Source: an uncultured Pseudomonadota bacterium
GTDB lineage: Bacteria > Oederibacteriota > Muellerivitia > Muellerivitales > Muellerivitaceae
NCBI GenBank assembly: GCA_963843375.1
Contig: CAWJKT010000006.1
Span: forward strand, 96,001-160,000
DNA: 64,000 bases
Direction: 5' to 3'
Part shown: positions 1 to 64,000 of the stretch, in pieces
Position numbering within the stretch: position 1 is the stretch's first letter
Layout of the letters: each line of letters opens with the position of its first letter
Program-made: the position numbers and the translations under genes
The notes under the pieces: generated by a model
What the model was told of the DNA's origin: nothing
Database searches by the model: none
What the model saw: only the letters and a program-made list of their open reading frames with translations

Positions 1-542
1 TGGGTCACGCGGGAACGAAAATAATCCAAACCCCAAGGCTTCACCCAGGTGTAGTACTTCTCGAAGGCTAGTATTCTTTCTTTCATCAGGTCGGGCGCAA
101 AAAGTTCGGTCAGTGAGGAAGCCACCGCTATGGGCCAAGGTTTGGTGCGGGCAAAGTGAACATACGAGTCCACTGCCGCCTTGGCCTTGGGAAGAAGCCT
201 CTGCCCTGATAATAGCTCATCCCGAGTAAGTCCTGTGGCTTCCCCCAGCCGGAGCCAGTTCTCAATTCCGCCTTCACCCTCTTTCAAGCCGTCATGATCG
301 CTAATCCGGTGAAGCCAAATACGGCGGACTTCCCGAATGGGACAGTTGGAAATAATGGCAGCGTCCTTTATGGGAATATTTCGCTGGTAATAAAAGCGGT
401 TGGCCACCCAGCCCCGTACCTGGTCGGGGTTGAGCTTCCCATCATTCATGTGACGATGGAATGGATGTTTGTCGTGATAACTGGACATCCCGATGGCTCG
501 CAGCCGTTCGAGAAAGGAAGGCCTGTCTAAAAGGTTCTCCAT
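1..542 (-). CDS. pqqC: Pyrroloquinoline-quinone synthase PqqC (5' part; runs off the window start)
   Basis: Manual translation from ATG at 542: MENLLDRPSFLERLRAIGMSSYHDKHPFHRHMNDGKLNPDQVRGWVANRFYYQRNIPIKDAAIISNCP..RRIWLHRISDHDG. The YH..HPFH, WV.NR.YYQ..IP.KDAA and DHDG motifs are typical of PqqC. Lies downstream of pqqB. Not in the ORF track. Confidence 0.95.
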   Translation of the reverse strand, partial: MENLLDRPSFLERLRAIGMSSYHDKHPFHRHMNDGKLNPDQVRGWVANRFYYQRNIPIKDAAIISNCPIREVRRIWLHRISDHDGLKEGEGGIENWLRLGEATGLTRDELLSGQRLLPKAKAAVDSYVHFARTKPWPIAVASSLTELFAPDLMKERILAFEKYYTWVKPWGLDYFRSRVT

Positions 543-584
543 CAAAACTCCTCAAATTTTACTGAAATATTTTTTCAGCGCCTT

Positions 585-1499
585 TTAAATCTCAAATTCC
601 ATTCCGTCCAAGCCAACCTCCACGCCTGCCTGGATTACTTCCTGGTGCTGGGGTGTCGACTCTTTTAAAATGGGGTTTGTATTGTTGATGTGCATATAGA
701 TTTTACGCCGGATGGGAAATTTTCGAAGGATTTCCAAGCTGCCTTGGGACCCACCTAAGGGCAAGTGGGCCATTTGTGAGGCCGTCAACTTACCTGTGCC
801 GGTCTTAGTCATTTCCTCCTCGTCCCAAAAGGTGCCGTCCAAAAGAAGGGCATCGCAATCCTTAAGTTTTTCCTGGACCATTGGGGAAAGACCGGCGGTA
901 TCGGGCAGGAAAACCAGGCGCCCTTGAGTGGCGGGATCCACTAACCGATAGCCCACGGCGCTTCCCTTCAAAGCGGTTGAACCCGCATATCGTGGAAGTT
1001 TGCCCGGGACTTCAAACGCCTCATAAAGAAGTCCGCTTTCCGAACCATCGCTTTTTAAGAGGGGTTTAAGGCTGGAAGGGGGCACATGCCAGGACACCCC
1101 GCCATAAGCTTTCAGGACTTCAGAGATTCTCAAACCCTCATCCAGGGCCTTTCGGACCGCGACGGGAGCGTGGAGGGGAAGAACGCCTCCCTCCCGAAGG
1201 ATGAAGATGCCAAGCACGTGGTCCAAGTCCGCATTGGTGATGAGAACCCCCTCGATGGAGGTCCCGCGAATACGTTCCGGTTGCGGCAACAAGGGGGGGA
1301 AAGACTCGATCTGATGGCGAATATCGGGCGAGGCATTCAGCAAAAACCAGGATTTCCCATCAGCACTGACCGTGGCCGAGGATTGGCTTCGCGCCATTAC
1401 ACCCGGACGGCCCTGCCGGGCTTCCAGGCAGAGGATGCAATTACAGTTCCACTGGGGGAAACCGCCGCCAGCGGCGGTTCCGAGCAATCGAATTCGCAA
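585..1499 (-). CDS. pqqB: PQQ biosynthesis protein PqqB (metallo-beta-lactamase fold)
   Basis: GTAAGGGFPQWNCNC..C, RSQSS, NASPD, DGTFW and HINNTNP motifs; TTG start; located between pqqA and pqqC. Confidence 0.96.
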   Translation of the reverse strand: MRIRLLGTAAGGGFPQWNCNCILCLEARQGRPGVMARSQSSATVSADGKSWFLLNASPDIRHQIESFPPLLPQPERIRGTSIEGVLITNADLDHVLGIFILREGGVLPLHAPVAVRKALDEGLRISEVLKAYGGVSWHVPPSSLKPLLKSDGSESGLLYEAFEVPGKLPRYAGSTALKGSAVGYRLVDPATQGRLVFLPDTAGLSPMVQEKLKDCDALLLDGTFWDEEEMTKTGTGKLTASQMAHLPLGGSQGSLEILRKFPIRRKIYMHINNTNPILKESTPQHQEVIQAGVEVGLDGMEFEI

Positions 1500-1522
1500 A
1501 ACCGGTTTATGGCCGGATTTAT

Positions 1523-1615
1523 TTAAATAACGCTGTCGTCAATACCCGAATAAGCGGTGCATTCCGAATTCACGCTCACTTCTTCGATGATTGGCTTTAT
1601 CCAAAGATTTTCCAT
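1523..1615 (-). CDS. pqqA: PQQ precursor peptide PqqA (30 aa, MENLWIKPIIEEVSVNSECTAYSGIDDSVI)
   Basis: GGAGG RBS upstream of the ATG, W-x-K-P start and E-x3-Y core (ECTAY); immediately upstream of pqqB; below the ORF-track length cutoff. Confidence 0.9.
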   Translation of the reverse strand: MENLWIKPIIEEVSVNSECTAYSGIDDSVI

Positions 1616-1690
1616 CAGCTACCTCCAGTTTTTATTGCAAAACCCAAAAGGATTTTGCCACAGCCTACCTCCCAAAACAAGCCAAGCGGC

Positions 1691-4603
1691 CTATCCCAGG
1701 ATCAAAAGCTTCAAAACCCATCGTTTTCCGTTCGCCGTGACCACCACGTAATAAAGGCCGTTGGCAAGCGGTTTCCCTTCACGGTCCACCAACGAAACCG
1801 GTAACCTCGCGGTTCCGGCGGGTACATCAGGAATGGTTTCATCCTGCACTTCGCGGAAAGCCACCGTGAAAATCTGGATGCGCACGTTGCCGGATGAGGA
1901 AAGATTCAACAAGAGGGTAACCGGCGCCCCAATGGGAACCGGATTAGGATAAAAAATCGGCGTGGAGGTTGCGCCAGGGGTCATGGTGGGTGGAATCGTT
2001 GGACTCGAAGTATAAACAGGGGTTGAGGAAAGGGTTGAAGTGGGATTGGGGGTGAATGAGTAGGTCGGTGAAATGGTAGCAGAGTTTGTAGGTGTGAGAG
2101 TGGCCGTCAAGATGGAGGTGGGTGGGGCGGTAGCGGTTAAGGTGGAAGTTAGAGTCGAGGTAATGGAAGCAGTAGGAGTTTGGGACGCGGTCCTGGTTGC
2201 GGTAAGAGAGGCCGTAGAAGTTATCGAATTGCTTGGTGTTGGAGTAGAGGTTTTAGTGCTGGAGGAAGTCGCGCTGGAACTGGGGGACGCGGTCTGGGTG
2301 AAGGTGGGACTATTCGTGAGGGTAATGGTCGAGGTTTGAGTAAATGTTAAGGAAGAGGTAGGCGTGCCACTCGCTGTGGAGGTTGTGGAAAAGGTGGGAG
2401 TTAACGTTCCTGTTTTAGTAACCGAAGGAGTCGTGGTCAAGGAGGGGGTAGAGCTGAAGGTTGGGGTAATGGAGGCCGTATCGGTGCTGGTTGGGGTAAA
2501 GGTCATAGTCGAGGTAGGCACGGGGGTCAGGGTTCCAGTGAAAGAAGGAGTCGAGCTTTGGGTCAAAGTGGCGGTCATGGTGATGGTAGCGGTTGGAGTT
2601 TGGGTGGCCGAGGACGTGGAAGTGGATGTCAGGCTCGAAGTGGGTGTCGAGGAGGTCGTCTTAGAAGCCGTGGGAGTTGGAGTCAAGGAGGGTGAACCCG
2701 TTGCGGTCAAAGTGGCTGTTTGCGTTTGGCTATTGGTTGAAGTGGCAACGGGGGTATTGGAAGCCGTTAAAGTCGGGGTAGAGCTAGTCGTCATACTGGA
2801 AGTCGCAGTTGGCGTCTTGGAAGCCGTGGAAGTAGGGGTTGAGGTTGTTGTGGAAGTGGCGGTTGAGGTCGCCGTTAGGGTGTGCGTGGAAGTGGTGGTT
2901 GACGTTGCAGTTAGGGTGGGCGTGGAGGTGGGCGTTGAAGTAGGAGTTGCCGTCGCAACCGGACTGCCGGTGGAAGTGGGGGTGGGGGTTGTCAAAAGCC
3001 CATAAACCACCAGGCTGGAGGAAGTCGGTACGTAAACCTTGCCATTCACCACGCTGGGGGGCGCAAATTTGACACTGGCGGCCACGGCCGAATCTCGAGC
3101 GTCGTTTTGTTCGCTGTAATAAAGAGGAGTGGCCAAGTTAGTTGCGTTATAGGCAATAAGGGTGACCGGTGTTCCAGGGGCTAGAGCCCAGACGATACCG
3201 TTAGTGGTTCCATTAGAAGAAACGCTCGGGACACAACCTCCAGAATAAGTCCCGCCGAAAATGGCCGTAGTCGATGAGGAAGGAGTCGTCACATATTGAC
3301 CGTTGGCGAAGACAAAGGCTTTCAAGGCCACGCCCGACATACCCCAGTAAACAAAGTTGGTCACTCCGTTGCTGTAAATCGCCGCGGTTGTATAACCCTT
3401 TCCCCCGATGGCTGCCACGGTTTGGGGGACATTATTGGTTGTAGCGCTGAACTTACCCATACTGCCCGTGTCGGCGTCAACCACATAAAGATCGGCCGGT
3501 TTGTCCGCTCCAATGATGAGGCTGGGATGGGCCGTGGTTCCCCAAGATGAAGGCAAAAGTACTTGCCCCGCCGAACCGATGTCATTGTCCGCGCCGCTAA
3601 GGGTTGATTCGTTATAAGGGGAGAAATAATCCAATACGGTCACCGCATTGCCGGCAGTGTTCAATTTCAGGAAGCATTGTCCGTAATCCGAGACCGGTGC
3701 CGTTTGGTCGAATATACCGTTCGCGGATAGGTAGTAAAGGTTCCCCGCCGAGTCCACCGATGGGCCGTCCCCCGATTCCCAAAAGGAGGATTCGCTTCCA
3801 TTGGGGGATGCATTGAAAACGGAAACCTGCTGGGTGATGTTGGAAGCGCTATAGCCGATGACCCAGCCGTGATAATTTCCGGCAATCCCGTCGTTGTCGC
3901 AATGTCCGGTCCAACTGGTGTAAACCACCCCATTGACCAGTGCCAAGGCGCACCTTTCCTTGTAAGCCTGAGGAACAAAAGTGACCGCCGAAGCGCCGGC
4001 GCCATTCGTGCCTGGGAATGTCGCCCCGATGGTTTGGGGGCCGCTAAACTTTTCATCCCCGGTCGTGATGTCCAGCGCATGCAGGGTTTGAGTGTAAGTG
4101 GTAACTCCGGCCGAAATTTGCATGGTCATCGCCACGAAGTAGATGGTATTGGTGGTCGGGTCAATGACCGGCGTATCCGTGATGCCGATCACGGGGGAGA
4201 TTTGGGTGCAGTTACCGACATCGGCGATGGGAACGGTGGTAATCCCTGTGGCGGCATTCAGGAAACTGTCCTGCCAATAGGTCACTCCCGCCGTATCGGC
4301 ATCAAAGGCATAGGCGCTGTCATTTTCCGTAACTATGTAAATCACATTGTGGGTTCCACCGCCAATGCTGACCTTGGGCATGTAGAGCGGTTGGGCGTAG
4401 ACTTGGCCGTCCACGGCATCTGAAAAAAGTTTTCCAAAATTGGTACTGTTGACGTTGGTCGTGGTAAGAATGGTTTCGTCCTGGTTCCATCCGTCCCGGG
4501 CTTGGTCATTGTGGTAGGTCGTCAAGGAAGTTTGGGCGAAAACCGCGGAACCTGAAAGAAGGATAAGGCCAAAAGTAATTAACCGCACAGCGACCTTCCA
4601 CAT
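1691..4603 (-). CDS. Secreted PQQ-like beta-propeller protein with a long Thr/Ser/Pro linker and a C-terminal T9SS-type-A/FlgD-Ig-like domain
   Basis: Signal peptide (RLITFGLILLSGSAVFA-Q), start at ATG 4603 or GTG 4588. TYHNDQARDGWNQDETILT..NVN..FGKLF..VDGQVYAQPLY and KFAPPSVVNGKVYV are typical of this propeller family. The linker is about 345 aa. The C-terminus reads YPNPV...IFT...D..GKPLANGLYYVVV...KLLIL. Confidence 0.8.
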   Translation of the reverse strand: MWKVAVRLITFGLILLSGSAVFAQTSLTTYHNDQARDGWNQDETILTTTNVNSTNFGKLFSDAVDGQVYAQPLYMPKVSIGGGTHNVIYIVTENDSAYAFDADTAGVTYWQDSFLNAATGITTVPIADVGNCTQISPVIGITDTPVIDPTTNTIYFVAMTMQISAGVTTYTQTLHALDITTGDEKFSGPQTIGATFPGTNGAGASAVTFVPQAYKERCALALVNGVVYTSWTGHCDNDGIAGNYHGWVIGYSASNITQQVSVFNASPNGSESSFWESGDGPSVDSAGNLYYLSANGIFDQTAPVSDYGQCFLKLNTAGNAVTVLDYFSPYNESTLSGADNDIGSAGQVLLPSSWGTTAHPSLIIGADKPADLYVVDADTGSMGKFSATTNNVPQTVAAIGGKGYTTAAIYSNGVTNFVYWGMSGVALKAFVFANGQYVTTPSSSTTAIFGGTYSGGCVPSVSSNGTTNGIVWALAPGTPVTLIAYNATNLATPLYYSEQNDARDSAVAASVKFAPPSVVNGKVYVPTSSSLVVYGLLTTPTPTSTGSPVATATPTSTPTSTPTLTATSTTTSTHTLTATSTATSTTTSTPTSTASKTPTATSSMTTSSTPTLTASNTPVATSTNSQTQTATLTATGSPSLTPTPTASKTTSSTPTSSLTSTSTSSATQTPTATITMTATLTQSSTPSFTGTLTPVPTSTMTFTPTSTDTASITPTFSSTPSLTTTPSVTKTGTLTPTFSTTSTASGTPTSSLTFTQTSTITLTNSPTFTQTASPSSSATSSSTKTSTPTPSNSITSTASLTATRTASQTPTASITSTLTSTLTATAPPTSILTATLTPTNSATISPTYSFTPNPTSTLSSTPVYTSSPTIPPTMTPGATSTPIFYPNPVPIGAPVTLLLNLSSSGNVRIQIFTVAFREVQDETIPDVPAGTARLPVSLVDREGKPLANGLYYVVVTANGKRWVLKLLILG
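1958..2995 (-). repeat. Low-complexity Thr/Ser/Pro-rich coding linker (degenerate TPT.T.T repeats)
   Basis: The translation is almost entirely T, S, P and A, which produces the Val-rich antisense shadow ORFs. Confidence 0.9.
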
Positions 4604-4869
4604 TTTTAAGGTAGGTTCGGTTAAAAGAAAAGGTCGCAAAGATGCCCCTATGGTAATCCGGTGCTTCAACACCGAAAAAGCTTCCAAAACCTTTGAATGG
4701 TCCCAAAGGATTGGAATGACGGTTAAAAAATACCACCTTTTGGCGATTTTTGTGGTCTGAAAGCCTTTTTTTTAGGAAACCGACTACACCGTTTACTTTA
4801 ACGTTCCAGATTAGTTGGTTTTGAAACCGCAAAAAACTTTTTTTAAGCCTCCAGACTGATCTATATTCC

Positions 4870-7329
4870 ATGTTCATGAAGACAAACGCCGCCCTGCCCA
4901 TTGACCCCCTCATCCCCGATATCATGGCGGCGCTGGAAAAACACAATGCCGCCGTCGTGACCGCCGAGCCAGGCGCGGGCAAAACCACACGGATTCCCCC
5001 TTTCCTTCTTTCAGCCGCCTTCGCTAAAAATAAAGAAATCTGGGTTCTTCAACCCCGGCGCTTGGCCGCCAAATATGCGGCCCTTCGAGTTGCTGAGGAG
5101 TTGGGCGAGGAACCGGGCCGAAGCGTGGGTTACCAGTTTCGTTTTGAGAAAAAATTAGGTCCGCAAACCCGTCTGCGGTTCATGACGGACGGAATGCTTC
5201 TTCCCCTGTCCCAATCCGATCCCACCCTGACCAATGTGGCGGCGGTGATCTTGGATGAATTCCACGAACGAAGCCTGGCCTTGGAACTGGGACTGGCTTG
5301 GCTCCGGCGTCTTCAATTGAGCTCTCGGCCCGACCTTCGACTCTTGGTCATGAGCGCCACACTGGACGCCGTACCCCTTTCGTCCTACCTTTCGAATTGC
5401 CCCGTGTTTAAAAGTTCAGGCCGGGTTTTTCCGGTCGCCGTCGAATACCACCCTTTTCCCCAACAGCCCGATTTGAGTCTCAAAGTCAAATCCGCGCTGC
5501 GTCAGGTAGAGGCCAAGGGCCTCCAAGGAACCACCCTGGTTTTCCTGCCGGGCTTAGCTGAAATCAAACGTTGCCAATCGGCCCTTGAAAAAGAATCGAT
5601 GGAAGTGCACGCCCTCTACGGGGATCTTTCCATTCAAGAACAACAGGCCGTGCTCAACCCCTCTGGGGGAAACAAGGTCATCTTGAGCACCAATCTGGCG
5701 GAAACCTCCCTGACTGTTCCGGGCGTAACAACGGTCATTGATTCTGGACTGACCCGCCAATCACGAGTCTCCGCCTGGTCGGGCCTGCAAAGTCTTGTCA
5801 CGGTCCCCGCCAGCCAGTCCTCGGCGACCCAGCGAACCGGACGCGCCGGGCGTCTGAAGGAAGGCTTCTGCCTGCGCCTCTTCACGAAGTACGATTTCGA
5901 CCACCGGGCTGCTTTTGATTTACCCGAACTTTTGCGAAGTGATCTTTCCAAAAGCCTTTTGGATTTATTGTTCCTTGCCGTAAAGGACATGGATACCTTC
6001 CCCTGGTTCCTGAGGCCATCGCCCCTGGCCCTTGAGGCGGCCCACCATTTATTGGTCCGCCTTGGCGCCCAAACTCCCGAGGGAGATCTGACTGAAACGG
6101 GACGCCGTATGGCCCCCTTCCCTTTGCCGCCGCGTTTAAGCAAGTTTTTGTTAAAGGTGGAGGAACTGGCGTCCGGGAATTCTTCGGCTTTACGACAAGC
6201 CTGCCGTTTGGCGGCCTTGATCAGCGAGGAAAGACCCGGTTCCGAGGATATCCTGGAGGAACTTGGTAAATTTAACCCCGGTTTTGAAGCCAAAAAACTC
6301 GAGGAACAGTTGGCCGGACACCTTTATCTGGGTTCCACCGTGGCAAAAACAAAACTGGAAGGCTCCCAATTATTGGCCCAAGGGCTCTTGGCCGCCTTTC
6401 CCGACCGGGTGGCCCGGGTACGCCCTGCCGATTCCTCCCAAACCCGCAACCGATCCGGCAAAGTCCGGGAACTCCTGCTCTCCTCCGGTGGAATGGCTTT
6501 CGCCCAAGACGGCGCACTCACTCGCGAACATGAGTTTTTCGTCGTAGTGGAAGCGCAGGAAGCCGCCCAAGGATCCGTAGGTCAGGTCAAGGCCAGGTCA
6601 CTGTGTCCGATTGAGGTCGATTGGTTGTTGGACTTTTTCCCTGATGATCTGGTAGACGAACAAACTTGTGAATGGAACGGAAAAGCTAAACGATTGGAAG
6701 GTTTCAAGCGCTTTAAATACGGCCAATTGGTCCTGGACGAAAAACCGCTTTCCCCCAGGGACTTCGGTTTGGAAGCTCAGGACATTCTTTTCAAGGAAGC
6801 CCTGGCCGCCGGCCCTTCCGCCTATTGCGACCCCGAAGAATTGGCGGCCTTTCTCAATCGGATAAAATTTGTCGGGGGGCGTGCCAAAGGGTTCCATGAA
6901 TTTTCACAAAAGTTAATGGAAGAAACACTCCAAAAACTCTGCCTGGGTTGTCGCGGTTTTGAAGACTTAAAAACCTCCGGTTACGTCGCCGCCTTAAAAG
7001 CCAATCTTCCTTCAAAGGACCAAGTTTTGCTTGAAAAATTGGCGCCCAGTTCTGTTTCCTTGTCCTTGAATCGCCGGATGATTGTCCATTACGAGGAGGG
7101 GAAGGCACCCTGGGGCGAGTCGCGCATCCAGGATTTTTTTGGTTTAAAACATGGCCCCACCGTAGCCGGAGGCGAGGTGCCGGTGGTTTTACATCTTCTT
7201 TCCCCCGCTCGAAGACCGGTTCAAGTCACCAGCGACCTAGCGGGGTTCTGGAAGAATCATTATCCCCAAATCCGAAAAGAACTTAGCCGCAAATATCCCC
7301 GCCATAAGTGGCCCGAGAATCCGCTTTAG
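4870..7329 (+). CDS. hrpB: ATP-dependent RNA helicase HrpB
   Basis: AEPGAGKTT, DEFHER, MSAT, TNLAETSLT and QRTGRAGR motifs; HrpB C-terminus LLSPARRPVQVTSDLAGFW..YPRHKWPE. Confidence 0.95.
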   Translation: MFMKTNAALPIDPLIPDIMAALEKHNAAVVTAEPGAGKTTRIPPFLLSAAFAKNKEIWVLQPRRLAAKYAALRVAEELGEEPGRSVGYQFRFEKKLGPQTRLRFMTDGMLLPLSQSDPTLTNVAAVILDEFHERSLALELGLAWLRRLQLSSRPDLRLLVMSATLDAVPLSSYLSNCPVFKSSGRVFPVAVEYHPFPQQPDLSLKVKSALRQVEAKGLQGTTLVFLPGLAEIKRCQSALEKESMEVHALYGDLSIQEQQAVLNPSGGNKVILSTNLAETSLTVPGVTTVIDSGLTRQSRVSAWSGLQSLVTVPASQSSATQRTGRAGRLKEGFCLRLFTKYDFDHRAAFDLPELLRSDLSKSLLDLLFLAVKDMDTFPWFLRPSPLALEAAHHLLVRLGAQTPEGDLTETGRRMAPFPLPPRLSKFLLKVEELASGNSSALRQACRLAALISEERPGSEDILEELGKFNPGFEAKKLEEQLAGHLYLGSTVAKTKLEGSQLLAQGLLAAFPDRVARVRPADSSQTRNRSGKVRELLLSSGGMAFAQDGALTREHEFFVVVEAQEAAQGSVGQVKARSLCPIEVDWLLDFFPDDLVDEQTCEWNGKAKRLEGFKRFKYGQLVLDEKPLSPRDFGLEAQDILFKEALAAGPSAYCDPEELAAFLNRIKFVGGRAKGFHEFSQKLMEETLQKLCLGCRGFEDLKTSGYVAALKANLPSKDQVLLEKLAPSSVSLSLNRRMIVHYEEGKAPWGESRIQDFFGLKHGPTVAGGEVPVVLHLLSPARRPVQVTSDLAGFWKNHYPQIRKELSRKYPRHKWPENPL

Positions 7330-7348
7330 GGCTTAAAAAAAATTATTT

Positions 7349-8395
7349 TTAAGAAGCGTGAATGGAATTGCGATGGCTCATATCGCCCATAATGCTATAG
7401 GGGGTCACTTTATCCGTCTTACCCTTCAACTGAACTGGCATGCGGGATTCGATGTGAAATTGGTCGGAGACCATCATGGCCAATTCCTCATTGACCAGAA
7501 TTTCCCATTCGGGAGCGATACTGCACAACCGGGAGGCCAAGTTGACGGCGTCTCCAATAAGGGTGAATTCCATGCGGTTGCGGGAACCCAGATTGCCCAT
7601 GAGGGCTTCTCCCGCCACAATACCAATGCCCAACCCGATCGAAATGGATTTGGAGTTTAATTCGCTGCTAGCCTTTGCGGCTTGTCCGAACTTGGCTTGC
7701 ATATCGATCGCCGCGCGAATGACTTTTTGGGCGTCGGCTTTCTCGTTTTCCACCGACCGCCTGAAGTAGGCCAGTATGGCGTCACCGATGAACTTGTTGA
7801 TCTCACCCCCCTGAACCTCTATAGCTATGCCGAGGGAAGTGTAAATTTGGTTTAAAACCCGCATGGTTTCCTGGGGTGTCAGTTGCTCCGACATCTGGGT
7901 GAAACCCCTGATATCGGAAAAAAGGATGAACATTTTCTGCAATTGCCCGCCCAAGGCAACGTTGCTTCCTTTTGCCTGCCGGGAAGCCTCCGAGCCCAGG
8001 TATTTCTCCAAAGTATGGCGGCTTGAGATGATTTCCTTTTCCTTACTTAACACCGTCTCCATGGCCGCCTTAACAGCGGCATCAATACGAGGCTTGATTT
8101 TCAAAGGCGAGGCGTCGTCCCAATAGGCATAATCCTTTGGAAGCAGGTTCAATTTGGCCAAGGTCAATTGATAGTTGCACATCCATGTGACGGAAGTCTG
8201 CCATTGGAGCAAAAACCACCAAACGCCCAAAATCAGCGCGAAAGCCCAACCTGTGTAAAGGGCCAGATCCACGCGCTGGGTATAAATCCAGACCATCCAA
8301 CCCGATCCAGCGGATAAAACAATCATGGCGAAGAAAAAAACAAAATTAATGGAATCGGTCTCGGCCCGTTTTTTTACAGAAAAATGAGTCGCCAT
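7349..8395 (-). CDS. Membrane-anchored class III adenylate cyclase
   Basis: Two N-terminal TM segments; FSDIRGFT, KFIGDA and EFTLIGDAVNLASRL motifs (Lys and Thr specificity residues of adenylate cyclases). Confidence 0.88.
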   Translation of the reverse strand: MATHFSVKKRAETDSINFVFFFAMIVLSAGSGWMVWIYTQRVDLALYTGWAFALILGVWWFLLQWQTSVTWMCNYQLTLAKLNLLPKDYAYWDDASPLKIKPRIDAAVKAAMETVLSKEKEIISSRHTLEKYLGSEASRQAKGSNVALGGQLQKMFILFSDIRGFTQMSEQLTPQETMRVLNQIYTSLGIAIEVQGGEINKFIGDAILAYFRRSVENEKADAQKVIRAAIDMQAKFGQAAKASSELNSKSISIGLGIGIVAGEALMGNLGSRNRMEFTLIGDAVNLASRLCSIAPEWEILVNEELAMMVSDQFHIESRMPVQLKGKTDKVTPYSIMGDMSHRNSIHAS

Positions 8396-8441
8396 AACGC
8401 GCCTTTATCGTAATGAGTTGCTTTTTCAACAAGGTTAGGGA

Positions 8442-9590
8442 TTAACTGCCCCCGGAATGGTAGACACTTTTGACAGCCTGAAGCATTTTTTTATAGATTT
8501 CCGTCAAGGTGTCCGCCGTGCTGCGGGCTTGTTGAAAATTGGGATTGACCTCAATGGCCTTGTTCATCTCTTTCAACGAGCGATGGATGAGAAAATTGGA
8601 TTTCATGAGAGTCCCCATACCATAATGAAGACGCAGATCAACATATTGGGGATTGGTTTCCACCAGTTGTTCCAGCTGGCGGACATATTCCTCGGTTTCT
8701 TGAGCGCTGACTCCTCTATCCCCGTAGAGAAGTTTCAAGGTGTAAAAATAAACAACTTCCGAACCAGTCTTCGGGATATATTTGGGCCTGGCTTCCAAAT
8801 AGTTTTTGAAGGCGATGGGGTATTTCCCCGATTTCAGGTTTGCCGTACCGGTCAGTAACGAGCCGCTCATGATCTTGGAATTGCAATCCAAGGCCAACTG
8901 GGTTTCCCGCTGGGCTTCTTCAACGTATCCTTGGACCGCCGCCTCTACCAAGCTGCTATTTTCCCCGGCAATCACGGCGACCGCGCAGGTGGCCAGTTTT
9001 AAATGGGCATCGGCGTAATTGGGATTGATCTTGACCGCCTGCTCATACTGTTTTTTCGCTTTTTCAAACTGCCTTTGGTACAAATAAACGTTACCCAGGT
9101 AATAGTAAATATCCGCATAAACCGAACCCAGCTCCAGGATGTGACTGAAAACATGAATCGCATTATCATAGTCGCCTTTGAGGGTGAGGGTGATGCCATA
9201 ATGCTTGATGGCTTGGATATGCCCCGGATCCAAATCCACGGATTTCTGGAACTGCTGGAGAGCGTCGTCGTAAAATCCCCGGGTCAGTAGAATGACCCCC
9301 ATGGCGAAACACATATGGGAAGATGGCTTCTCCAGAATTTTCTGGGCCGTCGTGAAAATGAATTCCATTTCAGAGATAAGGACTTGATGGGTCTGGGAAA
9401 GGAGTTTTTCCGCATCACCCTGGGAACCCGAAACCAGTTCCTTGGTGATGGTTTTTTTCCTCTCAAAAACCAGCACACCGTCCCTTTGGACGGTTGAAAT
9501 GAGTTGCTTTTGCGACTCGTTGATGGAACTCTCAAAAGCGAGCTTTTTACGGTCCATTTCAACGAGGGTCCTCAAATTTTGAGACGCCAT
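8442..9590 (-). CDS. TPR-repeat protein
   Basis: Repeated TPR-like units (YADIYYYLGNVY..KAKKQYEQAVKINPNYADAH); 46 bp upstream of the cyclase on the same strand. Confidence 0.82.
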   Translation of the reverse strand: MASQNLRTLVEMDRKKLAFESSINESQKQLISTVQRDGVLVFERKKTITKELVSGSQGDAEKLLSQTHQVLISEMEFIFTTAQKILEKPSSHMCFAMGVILLTRGFYDDALQQFQKSVDLDPGHIQAIKHYGITLTLKGDYDNAIHVFSHILELGSVYADIYYYLGNVYLYQRQFEKAKKQYEQAVKINPNYADAHLKLATCAVAVIAGENSSLVEAAVQGYVEEAQRETQLALDCNSKIMSGSLLTGTANLKSGKYPIAFKNYLEARPKYIPKTGSEVVYFYTLKLLYGDRGVSAQETEEYVRQLEQLVETNPQYVDLRLHYGMGTLMKSNFLIHRSLKEMNKAIEVNPNFQQARSTADTLTEIYKKMLQAVKSVYHSGGS

Positions 9591-9930
9591 CTAAAAAGCC
9601 TTCCGGTTTCATATCTTCAAAACATAGAATCAACGAGTTGGGGTGCCTATAAGATGCATGAATAAGCCATAATAATCCAGGGTCTTTCAGGTTAAAGCAA
9701 CTTAATTTATCCCAAGGCTCCAAAAAAGGGATTTCGGGAAAGCTGGAGAAGAAGTAAAAAATGAGGAAGGTTTAACATTTACCGAACATGTTAAAAGGTT
9801 TATTTCCAAGCGATTAGATTTCATTTTCTGACTTTGGGGCATTTCCCATTCACAGAAATAAAGTATGTCTCAACCTGAGAACAAACCGTCCCTTTTTGAC
9901 GTCTAATTCTCATATTAAATTGGAGAACGG

Positions 9931-10785
9931 ATGAATTTTTCTAAGATATTCTTTTTTCTGGCGGTCGCCGGGTGTTGTACCCCGCTTTGGGCGGTGCCCG
10001 CAACGGTCGAAAACCTGGATTATAAAATCACACTTTCGGAAACTCTTCCGGGCATCGATGACCAAGTCGTGCCGCAAATGGGTCCTACGATCACCGTTAC
10101 CATCCAGGATAAATTTCGTTCAACGGGTATGGTTTATCCATTAAACGTTTATGCCATCAACGATTATGCCTTGTCGGGGGACTTTTTAAATCTTCTTTGC
10201 CGGGTCACACCCAAAATTTCCGATGGGGGCCCCCGTTACACCTTCATCCAATTGAACCTCTCTTCACCTTCCGATTCCAAGCAATTTCAACCTTTGAAAA
10301 CATTTTCCTTTTCTCCAGGCAACCAATATCTCTTGGCCGTTTTTGACGGGATAGACCAGGCCGATTCCATCGGTCTAATCCAGCTTGATGGATCCGCCAA
10401 GATGGGCTGGCTTTATTCCAATAAATTCACGATTAATCTTTTTCAAAAAGCCCAGCCCGCCATGGCCCGGGGGATTGTCCTGAACAATCCCATCGGGTGG
10501 TCGGGGGATTCCTCAACCGCCATTTTTGTCGCCTCCGCGAGCGATGGCACCCAGGACGCTCAAGGCAAAACGGTTCAAAAGGACTATTTGACCCGCTTGG
10601 AGTTGAACGGGGATGATTTCAACCTGGCAGCCGAACCCATCGATTTGTCTTCTTACCATTACCGCGACGGTTCGATCATTTCGGACATTAAGTGTTCTCC
10701 GGACAAGGCCACCCTTTCTTTCAGCCAATCCAACTCATCGGACATCCTTCAGGCCGATTTTCCGCTTCCCGCACTCCCCCATTAA
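9931..10785 (+). CDS. Exported hypothetical protein (possible lipobox VAGC)
   Basis: GGAGA RBS, hydrophobic N-terminal signal, 284-aa ORF; no family recognised. Confidence 0.65.
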   Translation: MNFSKIFFFLAVAGCCTPLWAVPATVENLDYKITLSETLPGIDDQVVPQMGPTITVTIQDKFRSTGMVYPLNVYAINDYALSGDFLNLLCRVTPKISDGGPRYTFIQLNLSSPSDSKQFQPLKTFSFSPGNQYLLAVFDGIDQADSIGLIQLDGSAKMGWLYSNKFTINLFQKAQPAMARGIVLNNPIGWSGDSSTAIFVASASDGTQDAQGKTVQKDYLTRLELNGDDFNLAAEPIDLSSYHYRDGSIISDIKCSPDKATLSFSQSNSSDILQADFPLPALPH

Positions 10786-10849
10786 GTTTTAACAATTCTT
10801 TTGCATTGGCCCGAAGGGTCATTGGCTTAGGTTGTTGTACAATAGATCC

Positions 10850-12144
10850 GTGGATTCCTTCACTTTCAACACCGATGGCACTCCGATCCCGCCCCATCCC
10901 CGCCCCTCGTGGGTGAAGGATCATATCCGCCGATTCAACCGCGGCCTAGAACCCCGCACCCGGGAAATGAAATTTTCCCTCATGGTCCAGTCCCCCTGGG
11001 CTTTCTTCCGCGCACGAACCATCTTTTTTGGGCGGACTTCGGGAAAAGTGATTGGTCCGAAGCTTTTGGCGGGGACAAGGCCACCCGCACATGGATCAAC
11101 GGCGACCTTCAATGGGACAATTTCGGGAGTTTCACCGACGCCACCGGCAGGTTGGTTTACGACCTTAACAGCTTCGACCAATCCATCGTGGCGGATTACC
11201 AGTTCGACCTATGGCGTTTGGGCGTGAGCCTGGTACTTTTAAGTCGGAAAAATAAAAAAAATCCCAAGGCCATCCGCAGAATGTTGGTGGAATGCGCCCG
11301 GGGTTATTGGCGGGAAATCAAAAGCTGTCGCTGGTATAAATCCCTTAGCCAAGCCCCCTGGGACGAAGAACAATCCGCCCAATCCCTGCGCCATTATTTG
11401 ATTCATGTCCGCAAACATTATGGCTTTCCCAATTTGCTGGAGAACTGGACCAAACCCGGGAAGGGCGGACTGGCTTTTAAAACCAAAGGGAATCCCGACT
11501 TGGAAATTGTCTCCAAAGAAGCCACCCGAAAATTGGAAAAAACCTTGAAGGATTATGCCCTGCGCCTCAAACCCTGGCCGGTGGAGAAACCACGGGTTTT
11601 CGAAATCGAATGCCTTGCCCAGCGATTGAACTCCGAACCCGGTTCGGAGGGACAGAAACATTATTACGCATTGGTACGAGTGCGAGAAGAGGCTCAGAAC
11701 CCTTATCGGATATTACAAATCAAGCAACAGGTGGAACCCGGTGCCTGGAATTATTTGTCCCGGAAGTCCCTGCGAAAAACCCGCAGGCTTTGCGGGAATA
11801 ACCATGCCCTCCGGGTGGAACTAGCCTGCCAATCCTTAAGCCGTCAACCCGATCCCTGGCTGGGACGATTGGAATGGAAGGGGGATGATTATACCGTCGG
11901 CGAATTGTCGCCTTACACCGGGGTCCTGCCCCACGACATGTTGGATGAAAACAGCGCCTACCAATTGGGAGGAATCCTGGCCCGGGCTCATTGCCGCACC
12001 AAGGGCGGTTTCGCCAAGAACGCGTTCGAATGCATCAAAAGGGATAAAAAGGAATTCCGGCGATTGATTGCCGACCTTTCTTTAGCATATGCCGACCAGG
12101 TTGAGGAAGACTACCGGAGCTTCTGTGAGGCCGAATTGGTATAA
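10850..12144 (+). CDS. DUF2252 family protein (kinase-like), split by a 1-nt indel near 11010
   Basis: KF..M..SPWAFFR joins TNHLFWADF...GDL.WDNFG..LVYDLN.FD..DLWRL; the C-terminus is LARAHCR..YADQVEEDY. Two overlapping frames. Confidence 0.8.
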
Positions 12145-12167
12145 CTCCCCGAATCAATTCCAACAAA

Positions 12168-12713
12168 TCAAGGCGATGAAGACGCTTCCAGTTCCTCGAG
12201 CTTCGGTCCCACCAAATCGCCCAAATGACTTCCGGCATTAAACAAAACAAATCCAAAAACGATCAGCCCAAATGCCAAGGCCATAAAAGACCAGAGGTGC
12301 CGTGATTCAAAACGCTTAATAGACCTTGCGTAAGCTACCAATCCAATGAGGGCCGCCACCACGATGACCGCGTCCAAGCTCACTCTTTGCCAATAGCTGC
12401 CCCCCAGATGAAGCCACATCCCAAACTCATCAAAAGTCAGAGCCATGGCGAACCCGTAAAGAAGCGCGGTGATTTCCGCAGCGTGTCCGGTTGGCCTTCG
12501 AAACACGCTGTACCCTCCCACAGCGGAGAGAAGAAAAATTCCATAATTCAAGTGATGGACATGAGTGCCTCGAAGAAAGAAATACATATTTGGAATCTGG
12601 TGCGACATGATCAGGAAAACATCCACCCGTGCGATAAGAAAAGTCATCAGGAAAGCGAACAGGGCCCTCCGCGCCAAACGGTGGGTTGTTTCGGTGACGA
12701 ATAGATGATACAT
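12168..12713 (-). CDS. Integral membrane protein with HxHH and LTFDE motifs
   Basis: Several TM segments, HVHHLNYGI and LTFDEFGMWLHL. Confidence 0.7.
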   Translation of the reverse strand: MYHLFVTETTHRLARRALFAFLMTFLIARVDVFLIMSHQIPNMYFFLRGTHVHHLNYGIFLLSAVGGYSVFRRPTGHAAEITALLYGFAMALTFDEFGMWLHLGGSYWQRVSLDAVIVVAALIGLVAYARSIKRFESRHLWSFMALAFGLIVFGFVLFNAGSHLGDLVGPKLEELEASSSP

Positions 12714-12762
12714 TCATGGATTTTTTTACCACTAAACGGTATCCCCGGTTTTCAAAGCCACC

Positions 12763-13055
12763 TTATGATTTCCGCGAAGCAACAAACGCTTTCACGGCGG
12801 ACAGAGCATTATCCAATGGAGGGATGCCAATAACCGTCACATACTCGATTTTCTTTTGTTCATTTTGAAAACCCCAACCGAAGGCTAATTTCGCCTGAGG
12901 ATGGTCCTTGAGCTGAACACCTCAACTTTTCCTTTCCATACCACCTGACCGTCGATCGCCAATCGGGCAGGCTGGGTCTGAAAATGAACCGCGGTGCATT
13001 TGGCCCTATTTTCAATTGCGGTTAAAAGCGCTTCACGATATTCCTTGTAATCCAT
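12763..13055 (-). CDS. Small conserved hypothetical protein (about 97 aa) with a 1-nt deletion near 12915
   Basis: Manual translation: MDYKEYREALLTAIENRAKCTAVHFQTQPARLAIDGQVVWKGKVEVF / QLKDHPQAKLAFGWGFQNEQKKIEYVTVIGIPPLDNALSAVKAFVASRKS*. The span is 293 nt, one short of in-frame. Confidence 0.65.
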
Positions 13056-13200
13056 AAATTGATGTTCCTTTGATTAAAATTCACTGTTCAGTTTTTTCAG
13101 GCAATTCTTCTAAATAAGGCCGCTTTTTAAAAACTGAAAGACCCAAAATTTTAAAAAATACAGTCTTTCCCCACACTTGAGGTTGGAAATCAAGTACCGC

Positions 13201-14418
13201 CTAGTATTTCGGCGCGATCGTTAAGGTGGCCATGGGGCTTTCACCGACCTTCGGAATTCACTGTGGTAATTCCAAAGATATAAGATTTTCCCGGCTTCAT
13301 TTTCTTGAGCGTAACGGTGGTTTCAAGCAAAAGACTTTTATTTGCCTTTCGAGAAACCCATCGGATTCTGTTTTCTTCACGTAAAAATTGTAACCTGCCA
13401 CCCTTTATCTTGAACATCATTCCAATGAAGGATAACCCATCCCCGTCCCCATTTCATAATCCAGTCCCCCTGGTGCGGGTAGAATAGGGGCTTCAGAGGG
13501 GCCAAACCGGTAACTCAGCGAAATTTGACTGCCATACCCCAGGTCGCCTAAGTGTGGTCAGGGCGTAATCCAATTCCGCTTGCTCCAATTTTACTCCCAC
13601 CCCCGCCGATAATCCGGCTAATCCCTGAAGGTTTCCATAACCAGCCAGGCGATATCCTGCCCGTAAAGCCACCGTCCCCCTATACCAATACTCGGTCGCC
13701 GATACCCGCGGTGGAGGCCGTGGAATCATTAAGGGTCAAATTTCCATCCAGACCCAACAATAACAAGTGACTCGCCGAGAGCCGGTTGACATAGGAGGCC
13801 GCCACATCCAAGGAAGAAGGAAGATTGGACCCTTCCAGGGTTCCACCCAGGTTCAATAGCGCCACACTGGCTCCCAACCCCGTCGGATAATTCTTGTATT
13901 TCAACCCCGCATCCAACGCCCAGTGGAGGAACTCATGCCGCTTACCAGGTTTTCCATGATGAATTTTCCATCCACTCCCAATTCCAATCCGCGAAACAAG
14001 GTCAGACCCACTCCCCCGTAAAGATCCAGTCCCATGGGGTTGAAGCTACCGTTGGCCACCGGATTCCCAGAAGAATTCAGGTTATAGAAATCCACTTGGC
14101 CAAAGTCAAAGTAATCCCCCCCCAGGGCCAGCCCCCAGTTTCCGAATCCATGGCCATAAGCCAAGTGTTCCACTGTCAGGTTTTGAGCCCAAATATTGTG
14201 AAGTAATTCAGCTTCATTTCCCGAAAGTTCCGCCAGACCCGCCGGGTTTACCCCAGGGCATCCACATCGTCCACCATGGCCCCCACAGCCCCGGACAGGG
14301 CGGCCTGCCGCGTGCTGGTAGGAATTTGAAGCCAGGAGGCAGCGATATCGTCGGCATGGGCCAACCCTGGGGCGAACCCCAACATGACAATCAGAATTTC
14401 CTTCTTCGTTATATTCAT
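13201..14418 (-). CDS. PorV/PorQ-family beta-barrel with a C-terminal fibronectin type III domain (multiple indels)
   Basis: Fragments join as: signal peptide, WLQIPTSTRQAALSGA, NPAGLA, H..W, EHLAY, DAGLKY, LLNLG, LP, EYWY..TVALRAGY, GLSAGVG, DYA...ISLSYRF. An FN3-like tail follows: VILHWND..VAGYNFYVK...MKPGKSYIFGITTVNSEG.ES*. Confidence 0.8.
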
Positions 14419-14452
14419 TAATATTTCCCGCTTTTTATATCTGATCGTGTGA

Positions 14453-16683
14453 TTAAGGCGTAATGACAATCTTTTTCCAAATGGTTGCCTTCGTATTGTC
14501 GGCATAATCCAACTTCACCCGCACTAGATAAACCCCCGCAGCCGTTCCCGCCGTATTCCAACAATCGTTAAGGCCCGACGAAAAAGAGATACTGGCCTGT
14601 GACTCCCCTATAAAATTAAAAACATCCCATTGGCTGCTTTGGATCGGCCTGTCCGGATAAAGACATATAGTGCCGCCCTTGGGAACAGGAACAGGCGCTA
14701 AGATCGGCTGACCAAAAGAAGATAATATGGGGGTAGGGGTTGAGGTGGGGGTGGAAGTAGGGGTGAAAGTAAAGGTTGGGGTACAAGTGTTGCCAGGATA
14801 GCCGCAAGGTGTAAAAGTGAAAGTCGGCGTGGGTGAATTGGTAGGGGTAAAAGTAAACGTAGGGGTAAATGTGGGAGTGAGTGTGGGTGCCAAACCCACT
14901 AGGTCGTTGATAAGATTTTGCCCATTGGGACTTCCCCAGCCGGTAGCCAAGTCAAAACCGGAAACGGCCGGAAATTGGGTGACACTGCCGTTGTTACCCG
15001 TATCGATATCGTGGAAATCGTTGTTGTAATCAGGCCCTTTGCCAATCGTGTATAGATCCTGATTTGCAAATCCTATCGAACCCAATCCCATATTCGCAGC
15101 CTGTTGATTGACTAGCGCGGTAAACCCGGCCCAAAGGGGCGCCGAGGCGCTCGTCCCCCCATCATCATCTTTCCCTAAGCAATCGTAAACAAAGCAATCG
15201 GCTCCTACCATGGAAACATCCGGAACATTTCGGTAGGTTGGGGAAACGTAATTGGAACTTGTGTTGAGCCCGGCTTGATAGGGTGCGTAGCTCGAAAGGG
15301 AATCACCAGTGATGGTGCCGGATAATACCCCTCCCGTAGAAAAAAACTGAATCGCATTGGATGGTGAGGTTGACACTGGAACTTCGGAAGACCAGGCCAG
15401 AGGGCTTCCGCTCATGGTCAACTCAGTGGCCCCCACCAAGGTTTCATCAATTTCGTCGTCATTTCCCAAGCTGGTGTCCCCATAAGGGGGATCCGAAGTG
15501 AAGCCCCCATAAGTTACAAATTCATCATCAGCCACCTCTTCAATGTTCCCGTCACCCGCCGCGAGAAAATAAGACTGCCCCTGAGCGGCAAATTCACTCA
15601 GACAATTGTTATCCGTAGTACGATCGGGATCCCAACCCCAGGAACAACTGATCTGCTTACAGGTATCATCGGAAGCAATACGGGCCAATATGCTGTCTTG
15701 GTCGCTTCCCATATAAACGAATACTCTTTCAAGGCCTGGCGCCATGGACATGGATAACTCAATGTCCATGGCCACTTCGATTTCGGGAAAATTATCAGCT
15801 TCCGTGCAATCAATCGGACTTTGTGAATTGAGGGTGTTATCCGCATAAACATTGGAAACGGGGACATTGGGACTAATATTGGCTATGCTTTCATAATTAG
15901 TGATATCACTTGCCGTATAAACCGTGAACTCGACCACCGCCAAAGATTGCCCGGTCCCGGTGAGCGTTACCCCTGGTACGTAAGCGTTGCGATAGTCGCT
16001 GCCCATAAAAGTACCGTTACCCTCAATCGAAGGTCCCGATCCGCCCAGATGACTGACGGCCCTCACAGTTGAAGACTTCCGCAGACGAGGCCTGGGATGG
16101 AATTCGTTGTCGAGTCCGCTGATATGTTGAATTTGAACATCTGAATCCAAAGAAGGTTCCTGGTCCGGGGCATAGAAAACACTCCCGTCGGGCCGCCGAT
16201 AGTCGTTGATATGAACATAAAATGCTTTTTCGACGTCTTGAGTTGAACCGCTTACATCCAAAACCAACCGATTGTTAAAAGTGGCTGTAACTTTCAAATG
16301 ATGGGAAAGCGCGAAATCCTGAAGTGCCTGGTAATCCTGTTCGGAAGGACCGAACATTTCGACGAATTGCCCCGGGTTGAGGTAATGACGGTACGAAGGA
16401 CTACGAGGGTCGTAAAGTTGCTTTAAAAAATAATCGAGTTTTTGGGTGTTTCGAAGGGGCAAAGAAAGAGCCAACCGAATCGGGGAAACGCCATCATGAG
16501 GGCCTACCAGCGGAGCCGTTGGAATCGATTGGTTTCGATGCCCTTTAAGTTGTTGTTTGCCTGCGGCCCATATTCTTGCTTCGCTTCCCCCAAAAAGATT
16601 ACCATCGCAAAAAAGGCCGTCAGAATTGGATGAGAGACGCAATTTGTTTGTTTTTTCAATGTTTTTCCACGAAACCGACACAT
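14453..16683 (-). CDS. Secreted S53 (sedolisin/kumamolisin) peptidase with prodomain, TP linker and T9SS-like CTD
   Basis: Prodomain (LYDP.SPSYRHYL...F...FGP), catalytic EVAMD, SCSWG, AAGD, PDVS and GGTSASAPLWAG, plus FDLATGWGSP. The signal peptide is restored by adding one G in the run near 16587 (ATG at 16683). Confidence 0.9.
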
Positions 16684-16831
16684 GATTTCATTCCAATAAT
16701 TAAGATTATCACAGGATATCGGGCTTTAGACATTCCAAATATGGTTTCCTTAAATAAGCAAATCAAGGAATTTACATATTTTTAAAACGCATGATGAAGT
16801 TTTGAACGGCGGAACTCATTTTTAGCTCTTC

Positions 16832-17494
16832 CTACCCCCATCGATTGATATCCCTGCTCTCGATCCATTTTTCGGGGGAACCTTCTTTTGCAAGCCTGAT
16901 CATCGCCCGCCCCACTTTCCGGGTGGTTGTAACGGAATCAGGAAAAAGCCGTTTGAAAAAGGGAAAGAGCGGACCCATTATCGCCAAGGTTGCCCGAATC
17001 CATTTGTTCTTGGGTTTGATACCGTCCAATGGCTCTATGGCGCCCGGCCTGAACATATAAGCCGCTTTGAAGGGAAGACGAAGCAGGGCGTTTTCGGTTT
17101 CCCCTTTCACCCTGGCCCACATCACGCCCCCCTTTTCGGTGCTGTCGGTTCCCATTCCGGAGACGTAAATAAAGGTCATTGCGGGGTTCAACCTGGACAA
17201 AACATTCGCCGCCGCCAAGGTGAAATCGTAAGTCACGTGCCGGTAGGCCCGCTCATCCCTGCCTACCGAGGAAACACCCAGGCAAAAGAAACAGGCGTCA
17301 TAACCGCTCAATTGGCTTTCAATAGGAGAAAAATCCGAAAAATTTTCATGAATGATTTCACGCAACTTGGGGTGATTTTGTCCGGTAGTCCCCCGGCCAA
17401 TGACCAATACCTGAGTGACTTCGGGGTCCGCCAGGCATTCCCTGAGGACACCCTGCCCCACCATTCCTGTAGCTCCGAAAAGGATTGTCTTCAT
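16832..17494 (-). CDS. NAD(P)-binding atypical SDR/epimerase family protein
   Basis: FGATGMVG Rossmann motif, ACFFCLG and WARVKGETE; ATGA overlap with the uup stop. Confidence 0.88.
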   Translation of the reverse strand: MKTILFGATGMVGQGVLRECLADPEVTQVLVIGRGTTGQNHPKLREIIHENFSDFSPIESQLSGYDACFFCLGVSSVGRDERAYRHVTYDFTLAAANVLSRLNPAMTFIYVSGMGTDSTEKGGVMWARVKGETENALLRLPFKAAYMFRPGAIEPLDGIKPKNKWIRATLAIMGPLFPFFKRLFPDSVTTTRKVGRAMIRLAKEGSPEKWIESRDINRWG

Positions 17495-19326
17495 TTGGTC
17501 CCCACCTTATTCCGTTTGGCTTCCAATTCTTCCCAACGCCTGAAAAGTAAATCCAGTTTAGCCTGTTCAGCGTCGACCTTCTTTTGCTGCTGTCGCGTCT
17601 TGTGGACATCCGAGGCGATATCGGAATCCCCCAATTTGGCTTTGGCCGCCAGTAGTTTTTCCTCCGCGACCCGAAGGGCGGTTTCCATATCCTTGAGTTC
17701 CTGAGTTTCTTGGGTGGATAACACCTTGGAAGCCGCTTTTTCCGGCATGGGGTTTGTGGATGGGGATAGCTTCCCGCCATTATCCTTTCCCTTGGAGCGT
17801 TCCCGGTTCCGAAAGTCCTCCCATTGGGACAGGTCCGCAAAAAAGTCGGCGTGGCCCTTACCATCCAGCGCCAGGATTCGGTGGCTTAAGCGGTCGAGTA
17901 GATAACGGTCATGGGTCACCAATACCAAAGCCCCCGGAAATTCCACCAGGCTTTGTTCCAGCACTTCCAGGGAAGGAATATCCAAATCGTTCGTAGGCTC
18001 GTCTAACAAAAGCAAGTCCGCAGGCCTCAACATGAGCCGTGCGATCAACACACGGGACTGTTCCCCGCCGGAAAAACGGTTTAACGGTCTGTCCAATTGG
18101 TCCTTGTCAAAAAGAAACCGGGTGGCCCAGCTAGCCACATGGATACGGCTTTCTTTATAACTCACGTAATCGCCCGTTTCGCAAAGGGCCTTGCGCAAGG
18201 TTTGGTTTAAATCCAATTGGTCGCGGTGTTGGTCGAAAGTCACGACCCGCAACCTTTCCGCCTGTTTAACGGTCCCGGAATCTGGCTGGATTTCGCCCGC
18301 CAGCATCTTCAACAGGGTGCTTTTGCCGCTGCCGTTTTCCCCCAACAGACCCAGCTTATCACCCGGCGTAAGCAGCAAATCCAAAGTCCCAAAAAGCTTC
18401 CGCCCGCCCAGGCTCTTGGTCACCTTTTCCGCCGCGACCAGGCGTTTAGTCTGGCGTTCACTTCCGGAGAAATCGATGTCCACGCTTTTTCCCTGGGAGT
18501 TGCGGTACTTCAATTCACCCAGTTCACCCATCAATTCTCCGGCCCGGTCAATGCGGGCCTGCTGCTTGGTCTGGCGGGCTTTGGGGCCCCGGCGCAACCA
18601 TTCAATTTCACGGCGCACCAGGTTGGCCACGGTATCCTCGCGCTGGGCTTGGCTGTTGAAAAGATTGTCCTTTTTTTCCAAAAACTGACTGTAATTCCCC
18701 TCATTGCTGAAATAACCTTCCGGATAGCCTTTGTTCAATTCGATCACGCGGTTGCTTACCTGCTCCAAAAAACGCCGGTCATGGGTCACGACAAGAAATG
18801 AGAAATTCAGGGTTTCCATATAATCTTCGAGCCAAAGCACGCCTTCCATATCCAGGTGGTTGGTGGGCTCGTCCAGCAACAACAAATCCGGTTCCCTGAG
18901 GATCTGCGTCAAGATAGCAAGCCTTTTTCGCCAGCCGCCCGAAAGCTTCGTGACCTTTTGGCCGGGGTCGGTGAACCCGGCGTCATCAAGCCCGGCTTCC
19001 ACCCGAATGTCGACCTCATAATCTTCCAGTCCCAATCCCTCCAGGCCTTTGGCCAGCGCGGATCGGACATCCAAGTCCTCTTTGGAATCCTCAAACCGGT
19101 CCTGCTGGGCCAGATAACCGACCCGAAGCCCCTTTCGGGAAGAGATAATTCCGCTATCCGGTTTGTCGAGTCCTGCGAGTATTTTGATCAGTGTGGATTT
19201 GCCCGTCCCGTTGGGCCCAATGAGCCCTGTGCGCTCCCCATCAAAGAGGCCGAAAGAGAGGTTCTCAAAAAGCGGTCGGGCGCCAAAGCTTTTGGCTAGG
19301 TTTTGACAACTCAACAGAATTCCCAC
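17491..19326 (-). CDS. uup: ABC-F family ATPase Uup
   Basis: Two ABC domains (GPNGTGKST/LSGGW/DEPTNHLD and GENGSGKST/FSGGE/DEPTNDLD), EIEWLRRGPKAR linker and C-terminal coiled coil; probable GTG start at 19326. Confidence 0.9.
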   Translation of the reverse strand: MGILLSCQNLAKSFGARPLFENLSFGLFDGERTGLIGPNGTGKSTLIKILAGLDKPDSGIISSRKGLRVGYLAQQDRFEDSKEDLDVRSALAKGLEGLGLEDYEVDIRVEAGLDDAGFTDPGQKVTKLSGGWRKRLAILTQILREPDLLLLDEPTNHLDMEGVLWLEDYMETLNFSFLVVTHDRRFLEQVSNRVIELNKGYPEGYFSNEGNYSQFLEKKDNLFNSQAQREDTVANLVRREIEWLRRGPKARQTKQQARIDRAGELMGELGELKYRNSQGKSVDIDFSGSERQTKRLVAAEKVTKSLGGRKLFGTLDLLLTPGDKLGLLGENGSGKSTLLKMLAGEIQPDSGTVKQAERLRVVTFDQHRDQLDLNQTLRKALCETGDYVSYKESRIHVASWATRFLFDKDQLDRPLNRFSGGEQSRVLIARLMLRPADLLLLDEPTNDLDIPSLEVLEQSLVEFPGALVLVTHDRYLLDRLSHRILALDGKGHADFFADLSQWEDFRNRERSKGKDNGGKLSPSTNPMPEKAASKVLSTQETQELKDMETALRVAEEKLLAAKAKLGDSDIASDVHKTRQQQKKVDAEQAKLDLLFRRWEELEAKRNKVGTK

Positions 19327-19587
19327 GTTAATAATCCTTGGTTTGGAGATGTCCGATTTGCCGGCACCCCGCTCGTAAGCGAAGTTCGGTCTCATTTCTC
19401 TCATGACTAAAGTGGTTTGAAAATGAGGGGGGTAGGATAAGGCGGCGGCGATCAAAAGCAAAGACCAATTAATTCGGGCTTTAGAAACGGAGGTTTAGGG
19501 GAAGAATTGCGGCATGGCCATTAAAAAAATCAGACCCATTCCCCTTTGGGGAGATGTCGGGTGGTCGAGGCGAAGACCCGGCCATTT

Positions 19588-19941
19588 TCAGAAACCATTA
19601 TTGGCGGCACTTTCAACGCTTGGAAAGGATTTCATAATTCGGTTGAATTCCAAAAGCTCAAACACTTCGGTCACCGCGGGATTCATTCCGGAGAGGATCA
19701 AATCCCCTTTTTCTTTGCGGATACGTTTTATCTGGCTTACAAAAACCCCCCAACCCGTGCTGGCGATGTATTGGACTTCTTTCAAATCAATAATGAGCTT
19801 GAATTTTTTGTTCTTCAACAGCCAAAGCAACTCTTTCTCAAAATCGGGAGTGGTGCGGCTGTCGAGGGACCCCTTGACCGAAAGAAGGGTTATGTTTTTT
19901 TTGACGGGATGATCGGTTACTTGAACCGTTATGTTTTCCAT
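19588..19941 (-). CDS. Anti-sigma factor antagonist (STAS domain)
   Basis: GSLDS and IIDLKEVQYIASTGWGVF (conserved phosphorylatable Ser region), VFELLEF. Confidence 0.88.
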   Translation of the reverse strand: MENITVQVTDHPVKKNITLLSVKGSLDSRTTPDFEKELLWLLKNKKFKLIIDLKEVQYIASTGWGVFVSQIKRIRKEKGDLILSGMNPAVTEVFELLEFNRIMKSFPSVESAANNGF

Positions 19942-20133
19942 GTCGCTTCTGTCCTTCAAGAACCTCGAGTATGCAAACTTCGCGTCAAGAAATAACATCC
20001 CTCACGGAATAATTCAATCTAACAACGATGGGTTTTTGAAGATCGTTTTAAATTTTTCGAAATTGTTTCAAGAGGTTTGGTTGAAGGTTTGTACGTTTTT
20101 CGGAGTTAAACGGACCACCCGGTTGGATTCGAA

Positions 20134-20763
20134 TCAGATTTTTACGGGTTCGGTCTCCCACCTCTTGAGCGTGTATATCTTGTTCGCCAACAATACCGCC
20201 AAAAAGCGAGGAAATTGCATTTCGATCATTTTCAACCGCACATTTTCATGCATCATTTCCATGGTCATCTTGGGATCGGTGTAAAGACCCGATTGGTAAC
20301 ACCGGCGGCAAAAGTTTTCCGAAAACCCGCCGTTTTTTTCCGTTCCTTTTTCAAAATCCTTGCGGATGGGGGTGGCGCAGCTTTGGCAAATTAACTTGGA
20401 AAATTTCATGCGCTTGGCCGCCAATTCCTCCTCCAGTTGCGTTCCTTCAACCGGCAATCCCGCTTTATGCCATTCCTGGAGGCCGCCTGAATAATTCAAC
20501 GCCCGAAGTCCATGATCCTCCAGAGCCTTGACCGCCAGATAGCTTTCCAAAAGGCCGAAACGATCACCATAGGCGACAAAGGATTTCGCTTTTCCGTATT
20601 TCTCTTCGACTTCCTTGGAAAACACCGCGGGGTCTCCCGTCATGGGATGGCTTTGGGAACCATTAATATGAAGTCTCTTAAAATCTCCCTTGGAAAGAAC
20701 GTTCAAGACAACCACTTGGTCGCCTTTCATTTTTTCGAACAATTCAAGCATATTTATTTTCAT
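20134..20763 (-). CDS. Rhodanese-like domain lacking the catalytic Cys, fused to a putative zinc ribbon
   Basis: VLNVL..HINGS..YSGGLQEW rhodanese scaffold; C-terminal CQSC..GTE..G..FCRRCY..G. Confidence 0.75.
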   Translation of the reverse strand: MKINMLELFEKMKGDQVVVLNVLSKGDFKRLHINGSQSHPMTGDPAVFSKEVEEKYGKAKSFVAYGDRFGLLESYLAVKALEDHGLRALNYSGGLQEWHKAGLPVEGTQLEEELAAKRMKFSKLICQSCATPIRKDFEKGTEKNGGFSENFCRRCYQSGLYTDPKMTMEMMHENVRLKMIEMQFPRFLAVLLANKIYTLKRWETEPVKI

Positions 20764-21015
20764 CGTTGAAATTCCTTTCGTGACTTAACCGGCGGACGAT
20801 AAAACTCTTCTGGAAGGAAGCGGCTCGTGTCGAATAGGTCTTGCTTAACTATAGGCCTTATTAGGCAAAGAAAGGGATAAATCGCCCATGATTACGGCCC
20901 AAAAGGGTTACCCATTAACTTGGCCGCAATTAGCCTACTTGCCTTAAAGAGACGAACGGCGTAAAGTTAAAGCATAAATCAATCGCCGGTAAACCGGCTC
21001 AACGAGGAGAAAACA

Positions 21016-21639
21016 ATGTCAGCTAGCCTAAAGATCACGAAACAAAGCACCATGCAGGAAGTCCTTGATGCTTATCCCAGCGCCCAACGCGCCCTTTTCC
21101 GCAAATACCACATTGGGGGATGCCACAGCTGTGGCTATGAGCCCAATGACATCCTCGAGAATGTTGCCCAAAAGCACAACATCACCGATATGGATGAAGT
21201 TTTGAACTTCATTGAGGAAGCCGAGCAAATCGACCAACGCATCAAAATAAGTCCCGCGGATACGGCGGCTGCCATGAAAGGCCCCAACAAGCCCCGCTTG
21301 ATCGATGTGCGAACCCCGCAGGAATGGGAGTTGGCCAAGATTCCCGGAGCCGAGCTGATTACCGAGGAGCTTTCTTACGAGATCATGAACTGGCCGAAGA
21401 ATACGCCCATGATTTTCCACTGTCATCACGGCCAAAGAAGCATGGATGCGGCTTCCTACTTTGCCGGGCACGGCTTCACCAACGCCAAATCAATGACCGG
21501 CGGAATTGACGCCTGGTCGGTTTCAATCGACCCCTCTGTTCCGCGTTATGAGGTCGCCCGGGATATGTCCACCGGAAGGTCGAAACTTCAGCCTCTTCGC
21601 ACTGTTGTATCCAAAGCCGAGGGTTGCATGAATCCCTAA
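21016..21639 (+). CDS. Rhodanese-domain sulfurtransferase with an N-terminal DUF1858/ScdA-like CxxC domain
   Basis: GAGGAG RBS; GGCHSCG; IDVRTPQEW, CHHGQRS active loop, GGIDAWS..DP.VPRY. Confidence 0.82.
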   Translation: MSASLKITKQSTMQEVLDAYPSAQRALFRKYHIGGCHSCGYEPNDILENVAQKHNITDMDEVLNFIEEAEQIDQRIKISPADTAAAMKGPNKPRLIDVRTPQEWELAKIPGAELITEELSYEIMNWPKNTPMIFHCHHGQRSMDAASYFAGHGFTNAKSMTGGIDAWSVSIDPSVPRYEVARDMSTGRSKLQPLRTVVSKAEGCMNP

Positions 21640-21664
21640 CAGGACCGAACCCGTCGAAGTCTTC

Positions 21665-21704
21665 AAAGGGCCATCCCAAAAGGATCGGCCCTTTTTGTTT
21701 TTTT
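21665..21704 (+). terminator. Intrinsic terminator after the rhodanese gene
   Basis: AAAGGGCC...GGCCCTTT stem followed by a T-rich tract. Confidence 0.75.
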
Positions 21705-21708
21705 AGGT

Positions 21709-21743
21709 AAAAAAAAGCCGGGAGGAAATCCTCCCGGCTTTTT
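21709..21743 (-). terminator. Intrinsic terminator after rpoD (probably bidirectional)
   Basis: A8, then AGCCGGGAGGA-AA-TCCTCCCGGCT, then a T tract; perfect stem. Confidence 0.9.
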
Positions 21744-21753
21744 ACAATTCTAA

Positions 21754-23562
21754 TTAATTCAAATAATCCCTCAGCAACCGGCTTCGGGAAGGATGCATCA
21801 GTTTTCTCAAGGCCTTGGCCTCAATCTGACGCACACGTTCGCGCGTGACCTTATAAATGTTTCCCACTTCTTCCAGGGTATGGGGGGAACCATCCGTCAA
21901 GCCGAAGCGCAGGCGCAAAACCTCCGCCTCCCGCTCCTTAAGCGTTCCCAAAACTTTGGAAATATGCTCCCGCAAAAGCACAAAAGCAGCCGCGTCATCG
22001 GGACTGACGGCTTCCTTGTCCGCTATGAAATCACCCAGATGGCTATCTTTCTCCTCGCCCAATGGGGTTTCCAGCGAAATGGGGTTCTGAGCGATCTTTA
22101 GAACCGCCCGGACTTTTTCGACCGGCATTTCCATGCGCTTAGCAATCTCATCCGAGGTCGGCTCATGCCCCAACTCCTGCACCAAATCGCGCGAAGTTTG
22201 GATGGACTTATTGATGACCTCATGCATGTGGACAGGAATACGGATCGTACGGCTCATGTCCGCTATGGCGCGGGTAATGGATTGACGGATCCACCAAGTG
22301 GCGTAAGTGGAAAATTTATACCCGCGGCGGTATTCGAATTTTTCCACTCCCCGCATCAAACCGATGTTCCCTTCCTGGATGAGGTCCAGGAACGGCAAGC
22401 CGCGATTGTTATATTTCTTAGCGATCGATATGACGAGCCGTAAATTGGCTTCCACTAATTCCATACGGGAATGATAGGCCTCACGCTCGCCCACCCGGAT
22501 GGTTCTCATCATGATCTTGAGATGGTTCCGGTCGGTCATAGCCTCTTTCTCGAGACGTTTGATTTCCCGCCGTGCCGCATCCCAAGTGCGGCACGCCTTG
22601 ATAAAGTCTTCACCCTTCAAGGCGCTTTTCTTTTCCAATGTTTTAACGCCAACCGGTTCCCCATCCTTGAGCAGGCTGGGGAGTTTGATATAAAGCTCGG
22701 GAGGAAGCTTCATCCTCTTTTCCTGGGAGTGCATGATATGTTCGTGTTCCTCAATGGCTTCGCCTCGGTCACGAAGGGAAGCGGTAAACCGTTCCTTCAC
22801 CTTCTTTTGAAACTGACAATCCTTGACCAGCCAGATAAGGTCAATGAGCTTGGCGTCCAATTGCTCAGCCAGGGTCTTTCGCTTTTCCTCTCCCAGGGAC
22901 TTGAGGCCGACCTTATGTTGCAGCGCTTTGATTTGTCTTTCCAGGGTCTTAAGTTTAAGGTGGTTTTTGCGAAGCTTGGCCAGGATCTTTTTTTCCGGCG
23001 GGCCGCCCGGAAGTTCGGCGTAAGAATCCAGATTGATGGTCTCCTGGATGGTCTTCCTTTTTTTTAGGATATCGGTGAGGAGGTTGTTTAGTTCCTGGAA
23101 TCCAAGAAGGGAACCCAGCACAGCCTTATCGACCTTGAACTCGCCGGCCTCGATTCGTTTGGCGATGGCTATTTCTTCCGCTCGGGTCAGGAGTGAAATT
23201 CGACCCATCTGGTGTAAGTACATTTTGACGGGATCCCCGACGCGGGTCTCGACCCCGGCGGTATCGAGCGCCTTTTCGAAAACCTCATCCTCGTCGGTAT
23301 CTTCGTCCTTCAAAGTCGCTCCCGGAAGGGCTGTTTCCGATTCTTTCTCATCGTCCGGAATGGCCGTTTTCTCCTCCTGGTCAACGATCTTGATATCGTT
23401 TTCCCCCAGCATGAGCAGAATGTCATCGATCTCTTCGGATGAAACCACCTCGTCCGGAAGGATGTCATTCACCTGTTTAAAGGTGATGTAACCTTTTTCT
23501 TTTCCCACTTTGAGAATATTGTTCGCGTGATCTGACTTATTCTTGGGCGCTTCTGACTTCAT
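21754..23562 (-). CDS. rpoD: RNA polymerase primary sigma factor RpoD
   Basis: Region 1.1, DPVKMYL, non-conserved region, [25 protein letters not shown] and [23 protein letters not shown]. Confidence 0.95.
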
Positions 23563-23785
23563 GAAATCTCCACTTCTTTAAAAAAATTTAGGCTCGTTCA
23601 AAATACAAACCCTCGTGTATCACCGTTTTCAAGCGGTTTCCAGCAAGAGGTTTATTGTACCGCAATAATAAGATGGATAGGAATTGTTCTGTAAGAATCA
23701 AAGGGATTTGCACAATAACCCTAAGGAAATTCCCTATAAAATCTCATTGTTGTTAAGTGGATTAGGACAAGCCGAACAACGTGAA

Positions 23786-24322
23786 CTAAAATTTATTGCC
23801 ATTGATCCAATTTTGCACTTCTTGTTCCACTGAAAAGGGCTGTTGCGGGTTTTGAATATAGGCCTTATCCAAGGCATAAGCGTTTTTTTCCAGGGGGATT
23901 GATTCATAAACCCCGGTGGCCAGAAACCCCCGAAGATATTTATGGGCGAATTGTTTAAGACCCAGTTTTTGGTATTGGACCACGTGCACAAGCTCGTGGA
24001 ATTGAATTTGCGGTTTCAACTCTTCATAGGACACAACCACATCCATAAAAGTGATGGCCCGAAGATGATCGAGAGAAAAATAGATCCCGCGATCATTCAG
24101 TTCCTTTAAAAAAGCGGGATCTTCGATGGGCCCGTCAATCTTACGATAAAAGAAAGTGTTCTTTAAAAGGCCCGTGTTAAAAAAAGGACTGAAATTCTCA
24201 ATCTGGACTTCCGATAATCCCGCGGCCTTTTCCAAATAGGTATCTCTTTGGCTCCGGATAAAGGCAGCGATCAGACCCGAATATTCGACAATTTCCCCTT
24301 CGGAAAACTTAGTAGCAACCAA
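23786..24322 (-). CDS. HExxH zincin-like protein (DUF4157-like); start uncertain
   Basis: AITF...HELVHVVQY...YESIPLEKNAY. Confidence 0.65.
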   Translation of the reverse strand: MVATKFSEGEIVEYSGLIAAFIRSQRDTYLEKAAGLSEVQIENFSPFFNTGLLKNTFFYRKIDGPIEDPAFLKELNDRGIYFSLDHLRAITFMDVVVSYEELKPQIQFHELVHVVQYQKLGLKQFAHKYLRGFLATGVYESIPLEKNAYALDKAYIQNPQQPFSVEQEVQNWINGNKF

Positions 24323-24406
24323 AATAAACCGTTCTTTCTTTTGCGTCTTAATTAGGGACTTTCCTTGGATTCCATTTAAGCAAGGAAAATTAAGCGGATT
24401 AAAATT

Positions 24407-27005
24407 TTAAGCCTTGATGACCAGCTCTCCACCCTTGGAAACGTCCACTTTGATTGTTTGTCCTTCGAGGATGTCACCATCAAGCAGTTTAAGCGCCATA
24501 CGATCCACAAGTTCGTGCTGAATAAGCCTTTTTAAAGGTCTGGCACCGTAGACAGGATCATAGCCCCTTTCGGCCAGGAATACCAAGGCCCCCTTGGACA
24601 TTTCCAGCTTTATCTTCTTGTCCGCTAACCGGGCGCGAAGGCCCTCCAACTGGATATTCACAATGGACTTCTAATTGTTCTTCCTTCAAACGGTGGAAAA
24701 TAACGATGTCGTCGATACGATTCAGGAACTCGGGTCGGAAGAACTGCCTCAACTCTTTTTGCAAGGCGTCCTTTAAGTCTTCCTCCTTATTCCCTTCCAT
24801 GATTTTCTGAGAGGCGATATTGCTGGTCATGATGAGAACGGTGTTTTTGAAATCCACGATCCTTCCCTGGCTGTCCGTAAGGCGCCCATCATCCAAAACT
24901 TGCAAAAGCACGTTGAACACATCCGCATGGGCTTTTTCCACCTCGTCGAAGAGTACCACGGAATATGGCCTGCGGCGCACCGCCTCGGTCAATTGTCCAC
25001 CCTCATCGTATCCCACATAGCCCGGAGGGGCGCCGATCAACCGCGCCACCGAGTGCTTTTCCATGTATTCGCTCATGTCGATTCGAATCATCATTTTTTC
25101 GTCGTCAAATAGGTAGCCGGCAAGGGCCTTGGCAAGTTCGGTCTTTCCCACGCCCGTAGGCCCCACAAAAAGGAAACTTCCCAGGGGCCGGTTGGGATCG
25201 GCTAAACCCGACCGGGACCGGCGAATCGCGTTGGCCACCGCGGAAACCGCCTCATCCTGCCCGACAACCCGCTCTTTCAACTTTTCTTCCATCTTGATGA
25301 GCTTTTCGGTTTCCCCCTCCATCATTTTGGAAACGGGGATACCGGTCCACTTGGCTACGACCTCGGCGATTCCCTGATCGGTCACTTCTTCCTTGAGCAG
25401 GGCGCCCTTTTTTTGTAAATCCGCCAGTTGGTTGCCGAATTCTTCCATTTTTTTCTGCAATTTCGGAACCTTGTCGTAGCGTATTTCCGCGACCTTATCG
25501 AGTTTGCCTTCTCTTTCGAAATGGGTTTCCTGAAGTTTTAAAGTTTCAATTTCTTCCTTGATCTTGCGAAGGTCTTGGATGACTTTCTTTTCCGACTGCC
25601 ACCGGGCCTTCATCCCCGAAGAGTTTTCCTTGAGATTGGCCATTTCCTTTTCCAGTTTGGCGAGGCGATCCTTGGAAGCTTCGTCTTTTTCCTTTTGGAG
25701 AGCTTGTTTTTCGATTTCCAATTGGCGAATTTTTCGTTCCGCCTCGTCCAATGCTACCGGCATGGAATCGATTTCGATACGAAGCTTGGAAGCGGCCTCG
25801 TCTACCAAGTCGATGGCTTTATCAGGTAAAAAGCGGTTGGTAATATAACGGTTGGAAAGAACTGCGGCGGCTACCAGGGCAGCGTCCTGAATTCGCACAC
25901 CATGGTGCAATTCATAGCGCTCTTTGAGGCCCCGCAGTATGGAAATGGTATCGGCCACACTGGGCTCGCCCACCAGCACCTGTTGGAATCGGCGTTCCAG
26001 AGCCGGGTCCTTCTCGATATATTTCCGGTACTCATCCAAGGTTGTGGCTCCGATGGCTCGTAGTTCCCCCCTCGCCAAGGCGGGTTTGAGCATATTGGAA
26101 GCGTCCATGGAGCCTTCAGCCCGCCCCGCTCCTACCAGGTTGTGCAGTTCGTCAATGAAAAGGATGATTTGTCCTTCACTGGAAGTGACTTCTTTCAAAA
26201 AGGCCTTCAGTCGGTCCTCAAACTCACCCCGAAATTTGGCTCCGGCCACCATCGCCCCTAGATCCAGCGAGATGACTTTCTTGCCCTTCAAACCTTCAGG
26301 CACATCCCCGGAAACGATGCGGCCCGCCAAACCTTCGGCAATGGCGGTCTTGCCCACGCCTGGCTCCCCGATCAGTACGGGATTGTTCTTGGTGCGGCGG
26401 GAAAGAACCTGGATGACTCGGCGAATTTCCTCATCCCGGCCAATGACCGGGTCCAATTTGCCCCGGCGGGCCAGGTCCGTTAGGTCTTTGCCGTATTTCG
26501 TGAGGGCCTGGTATTTGGCCTCGGGATTCTGGTCCGTCACTTTCGTGTTGCCCCGAACTTCGGCAAGGGCTGAAAGCACCTTCTCTCGGTTCAAGTGATT
26601 CAGTTTGACCAGTTTCTTCACTCCCCAATCTTCGGGATGGCCTTGGGCACTGGATGCGTTTAAAAGGGCTAAAAGTAGATGCTCGGTGGAGACATATTCA
26701 TCCTTCATCTTATCCGCTTCTTTATGGGCGTCCTCAAGGGTCTTGGCCAGACGAGGGGTCATATAAATTTGACCCCCTCCTTCCACTTTCGGAAGTCCGG
26801 CGATGTCCTTTTCCAGACTTTTGTCCAATGCGGCAGGATCTACCCCGATCTTTTTCAAGATCGGATCCACCACGCTTTCTTCCTGGCGTAAAAGGGCAAG
26901 GAACAGGTGTTCGTTGTCCACCTGTTGTTGGCCGTATTCGGAGGACAGGGACTGGGCTGCCTGCACCGCGTTTTGGGCGTTGAGCGTAAATTGATTGATA
27001 TCCAT
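24407..27005 (-). CDS. clpB: Chaperone ClpB (indel near 24665 splits the C-terminus)
   Basis: Clp N-domains, GEPGVGKT, middle coiled coil, GPTGVGKT and RPEFLNRID; the C-terminal [13 protein letters not shown] is in ORF 24407..24661. Confidence 0.95.
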
Positions 27006-27140
27006 TGCGGACCCCTAAAAAGACTAATTGACTTATTCTTGGCGATTGACAGCAATTTAGTATTGGAATGGGGTTCTTTCAATGCTTTGGATCATGTTTA
27101 AGGCAAGAATTTTAACCTCTATAATCCCATCTGAACCTTT

Positions 27141-29342
27141 ATGAAAAACACTCGCTTCTGCGAACCCCTAACCCAAGCATTGCTCCTTATGGCCGCCTTC
27201 ACGCTCGGGGCCTTGGGCCAATTCTTTCTCATTCAACAAACCGTTCCCTGGACCGTCTGGTCGGGACTGGCCCTATACGTTGGAGCCATATCCCTCTTTC
27301 TTTGTGGGGTTAAAACCAGCGGCAAGGAACAACTTCCCTCACCCCATTTGACTGTTAAGCAAGAGTTCCTGATTCTCATTTTGATATTCCTGACGGCTCT
27401 TTTTTTCCGTTTCTTCAAACTCGGGGAATTCCCCTCCGGGATCTTCCCGGACGACGCTTGCGCGGCTTATGGGGCTTTGCGGGTTCTCCACGAAGGCTGG
27501 CGTCCATTTCAAGAGATATTTCTTCTGCATGCGGCCGTTCCTTCGATTTATTATGATTTGGCTCTATGGTTCTCCTTTTTTTCACCAACTCAAATCCATC
27601 TTTTTGGTTATTCGATCTTCCTCTCCCTTTTAACCCTGGGTTTCCTTTACTTGGCTTTCCGAAGATTGGCTGGGACTCCCACGGCATTGTTGGCGGTTTA
27701 TATTTTGGCGGTTATGCGGTGGGACATTACTTTCAGCCGCAACGCTCATCTTTGTATCGAGGTTCCTTTTTACCTTTCCGCCACGCTTTGCTTTTGGCTT
27801 TACGCCCTTTCCACGGGAAAACGCTGGGCCTATGTGATTTGCGCCGTTTTTTTCACGGCCGGCTTTTACAGCTATACGTCCTACTATGCCTTCATCCCCC
27901 TGATGATGATATATGCGCTCTATGAATGGAACCAAACCCGGCAGAAGCCAAGGGACTTCCCCTCGAACCTGGCCCTTTTCTTTTCTCTTTTCCTCCTCCT
28001 TTCGCTCCCGCTGCTTTTTCATATCATCTTCAGCGCCGACCACGGCAACCTTCTAGGGGCTTCCCAGGACCGGCTTAACAGTTTTCTCGCCTCCCTCGCC
28101 CATGGAGACTTTTCTCTCTTACCACCCCATCTGGCCGGAACCGCTTTGATGTTTAACCGCACGGGCGATTCCTGGTACCTCGACAACCTGCCCTACCATC
28201 GCATGGTAGATGACGTTACCGGAGTCTTGTGGATTCTTGGACTAAGTTTGGCCGTGGTTCGGTTTAAGCAAAGGAAATACTTTTACGCCCTTACCGGCTT
28301 TATCGTCATGTGTTTACCCACCTTGCTTTCCAATTACCCCGCTCAATCTGGCCGGGCCCTCGGGGCGGCTCCATTCCTGGCACTTCTGGGAGCCTTCGGG
28401 CTTGGGGGGGCGTTGGAAACAGCGGGGAAAATAAAGAGATTGAAGTTATTCCTTCCTATCTTACTAGCCGCAGCCTTAGGACTAATGGCCTTTGAGAATT
28501 ATCAGACCTATTTCAACCAGCAGGCTTTGGATCCCGATTGCTGGAGAGACCCCGCAACGGACGCCACTTTGGCTGGAAAAAGAATTGCCCAATCCGGCAG
28601 TTCGGATGAGGTTTACGTTTCTTCCCGCTTCTTCCTCCACTATGCGGTTTTATTCCTGGGCTACCCGCAAAAGGAACATGTCCATGAATTGAGGATACCG
28701 GAAGATCTCGTGATGCTCCCGAGACCGGCGGATAGGGGTCTATTGTTTGTTTTGGACGAGGGAAAAACAGGGGTGTTGGGACTTCTACAGTCCCTATTCC
28801 CAGGGGGAGAAACCGAAAAAGTGCGTGATCTCCAAGGAGAACCTTTTGTTTACTTTTACCATGTGAACGCGAAGGATGCCGCCCAAGGACAGCTCCGGGC
28901 TAAAAATTTTTTGTCCCAAAGTTTTGGCCTGAAGGGAAGTTACTATCTGTCGATGGAAGAAAAGGGGCCTGCGGACTTGGTCAAGAAGGATCCAGTGTTG
29001 AATTTCACCTTCCGAAATGATTTTCCCATGATCCAGTTTCCGCCCCTAACCGTTGACTGGATCGGCAAACTTATCGTTCCGGAAACGGGCAGCTACCACT
29101 TTGTGTTCCTGGCTACCAATTCCTCCACCTTGAAAATCGACGGGAAGAAGATTTTAGCCCGGGAAAATGTTGAATCAAATGGCCTGACACTGGCTAAAGG
29201 CCCCCATAGGCTTGAGGTCCTTTTCCAAAAGGTTGTTTACACCAGTAAGGAAGAAGGACAAGCCGCGGCTCTTAGTTTATTGTGGAAAAAACCTGGGGAC
29301 GCCAGATTTGATGTGGTTCCCTATACGGCTTTTATGCAATAA
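27141..29342 (+). CDS. ArnT/PMT-like (GT-C) membrane glycosyltransferase with a C-terminal PA14 domain
   Basis: Many TM segments, RF..L..FP.G..PDDA loop; C-terminal GLKGSYY..WIGKLIVPETGSYHF..GPHRLEV..LLWKKPG. Confidence 0.8.
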   Translation: MKNTRFCEPLTQALLLMAAFTLGALGQFFLIQQTVPWTVWSGLALYVGAISLFLCGVKTSGKEQLPSPHLTVKQEFLILILIFLTALFFRFFKLGEFPSGIFPDDACAAYGALRVLHEGWRPFQEIFLLHAAVPSIYYDLALWFSFFSPTQIHLFGYSIFLSLLTLGFLYLAFRRLAGTPTALLAVYILAVMRWDITFSRNAHLCIEVPFYLSATLCFWLYALSTGKRWAYVICAVFFTAGFYSYTSYYAFIPLMMIYALYEWNQTRQKPRDFPSNLALFFSLFLLLSLPLLFHIIFSADHGNLLGASQDRLNSFLASLAHGDFSLLPPHLAGTALMFNRTGDSWYLDNLPYHRMVDDVTGVLWILGLSLAVVRFKQRKYFYALTGFIVMCLPTLLSNYPAQSGRALGAAPFLALLGAFGLGGALETAGKIKRLKLFLPILLAAALGLMAFENYQTYFNQQALDPDCWRDPATDATLAGKRIAQSGSSDEVYVSSRFFLHYAVLFLGYPQKEHVHELRIPEDLVMLPRPADRGLLFVLDEGKTGVLGLLQSLFPGGETEKVRDLQGEPFVYFYHVNAKDAAQGQLRAKNFLSQSFGLKGSYYLSMEEKGPADLVKKDPVLNFTFRNDFPMIQFPPLTVDWIGKLIVPETGSYHFVFLATNSSTLKIDGKKILARENVESNGLTLAKGPHRLEVLFQKVVYTSKEEGQAAALSLLWKKPGDARFDVVPYTAFMQ

Positions 29343-29468
29343 GGAAAAGTTCCTGGTTTAAAACCTTCCTTGCAGGCCGCCATTGAAATACCCGGTTAAA
29401 AGAAAGTGGAAGCGGTCGGCTAAAAGCTGGCGCATTTTCTCCCCTTGACCAATAACCAATCACCTTGT

Positions 29469-30872
29469 TCAGAAGTTTCTAGCCGCAGCATTCTGGGCGT
29501 GATGGATCCGATAGGGAGGATTTTGGGGCAAGGCTTTAAAATCAAAACCATTCTCCCGAATAACTTTCTGGTACCACTTGGCGCTCTTCTTAAAGGTGCG
29601 CTTTTGGGTTTTAAAATCTACATGAATAAGCCCGAACCTCGGGTCATAGCCATGGCACCATTCAAAATTGTCCATGAAACTCCAGGCATAGTAGCCCTTC
29701 AGGGGCGCTCCATCTTGGATGGCCCGGTTGGCTTCAGCCAGGTAGTTGCCCAAGAAATGGACGCGAATGTCATCCTCCAGGGTTTCTTCCACCGTTCTTT
29801 CGGAATCCCTCGTGGGTATTCCGTTTTCGGTGATATACATTTTCCAGCCATAGGTTTTCCAAAGGTGCATGAGTAGGTCATAAAGGGCGTCAGGCACGAC
29901 TGGCCATTTGAGATCATTGATCGGCATCTTATCCGGCACGGAAAAATCATTATCGAAGATATTATTCCCCTTGGAATAACGAGCATAGTTTGGGAAGTAA
30001 TGATTGACCCCTAAAAAGTCCAGCGGATGGGCGATGTCCTTAAGATCCTTTTCATAGTACCCGGGCTTTTCGCCTGAGAACTCAAAGAAGAAAGACGGAT
30101 AACCTTTGCCGGCCAGGGGGTCCAGAAAGCTTTCGATAAGGAGGTTTTGCATATGAAAAGCGTATTCTTTATCCGCCTTATCATCCCGCAGGGTGCGGCA
30201 CAGCGCCAAGGCCGCCACCGTTCCGATTTCCCCCTTGAGGTTCATCTGCCGATAGCTTTGCAACGCCAAGCCGTGGCCCAGATTCAAGTGATGGGCAGTT
30301 AAGGCGAACTCCTTGCGATTTGCGTGGCCCGGCGGGAAATACCCCCACAGATAGCCCAGTTGGGCCGTAACCGCTGATTCATTTTGGGTTGCCCATAAAG
30401 GGATGTCTTTTCCAAAGGCCTTGAAAAGGACTTCCGAATATTCACGGAACGCCAAGGCCGTCTCGCGATTGACCCAGCCACCTTCGGCCCACTCAGGAAT
30501 TTCCCAATGGAACAGGGTGGCGTTGGGGACGATCCCGGCCTTATGGAGTTCCTCAATGAGACGGTGATAAAAATCCAATGCTTTCTCATTGATCTTTCCC
30601 CTTTGGGGAATAATCCGGGGCCAGGAAAAGGAAAAACGATAGCTTTGGAGGCCCATTTCCTTCATCAGGGCGATGTCTTCCTTATAACGGTGATAATGGT
30701 CACAGGCCGTGTCGGCGTCTTGGTTGTCGGCGATACGCCCCGGCGTTCGTGTCCATTCATACCAGTTGCTTTTGGCCGCTCCATCCGCCAAAGGGCTTCC
30801 TTCGATTTGGAAAGAACTGGTAGCCGCTCCCCATAGAAAATCTTTGGGGAATGAAATAAAATTGGAAGACAT
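29469..30872 (-). CDS. GH1 beta-glucosidase
   Basis: FLWGAATSSFQIEG, DHYHRYKEDI, acid/base TQNE, nucleophile YITENG, WSFMDNFEW. Confidence 0.93.
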   Translation of the reverse strand: MSSNFISFPKDFLWGAATSSFQIEGSPLADGAAKSNWYEWTRTPGRIADNQDADTACDHYHRYKEDIALMKEMGLQSYRFSFSWPRIIPQRGKINEKALDFYHRLIEELHKAGIVPNATLFHWEIPEWAEGGWVNRETALAFREYSEVLFKAFGKDIPLWATQNESAVTAQLGYLWGYFPPGHANRKEFALTAHHLNLGHGLALQSYRQMNLKGEIGTVAALALCRTLRDDKADKEYAFHMQNLLIESFLDPLAGKGYPSFFFEFSGEKPGYYEKDLKDIAHPLDFLGVNHYFPNYARYSKGNNIFDNDFSVPDKMPINDLKWPVVPDALYDLLMHLWKTYGWKMYITENGIPTRDSERTVEETLEDDIRVHFLGNYLAEANRAIQDGAPLKGYYAWSFMDNFEWCHGYDPRFGLIHVDFKTQKRTFKKSAKWYQKVIRENGFDFKALPQNPPYRIHHAQNAAARNF

Positions 30873-31019
30873 GGGTGGTTTAGCCTTTCCTAAAATAAAT
30901 AATGCGATAGTTTATGGTTTTTATTTGAAAAATAAACTCAATAAATTTAAGCGGGCCGCAAGTCGTTGAGTAAACTTTCCGGACGGAAAGCCCAAACACT
31001 TTCGAGGAAAAGCCCTTTT

Positions 31020-31566
31020 ATGGAATACAACATCGTTAAAATGGGCAACTCGGTCCTCCGGAAGAAAACTTATTCCGTAACCGAAAAACATTTGGTTTCA
31101 AAAAAATTCCAGCTTTTTTTAAAGCAAATGGTGCCCCAAATGCGAAAAGCTGGAGGTGTCGGTTTAGCCGCAAACCAACTGGGCTTCAATATCAACAGCC
31201 TTCGTCATGGAATGTCGCGGGAATAAGCGTTATCCTAAAGTCAAATCCTTTCCACTTCAGACATACATCAACGCCCGCATCATAAAATATTCCCGGTTGA
31301 AGGAAAAAGGATGGGAAGGCTGCCTGAGCATCCCTGGTTTCCGAGGCATGGTTCCCCGTTCCAAGTGGGTGACCTTTGAAGCCCAAACACCAGACGGCCA
31401 AAAAGTTCGAAAGACCGTTCACGGATTCGAGGCTCGAGTCATTCAGCACGAAGTGGATCACTTGAATGGATTTTTTTACATAAACCGAATGAAAGATTTG
31501 AAAACCTGGATACATTTGGAGGAATTTAATAAACAATTCAAATCAGGGATAAGGGATAATAAGTGA
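31020..31566 (+). CDS. def: Peptide deformylase (1-nt insertion near 31197)
   Basis: GVGLAANQLG in the first frame; EGCLS and QHEVDHLNG in the second frame. Confidence 0.92.
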
Positions 31567-31740
31567 AATTAGATTCAAATTTTTTCAATGTCGTCGGACG
31601 CACCGCTTAAATAATAAAGGATTTATCAACCTAAATATTTCTGGCGTTTTGGTAACAAATATCTTTTTAGTTTCTATTTAGAAATAGATATGAGCTGATC
31701 GTCATCCTTTCAACGGCAACTTATTTAAAAGCAGGCCCTT

Positions 31741-32205
31741 ATGAATCTTTATCTTTTTCGCCACGGCAAAGCCGCACGCCTCGACACCAACCAACCTCGC
31801 TCCCTCACCGTTCGGGGAAAAGCCGAAGTAACTCTCATCGCGGAACACTTTAAAAAACAATCTCTCCAAATTAACCACCTTTGGCACAGCCCAAAAACCC
31901 GAGCCATTCAGACCGCTGAAATATTCCTAAAAATCAATGGCAAGTCAGGCATAAAAGTGGAAGAAAAAAAAGAGCTAAAACCCGAAGGTGACGCCCGGGA
32001 GATATTGGAAGAAATTAATCTCCATCAAAATGGCTCCTTAATGGTGGTCACCCATCTTCCCTTTGTTGAAGAACTCGCTTCGCTTTTGGCGGCTGATTCC
32101 CCGGACGCTAAAATTTCATTTCCGACCGCGGGAATGGCCGCCTTTGAGCGGGGGGGAAAAAACTGGAAATGGCTTTGGTCGCTTGATCCTTCTAAGCTTA
32201 AATGA
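31741..32205 (+). CDS. sixA: Phosphohistidine phosphatase SixA
   Basis: LFRHGKA, R.LT..G, SPKTRAIQTA and VTHLP. Confidence 0.9.
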   Translation: MNLYLFRHGKAARLDTNQPRSLTVRGKAEVTLIAEHFKKQSLQINHLWHSPKTRAIQTAEIFLKINGKSGIKVEEKKELKPEGDAREILEEINLHQNGSLMVVTHLPFVEELASLLAADSPDAKISFPTAGMAAFERGGKNWKWLWSLDPSKLK

Positions 32206-32405
32206 TGAAACCTTAATCTTAAAAAATTCCGCCAAGCCACAATGCACAATCTCCCCTTTGAGAAAATGTCGTGGTATGGGGGGATTATTTGTTTTGTGGG
32301 TACTTGGAGCTATTTCCCAATAAGCCTAGTTGTACACTAGGCCCTTAGTGCGAGGACAAATTCAAGGCCACCGACCGCTAGGTTGAAGGCCGGTTGCAGC
32401 GTCTT

Positions 32406-33032
32406 CTAGGGCCGTGCTTTAGAGTAGATGGCGTAAGTGCACTTGAGGGTGGCTTTATCCAGAACCAGGCCGGTCAAGGAGTTCACGACGTCCTTGCAGT
32501 TGAAGTTACCTTCGACTGGGCACCTCTTTTCCTTCAAGGCGTAAAGTGTGAAGATATAGGTGTGGAGTTTCTCATCGTTCCAGGGCGGAGCGGGACCGTC
32601 ATAGCCGGAGTAAGAGCCTTCCATGTTCGGGTTTCCCTTGTACCATTCGGTGAAATCGTTCACGGCATGTCGGGTACCGCGGGCGCCGGCCGGGCCGGTC
32701 TTACCCTTGACCGTGACCTCCTTGCTGAATTCGCCCGGCTGTATGAAGGTCTTGGTATCAAGATCCACCACCGCCCAATGGTAAAACTCGGTGCGGGGAT
32801 AGTCATAGGGGACCACCTTTCCCGCCTTGTTCACGAAATCACGGCTGGTCGGGGCATCGATGTCATGCATGACGAGGACGAGAGATTTGATGCCCTCCGG
32901 CATTTCGCCCCAGGCGAAATGGGGGTTGCGGTTCCTGGACAATTCCGCGTGGTGGCTGAGGTGAGGCTTGAGAAAGGTATATTCATCCCGCATACGGGAA
33001 CCGTCGCTGAAGCTATCGCTATAGAATCTCAT
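32406..33032 (-). CDS. YbhB/YbcL (PEBP/Raf kinase inhibitor-like) protein
   Basis: NRNPHFAW, HDIDAP, FYHW, GYDGPAPPWNDEKLHTY.FTLYAL. Confidence 0.9.
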   Translation of the reverse strand: MRFYSDSFSDGSRMRDEYTFLKPHLSHHAELSRNRNPHFAWGEMPEGIKSLVLVMHDIDAPTSRDFVNKAGKVVPYDYPRTEFYHWAVVDLDTKTFIQPGEFSKEVTVKGKTGPAGARGTRHAVNDFTEWYKGNPNMEGSYSGYDGPAPPWNDEKLHTYIFTLYALKEKRCPVEGNFNCKDVVNSLTGLVLDKATLKCTYAIYSKARP

Positions 33033-33513
33033 GAAAATCTCCTTGGTCCAGGGGTTTAATTGTCCTTATTGAAGCACGGCTCCCTTAAAAAACAAGCCTG
33101 AAGTGGACGACAAGGGACTTAAAATAAATCCGGTTTCACGGAACATTCCTAAAGTGTTATCGGGCAAAGCATATGACCCCCGACCGTTGCGGCGAAACTT
33201 TCGCCAGGTTTTAGGATCGTTCCTTTGGCAAATACGCTGAAAAATCGTCTTCGGTTCTGCGCCGGTTTTTGCCGGAAAGCCGATTGCCCCATAAAGCCTC
33301 AAAAAAACAAAGGGACTTGGCTGGAGTTTCCTTGTCCCCCTCCTAAATTAGAGGGAAAAACCAAATGTTGTGCGTGAATTCTCCATACAGAAACCTTTAA
33401 ACGGTAAACTGGCTTAAAACAATGCCCCTTGTTTTTAGTTTAAACCCTCGGCCTTTAAACCTCCTTTGGTTTAATTTCCTTTCTTATAAATGAACTACCA
33501 AATAAAAGCCTTA

Positions 33514-33522
33514 TGCTATAAT
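33514..33522 (+). promoter_or_regulatory. Extended -10 promoter (TGcTATAAT) for the 738-aa gene
   Basis: Perfect TGnTATAAT about 45 nt upstream of the ATG; GGAGG RBS at 33553-33557. Confidence 0.6.
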
Positions 33523-33566
33523 GACGCTCCCTAAGATTTCCATTTCTCCCCTGGAGGCTTCTTTAT

Positions 33567-35783
33567 ATGACCACTGCCACACAATCCGTCACCGGCACCC
33601 ATTACGAACAGCTCATGAAGGGTGTGGACAGCGAGGTCCGGAATAAGGTCGAGGACTTTATCCGCTTCTTCGCCAACGACGCTGATACTTCGGCCGTGGG
33701 GGAAAAATCCCGCTCGGATAAATTGCGCAACGCCTACAACGCGCTAGTGGATTACATCGTTTCCAACTTCCTGAACAACCTCAATCCCGAGCAATCCACC
33801 TTCCTTTGCACGGGGGCCATCGGTGACAGGATCACCGTCCAAACCGAGAAAGAGACCAAGGAAATCCAGCTTCTGTCGACCCCTTTTTATGAATCCCTCC
33901 TTAAATCATTTTCGGGCCGTAACCCCGAGACAATCCCCGCCCCCGCCTATTGCGTGGTCGACAAGTTCTTTGCCATCGCCCGCAACGAACTAGTCTCCTT
34001 TAAGATGGGCAAGGAGCGCGAGCGAGACCTGCGAAACGCCTCCGGTTCCGATACCAGCTACGTCAAGAACGAGTGGAAGCGCAAGATGAACCTGCTGCGA
34101 ACCGAGATCGGGATCTCCATCGGCCAAATGGATTCCAACTTCTCAAGGTTCATTGGTTCTTTTAACGAGGCTGCGGGAAAGAACGCCAAAAGCGCCATGG
34201 AGATCCTCAAGAAGGTGGCCGCCATTTGGGGCCGGGGCGATAACGTGAACGAACAGGAATTAGCCTTCCTCAAGGGTTTCGAAGGCAAGACCGGCCTGGC
34301 GGGCGGGGGCATGGCCAAATGGTTGGATGAGTTGCAGACCCAAATGGCGGTCATCGCCGAACACAGCCGACAGGTCGAGGAAAAATACCAGGTGATCCTC
34401 AAATGCCAGCAGGAAATGGCCAAGGCTGAAGTCATGATGCGCACCTCCCCTGTGGACGGCCAGAAGATCCGCAACGAGTGGAAGAGGAAGATGGACCAAG
34501 TCAAGGGCGAGATCGTTTTGTCCATCGGCCAGATCGATGCCAACTCACCTAAGGTTATCGCCGCCTTGAACGCCTCCGCCGGACAGAGCGCCAAAATCGC
34601 CATGGAGACTTTCCGGACCATCGCGGTCATCTGGACCAAGGGCGACAGCCTGACCGAACAGGACAAAGCCGCTCTAAGGGTTTCCGAGGGGAAGATCGGG
34701 TCAAGCGCTGCGGAACTGACAAAAGTGATCACGCCGATCATGCCGCTCATGGCCAAGATCTCCGAGAACGGCAAGCAAGTGGAGGAAAAATACCAGAGCG
34801 TGGCCAAGTGCCAACAGGAAATCGCCAACGCCGATTCCGGCCTGGCATCGGTGGCCCCACCCACTTCCGGACCCCTTTTCGAACAGGTTGTCATCGCGCA
34901 GATCAAAGCCGACATCGATACCACCAACAACGTCTGCGTGAAGCCGGCCGACACCTCCCCCATGAGGGTCCCCTTTTCCGCGGCCCGTATCCTACTGACC
35001 AAGCAGTTCCCAGACGAGGGCAACCCGATGGACAGCCTCTGTACCCCCCCCGCCGTCCTGGCCGCCCTGGAAAAAATCCTGAAGATTCACACCAACCTCT
35101 TCAACCGGGACTGGGAGGGAAAACACATCATCCCCCCCATCTTGATCGAACCCCTTCGCAACTTCGTGGATTTCTTCGAAGACCGGTTCGTCATGTCCTT
35201 CGTCTCCGGTGAAACCGTCCGTAAGGGCGCCTTCGTGACCTTCAACCCGATGGAGGTGCAGGTGTTACGCCTTTGCGCCCTTTACCTTACCAAGGATCCC
35301 ATTTATGACTACCGGGGCGAGGTGAGAACCGGGACTTTTATGGGCGACTACACGGGCAAGATCGAAAAGACGACCAAGGTCAAGTGGACCGGTCAGGACA
35401 AGAAGTTCTCCTTGGCGGCCACCCAAAGCATGCAGGACGAGGCCAGCCGCGACGACGCGATCGCCGACTATATCGATTTCATCAGCTCCATCGCCAACAA
35501 CATCGCACCCTCGCCCAAGCTCAGCAAGCGCAGGCTGGCGATCCTGTTGCGGTACGTGCTATTCGACGATGTCGTGAAGAACATCGCAGCCATCCTGAAG
35601 CTTGTGACCCAGACCGATCCGGGCGAGGCCAAGACCGCTATCCTGTCCTTCGCGAAGGACAACGTGGACGTGGCCAAGGACTTGGTCCGAGCGGCCGTAA
35701 AATCCGATCCCTTGGCTTCCAAGATGTTCAGCGACAACCCTGATTTCGCCATCATGAGGGTGTTTGGCGGCGCCAGCCGTTAA
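33567..35783 (+). CDS. Hypothetical 738-aa cytoplasmic protein with a 135-aa tandem duplication
   Basis: Long ORF with RBS, promoter and terminator; strongly C/G-ending codons; no recognised family. Confidence 0.9.
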   Translation: MTTATQSVTGTHYEQLMKGVDSEVRNKVEDFIRFFANDADTSAVGEKSRSDKLRNAYNALVDYIVSNFLNNLNPEQSTFLCTGAIGDRITVQTEKETKEIQLLSTPFYESLLKSFSGRNPETIPAPAYCVVDKFFAIARNELVSFKMGKERERDLRNASGSDTSYVKNEWKRKMNLLRTEIGISIGQMDSNFSRFIGSFNEAAGKNAKSAMEILKKVAAIWGRGDNVNEQELAFLKGFEGKTGLAGGGMAKWLDELQTQMAVIAEHSRQVEEKYQVILKCQQEMAKAEVMMRTSPVDGQKIRNEWKRKMDQVKGEIVLSIGQIDANSPKVIAALNASAGQSAKIAMETFRTIAVIWTKGDSLTEQDKAALRVSEGKIGSSAAELTKVITPIMPLMAKISENGKQVEEKYQSVAKCQQEIANADSGLASVAPPTSGPLFEQVVIAQIKADIDTTNNVCVKPADTSPMRVPFSAARILLTKQFPDEGNPMDSLCTPPAVLAALEKILKIHTNLFNRDWEGKHIIPPILIEPLRNFVDFFEDRFVMSFVSGETVRKGAFVTFNPMEVQVLRLCALYLTKDPIYDYRGEVRTGTFMGDYTGKIEKTTKVKWTGQDKKFSLAATQSMQDEASRDDAIADYIDFISSIANNIAPSPKLSKRRLAILLRYVLFDDVVKNIAAILKLVTQTDPGEAKTAILSFAKDNVDVAKDLVRAAVKSDPLASKMFSDNPDFAIMRVFGGASR

Positions 35784-35804
35784 GCCGAACCTCCAAGCCA
35801 TCCC

Positions 35805-35840
35805 AAAGTCCTTCCTGGTTCAGGAGGGACTTTTTGTTTT
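35805..35840 (+). terminator. Intrinsic terminator after the 738-aa gene
   Basis: AAAGTCCTTCCTG-GTT-CAGGAGGGACTTT followed by a T tract. Confidence 0.88.
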
Positions 35841-35958
35841 CCGACCCGCCGGTAAAATGGCAATCATTAACATTTCATAGGTTTATTTGAGAGGCGAAAG
35901 ACTTCATCCCTGCGTTTATAATAAAACTATCTTTGAAAAAAAACTTTGAAGGAGAGCT

Positions 35959-36504
35959 ATGGTTTCCCCCTCGGATATGAATTTAGTTTGGATGGACCTG
36001 GAGATGTCCGGTTTGGACCCAAAAACCTGCGTCATCCTGGAGATCGCGACCCTTATCACTGATAAGGATTTGAACCTGCTCGCTCAGGGACCAACCCTCG
36101 TGGTGCACCAACCCGACAGCATCTTGGACAACATGGATGATTGGAACAAAAAGCACCATAAGGAATCAGGACTAACCCAAGCGGTCAAGGACTCACAAAC
36201 CACCCTGGTCGAGGCTGAAAACCAGACTCTTGAATTCATTTCAAAACACTGCAAGGAAAAAAGCAGCCCCCTTTGCGGAAACACCATTTACCAGGACCGG
36301 CGCTTTTTGATCGAATACATGCCCAACCTGGAAAGTTACCTTCATTATCGATTAGTGGACGTGAGCACCATTAAGGAACTGGTAAAGAGATGGTATGGAC
36401 CCGAGTTCCAATCGCCTCAAAAAAAACAAAAACATAAAGCCTTGGATGATATCTTCGAAACCATTGAAGAACTAAAGTTCTACCGTAAATGCGTTTTCAA
36501 ATAA
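35959..36504 (+). CDS. orn: Oligoribonuclease
   Basis: LVWMDLEMSGLD, H..SGL, PLCGNTIYQDRRFL, HYRLVDVSTIKEL and HKALDDI. Confidence 0.95.
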   Translation: MVSPSDMNLVWMDLEMSGLDPKTCVILEIATLITDKDLNLLAQGPTLVVHQPDSILDNMDDWNKKHHKESGLTQAVKDSQTTLVEAENQTLEFISKHCKEKSSPLCGNTIYQDRRFLIEYMPNLESYLHYRLVDVSTIKELVKRWYGPEFQSPQKKQKHKALDDIFETIEELKFYRKCVFK

Positions 36505-36788
36505 AATCTTTTTCAATTTAGAAATTTGAAGATTTATCGATCAAGCGCCGTATTTAGTCCCTCGTTTGGCGTCTTTCGGTTTTAAAAAAGTTGGTTTTCA
36601 AAATTTAACCTAAAAATATTTTTAGTTTTTTTCTTTCACGGCAAACCGCAAACAGATTCCCTCTGGCACAAAATCTAAAACACTTTTTGGGTAAACATTT
36701 TCCTTAATATGCTCCATATTTGACTGTACGCTCACTCAACCCTCGTTTAATAATAATCGAACTACACACTTGAACGCCAAATCCCGTT

Positions 36789-37913
36789 TTGAAAAAACTG
36801 GAAATTACATTGCCTTCGAAAAAAGCCGGCGCATCTGAAAATGCGAGCCGCTTGGAACAAACTCAGAGTGAAACCTTGCGCGTGAGGATGGCTACCCTGA
36901 ACCAGGGGCTGATGTCCTTGTACCATGCGAGCGCTGAGCTTCAGTTTTCCAAACCTCTTTCTTCCTTACTTAAATCCATTCTGCGCGGCTTAAAAAGCGG
37001 CACCGGTATTAACCGGGCCGCTATTTTCATTAAAGATGAATCCTCTTTTAGCCTAAAAGGTTGCATGGGCATTGGCTTGAATGACAAAAAAATTCAAGAA
37101 ATGAACGTTCTATTGACGGTGGAAGAAGAGTCGGATCTCCTAAAAGCGGCCCAAACACCCATCCATCTCAAGGGGGCTAACTCGGTCCAGACAAGGTTAA
37201 ATCACCTGTTTGAAGAGGAACTCGACTTTAAATGCGCCTCCATGGTGGCGCTGGAAATCCGTGATCACTTGGTAGGGCTCTTGGTCTATGAACAATCCCA
37301 GGATTTGTTGCAGGAAGAAATTCTAATCATTTTTTCAAGACAAGCGGCTTTAACGATCGAGAACGCAAAACTTTTCGCAAAAGTGGAGGAAATGGCCCTT
37401 CGGGACATCCTCACCGGCCTTTACAATCGCCGATACTTTCATCAAATCCTGGATTATGAACTCAATCGGGCCAAACGGTATCATCAACCCCTGTCTCTGG
37501 TTTTTATCGACTTGGATCATTTCAAGGAAATCAATGATAGCTTCGGACATTCCGTCGGCGACCAGTTTCTAAAGCAAATTGCCCAAAAACTCCAATCGCT
37601 TTTTAGAACCACCGACTTGGTTGCCCGATATGCGGGTGATGAATTTGTCGCGGTTCTTCCGGGGACCAACAGCGAAGGCGCAATGATTTTGGCCCGTCGC
37701 CTGCAAGAATCCCTGGGGAGCTACCAGATTATGGCCCGGGGCAGAACCCTTCAAGTTTCAGTTAGCATTGGCGTGGACACTTATGATGGAACTGATGGAA
37801 TTGGCGGGGTAACTTTCATCGACCGGGCCGACAAAGCGATGTACGAAGCAAAAGCGAATGGCCGAAATTGCGTGAAAAGCTTTCAAGAACTTCCGAAAGT
37901 CTTTGTCAATTAA
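36789..37913 (+). CDS. GAF-domain diguanylate cyclase (AGDEF variant)
   Basis: GAF ending in AALTIENAKLF; D.LTGLYNRR, DLDHFKEIND.FGH..GD, RTTD I-site, YAGDEF, ADKAMYEAK. Confidence 0.9.
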   Translation: MKKLEITLPSKKAGASENASRLEQTQSETLRVRMATLNQGLMSLYHASAELQFSKPLSSLLKSILRGLKSGTGINRAAIFIKDESSFSLKGCMGIGLNDKKIQEMNVLLTVEEESDLLKAAQTPIHLKGANSVQTRLNHLFEEELDFKCASMVALEIRDHLVGLLVYEQSQDLLQEEILIIFSRQAALTIENAKLFAKVEEMALRDILTGLYNRRYFHQILDYELNRAKRYHQPLSLVFIDLDHFKEINDSFGHSVGDQFLKQIAQKLQSLFRTTDLVARYAGDEFVAVLPGTNSEGAMILARRLQESLGSYQIMARGRTLQVSVSIGVDTYDGTDGIGGVTFIDRADKAMYEAKANGRNCVKSFQELPKVFVN

Positions 37914-37942
37914 TTCCCGCCTCAACCCTTCTAATATATCCT

Positions 37943-39463
37943 TCAACCAATAGCAAAAAGTTTTTTCTGGTTATTGGACAAAGAGGGATTCTCCTCCAAA
38001 ACCTTAATTGTTTGTAACCGTCCATCCGACTGGCCATTGATTCGGGCTCCCGAATCCAAAACATTCATTAGATAACTATAGATTTCCTGGGTGATAACCT
38101 CCCCGGGACAAAGAACCGGGATACCCGGGGGATAGGGACAGACAATTTCCGCGCATGTTTTCCCCACCGACCGTTTAAACGGAATTTTACGCGTTAATTT
38201 GGTCAAAGCTTCGCGGGGATTCACTTCTTTACGGGGGATAAAGCTCGGAAAAACGATCCTTTTGCGTTTCTTTTGGTTCATAAACATGTCTTTATAATCC
38301 ACCACAATTTTTCTTAAGGCTTTCACAAACTTCTTCAACTCCTTGGGGGTGTTCCCGATGGAAACAAAAAGAAGGACATTCTGAAAGTCGGCCATCTCAG
38401 TCTGGATTCCGTACTCGGAGTTCAATATCTTTGCCATGTCATATCCCGAGCATGGAAGACCTTTGGTTGAAACAGTAAGTTTCGTCACATCCAAATCCAA
38501 GTTCGGAATTTTACGGACCTGCTCTCGGGTGAGACAGGCTAACCCCGGTATTTTATTGACCTCATTTCGGGTTTCTTCGCACATCTCAATCACTTCACCC
38601 AGGGCTTTTTCCCCGCCTTGGACCATTTGATAACGTGATAAATCCAAAGAGCCAAGAATCACATAGGAAGGACTGGTCGTCTGGAGCATTTGAAGTGTTG
38701 TTTTGAGTCTTAAAATATCGACCCGAACCCCCTTCACATGGAGCATGGATCCTTGACTTAACGCCGCCAAATGTTTGTGGGTGGATTGAACGCACATGTC
38801 GGCCCCGGAATCAATCGCCGCTTTGGGAAAGGAAGGGTGAAAATGAAGGTGCGCTCCGTGGGCCTCGTCCACTAAAAGGATTTTGTCGTATCGATGGACG
38901 ATTTCGGCTATCGCTTCAACGTCGGTGGTTAAACCAAAGTAAGTCGGGTTCGTCACCAGGACGGCTTTGGCGTCAGGATTTTGGCGACAGGCCTCCTCCA
39001 CCTGCTCGGGGGTCAGATTTAAAATCAAATCGGAATTTTCATCGATTTTCGGCATGATATAAACCGGTTCGGCACCGGCAAGGATAACCGCCGAAATGAC
39101 CGATTTATGGGCGTTACGGGGAATAATAATTTTATCCCCCGGATCGCAAACGGACAAAATCATGGCTTGGTTTCCGCCCGTGGTTCCATTGACTAGGAAA
39201 AAGGAATAATCCGCCCCATAGGCTTTCGCGGCCAATATTTGAGCTTCCTTGATGACGGAACTGGGCTCATGAAGCGAATCAACCTCGCTCATGACCGAAA
39301 GGTCGAGTCGGAACACCTTATCCCCTACAAATTGGCGGAATACCTTCGGCATTCCCTGACCATGCTTATGCCCAGGTGTATGGAATGAAATTTTATTTTC
39401 GTTGGCGTATCGAACAATTGCGTCAAAAAGCGGGGTTTTGTCTTGGCCGTCATAGAGTGACAT
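37943..39463 (-). CDS. PLP-dependent fold-type I Arg/Lys/Orn decarboxylase (Bacillus SpeA-like)
   Basis: FHTPGHKHG, LVNGTTGGNQ, RNAHKS, VDEAHGAH, QSTHK (PLP Lys), TTSPSY and PYPPGIP. Confidence 0.92.
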   Translation of the reverse strand: MSLYDGQDKTPLFDAIVRYANENKISFHTPGHKHGQGMPKVFRQFVGDKVFRLDLSVMSEVDSLHEPSSVIKEAQILAAKAYGADYSFFLVNGTTGGNQAMILSVCDPGDKIIIPRNAHKSVISAVILAGAEPVYIMPKIDENSDLILNLTPEQVEEACRQNPDAKAVLVTNPTYFGLTTDVEAIAEIVHRYDKILLVDEAHGAHLHFHPSFPKAAIDSGADMCVQSTHKHLAALSQGSMLHVKGVRVDILRLKTTLQMLQTTSPSYVILGSLDLSRYQMVQGGEKALGEVIEMCEETRNEVNKIPGLACLTREQVRKIPNLDLDVTKLTVSTKGLPCSGYDMAKILNSEYGIQTEMADFQNVLLFVSIGNTPKELKKFVKALRKIVVDYKDMFMNQKKRKRIVFPSFIPRKEVNPREALTKLTRKIPFKRSVGKTCAEIVCPYPPGIPVLCPGEVITQEIYSYLMNVLDSGARINGQSDGRLQTIKVLEENPSLSNNQKKLFAIG

Positions 39464-40408
39464 TTATTTGGAATTCTTCTCCTCTCCTATAAATCGATAG
39501 GTCAAGGGTTTATTATCCCGGATAATATCCTTAATTCTTGAAAAGCCATCCCGAATATACTTAGGGACGAAAAAAATGCCTTCATGAGTTTCCCCGTCGT
39601 AATATTTTAAGGGGCCCACTTTGCGTTCCTTCAACACACGGTTAACGTAATCCCTTTTCAGGGCTTTGGGATCCATCGTCTTGGAAGCCATGGTAAAACT
39701 CCAGGGAATATCAAAAGACGGGACATTAGCCGGCCAAGAATAAACCATGGGGAAAACTTTTTTCAAGGTATTATGAACCGCCGCAAGACAGCGAAGTTCC
39801 TTCTCTGCCGAGCAACCCGATTGAAGGGCAACCATTCCGTTTTCCGAGAGTTTGCTGGACACCATCCGGTAGAATTCCTCGGTATAAAGAAGGTATGCTG
39901 GCCCCGCTTCCACCGGCTCGGGTATATCAATGATGATAACGTCGAATTTTTCTTTGCTTTTTTCCAAAAATTTACGGCCGTCTTTAAACATCAAGGTTGT
40001 TCTTTTGTCCTTAAAGGCTCCCCGATGCCATTCGGGCATATATTCATCACAAAGTTCCACAACCCTCTTGTCGATATCGATCATCCAGGCTTTTTCAACC
40101 GTTTTATGGCGAAGTACTTCATAAAGAGTGGCGCCTTCCCCGCCCCCGATAATGACTACATTTTTCGGATTAGGACAGGTCACCATGGCCGGATGCACCA
40201 GATTTTCGTGATAAATAAACTCATCCACTTGAGCTGATTGCATATGGCCATCTAAGATCAGGCATTTGCCATAATGGTTGGATTGAATGACTTCTACTTT
40301 TTGAAAGGGCGTCTTTTCGGAGGCGTAAATTTTAGAAATGCCGCGCATATGAGCCTCGTCAGGCGCATAAAACTCTATATGCCAATGCGGACTAATGGTG
40401 TCGGTCAT
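39464..40408 (-). CDS. speE: Polyamine aminopropyltransferase
   Basis: LDGHMQS..DEFIYHE.LVHP, IIGGGEGAT and D.PEP..GPA..LYT.EFY; abuts the decarboxylase gene. Confidence 0.93.
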   Translation of the reverse strand: MTDTISPHWHIEFYAPDEAHMRGISKIYASEKTPFQKVEVIQSNHYGKCLILDGHMQSAQVDEFIYHENLVHPAMVTCPNPKNVVIIGGGEGATLYEVLRHKTVEKAWMIDIDKRVVELCDEYMPEWHRGAFKDKRTTLMFKDGRKFLEKSKEKFDVIIIDIPEPVEAGPAYLLYTEEFYRMVSSKLSENGMVALQSGCSAEKELRCLAAVHNTLKKVFPMVYSWPANVPSFDIPWSFTMASKTMDPKALKRDYVNRVLKERKVGPLKYYDGETHEGIFFVPKYIRDGFSRIKDIIRDNKPLTYRFIGEEKNSK

Positions 40409-40503
40409 GAAAGAAAGTCTCCAATCGGAGTATTTTATAAAATTAAAATAAGGGTCTTTTTGTGTATCCTAAAGAACTAGAAAATTTCTTCAAATTAAGA
40501 AAC

Positions 40504-40543
40504 AAAAAAAAAGCGAGACGTTAAATAGGTGTTAACGGCTCGC
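40504..40543 (-). terminator. Intrinsic terminator inside the speE 5' leader (attenuator)
   Basis: RNA reads GCGAG-C-CGUUAA-CACCUAU-UUAACG-U-CUCGC-U9; no annotated minus-strand gene ends upstream of it. Confidence 0.85.
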
Positions 40544-40657
40544 TGCTGTCGTGGCTAAAGGTAGATTGGCGAATTGCCTCTGTGGGAGTTGTATAAAAAC
40601 CACGCTTCACTTTCTTCGAAGTTACAAAATCCGAGCGATTTTCTATGAACTTTCTCA

Positions 40658-40685
40658 AGTATAAAACGATACATTATACTGTCAA
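40658..40685 (-). promoter_or_regulatory. Sigma70 promoter of the speE operon (TTGACA-N16-TATACT)
   Basis: Near-consensus -35 and -10 boxes on the minus strand. Confidence 0.75.
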
Positions 40686-40793
40686 GAAAAAAGATGTGTT
40701 TTTGCCGCAATTTTGAAAAATGAATTAAATTTTTTAAAATTATTCATTCGATTTTTTCGAAGAAGAAATAATTTCATAAAAAAGGACACACCT

Positions 40794-43142
40794 TTGATTA
40801 AGCAGCGCATCATTTCGAGATTCTTGAACATCTTTATGATCTTTTCCGTTTTTTTTACACCATTAGTGTTCTTCACTCGCGGCCATGATCAATTCGAACT
40901 TCCGAAATTAACATTTTTAATGGTTCTGCTGCTTCCCGGGGCGCTTTTAGCTCTTAAAAACAAGGGATTTTCCTCTCCCACGCCCCTTACCCTTTCTCTT
41001 TGCTTTTTGGCCTTCACCCAAATTTTGGCTTCCCTGCCCCAAACAAGCCTGAGTTGGAGTACGAGTTTGTTGGGAGACTATGAGAATTTCTCGGGTTTGG
41101 TGACTTTATTCACCTACCTCGTTGTATTTCAAATTTTAAGCCTTTATTTAACCGAAGACAGGATTGAAAGAATTTTTTATTTCATCTCCCTGGCAGCCAT
41201 TTTTTCTTCGCTATACGCGGTTGGTCAACATTTCAGGTTTGATTTCATTCAATGGAACCCGGAAACAATGAATTCCGCTCGGGAATTTGCGGCTTTGGGA
41301 AATCCTAATTTTCTTTCCGCTTATTTGGCGATGTCGATACCCATTTTCCTCTCCCAATCCCTCAAAATCTCGGCGCCGAACGCCTCATCCACAAGGTCGC
41401 CCGGGCCGCTATTTTGGTTTTTAGCCTTTCTGGGTTTTTCTTTTCTTCTTTTCGGAACCGATCAAGGCTTTCTGCTTTTTCACCTGAAACCTTCGGCCCT
41501 TTCCAACTCTATTTTCAGGATCATTGGATTGGTTTTGTTTTCAATAGCCTGCGTCCGATTGATCCTGTGGCGCCATTGGTTGACAACCATTTCCGGTTTG
41601 GCCATTCTGGGCCTCGGACTTTTCTGTACGGCTAGTCGAGGTGGATTCTTAGGGGCCCTTTTCGGCCTGGGGATTTGGTTTTGGCTGACTTTAAGGAAAA
41701 ATTACTTTTTAAACTCAATTCGCCGCTATTTTTCCGAGATCCCGCGGATTTTTCTCTTCTTGTTAACGATTTTGACCCTGACTTTGCTTATTTTCATCGG
41801 CCACGGTTTTTTAAACCGTCTTTTCGATTCCGTCATTCATATGGGGCAAAGTCTCGCAACTTCCCGTTTACATATTTGGCGGCCCGCTTGGTGGATCGTA
41901 GAAGCCAATCCCCTTTTGGGGGTGGGTTTGGACAATTTCAAGATCGCATTCCCTTATTACAGCGGAATCGAATTTAACGAAATTGACGGTATGTTCACCA
42001 GTTCCCGGATGGCTCACAATGAATTATTACAAATGGCCTCGACAACCGGATTGTTGGGCCTGGGCGCCTATCTGAGCGTTCTGGTCGCTTTTGGAACCCT
42101 TTGGTGGAAAACTTACCGGGTTTCGAACCCTTCAGTTCAATGGTTCCTCATCGCTGTACTTTCATCCGCCGTGGCTTTTCATGTCCAAAACTTCTTTAGT
42201 TTTGGGGTCACATCGATCAACCTGGTTTGGTTTTTACTATTGGCGATTGTTCAAAACCAATATCGTAAAACTTTAAATCCCTCAATTTCCGAAGGTTCCG
42301 GTTTGTATTTCTATTCCATGGGTAAAAAAATCGGCCTCGTTCTTTTTATAATCCTAGGCTTCTTTTTTCCCCTAAGTCGCCTGGGCGCCGATATTGCTTT
42401 CAACCAAGGCAATGCGGCCTCTCAAATAATGAAGAATCCTGATCCCGATATCTCTAATTCGGATTTGATTTCTTATTCCGATTATGGGATCAACCAATTG
42501 AAAAAAGCCGTGAACCTTTGCCCTTTGGAAGTTAAATATCGTCTTTATCTTGGATTAGCCTATGAACAAAGGGCCCACATCGACCCGGAAAGATCCCAGG
42601 ATTGGAATTTAACGGCTCTTGAGTGTTATGAAAAATCCATCGAAATGAGCCCTGCCAACGCCTATTACTACAACAATGAAGGCCGGGTCGAGGACTCTTT
42701 GAGCCATACGGACCCCCGATATCTTTCCCAAGCGGAACAAGCCTATCAAAAAGCGGTCCATTGGGATCCTTCCAGCCCCTATTTCATCGTCAACTGGGCC
42801 ATCGATTTGGATAAATTGGGAAAAACGACCGAGTCTGAAAGTGAACTTAAGCGGGCGTTTCAATTGGACCCTGTTTTTACGTCTAAAATTCTTTCTCAGA
42901 TGGCATTTGAGCAATACCAATCCGGGGACAAGCAAAAAGCTTTTGAATTTCTGGATGAAGCGATCAAAGGAAATACTTCCAGCGCCGAAGCCTATTATTG
43001 CCGGGGAATGATTAATTTGTCCGAAAAGAAAAAAAAGGAAGCCCTTGAGGATTTCGAATCGGCGAAAGACCTGCATCCCACCCCTGAAAAAAATCCTTCC
43101 ATACAATCACTCGATCAATTTATCGATCAGGCCAAAGAGTAG
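40794..43142 (+). CDS. O-antigen ligase/Wzy_C-family membrane protein with C-terminal TPRs
   Basis: LGNPNFLSAYL, TASRGG, R..IW..NPLLGVG..NF and AHNELLQ, then TPRs; probable TTG start after AAGGA. Confidence 0.87.
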   Translation: MIKQRIISRFLNIFMIFSVFFTPLVFFTRGHDQFELPKLTFLMVLLLPGALLALKNKGFSSPTPLTLSLCFLAFTQILASLPQTSLSWSTSLLGDYENFSGLVTLFTYLVVFQILSLYLTEDRIERIFYFISLAAIFSSLYAVGQHFRFDFIQWNPETMNSAREFAALGNPNFLSAYLAMSIPIFLSQSLKISAPNASSTRSPGPLFWFLAFLGFSFLLFGTDQGFLLFHLKPSALSNSIFRIIGLVLFSIACVRLILWRHWLTTISGLAILGLGLFCTASRGGFLGALFGLGIWFWLTLRKNYFLNSIRRYFSEIPRIFLFLLTILTLTLLIFIGHGFLNRLFDSVIHMGQSLATSRLHIWRPAWWIVEANPLLGVGLDNFKIAFPYYSGIEFNEIDGMFTSSRMAHNELLQMASTTGLLGLGAYLSVLVAFGTLWWKTYRVSNPSVQWFLIAVLSSAVAFHVQNFFSFGVTSINLVWFLLLAIVQNQYRKTLNPSISEGSGLYFYSMGKKIGLVLFIILGFFFPLSRLGADIAFNQGNAASQIMKNPDPDISNSDLISYSDYGINQLKKAVNLCPLEVKYRLYLGLAYEQRAHIDPERSQDWNLTALECYEKSIEMSPANAYYYNNEGRVEDSLSHTDPRYLSQAEQAYQKAVHWDPSSPYFIVNWAIDLDKLGKTTESESELKRAFQLDPVFTSKILSQMAFEQYQSGDKQKAFEFLDEAIKGNTSSAEAYYCRGMINLSEKKKKEALEDFESAKDLHPTPEKNPSIQSLDQFIDQAKE

Positions 43143-43151
43143 CCGACTTTT

Positions 43152-46100
43152 TTAAAGTTCGATTTCAATGCCTTCCTCGCCCAGCAGGGAATAAATTTCC
43201 TTTAAAAACATCTTGGAAGGTTTCACCATCAAATTAGGGCCCGCCTCCAAAACCATCAAACCGTGGTGAGTTGTTTGCATATGGAAATAAACCTTGGCCT
43301 TTCCCGGATGCCTTTCACAAACCGCCTTAACTTTAGGCAAAAGGCTGTCATCCAATCCTACGACATTCATCGTGAGATGGACGCCTTTGGCCCATTTCAC
43401 GGCCATTTCATTCAGGTCAATGGCCTCGTTGGCGATGATCTGGATTTTCTCACCCGATTTATCCAGCCGCCCCTTCAAAGCCACCAATCGGTCCTTTATT
43501 AGAATATTTTGGTATTTCTTGAAGACTTCCGGCCAAGCAATCACTTCCAGATGGGAATGAAGGTCTTCCAGGACGAACCGACCGTAGATCTCCTTGGTCT
43601 TCTTTACCATGCTTTTTGAGAAACCCCGAATCAGTCCCGCGACCCTAATTTCGTGGCCGTCGGGCAGGTCCTCCAGTTCATGAAGTGGAGTGGCATAGTG
43701 TTCCAACTCCCATTCATGCTCCGAAAGGGGGTGGCCGGAGAGATAAAAACCAAGCACTTCCTTTTCCGCCGTTAAAATTTGGGCGGGTGAAAGTTCGGGC
43801 GCTTCCGGCAGAGTATCCACCGCCCCCGAACCCATGGCCCCAAAAAGGGAGGTTTGCCCCTTTTGAGAATCGGCCTGGAGCCCCTGGGACTGACGGAATA
43901 TTTTTTCCACCGCATCCTTCATGGCTCCTCTTGGGGAGTTGGAGAAATCAAAGCCTCCCGCCAACACCAGGCATTCCACCATTTTGGGGGTAAAGGCCTT
44001 TAAATCGACGCGGCGACAAAAATCAAAAAGGGATAGAAAAGCTCCCTCCTTGCCCCGGGCCTCCAGGATGGCCCGGATGGCGGGCGTCCCCACGTTTTTG
44101 ATAGCCGAAAGCGAGAAACGGATTTCCCCTTTCGATGTCACCATAAACTCATCCCCGCTCTCGTTTACGTCGGGGGGAAGCACCCGAACCCCCATTTTTT
44201 TGCATTCAAACACATACTGGGAAATCTTGTCCTGGTTCCCCGATTCGCTGGTCAAAAGGGCGGCCATGAACTCCGGCGCGAAATGGGTTTTTAAATAAGC
44301 CGTTTGAAAAGCCAAAATGGCGTAAGCCGCGCTGTGGGACTTGTTGAACCCATATCCCGCGAATTTGGCCATTTGGTTGAAAATGGCCTCGGCGATGTCG
44401 TTTGAGATCCCTCGATCCTTGGACCCGGAAAGGAACTTTTCCCGCATTTGCTCCATTTTCTCCGGATTCTTGCTTCCCATAGCCCGGCGAAGCAGGTCCG
44501 CCTGTCCCAGAGTGAAGCCCGCCAGGTCTTTCGCGATGCGCATCACTTGTTCTTGGTAAAGTATGATGCCGTAGGTCGTTTTTAAGATAGGCTCGAGCTT
44601 GGGATGAAGGTACTCGACCTTCGCCAGCCCCTTTTTCCGATGGAAAAAATCATCCACCATATCCGAACCCAGGGGACCGGGCCGGTAAAGCGCATTGAGG
44701 GCGATCAAATCCTCGATATGAGTCGGTTCCAACTTCCGCACGTAATCCCGCATGCCGCGGGATTCCAACTGGAAGATGCCCATCGTTTTCGCTTCCCTCA
44801 ATAATTTAAAGGTCGCTTCGTCCTCCATGGGGATTTCCGCCACCAAAACATCCTGTTTCCGGTGAGTCTTGATGAGCTTGAGGGTGTCGTCGATCACCGA
44901 AAGGGTCCGCAAACCCAAAATATCCAGTTTTAAAAGACCCACGTCCTTCAGGGCGTTCATGTCATATTGGGTTAGAATTTCATCGCCGGTCCCCCGGCAC
45001 AAGGGCACGTTTTCCAGAAGGGGTTCGTTACCGATCAAGATGCCCGCCGCGTGGGTCGAAAGATGGCGCACCATGCCTTCCAGCGCCCGGGAAATATCCC
45101 ATAATTTTCGGTAGGGCCCCTGTTCGGAAGCGATGGCCCTCAACTCCGGCACCTTTTCCAGGGCGTCTTCCAGCGTCACCTTCGGCTCACCCGGGATCAG
45201 TTTGGCGATGCGGTCGATATCGGGCAGAGGCATTTCTAAAACCCGCCCCACATCCCTTATCACCGCCTTGGCCGCCATGGTTCCGAAAGTCGCGATGGAA
45301 GCTACCCGATCCTGTCCGTAGGTTTGGGTGATATAGTCCAGCACCTCCTGCCGCCGCCGGTCGCAGACGTCCACGTCGATGTCCGGAGCGCTCACCCTCT
45401 CCGGGTTGATGAACCGCTCGAAAAGCAGGTCGTAACGGATGGGGTCCACATCGGTGATGCCGATCAAATAGGAAACCAGGCTCCCCGCGGCCGATCCCCG
45501 CCCCGGCCCCACGGAAATATCCTTGGCCTTGGCCTTCGCGATAATATCCCACACGATCAAGAAATAACCGCTAAAGCCGGTCTTGCGGATGATGGAAAGT
45601 TCCTCATTCATGCGTTCCAAAATTTGCGGATCGTTGCTCCTGGCCCCATAACGTTTCGGAATTCCTTCCCGGCTCAATTTTTCCAGATAACCCGCCTCAT
45701 CCAAATCCGCTGTCGGGACCTTGAAGGAAGGCATGAGGGTTTTGCCGAACTCGAAGGTGACGTTGCACCTTTCCGCGATCTCTAGGGTTTGGCGCAAGGC
45801 CTCCGGTATTTCACTGAAAGACCTGGCCATTTCCTCAGGGCTCTTCAGGTAATATTCATCCGACCCGTAAGTGATATGATTGGGATCGGAAAGCACTTCC
45901 CCCCGGCCCAGGCACAAAAGGGCCTCGTGGAAAACCGCTTCTTCGCGAATTAGATAATGGACGTCGTTGGTGGCCACCAGGGGTATGGAAGTTTGCTTGG
46001 ATATCTCCAACAGGTGTTTTTGGATCGCCTTATCGATGGCCTTCCGGTGGTCCTGGACCTCAAGGAAAAAGCGGCCCTTGCCGAATATCTCCTGATATTC

Positions 46101-46592
46101 CCCCGCGATCTTCAATGCCACGGGCGTCTCTTCCTTGAGGATAAACCTGTCGATCTCCCCGTCCAAACCACCCGAAAGGGCGGTCAAACCCCGGCTATGG
46201 CGGGCCAATAATTCCTTGTCGATATGGGGTATTTGGTAGGAACCCCTCAAATATCCCGCCGAGGACAGTTTCAGCAGGTTTTTGTACCCCTCCTCGTTTT
46301 CCGCCAGCAAAACCAGGGGATAGAGGACTTCCTGCCGCCCCGAACCGTTGGGCTTATCCAAACGGGATCCGGAAGAGACCCAAATCTCACAGCCGATAAT
46401 GGGTTTCAACCCGTTCGAAAGAGCGGATTGGTAAAAGCCGATGGCCCCAAACAGGTTGCCCTTGTCAGTCAAGGCCACGGCATGCATTTGAAGTTCCTTC
46501 AGCCGCGCCATGAGGGGATCTACCCGGACGGTGCTTTCCAAAAGGCTGAATTGGCTATGAAGGTGAAGATGAACGAATTCGGAACGGTTCAT
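43152..46592 (-). CDS. dnaE: DNA polymerase III alpha subunit
   Basis: PHP domain HLHLHSQFS, GPGRGSAAGS, PDIDVD and YGFNKSHS; OB fold. Confidence 0.97.
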   Translation of the reverse strand: MNRSEFVHLHLHSQFSLLESTVRVDPLMARLKELQMHAVALTDKGNLFGAIGFYQSALSNGLKPIIGCEIWVSSGSRLDKPNGSGRQEVLYPLVLLAENEEGYKNLLKLSSAGYLRGSYQIPHIDKELLARHSRGLTALSGGLDGEIDRFILKEETPVALKIAGEYQEIFGKGRFFLEVQDHRKAIDKAIQKHLLEISKQTSIPLVATNDVHYLIREEAVFHEALLCLGRGEVLSDPNHITYGSDEYYLKSPEEMARSFSEIPEALRQTLEIAERCNVTFEFGKTLMPSFKVPTADLDEAGYLEKLSREGIPKRYGARSNDPQILERMNEELSIIRKTGFSGYFLIVWDIIAKAKAKDISVGPGRGSAAGSLVSYLIGITDVDPIRYDLLFERFINPERVSAPDIDVDVCDRRRQEVLDYITQTYGQDRVASIATFGTMAAKAVIRDVGRVLEMPLPDIDRIAKLIPGEPKVTLEDALEKVPELRAIASEQGPYRKLWDISRALEGMVRHLSTHAAGILIGNEPLLENVPLCRGTGDEILTQYDMNALKDVGLLKLDILGLRTLSVIDDTLKLIKTHRKQDVLVAEIPMEDEATFKLLREAKTMGIFQLESRGMRDYVRKLEPTHIEDLIALNALYRPGPLGSDMVDDFFHRKKGLAKVEYLHPKLEPILKTTYGIILYQEQVMRIAKDLAGFTLGQADLLRRAMGSKNPEKMEQMREKFLSGSKDRGISNDIAEAIFNQMAKFAGYGFNKSHSAAYAILAFQTAYLKTHFAPEFMAALLTSESGNQDKISQYVFECKKMGVRVLPPDVNESGDEFMVTSKGEIRFSLSAIKNVGTPAIRAILEARGKEGAFLSLFDFCRRVDLKAFTPKMVECLVLAGGFDFSNSPRGAMKDAVEKIFRQSQGLQADSQKGQTSLFGAMGSGAVDTLPEAPELSPAQILTAEKEVLGFYLSGHPLSEHEWELEHYATPLHELEDLPDGHEIRVAGLIRGFSKSMVKKTKEIYGRFVLEDLHSHLEVIAWPEVFKKYQNILIKDRLVALKGRLDKSGEKIQIIANEAIDLNEMAVKWAKGVHLTMNVVGLDDSLLPKVKAVCERHPGKAKVYFHMQTTHHGLMVLEAGPNLMVKPSKMFLKEIYSLLGEEGIEIEL

Positions 46593-46690
46593 GGGGGGAT
46601 TATAGCCAAAAGCCCCGCCTCTTCGCCCCTATTGGGCGTGATTTTTGAGTTTTTGGGGATCGAATTCGACGGTTTTCACCGGAGCGAACG

Positions 46691-46736
46691 TTGACAGGCC
46701 CAAATCTCGGTTATAACATTGTATATACATCGTTAT
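46691..46736 (+). promoter_or_regulatory. TA operon promoter (TTGACA-N17-TAACAT) overlapped by a palindromic operator
   Basis: ATAAC-at-TGTATATACA-tc-GTTAT inverted repeat at 46713-46736, covering the -10 box. Confidence 0.65.
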
Positions 46737-46749
46737 CACGGAGACAATC

Positions 46750-46977
46750 ATGATTAAAAAGCTCACCAAACATGGCAACAGCTATGCCCTGGTCATTGAC
46801 CGCGGCATCATGGATCTGTTGAACATCAGCGAAAAATCCGCACTTTCCGTCACCACCGACGGACGCAGTCTCATCATTTCGCCGGCCGACGATAAAAAGA
46901 AACAAGCCAAATTCGAGGCGATTGTCGATAATTCCTTCAAAAAATTCCCGCACATGTACAAAAACTTGGCGGGTTGA
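46750..46977 (+). CDS. AbrB/MazE-fold antitoxin
   Basis: KLTKHGNSYALVI AbrB signature; directly precedes the Doc-like gene. Confidence 0.88.
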   Translation: MIKKLTKHGNSYALVIDRGIMDLLNISEKSALSVTTDGRSLIISPADDKKKQAKFEAIVDNSFKKFPHMYKNLAG

Positions 46978-47379
46978 ATGGAAGCGCCTGTTTTTTTGAC
47001 CTTGGAACAAGTCCTCTATATCCACAAGGAACAAATCCGCCGTCTGGGTGGAAGCGGTGGAATCAGGGAACAGGGCCTTCTTCAAACGGCCTTAGCCATG
47101 CCACAGGCTCAGTTTGGGGGACAATTTCTTCATCGGGACCTGTTTGAAATGGCGGCGGCATATGTCTTTCACTTGGCCCTTAACCATCCTTTCATTGACG
47201 GAAATAAAAGAGTGGGAGCCATGGCAGCTGACGTTTTCCTGGAATTAAACGGTTTTCACCTTCCCCAATCCCAAGAAAAGGCTTACGAAAAAATCGTCTT
47301 CGAAACCTCCCAGGGGGAAATAGAAAAACCCGAAAACGCGGCTTTTTTTCGCAAGCATTCCAAGAAAATAACCAAGTAA
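46978..47379 (+). CDS. Death-on-curing (Doc/Fic) toxin
   Basis: GG..GIRE.GLL..AL..P and HPFIDGNKR motif. Confidence 0.9.
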   Translation: MEAPVFLTLEQVLYIHKEQIRRLGGSGGIREQGLLQTALAMPQAQFGGQFLHRDLFEMAAAYVFHLALNHPFIDGNKRVGAMAADVFLELNGFHLPQSQEKAYEKIVFETSQGEIEKPENAAFFRKHSKKITK

Positions 47380-47501
47380 CGGAATTTCATGGACCAAAAT
47401 TTAGCCCAGCCGCCACATTTTTAAAGGATTTGGGTCTTTAATATTGATGAGTAAAAGGGTATTTCTCATAGGGGTTTAGATAGCAAAAACAAGGGGGGGT
47501 T

Positions 47502-48095
47502 ATGGCAAAGGGCAAAAGGAATTCAATGGTTGAGTTTTTTTTTAGTAAGGCCAAACAGTGGAAGGAAGAATACGGGAAATTACGAACGATCGTTCTGGAC
47601 TGCCCCTTGAACGAAGAATTGAAGTGGGGTCAGCCTTGTTACTCGTTTGAGGACAAAAACATCGTTTTAATCCATGGATTCAAAGAATATTGCGCGCTTC
47701 TGTTCATGAAAGGCGCCTTGTTAAAGGACCCCAAGGGTATTCTCATACAACAAACAGAGAATGTGCAGGCGGCACGCCAGATCCGCTTCAAGAATGTCCA
47801 AGAAATTGTCGGGATGAAATACACCCTGAAGACTTATATCGAAGAAGCCATTGAGGTGGAAAAAGCCGGTTTGAAAGTGGAATTAAAAAAGACATCCGAA
47901 TTCAAGATGCCCGTGGAATTCCAAAAGAAGTTGGAGCAGACCCCCGCCCTGAAAACCGCTTTTCAGGCGCTGACGCCGGGGCGACAAAGGGCCTACCTTC
48001 TTTATTTTTCCGCGGCCAAACAATCCCAAACCCGGGAGTCCAGGATTGAAAAATACGTCAAGGCGATTCTCAAGGGGAAGGGATTGAATGATTAA
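47502..48095 (+). CDS. YdeI-family protein (DUF1801 plus OmdA)
   Basis: EELKWGQPCY, HGFKEYCALLF.KGALLKD and ALTPGRQRAY..AKQSQTR. Confidence 0.88.
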   Translation: MAKGKRNSMVEFFFSKAKQWKEEYGKLRTIVLDCPLNEELKWGQPCYSFEDKNIVLIHGFKEYCALLFMKGALLKDPKGILIQQTENVQAARQIRFKNVQEIVGMKYTLKTYIEEAIEVEKAGLKVELKKTSEFKMPVEFQKKLEQTPALKTAFQALTPGRQRAYLLYFSAAKQSQTRESRIEKYVKAILKGKGLND

Positions 48096-48142
48096 CGAGC
48101 TGGCGAAAGGCTCAACGAACATCTAACTTTTGAGGTGTTGGT

Positions 48143-49695
48143 TCATTCCCACTCAATGGTTCCGGGGGGTTTGCTCGTTATGTCATAAACCACCCGGTTG
48201 ATGCCCCGGACCTCATTGATGATGCGGTTGGAAATGCGGCCCAAAAGGTCATAGGGCAGTTTCACCCAATCGGCGGTCATGCCATCGGTGGAATGGACCG
48301 CCCGGATGGCGCAGACATGGTCGTAGGTGCGCTCGTCCCCCATGACCCCGACCGTCTTGATGGGAGTCAGTACCGCGAAGGACTGCCAGATGGAATAATA
48401 AAGGCCTGCCTTTTGGATTTCTTCCGTCACGATGGCGTCGGCCTTGCGAAGGATTTCCAGCCTTTCCCGCGGTGATTTCGCCCACCACCCGGACCGCCAA
48501 ACCCGGCCCTGGGAAGGGCTGGCGCCAGAGCATTTCCTTGGGAATTCCCAGCTTGGCCCCCAAGGCCCGAACTTCGTCCTTGAAAAGTTCCCGCAAGGGT
48601 TCCACCAGCTTGAACTTCATGTCCTCCGGCAATCCTCCCACGTTATGGTGGCTCTTGATCGTGGCCGAAGGGCCCTTGACCGATACGCTTTCGATGACGT
48701 CGGGATAAAGGGTTCCCTGGGCCAGGAAGTCGAACTCGCCCCTTTTTTTCATAAGATCCCGGGCGGAACGCTCGAAAACCCGGATGAAGGTCCGGCCGAT
48801 GATCTTGCGCTTTTGTTCGGGATCGGAAACGCCCTGGAGGGCGTCGAGGAATTCTTTTTCAACTTTGGCGTAATGAAGGTCGATCTTCAGCTTTTTCTTG
48901 AACATTTCCTGAACCTGCTCGGCTTCATTCATTCGCAAGAGCGCCATTATTGACGAAGACACAGGAAAGCTGGCTGCCCACCGCCTTATGAATCAGGGCG
49001 GCGGCAACGGTGGAATCCACCCCGCCCGAAACCCCACAAAGCACCCGGCCCTTTCCCACCTGTTCCTTAATCAGCACGCACCGCATCTTTCACGTAGGAT
49101 TCCATGCTCCAGGTCGGCTTACAGCCGCAAACCTTTCGGGCGAAGTTCTCGAGGATCTTAAATCCCTTGTCGGTATGGACCACTTCGGGATGGAACTGCA
49201 CCCCGTAAAGCTTTCGTTTTGGATCCGCCATGGCGGCGGTTGGACAGGTGTGGGTGGAAGCAATTTTTTTGAACCCCGGCGGTATCCGGGTGATCTGGTC
49301 GCCGTGGCTCATCCAAACATTGAGATGTGGAGGGAAGGCCGGCGAGAAGTCCCTTCTTGTCCTTGATTTTCAAAGAGGCCAATCCGAATTCCCGTTGTGG
49401 GCCTTCACTACCTTCCCGCCCAAGGCTTGACTCATCAATGGATTCCATAACAAATCCCCAGGATCGGTACACCTTGCTGGAATAAGGACGGGTTCACATG
49501 GGGGGCATCGGGAGCGTAAACACTGGCGGGGCCTCCGGAAAGGATGATTCCCTTCGGATTCTTTTCGAGAATTTTCTCAACGGGCGTGGAAAATGGCAGG
49601 ATTTCGCAATAGACCTCGCATTCGCGGACGCGCCGGGCGATCAACTGGCTATATTGGGCCCCAAAATCCAAAACGAGAATCGTGTCGTGATGCAA
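48143..49695 (-). CDS. guaA: GMP synthase (glutamine-hydrolysing), fragmented by several indels
   Basis: Collinear fragments: [55 protein letters not shown] and KPPGTIEWE. Confidence 0.93.
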
Positions 49696-49830
49696 AGGAA
49701 GACTCCCAAAGAAGATAAAAACTCACAGTCCAATTTGACTTCTTGACTTTGAACCGCGGATCAACAACCACTGAATGGTGGAATCGAGGTTACCGAAGAA
49801 AGCCCGTAAAAGGCGCGGCCGAAGTGAATT

Positions 49831-51304
<1,474 letters not shown>

Positions 51305-51330
51305 GAAAAACTCCGTGTTAAGTGGGCGTT

Positions 51331-51359
51331 AATATAATGATTGTGCCGGAGGGTGTCAA
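51331..51359 (-). promoter_or_regulatory. Sigma70 promoter of guaBA (TTGACA-N17-TATATT)
   Basis: Near-consensus boxes about 27 nt upstream of the guaB ATG. Confidence 0.75.
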
Positions 51360-51412
51360 CGTCCGGTATAGGGATCGAAAAATTCAACCGGGGACAGGAA
51401 AATAAAGGAGGG

Positions 51413-52739
51413 TTAATGCCACAACTTAAAGTCGGCCTGGTAACCCTGGAGATCCTTCTTGTTCAGGAACCAGCGCAAATGATCGGATAGGGCGGCCAGA
51501 TAGCGGTTTTCACCCATGGTCTGGACCTGCCAGCCATTGTCCTGCTTTAGTTTTTCAAGTGTCTGCGCGTGCTGGGTATAAAGCTGGTCGGGAGTATCGT
51601 CGGGATAATATTCGCTGATGAGATAATCCATGGTTTGGTTGTCCCCCTGCCAGGCATTGGTGGAAAACCAAACCCCATTGGAAAAAACGGTAACAAAGGA
51701 AAGATGGGGGGCGATTTGTCCGGGCATTTTAAGTATCTCACTATAGATTCCCGAGTCCTCTTTCATGCCGACATCAAAAAAATTGGGGGAAGGCAATTGG
51801 GGAACAGTCATTTGTATAAGGGGCGTAAAGCCCATGTTTTGAAGGCTGGTTTGGAACTCGGCATAAGCGGTGATATCCATTTCGCTCACCTGGTTGGAAT
51901 TCTCCTGAACGATGAAAATCGGCTGGATGGTTTCGGCCAATATCACCGAAGGCTTACCCAGGAGGGAGCCAAGGCCAATCACCGCGCCTATGATAAGGAT
52001 GACGACGGCTATTGGGAGTACATAGACGGGAACTTTAAATTTTTTAGCCAAGGGATCAAACATCTCGTAGGAACGGCGAATAAGATATTTACCCCAAATT
52101 TTAGCCAATGAAAAGACCCTGATATTCTTCCAGGCAGGCTTCCGACCCTCATTTCCCTCGGTTTCATCAACAGGCATAGAAGCTTTGGGAAACGGAGGCC
52201 GGAGGGGCTGGGGATCATGCATCATCGCGTTCAAGTTTTCCGAGAGTTTCGATTGGGAAGCTGGAGGCGATACCAATGAAGGTGTTGGGGTTCCATGTTT
52301 TATCGGGCTTAGGAGATCTGGAGCCGTAAGGGGAGGCGGGGTTTGGAGATCGGTTTTAAGGGGTGTATTGGTCACGATGGATTTAGGAACCAACAGGGGG
52401 GGCGGGATCGGGTAATGGAATAGGAGTCGGAGGAACCAAAACTTCCGCGGAAGGTTTTACTTTGGGCGCTTCACTCTTCGGAGTTCCGCTGAACAGCCCC
52501 AAGGGATCGTCACTTAAACCCTTTCCCTTGAAATTAAGGGGTGAGCCACCCGCCAAGGGATCTGTCGAAGCTTTTAAGGCCTCGGCCGCGGCCGCCTTGA
52601 TTTTCATTTCCCTGCAATTAGCGCAAATGAGTTGATCCGCTTCCATCGATAGGCATTCAGCACAATAGGGTTTATTGCAGGTGGAGCAATGACCCGTAGC
52701 TATTTGATCAAAATGTCGAACACAATAAGTTTCGGCCAT
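51413..52739 (-). CDS. B-box-like zinc finger, Pro-rich linker, TM helix and unknown C-terminal domain (indel in the G run near 52400)
   Basis: CVRH....CSTC...CAEC...CANC in ORF 52383..52739; the Pro-rich sequence continues in ORF 51413..52393, which has one TM segment. Confidence 0.7.
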
Positions 52740-52758
52740 CGGATTATCCTTTTAAGCT

Positions 52759-53146
52759 CTACTTCTTCAGCGCGATCAGATCCATCTCGATGCGGGCGTT
52801 CTTCGGAAGCGCCGCCACTTGTATCACCGCCCTAGCCGGGGGCTCACTCGTAAAAGTTTCGGCCAAAACCTTGTTCAAAGCCTCAAAATCCCCCAGGTCG
52901 GTCAAATAAACAGTTAACTTCACCGTGCTTTTTAAATCGGCAACCAGCCGCCTTCAAAACCGCCTCAAAATTATCCAGTATCCGCTTGGTTTGGATTGAA
53001 ATATCGCCATTAACAAGTTGACCTGTTTTGGGATCAAGGGGAATCTGGCCGGAACAGAACAGGAAGTCTCCCGCTTCAATGGCTTGGGAATAAGGACCGA
53101 TGGGTTTCGGCGCATCGGGCGAGACAATGACATTTCGTTCTTTCAT
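52759..53146 (-). CDS. ridA: RidA/YjgF enamine deaminase (1-nt insertion near 52925)
   Basis: [12 protein letters not shown] and CSGQIPLDP; the second frame gives [34 protein letters not shown]. Confidence 0.9.
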
Positions 53147-53190
53147 TTTAAAGGGACATTCCTTTCGGCACAATTAAACCCGTGTTAATT

Positions 53191-55402
53191 TTATTTCGGT
53201 TCGATTCGGCGGGCGCTGACCACACCCTTGACCCGCTGCAACTTTTTCAATACTTTTTCCAGCTGGTCGGCCTTGGAAATGGCGATTACGAAATAACCCT
53301 GAGCCCAACCGCTTTCCGCCGCCTTGGCGTTGGCCTCATTGATAATCACCCCTTCTTCGGAGATGGCCAAAAGCATGTCGGCCAAAAGCTTTTCCCGGTC
53401 TTTCGCCTTGACCTCAATGGCCACCTCATAAATCTGTCCCGCGTTCCCTTCCCAGGAAACGGGAATCATCCGACTCTCGCCTTCAGGCAATTGCAGGGTA
53501 TTGGGGCAATCGGTGCGATGAATGGAGACACCCCGGCCTCGGGTCACATAACCCATGATGGGATCGCCCGGAACAGGGGTACAGCATCGGGCAAAGCGAA
53601 TGAGGAAGTCTTTTTGTCCCCCGATGGAAATACCCCTGGCGGACCCAGATGTTGTCGAAGGTGGAGCGGGGGTCTTGGCTAATTTGGTCTCAGTCCCCTT
53701 TTCCTCGTGTTTTTCATTTTTTTCAACTTTCGGATGGTCCTCGAGTTGGGTCTTTAATACTAGTTTGTTCAAAATCTGCTTGGGTGAAATTTCGCCATGG
53801 CCCGTGTTCGCCAAAAGCTCCTGGAGGCTATGGCAGCCAAAGTATTCCAGAAGGCTTTCAAATGCTCCCGATTTAAGGGACGCGTTGAAATCCACACCCA
53901 TCCGGACCGCCTCTTTCTCGATCATGTGCTTGCCCTTATCAACTTCATCGGCGGAAAGATGGGTTCTGAACCAATGTCGTATTTTGTTCTTGGCCCGGCT
54001 CGTGACGACGATTTTGAGCCAATCCCGGCTGGGAGTGCGGGAAGACTGGGTCAAAACCTCAACGATGTCGCTGTTTTTCAGCGTGTAACGCAGGGGAACC
54101 ATATGGCCGTTCACCTTGACCCCCATGCAATGCGTGCCCACGTCCGTGTGGACGGCGTAAGCAAAATCCAAGGCCGTCGCTCCGCGGGGCAATTCCTTTA
54201 CTTCGCCCTTGGGTGTAAAAACAAAAACCTCGTCATCAAAAAGATCAACCTTCATGGCCTCGGCAAATTCGGTCGTGTCCTTGATATCCTGTTGAAGGTC
54301 CAATAACTGGCGCATCCAGGCGAACTTCTGGTCTTCCTTCTCGGCCCCCCGCCCTTCCTTATAAATCCAGTGGGCGGCGATTCCCTCCTCGGCTGTCCGG
54401 TGCATCTCATAGGTGCGGATCTGGATTTCCACCGGCTGGCCCTCAGGCCCCATGACGGTGGTATGAAGACTTTGATACATGTTGTTTTTCGGCATGGCCA
54501 CGTAATCCTTGAACCGCCCCGGAAGAGGCTTCCAAATGGTATGGACCATACCCAAAACCTCATAGCATTCCTTCACCGTATTAGTTAATACTCGGATGGC
54601 CATCAGGTCGAAAATCTCATCGAAACCCTTTTGCTGCTGGTTCATCTTGTGGTAAATGCTGGTGAAATGCTTGGATCGTCCCTGGACCTGCGCGGTGATG
54701 CCCGATTCCTTTAATTTGTCCTCAATGATTTGAAGGACGCTGGCCAGGACCTTTTCCCGTTCGGCCTTCTTCATCGCGACTTTCTTGACCAAATCGTAAT
54801 AGACTTCCGGCTCAAGGTACCGCAAGCAAAGGTCTTCCAATTCGCTCTTGATTTTGGCGATCCCCAACCGGTGGGCCAGGGGGGCGTAAATATCCAGGGT
54901 CTCGCCGGGCCATCTTTTGCCGGCGATCCGGGGGGAGGAAATCAAGGGTGCGCATATTGTGAGTGCGATCGGCCAATTTGATCAGGATGACCCGAACGTC
55001 CTTGGCCATGGCCACCAGCATTTTGCGGGTGCTTTCCGCGTGAACGATGGCCGTGTCCTGGAACTGGCGGGTGGATATCTTGGTGACGCCTTCTACCAAG
55101 TTGGCGATTTCTTCGCCGAATTCCTTCTTGAGTTCCTCATAGGTAACTTTGGTATCTTCCAGAATGTCATGCAAGAGACCCGCCGCGATCGTCACTGAAT
55201 CCATGTTTAATTCCGCAAGGATGTCGGCCACCCCCACCAAATGGGTCAGGTAGTCATCCCCCGAAAGGCGCTGTTGACCTTCATGGGCTTTTTTGGCGAA
55301 CTCATAGGCTTTTTGAATAAGGGGCCGGTCAAGGGAACTTTCGGACGCGAGCACACCTGAGGAAGTGGAAGTCGATTTTTCCAGAAGAGCTTGAATACCC
55401 AT
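53191..55402 (-). CDS. relA: Bifunctional (p)ppGpp synthetase/hydrolase Rel (indel near 54925)
   Basis: HD domain (LLHDILEDT, IKLADRTHNMRT), synthetase (FKDY..PK.N.YQSLHT, EIQIRT), TGS, zinc finger (CCTP..HRTDC) and ACT. Confidence 0.93.
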
Positions 55403-55544
55403 AGAAGATTGACCTAATAGCATTCCCCGGCCAAAGCCAAGGAACACCCTTTCATCTCATTAATTTAACACCGCCATGGGGCGGATGACAACTTTTCAGG
55501 AAAGAGGGCTAATTTGTCTGGTTTCCCGTCGATTGTTTCTATAT

Positions 55545-57440
55545 TCACTTACTCGGATTAACGCCCAAGGATTTCAAGTAAAAAATCACCTGAGGGTCGT
55601 TTGGATTCAAGGTATAGGCTTTTTTCCAGACGGCTAGAGCATCCCCTTTTCGCTTGAGCTGCATATAACAAACTCCCAGGTTTAAAAAGGTTTGGAAATC
55701 ATTTGGAGCATAGGTTAGATACTCCTCAAAACCTTTCGCGGATTCGTCATAGCGTTTCAGTTGGAATAGACAGACCGACATGGGCCATAGGAGCGCGGAG
55801 TAATTCGGGGTTGTTATTTCAGCTTTTTGAAAGAGTGCCAAAGCCTCTTCAGGCCGCCCTTGGTTTTCCCGGATCTGACCCATCGAAAGCAAATTTTCCA
55901 CAAAATTGGAATTGAGATTTAATGACTTTTCATAAGCTTGATAGGCTGCCTCGTTTTGACCCGCCACTTCCAACGCCTTTCCATAGGCGTTCCAGGCTTT
56001 TGGATTGACCGAAGAAAGCGAAACTAACCGGCCCCCATAATAAGCCGCCAGTTTTCCATGGCCCAATGAGGATTCACCCACCGTATCCCGAAAAGCGATG
56101 GATGCCGCCAGGGCCTTTAATCCGAAAACGGCGGGTATCAAAAGAGCTAGTGCTAAGAAAAATTTTTGAGTCGCCGAAATCGGCCCCGCGAAACGAGGGG
56201 CAGAGACCGTACGAAGCCCCAAAGGCGCCGCAAGAAAGAATCCAAATAAAACGGCGGTCGGCGCCACTTGGAGCGGAAAATTACTGAGGGATTGGACCAA
56301 CAAGGCGATTATTCCCCCGACGATTCCAATTAAAAATTCCTTTTCGTCATCTTTTGAGGAGGGATTCTTCAAGAAACCGCGGACCGATACCGCGTAAGCT
56401 ACAAGTAACGCGAGGAAAAGAAATAAGCCCGGCACTCCCCCCTCGGCCAAAAACTGCAGAAATTCGTTGTGGGCATGTTCCGAAAAAGTATAAGGGTGCT
56501 GGGGATAATCGGCCGGGGGCCAGGGTTTGGCCTGGTAAGCCGGAAATTGGATCCCCAATTGGCCTAATCCAATGCCCAACCAGGGATGGTCCTTTATGAT
56601 TTCCCAAACCACTTTGTAGAGGTCCACCCGTTGCTCAAAAGTGATTTGCTTAGCGCTGAATGCGGCCAGACCGCCGTGGCGGACCACATAGGCGCCCCCC
56701 GCGACGATTAAGATCGCGAAAGACACCAAAACAAATCGGACATTGCGTCGGAACAAGCCCTTTCCCCATGAAGATAAAAAAACGGCCAATAAGAAGATGG
56801 CGGCTACCCCCAATGCCAGAAAAGCCCCGCGGACACGCGTCATCCATAATCCCATCAGCAGAAAAAGGGTAACGGCCCGAAACCATAACCAAGATTCCTG
56901 ATGGCTGGAACGGATGGTTAAAATGAAAGCCAATGGAATTAACCCGGCTAAATACCCTCCTAAATAATCCGGATTTCCCAAAGTGGAAAAAGCTCGACTT
57001 TCAAAATGACTCGTCCAATCCACTTTTTCAGCACCGAAACTTTGGAATAAGCCGTGAATTGCCATCAGAGTAGCGGCGAGCAAAGCCAAATGGGCCAGCT
57101 TCTGGTAGGAAACTCCCTGGGAACAAGCGAAAACCACGGCAAGGAGGGTCCCGAAAATTAAAACAAGATGAATTGAGCCTTTCAAGACTTCCATCTTTAA
57201 TAGTCCAACGCCCAATGAATCCAAAACCATCCACGCGGTGAATAGAAAGGCGACTTGGATTAAAGGCTGGCGAAGAAGCCCCCGTCCCTCAAAAGCGACT
57301 TGAACCCCGAAATAGGCGACCACGAGCAGGCCGACCAATTCCTTGGAAAGGGTGAACCCGTCCGCCGCCCGGATGAAAAAGGCGAGGGGTACCCATGTCA
57401 GAAGAACAGAAACCATGATTTGCTGGAAGCGAAACATCAT
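55545..57440 (-). CDS. O-antigen ligase/Wzy_C-family membrane protein with C-terminal TPRs
   Basis: STLGNPDYLGGYL, TRVRGA, HPWLGIGLG and HAHNEFLQ, then TPRs. Confidence 0.87.
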   Translation of the reverse strand: MMFRFQQIMVSVLLTWVPLAFFIRAADGFTLSKELVGLLVVAYFGVQVAFEGRGLLRQPLIQVAFLFTAWMVLDSLGVGLLKMEVLKGSIHLVLIFGTLLAVVFACSQGVSYQKLAHLALLAATLMAIHGLFQSFGAEKVDWTSHFESRAFSTLGNPDYLGGYLAGLIPLAFILTIRSSHQESWLWFRAVTLFLLMGLWMTRVRGAFLALGVAAIFLLAVFLSSWGKGLFRRNVRFVLVSFAILIVAGGAYVVRHGGLAAFSAKQITFEQRVDLYKVVWEIIKDHPWLGIGLGQLGIQFPAYQAKPWPPADYPQHPYTFSEHAHNEFLQFLAEGGVPGLFLFLALLVAYAVSVRGFLKNPSSKDDEKEFLIGIVGGIIALLVQSLSNFPLQVAPTAVLFGFFLAAPLGLRTVSAPRFAGPISATQKFFLALALLIPAVFGLKALAASIAFRDTVGESSLGHGKLAAYYGGRLVSLSSVNPKAWNAYGKALEVAGQNEAAYQAYEKSLNLNSNFVENLLSMGQIRENQGRPEEALALFQKAEITTPNYSALLWPMSVCLFQLKRYDESAKGFEEYLTYAPNDFQTFLNLGVCYMQLKRKGDALAVWKKAYTLNPNDPQVIFYLKSLGVNPSK

Positions 57441-57504
57441 TCAATTTTCCTCAAGGGTCGTAAATTACGGCCAAAACATTTTCGATAATACCACACCAAC
57501 ATTT

Positions 57505-59770
57505 TCATCCATGCTGAATGTCTGATATTGCCTTATCGAACTGGACCTTTTGCGCCTTCCAAAACTCTGAAAAAGGGTAAAGCTTCAGGACTTCATTTAA
57601 GCTCTCCCCGGCTTGTTCCCATTGGCGGCCCTGGGTGTCCTTAATGAATTCGGAAGCGGGTTGCGAAAAAAACAATACCAAATCGAATATCTCCGAGGAA
57701 TTCCTTGCCCGAGATTCCGAAAGGATGTGATAAACGACCTGGTAATTCTGCTGATAAATTATTTCCGTGTTCCCTTGGATAAATTCATCCAATCTTTTCC
57801 ATTCTTCAGGGGTTAAATCATAATGGTGGTAATTTGAAGATACCCTAATCCCTTCGGGGCCGTTGACCACCAGGTAATCTATGCCCATTTCCTTTAGGCA
57901 GCGGCCTATTCCTTGGGCGTCTTTCGCTTTCCGGGCCAAGACCGCCAATTCCTGTTCGTCAAATACGCTGTTGGTCAGGAATGGCCGGTCATAATAAAGG
58001 CCCCGTGCATCTCCCACCATCAGAAGTCCCGCATCTTGTGGAGTATTATTCGATAACCAGCGCGCCATGCTGAAATAGGGCGTGATTTTGCCTCGGCTCA
58101 GCATGTAATCGTCCCGAGTTTGGCGTCCCGACCAAACTCCGGCGCAACCCGAATAGTGGGCGCTAATGGCCGATAAATAACCAAAAGAAAGGATGGCCGA
58201 AACAGCCCCCGTCAGCGCAAGAATTTTTCCCCATTGGGGCTTGTTCCCTCCTCCCAGCGCTCCACCCAGCAAGACATAAATAAGGACAAAACCAGTCCCG
58301 AGAAGCCGCAGAACATGGGTCACACAAAAACCGAACGTAAAAAAACACAAGGTAATTATGGATAAAAACCTCAAAGCCGGATGCCGCAGCTTAAACAGGA
58401 AAAGGAATGGAATAAAAGCCAATGCCAGCGGCCCTGAAAAATCATATCCGTCCGGATTCGCCATAACCGCCTTCCAAGGAAGGTACAATAATTGCCATCC
58501 CTGGGCAATTCGACCTTGCTGTTCGGTCAAAAGCGCCTGATAAGACGCCGGTGTTAAATGGCGTCCGTCAAAAATGGAAACCAAGTACGGGAAAAAAGGG
58601 TTGCCGGTGAAAAAGAGATTTTTCAGGATCCAAGGGCCCGCTAAAAGGACGGCTCCAAGGGCGAGGGCCATCCCATGGCGAAAACGAAACGAGTTAAGCG
58701 ATCGCGGCTTAATAAGGATCGCCGCCAAAAAGGCGCATGCGATCATTAGCGCGGCGGTATATTTAATGGAAAAAGCCAGAGCCATAAAAAGCCCGGCCAC
58801 CGTCACCGAAGCTGGAGAAGGTTTAATACTCTTGAGGTTATCCTGCATAAAATAAAGGAAAACAACCAGAACAAATGCCAGTAACCCATCCACTTCAGTG
58901 CTCCAAGTGTTGAGGGCATAAACCGGCAAGGTTAGGACCAATCCCAGGGTGAGCCAACCCGCTTTCTCCCCCCCTATTTCCTTAGCCCATCCCCCCGCAA
59001 AAAGGGCGCAGAAACCAAAGGCCACCGCATGAAGCATCTTGGCCGATTCCGTTCCTTGAAAAACGAAACCGTTTAAATAAAAGAGCTTCCCCGCCAAAAG
59101 GAAAATTGGAAAAAAAATTAGTTGGAAAATCACAAATACCGTGGTGCAACAACCAGTATTGGGGAACCGCTAAGTGGTAAACCATGGAGTCGTAAAATGT
59201 TTCCGGAACAAGTCCATGGGCGATAGAAAAAAATAAATAAACCGCCCCCATCAGGAACAGGAATAAGTAACTGGGGTCCCTGGGAAAAGTTTTCGGAAGG
59301 TAACGGGCCGCCCCTATAACCAGCTGAATCATGTCGAGTAAAACTATCGCGCTCAAAAGAATAGCCACGGCAATAAAAAAAGGCTTAAACCAAATTCGGG
59401 CTAATCCCGAACCCAGCCATAGGAGTTCCCAAAATAAAATACCTAATCCGAATTCCGTTCCCCATTGGAGCCAGGCATTGGGAGGCTCAATGGGGAAAAA
59501 AAGACGAAGCCGCCGCCCCCAAGAAATGGTTGCCAACAAAATAAAAACCATCGCCAGCAAGATAAGAAACGATTCCCTAAAAACCAAAAACATTTTGGAC
59601 CCATCGGATGAATCGAAAGCGCCAAAATTAAAAGCCGCGGGTATCAAATCAAGCGCCGGACCAATAGACCAGAAGTAATAGCCCAATACGAATGCCGCCC
59701 AAAACCAAAAGGCCAGCAGAACCGGCCCTTTAGCCGGCAGTCGGCCGCCACAGGAGAATTGCGAGTGAAT
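57505..59770 (-). CDS. Polytopic GT-C-like membrane protein (indel near 59085; start approximate)
   Basis: PETFYDSMVYHLAVP, K.TA, PW..KN...GNPFFPY and GDARG.Y...NSVFDE; paralogue of the upstream gene. Confidence 0.75.
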
Positions 59771-59790
59771 TCCAAGAATGATCCGCCCTT

Positions 59791-62028
59791 TTATTTGTTT
59801 TTTACCAAGAAATCCATTTTTTCAACCCAATAATCCTCGCCCGGAAAAAGAGTTAGTTCTTCGCTCAAAGCCCTCTTGGCTTCAGAAAACCGTCCATTTT
59901 TAAAACTTTCAATAAACTCGTGGGCCGGTTGGGAAAAAAACGAAAAAGGATTCACGATATTGTTCGACTCGGAACCCAAAGCGTCTTTTACTTTATAAAC
60001 GGCCAGATAATCCTTCCAATAAAGGGGTTCCAGGCCCATGCGGACAAAATCATTCAGCCTTTTCCACTCCATCGGGTTTAAATCATAATGATGATACTCG
60101 TTGGAAACCCTTTCGCCCTCGGATATGTTAAAGACGACATGGGTAATACCCAATTGGTGAAGACGTTTCCATATCCCGTATGCGTCCGTTTCTCCCCTTG
60201 CCGCAGCCGCGAAAAAAGGCTCGTCAAAAACGGAATTGGCATAAAAAGCCCTTCGATAATAAACTCCTCTCGCGTCCCCGACGATCAATAGCCTGGCGTC
60301 AGGCGGAAGGTTTTGGTCGGTCCAAACCACCAAGGGTTCATAAGGATTCAGCACCCGGCGGCCGAGATAATCTTCTTTTGTTTCCCTTCCAGTCCAAATT
60401 CCCATTCCGTTAAAAAAGCGCTCGCTCAGTCCAAGATAATAAACAAAAAACAATAAGGTTGAGAGAACCAACACCCCTCCCCACAAAAATTTCAGCCAAT
60501 TATTTTGCGGGGTTACCAAGGCCAGGGTTAATACCACAAAAGCCAATATGAATGCCGGCATGGAAAAACGAAGCATGTGTGAAAGGGTTAGCCCAAAAAC
60601 CATAGACAAAAACATCGTTTTGGTTAGAAACCCGATTGATTTGTTTTCAGTCCGGATAAAAAACAAAACCGGTAAAAAGGCCAGGAACAACGGACCGATC
60701 AATTGGCCGTCCCCCGACTGCGGCATGGTTAAACGCCAAGGCAAGTCAATAAAAGACCATATCCCTTGATCCATCGGCAGAAACTGTTGGTTTTCATGTA
60801 ATAGCCTCTGGTAACTCCAAGCGGGAAATTGTCGCCCACCCATCCATGATATTGCATAAGGGAAAAAAGGATTCCCCGCAAAACAAGCGTTTTTGACTAA
60901 CCACGGACCGACTTCCATGGCGGGAAGAGCGAAAAGCAAAAACCATATTTTTTTTATTCTGATGATCGGCGGGAATCCATATTGCCAAAGATAGGAAAAA
61001 AAGGACGCCCCTATTCCGACCACCGCTGTTGGTTTGATCGACAGGGCCAATCCCGCGAAGATGGCGGTTTTAGCTAACCAGGCTTCTTTTGGGGGATTAT
61101 CTTGGCAGGCTTTATCAAAGCAGTAGAAATAAAGGAAAAGCGAAAAACATAAAAGGCCGTCCACCCGGACAGCCAAGGAATTCAAAAAAAGCAGCGGGAA
61201 AGTGAATACGGCCGTTGTGGCAAAAACCCCGGCCAACAATCCCCCTATTTCCTTTACCCAACCAAAGACGCCTAACCCAATGAAAAATAAAACGGCGACG
61301 TTCAGCACTTTTGCGCCTTCAGTCCCCCCTAAAATAAAGCCATTCAGGAAAAAAAGGGATCCGCCATGAAAATAGCCCGAAAGCAGATGGGTCGGATAAT
61401 CCGAAATACCGTGTTGGAAAAGCCAGAAATTCGGAATCCCAAGGAAATAATTGAGGGAATCATAAAAAGTTTCCGGAAGTAAACTATGTAAAAGGAGAAA
61501 GACGAAATAACCGATCCATAAAACTAAGAAAAACCACGGAAATTCCATCCGCATAGGGAAAACGGGGAACCGAAAGGCCAAAACATCTTTAATTAAAAAG
61601 AGAGCTAAAAACACGATTCCAACCAACCACAAAGGCTCTATCCACAACCGGACAAGCCCCAAACCCATCCAAAGGGTATTGAAAGCAAATATTCCCAACC
61701 CAAAATCCAGACAAAAATTCATGGAATTTTTTGAATCCACACGCACAAGCCAATGCCGCAACTTATTCCCGGAGTTCCATATAAGTCCCACTACGATAAT
61801 GCCGGAAGCAATGTTTAAGAACGAGCCCCACCAATTCTTGATTCTTTCAGGAAAATCGCTGTTTGGGAGTCCGGTGGTATCTAAAAAGCCAATTAATGAA
61901 TGCAATGGGATTGGGAAATGATAAAAAAAGACCAGGTTAACTGCGAGGATCCAAAGGGTGAGAATGATAACAAATAACAAGTTTGAACTAAATTTCAAAG
62001 AAATCGGGGGGGGGAAGGGCACCAGCAC
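59791..62028 (-). CDS. Polytopic GT-C-like membrane protein
   Basis: PETFYDSLNYFLGIP, IKPTA, PWLVKN..AGNPFFPY and GDARGVYY..NSVFDE. Confidence 0.78.
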   Translation of the reverse strand: MLVPFPPPISLKFSSNLLFVIILTLWILAVNLVFFYHFPIPLHSLIGFLDTTGLPNSDFPERIKNWWGSFLNIASGIIVVGLIWNSGNKLRHWLVRVDSKNSMNFCLDFGLGIFAFNTLWMGLGLVRLWIEPLWLVGIVFLALFLIKDVLAFRFPVFPMRMEFPWFFLVLWIGYFVFLLLHSLLPETFYDSLNYFLGIPNFWLFQHGISDYPTHLLSGYFHGGSLFFLNGFILGGTEGAKVLNVAVLFFIGLGVFGWVKEIGGLLAGVFATTAVFTFPLLFLNSLAVRVDGLLCFSLFLYFYCFDKACQDNPPKEAWLAKTAIFAGLALSIKPTAVVGIGASFFSYLWQYGFPPIIRIKKIWFLLFALPAMEVGPWLVKNACFAGNPFFPYAISWMGGRQFPAWSYQRLLHENQQFLPMDQGIWSFIDLPWRLTMPQSGDGQLIGPLFLAFLPVLFFIRTENKSIGFLTKTMFLSMVFGLTLSHMLRFSMPAFILAFVVLTLALVTPQNNWLKFLWGGVLVLSTLLFFVYYLGLSERFFNGMGIWTGRETKEDYLGRRVLNPYEPLVVWTDQNLPPDARLLIVGDARGVYYRRAFYANSVFDEPFFAAAARGETDAYGIWKRLHQLGITHVVFNISEGERVSNEYHHYDLNPMEWKRLNDFVRMGLEPLYWKDYLAVYKVKDALGSESNNIVNPFSFFSQPAHEFIESFKNGRFSEAKRALSEELTLFPGEDYWVEKMDFLVKNK

Positions 62029-62070
62029 TCCTAAAGACGGACAGTCATTGCTTGGATTTTACCCCAAAAT

Positions 62071-62105
62071 AAAAAAGCACCTTGTTTAAAACAAAGTGCT
62101 TTTTT
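62071..62105 (-). terminator. Intrinsic terminator after the HU gene (bidirectional)
   Basis: A6-GCAC-cTTGTT..AACAAa-GTGC-T6. Confidence 0.85.
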
Positions 62106-62127
62106 AATTATCTAGGCAAAACAGCTA

Positions 62128-62403
62128 TTAAGACAAAACCGCTTCTTTCAGATCCTTCAAAACTCGGAACTTTACGACTTTTTTAGCCGGTACATTAACC
62201 ATTTCACCTGTCCGGGGATTCCGGGCTAATCGGGCTTTCCGGTCTTTTAACTGGAATACTCCCAAGCCATCGAGCTTGATTTTGTATTCTTTCTTCAAGG
62301 TTTTATAGATCGTACTCCTTAAAGCCTGAAGAACATTGTCCACGTCCTTTTTTTTCAACCCTGTTTGCTCAGCTAACGTCCCCAGCAGTTCACTCTTGGT
62401 CAA
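62128..62403 (-). CDS. hup: DNA-binding protein HU
   Basis: MTKSEL..GLGVF..RKARLARNPRTGE..PAKKVVKF; TTG start after a strong AGGAGGT RBS. Confidence 0.95.
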   Translation of the reverse strand: MTKSELLGTLAEQTGLKKKDVDNVLQALRSTIYKTLKKEYKIKLDGLGVFQLKDRKARLARNPRTGEMVNVPAKKVVKFRVLKDLKEAVLS

Positions 62404-62576
62404 CGTCCACCTCCTGGATTTTGGAATCCGGCCTATTTATACAAGAGTAAAAGAGACTTGGCAAGGATTTTCTGCCTTTTTTAAGGGTTTTTGCCCCTTT
62501 TGCCTTCCCTATACCCCCACAAAATCGGCTAATTGCTGGATGACAAAAGATAAAAACATTAGGGATTTATAAAGTT

Positions 62577-63161
62577 TTAAGCGGATAAATGTCGATGTAA
62601 AGTTCGCGGACTGACGCTCATAAGGTTTGCCAGCTGGGTTCGCTTGATTTTTTGCTGACTCAGTATTTGTTGAAGAAACGTCTTTGAAAACTCCCGCCGG
62701 GCTTGAAAAAAAGAGGTTTTTTGAACCAAAGCTTTCTCGGCAAAGGTTTCAGCTAAGTGAGAGACAAACGAATGGGAATAATTGTCATCTGAAGTTTGAG
62801 ATAGACAATCCAGGATTTTTTCCTTCAGAACTCTTTTGTCCTGTGTTGACCACAAAATATCGCAATTCCCCGCTTTTATGGCCGAAATGACATTTGCTAG
62901 ATCCGGAAGGCTAAATAAGGCGATTTTTTTAGCACCCACTTGAAAATTCTCGATATGAGAAAAAAGTGGAGAAAGGCGAGCTTGGTGGAGGGGCCAGTCC
63001 AATAAGAGAAGTTGAAAGGATTGTTTCTCCAGCAAGTTGAGGGCTGATTCGATGTCACCCACAGCAAAAACCAACCCTAAGGGTTCACAAATATCCTTAA
63101 GAATAGTCCGAAAATAGGTGTCATCTTCAAGTATTAGAATTTTTCCACTGTTTTTTGCCAT
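62577..63161 (-). CDS. Response regulator (receiver plus Fis-type HTH, no AAA+ domain)
   Basis: ILILEDD, LLLLDW and C-terminal RTQLANLMSVSPRTLHRHL. Confidence 0.8.
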   Translation of the reverse strand: MAKNSGKILILEDDTYFRTILKDICEPLGLVFAVGDIESALNLLEKQSFQLLLLDWPLHQARLSPLFSHIENFQVGAKKIALFSLPDLANVISAIKAGNCDILWSTQDKRVLKEKILDCLSQTSDDNYSHSFVSHLAETFAEKALVQKTSFFQARREFSKTFLQQILSQQKIKRTQLANLMSVSPRTLHRHLSA

Positions 63162-63207
63162 AAGAACCCGCTTCCTTCTATCCGTAATAATTTAGCAAAA
63201 AAACCAG

Positions 63208-64000
63208 TTAATTGGGGAGAATTTTGATTTTCTTGGGTATAGGAAATGAGGGAAAAAAGATGGAAAAAGTGGAGCCTTTCCCAAGTTGACTTTTTACCGT
63301 CAAGTAACCTTTATGGTTTTCAACGACTTTTTGGCAAATAGCCAATCCTAATCCGCTTCCCAAACGCCCCTCTGAAAAGAAAGGTTTGAAAATCTTGCCC
63401 ATGTTTTCCGGGGAAATACCCTTGCCATTATCTTTAACCCGGATTTCGACCCAATTTGACCCATAAGCCGACTTGGCCAAAAACCGGGTTGATATTTCCA
63501 GGACACCTTTGGATCCAATCGCTTTTAAACCATTTTGCAGCAAATTGATGATTAAGCTTTTGAGTAGGCTTTCATCCCCTTTTAAAAACGCGCCTTTGGA
63601 CGCTTTAACCCTCAATTGAATTTTTTTGGAATAAAAAAGCGGACCCATCAATTGAGCCACTTGTTGAATAACTTCATTCAAATCGACCGTTTCCATTTTT
63701 TCATTACCAGTAGCCGAAAAATCCAATAAATCATTTGTTAAGCTGGAAAGTCGGCCTATTTCCCGATTCATTAATTTTTGAAATGAATCCATAAAAAGGG
63801 GATCCTCGCGTTTTTGCGGGAGTAATTGGATGAGCGTATCTAAGGCCGTAAGGGGATTTCTTATTTCATGAACCATGGCGGCGGACATCCAACCCAAATT
63901 ATCCTGGCGATTCAAAACCTGAAGATTTTCCCAAAGATGTTTTTGACTCAGATAATCGGAAACCCGATTCGCCGACATTTCCATCAAAATTTTATTCTCG
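63208..64000 (-). CDS. Sensor histidine kinase (3' part; the frame is open to the window end)
   Basis: H-box HEIRNPL, NLLQNG, DNGKGI, F.PFF and GSGLGL. Confidence 0.92.
   Translation of the reverse strand, partial: ENKILMEMSANRVSDYLSQKHLWENLQVLNRQDNLGWMSAAMVHEIRNPLTALDTLIQLLPQKREDPLFMDSFQKLMNREIGRLSSLTNDLLDFSATGNEKMETVDLNEVIQQVAQLMGPLFYSKKIQLRVKASKGAFLKGDESLLKSLIINLLQNGLKAIGSKGVLEISTRFLAKSAYGSNWVEIRVKDNGKGISPENMGKIFKPFFSEGRLGSGLGLAICQKVVENHKGYLTVKSQLGKGSTFSIFFPSFPIPKKIKILPN

Follow-up and report, generated by a model that had tools for sequence, protein, structure and literature searches.

Organization of the speE locus

The window, by which we mean the whole stretch of 64,000 nucleotides that was analyzed, comes from the genome denoted G000 and carries on its minus strand a two-gene operon for a spermidine synthase (SpeE) and a PLP-dependent decarboxylase, headed by a promoter and a leader that contains an intrinsic terminator (Table 1). 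Within the family, the orthologs of speE are 76–95% identical and were present in 30 of the 31 genomes, and the decarboxylase next to speE is 75–96% identical. In 34 of the 37 related loci that were examined, the decarboxylase gene comes immediately after speE, whether or not the loci also contain speD, the gene for AdoMetDC. A second and distant SpeE paralog (~36% identity) lies outside the window at G000:C6:324861-325520, and most genomes of the family contain a similar one.

A preliminary description of this DNA, made from the letters alone, had read the leader as a candidate riboswitch or attenuator of a polyamine operon. It had placed a divergent gene next to the leader, and the open reading frame of the O-antigen-ligase/TPR protein indeed lies there on the plus strand, so that the terminator can act solely on the speE–decarboxylase transcript.

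Table 1. Features of the speE operon, its leader and the adjacent gene, in coordinates of the window
Feature	Position	Strand	Remarks
Divergent O-antigen-ligase/TPR protein	40713–43142	+	Pfam: Wzy_C and TPR domains
Sigma-70-type promoter, TTGACA-N16-TATACT	40658–40685	-	11 of 12 consensus positions; TTGACA 40685–40680, TATACT 40663–40658
Transcript 5' end, very probably the former speD 5'UTR, including hairpin 1	40615–40657	-	Comparison with relatives
Very probable relic of the speD (AdoMetDC) 3' end, including stem 2	40532–40614	-	Homology by nhmmer and blastn
Intrinsic terminator: 13-bp interrupted stem, 7-nt loop, U9	40504–40544	-	Very probably inherited from the speD stop-codon region
Spacer from terminator to speE	40409–40503	-	Shine–Dalgarno GGAG 40422–40419; motif AGGATACACAAAAAG 40470–40456
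speE, spermidine synthase family	39464–40408	-	Pfam: Spermine_synth, E 1.3e-46; Spermine_synt_N; ATG at 40408
PLP-dependent Orn/Lys/Arg decarboxylase, closing the two-gene operon	37943–39463	-	Pfam: OKR_DC_1, E 3.7e-89

The near-consensus promoter that the preliminary description had reported upstream of the leader was recovered as the top of five promoter-like sites in a consensus scan of positions 39300–41200, where shuffled sequences averaged 3.7 sites. In the speE upstream sequences of the family genomes, a promoter of the same type was present in all 29 leaders. Across these 29 genomes, the −35 box lies between 78 and 616 nt from the ATG of speE, and in the lineages with short leaders (78–126 nt) the same promoter stands immediately before speE. 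Between the terminator and speE (40503–40409), the consensus scan gave no promoter-like site; a second promoter in this place had been named in the preliminary description as a sign that the leader is an independent small RNA. The spacer was also inspected by eye for a promoter of the sigma-54 or another type, an idea that was dropped because the spacing is wrong.

The promoter region has two further features. An inverted repeat in the promoter spacer, GTATAA-N9-TTATAC, overlaps the −10 box (within 40652–40685) and recurs in roughly half of the genera, and a promoter-like site on the plus strand, TTCTCA-N17-TATACT (40652–40680; 9 of 12 consensus positions), points toward the divergent Wzy_C/TPR gene. 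These could be an operator or overlapping divergent promoters.

Homology of the leader to speD

When 61 related genomes were searched at the DNA level, nearly the entire leader aligned with that of a sister species of the same genus (G001), at 75% identity, and many genera aligned to the promoter block alone, at 77–90%. Three relatives (G008, G017 and G007) have an intact speD between the same promoter and speE, and a fourth (G022) has speD in the same position with one in-frame TGA; the matches of the four genes to the AdoMetDC family PF02675 have E values of 1e-36 to 1e-43, those of the three intact genes 1e-41 to 1e-43. When the fronts of these four operons were made into an nhmmer profile, leader positions 72–307 aligned to profile positions 398–632 (E 3e-12), and in a blastn comparison window positions 40612–40532 matched the 3' end of the G008 speD with 74% identity over 81 nt (E 4.7e-6). 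In all, positions 40614–40409 are homologous to three successive elements of the speD operons, namely the final ~60 nt of speD, the hairpin with its U-run found at the stop codon, and the speD–speE spacer, which corresponds to the spacer 40409–40503 of the window. About 23 codons of the ancestral frame are left in the window, preceded by an in-frame TGA and ending in a TAA (40534–40532) whose place with respect to the hairpin is that of the stop codon in the intact speD genes. No match to PF02675 was found anywhere in G000, which is 80% complete, and the absence of speD leans also on the sister genome, which is 99% complete.

Because of the homology across 40614–40409, the leader before speE is very probably the relic of a deleted speD together with its old terminator. 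The loci share the same flanks, the promoter on one side and speE on the other, and the coding capacity has been lost from the homologous segment in the window.

The loss of speD does not appear to be confined to this genus. PF02675 was found in 4 of the 31 family genomes. Among metagenome loci, L137 (cut at its 5' end) and L141 contain speD and L138 contains its 3' end alone; other genera have speD relics with varied 5' boundaries (profile positions 371–421) or none. In a quick single-gene nucleotide tree of speE, the backbone of which is weakly resolved, the loci with speD are scattered among those without it and the outgroup (L068) carries speD, which suggests that the loss has been recurrent and has run from the ancestral to the derived state. 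The speD of G022 (locus L004), with its in-frame TGA, is followed by a degraded terminator hairpin (−5.7 kcal/mol, z +0.7), and its congener G012 has already lost the gene; this looks like a loss in progress.

Conservation of the terminator

The terminator consists of the arms AGCGAG-C-CGUUAA and UUAACG-U-CUCGCU around the loop CACCUAU (40544–40512, minus strand), with the T run extending to 40504 and the U-run ending 95 nt before speE. The hairpin has 13 pairs and is followed directly by the nine U's, as in an intrinsic terminator. Its predicted free energy is −13.6 kcal/mol in comparison with −5.8 ± 2.1 kcal/mol in shuffled sequences (z −3.6), and 1 of 300 shuffles was as good. A simple terminator scanner did not list the hairpin at 40544–40512, probably owing to its internal mismatch.

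A hairpin closing on a U-run was found at 12 of 14 homologous sites, with a mean z of −2.2 and with differing stem sequences; the exceptions were G022, whose speD also has the internal stop codon, and G014, whose hairpin is weak. The basal arms vary by lineage, for example AGCGAC/GUCGCU, AGGCGUCCG/CGGAUGCCU and ACGGC/GCCGU. In an alignment of 11 sequences, RNAalifold predicted eight pairs, of which five are basal pairs of the terminator, and three of the eight change on both sides. Beyond the terminator base, the only structure that this alignment gave in the spacer toward speE was a helix of 3 bp. The distance from the end of the hairpin to the ATG of speE is 97–109 nt in 11 loci, some of the ATG positions being inferred from tblastn offsets. 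The strong terminator with nine U's that the preliminary description had seen about 95 nt before speE was thus confirmed by its stability and by its retention in relatives.

Two other observations concern this region. Some 45–60 nt past the terminator, a motif ending in GACACACAA(G) is common to the speD loci and often forms the 3' arm of a small hairpin; it was seen in the spacers of L009, L039, L040, L137, L138 and L141, and its counterpart in the window is AGGATACACAAAAAG (40456–40470). We also compared positions 40350–40760 with contigs of four public DNA runs. Three of the runs match the window exactly over the part that they cover, and their contigs are interrupted at the T/A homopolymer (40503–40512); one contig has 10 T's instead of 9, with an extra A at 40503. 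The fourth run comes from a more distant relative, and the runs gave no variation usable for covariation.

For a neutral reference, we used the 4-fold degenerate sites of speE in the single species pair G000/G001, 63 of 116 of which are identical (54%). Against this baseline, the promoter (28 of 28 positions identical, Fisher p below 1e-6) and the terminator segment (41 of 50, Fisher p 0.0008) are clearly conserved, and the terminator stem differs at one position, where a G–U pair is retained. The 5'UTR (33 of 43, Fisher p 0.01) and the relic (49 of 70, Fisher p 0.04) are also above neutral identity. The first ~14 nt of the 5'UTR are identical in the two species, and the block GAGAAAnTTCrTAAC recurs across genera. 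The spacer after the terminator is about neutral (51 of 98, 52%; Fisher p 0.78). As the stem has remained nearly unchanged while neutral sites have diverged to 54% identity, the terminator is, by all indications of the alignment, real and maintained by selection in this genus.

The comparison bears on the possibility that the leader is inert throughout, a relic without present function, and that the terminator, like the rest, has merely not decayed yet. The terminator and most of the relic have been lost from most speD-less lineages of the family, and the differing lengths of the relics resemble stages of decay. However, a 26-nt stem is unlikely to have stayed intact by chance at neutral identities of 54% and 52%, and the one change in it keeps its pair; the conservation of the terminator segment and of the promoter likewise speaks against inertness. 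We consider an inert leader improbable.

Outside the genus, the terminator is less regular. When the 45 nt before the U-run were considered, 20 of 46 distinct upstream stretches had no hairpin with a U-run and 8 more had a weak one. In our own reading of the table of family genomes, a clear homologous terminator is present among those without speD in G000, G001, G012 and G016 alone. The exact layout seen in the window occurs in just two sequences. Since most speD-less genomes have no clear homologous terminator, speE can evidently do without it in most of the family, which speaks against the attenuator model described below.

Secondary structure upstream of the terminator

The preliminary description had proposed that two helices upstream of the terminator, together with a contact between a loop and the terminator, form a new ligand-binding element. 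Hairpin 1 (40652–40619, minus strand) and stem 2 (CGUGGUU, 40604–40598, with AGCCACG, 40556–40550), the latter enclosing AGA-GGC-AAUUC-GCC-AA-UCU, are present in the sequence as described, and ViennaRNA predicted both, as well as the terminator. The loop GCUCG of hairpin 1 is complementary to CGAGC (40542–40538) in the 5' arm of the terminator, also as described. In the nascent RNA lacking the 3' arm of the terminator, this pairing is predicted to form together with UUGU–ACAG (5 + 4 bp) as a nested alternative to the terminator, and the sister species allows a similar pairing; between the two sequences compared, GCUCG/CGAGC has one single-sided change, C to U, which retains a wobble pair and counts neither for nor against the contact.

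The helices upstream of the terminator have few marks of a conserved RNA structure. The candidate aptamer (40652–40545, 108 nt) folds at −18.3 kcal/mol in comparison with −17.9 ± 2.8 kcal/mol in shuffles (z −0.13), 89 of 200 of which were as good. The preliminary description had called for an alignment of leaders from relatives as a check of conservation and covariation. Our alignment of 12 homologs, 7 coding and 5 relics, begins with the Met-Lys-Arg-Gly codons and reaches the U-run, and RNAalifold found no consensus pairs in it. Stem 2 and its inner helix were paired in 53.0% of cells, in comparison with 51.4 ± 1.6% in shuffles (121 of 500 as high), and their covariation score was 0.198 against 0.171 (61 of 500 as high); with the partners slid by −3 columns, 48% of cells were still paired. 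Between the window and the sister species, the arms of stem 2 show single-sided changes only, the inner GGC/GCC hairpin is not kept in the sister, hairpin 1 has −5.5 kcal/mol in the window but −2.1 kcal/mol in the sister, and the two leaders are predicted to fold differently. A stabilizing 5' hairpin was considered as a feature of the family and rejected, as a hairpin of −5 kcal/mol or better occurs within the first 45 nt of only 20 of 42 leaders.

The search for known families agreed with the preliminary description, which had matched none by eye. No Rfam family reached its gathering score in the whole 64-kb window, and a cmscan of 40350–40760 at E values up to 10 returned only weak matches to the unrelated families PISRT1, STnc410 and mir-991, and no SAM-I. 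We conclude from these comparisons that hairpin 1 and stem 2 are, as far as their sequences tell, features of leftover sequence, and that the leader upstream of the terminator holds no conserved aptamer.

It is therefore very unlikely that the leader is a ligand-sensing riboswitch, with an aptamer built from hairpin 1, stem 2 and the loop–terminator contact that would bind a polyamine, a SAM derivative or arginine and thereby control formation of the terminator. The attraction of the riboswitch reading is that a terminator stands in the leader of polyamine genes with no known family matched, that an alternative pairing is predicted in the window and possible in the sister species, and that between the two species the part of the leader ahead of the terminator has changed less than neutral sites have; terminating spermidine riboswitches are also known from Bacillota (PMC10853860). 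But relatives have coding sequence homologous to the supposed aptamer, and its helices behave much like those of shuffled sequences; in the sister species, hairpin 1 is weaker and the inner hairpin is not kept. The anti-terminator contact has 5 bp, and nothing resembling SAM-I was matched. What stands of the preliminary reading as a riboswitch or attenuator of the polyamine operon is, judged from the comparisons, the promoter and a selected intrinsic terminator; the ligand-sensing aptamer is not supported.

Read-through could in principle be coupled to translation, as in pyrBI, with a ribosome that finishes the upstream frame (GTG 40603 to TAA 40534–40532 in the window, speD in relatives) blocking the hairpin. 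In every family speD locus that was read, the stop codon does fall where the 5' arm ends or the loop begins, and the TAA is kept in the ancestral frame in both the window and the sister species. Nevertheless, we regard this mechanism as highly improbable: the relic frame of the window has neither ATG nor Shine–Dalgarno sequence but a GTG only, that of the sister species has neither ATG nor GTG, the two peptides differ at many positions, and in L135 the frame continues through the terminator.

A model for the expression of speE

The observations can be joined in a model in which the ancestral operon comprised the promoter, speD, speE and the decarboxylase, with a hairpin and U-run on the stop codon of speD, ~100 nt ahead of speE. 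The lineage of the window would then have lost most of speD by deletion. The promoter and the beginning of the 5'UTR would have stayed, as would the final ~23 codons, which no longer code, and behind them the terminator and the spacer. With this deletion, the intercistronic terminator would have become a leader attenuator: the near-consensus promoter would fire strongly, most transcripts would stop at ~148 nt, and the fraction reading through would set the level of speE–decarboxylase mRNA.

That speE and the decarboxylase are transcribed through a leaky terminator is suggested by the conservation of the promoter, the lack of a later promoter-like site in the consensus scan, the neutral evolution of the spacer and the use of the same promoter in short-leader lineages. 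Most likely, then, speE depends on this promoter and on partial termination. We think that the joint statement, the origin of the leader from speD together with the present role of the terminator as a leaky attenuator between a strong promoter and speE–decarboxylase, is probably correct. Against the attenuator role, a terminator of −13.6 kcal/mol with nine U's could be highly efficient, and speE would then need another promoter, one invisible to the consensus scan.

Such a promoter, in the spacer, is assumed by the alternative that the leader is a separate RNA of ~148 nt, either a dead-end transcript or a small RNA made from the speD relic. The strong appearance of the terminator fits this alternative, as does the conservation of the promoter, leader and terminator above the neutral level within the genus, which a functional short RNA would show, and the hairpin of the speD-bearing relatives could end a monocistronic speD transcript. 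Yet 40503–40409 has no promoter-like site and is 52% identical between the two species, and in the short-leader lineages the same promoter is the sole one before speE. Elsewhere in the genome there is no second copy of the leader or obvious target, the other matches having E values of 0.0265 or worse. We therefore regard a separate RNA as unlikely, though not negligible.

The leaky attenuator does not by itself explain the conservation of the 5'UTR and the relic, as a plain relic does not account for their excess over the neutral level. The excess could reflect a regulated element, and it is possible that read-through of the terminator responds to an effector. If the hairpin between speD and speE had been a regulated attenuator throughout the family before speD was lost, and the decayed 3' end of speD had been adopted as a sensor in this genus, the retention of the relic and the 5'UTR above the neutral rate would be accounted for. 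We give this scenario a small chance; if true, a dead gene would have given rise to an anti-termination element, riboswitch-like or controlled by a protein, that answers to a signal of the polyamine pathway. Most likely the element is of an ordinary kind, an intrinsic terminator that serves as the attenuator of a leader, and it is its history that is instructive.

Implications for riboswitch discovery and polyamine metabolism

The anatomy of a riboswitch, with promoter, hairpins, terminator and biosynthetic genes in order, can come from the deletion of a gene. Comparison with relatives exposes such an origin, which is relevant to pipelines that search for riboswitches in single sequences. The case also records the turning of an intercistronic terminator into a leader terminator.

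A metabolic puzzle of this uncultured phylum lies alongside. SpeE is kept, with little change, in 30 of the 31 family genomes and AdoMetDC (PF02675) in 4 of 31. The substrate of SpeE is decarboxylated SAM, the source enzyme of which is missing from most of the genomes, and this puts the origin of that compound, or the real substrate of SpeE, in question. The eukaryote-type AdoMetDC family, PF01536, gave no matches (0 of 5), but the control genomes likewise gave none.

Comparison with known systems

In a literature search on riboswitches, spermidine synthase and speE, the sole relevant case was the spermidine riboswitch that is a variant of SAM-I. As described by Salvail et al. 2023 (PMC10853860), it has 13 examples in Bacillota, acts as an off-switch by premature termination and represents the only validated class of spermidine riboswitch. 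It resembles the speE leader in standing upstream of polyamine biosynthesis genes and in using an intrinsic terminator as its platform, and differs in its four-stem, SAM-I-like aptamer. The speE leader has no SAM-I match and evidently no conserved aptamer, belongs to a different phylum and is very probably the relic of a gene.

The polyamine genes give the leader a context like that of the speF element and the potC motif, cis-regulatory RNAs of Rfam that occur near polyamine genes, but neither these nor any other Rfam family reached its gathering score in the 64-kb window. Leader-peptide attenuators are known from polyamine and pyrimidine operons, speFL and pyrBI being examples. The speE leader is like them in having a frame that ends in or beside a terminator hairpin ahead of biosynthetic genes, and unlike them in that its relic frame has no conserved start codon, Shine–Dalgarno sequence or conserved peptide.

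A further known arrangement is the partial intrinsic terminator inside an operon, which sets the ratio of upstream to downstream gene expression. The relatives with speD are alike in that a hairpin and U-run lie between speD and speE, there is one promoter, and the distal genes need read-through. The window differs in that, as the comparison with these relatives indicates, the upstream cistron is gone and the terminator has come to stand in the leader.
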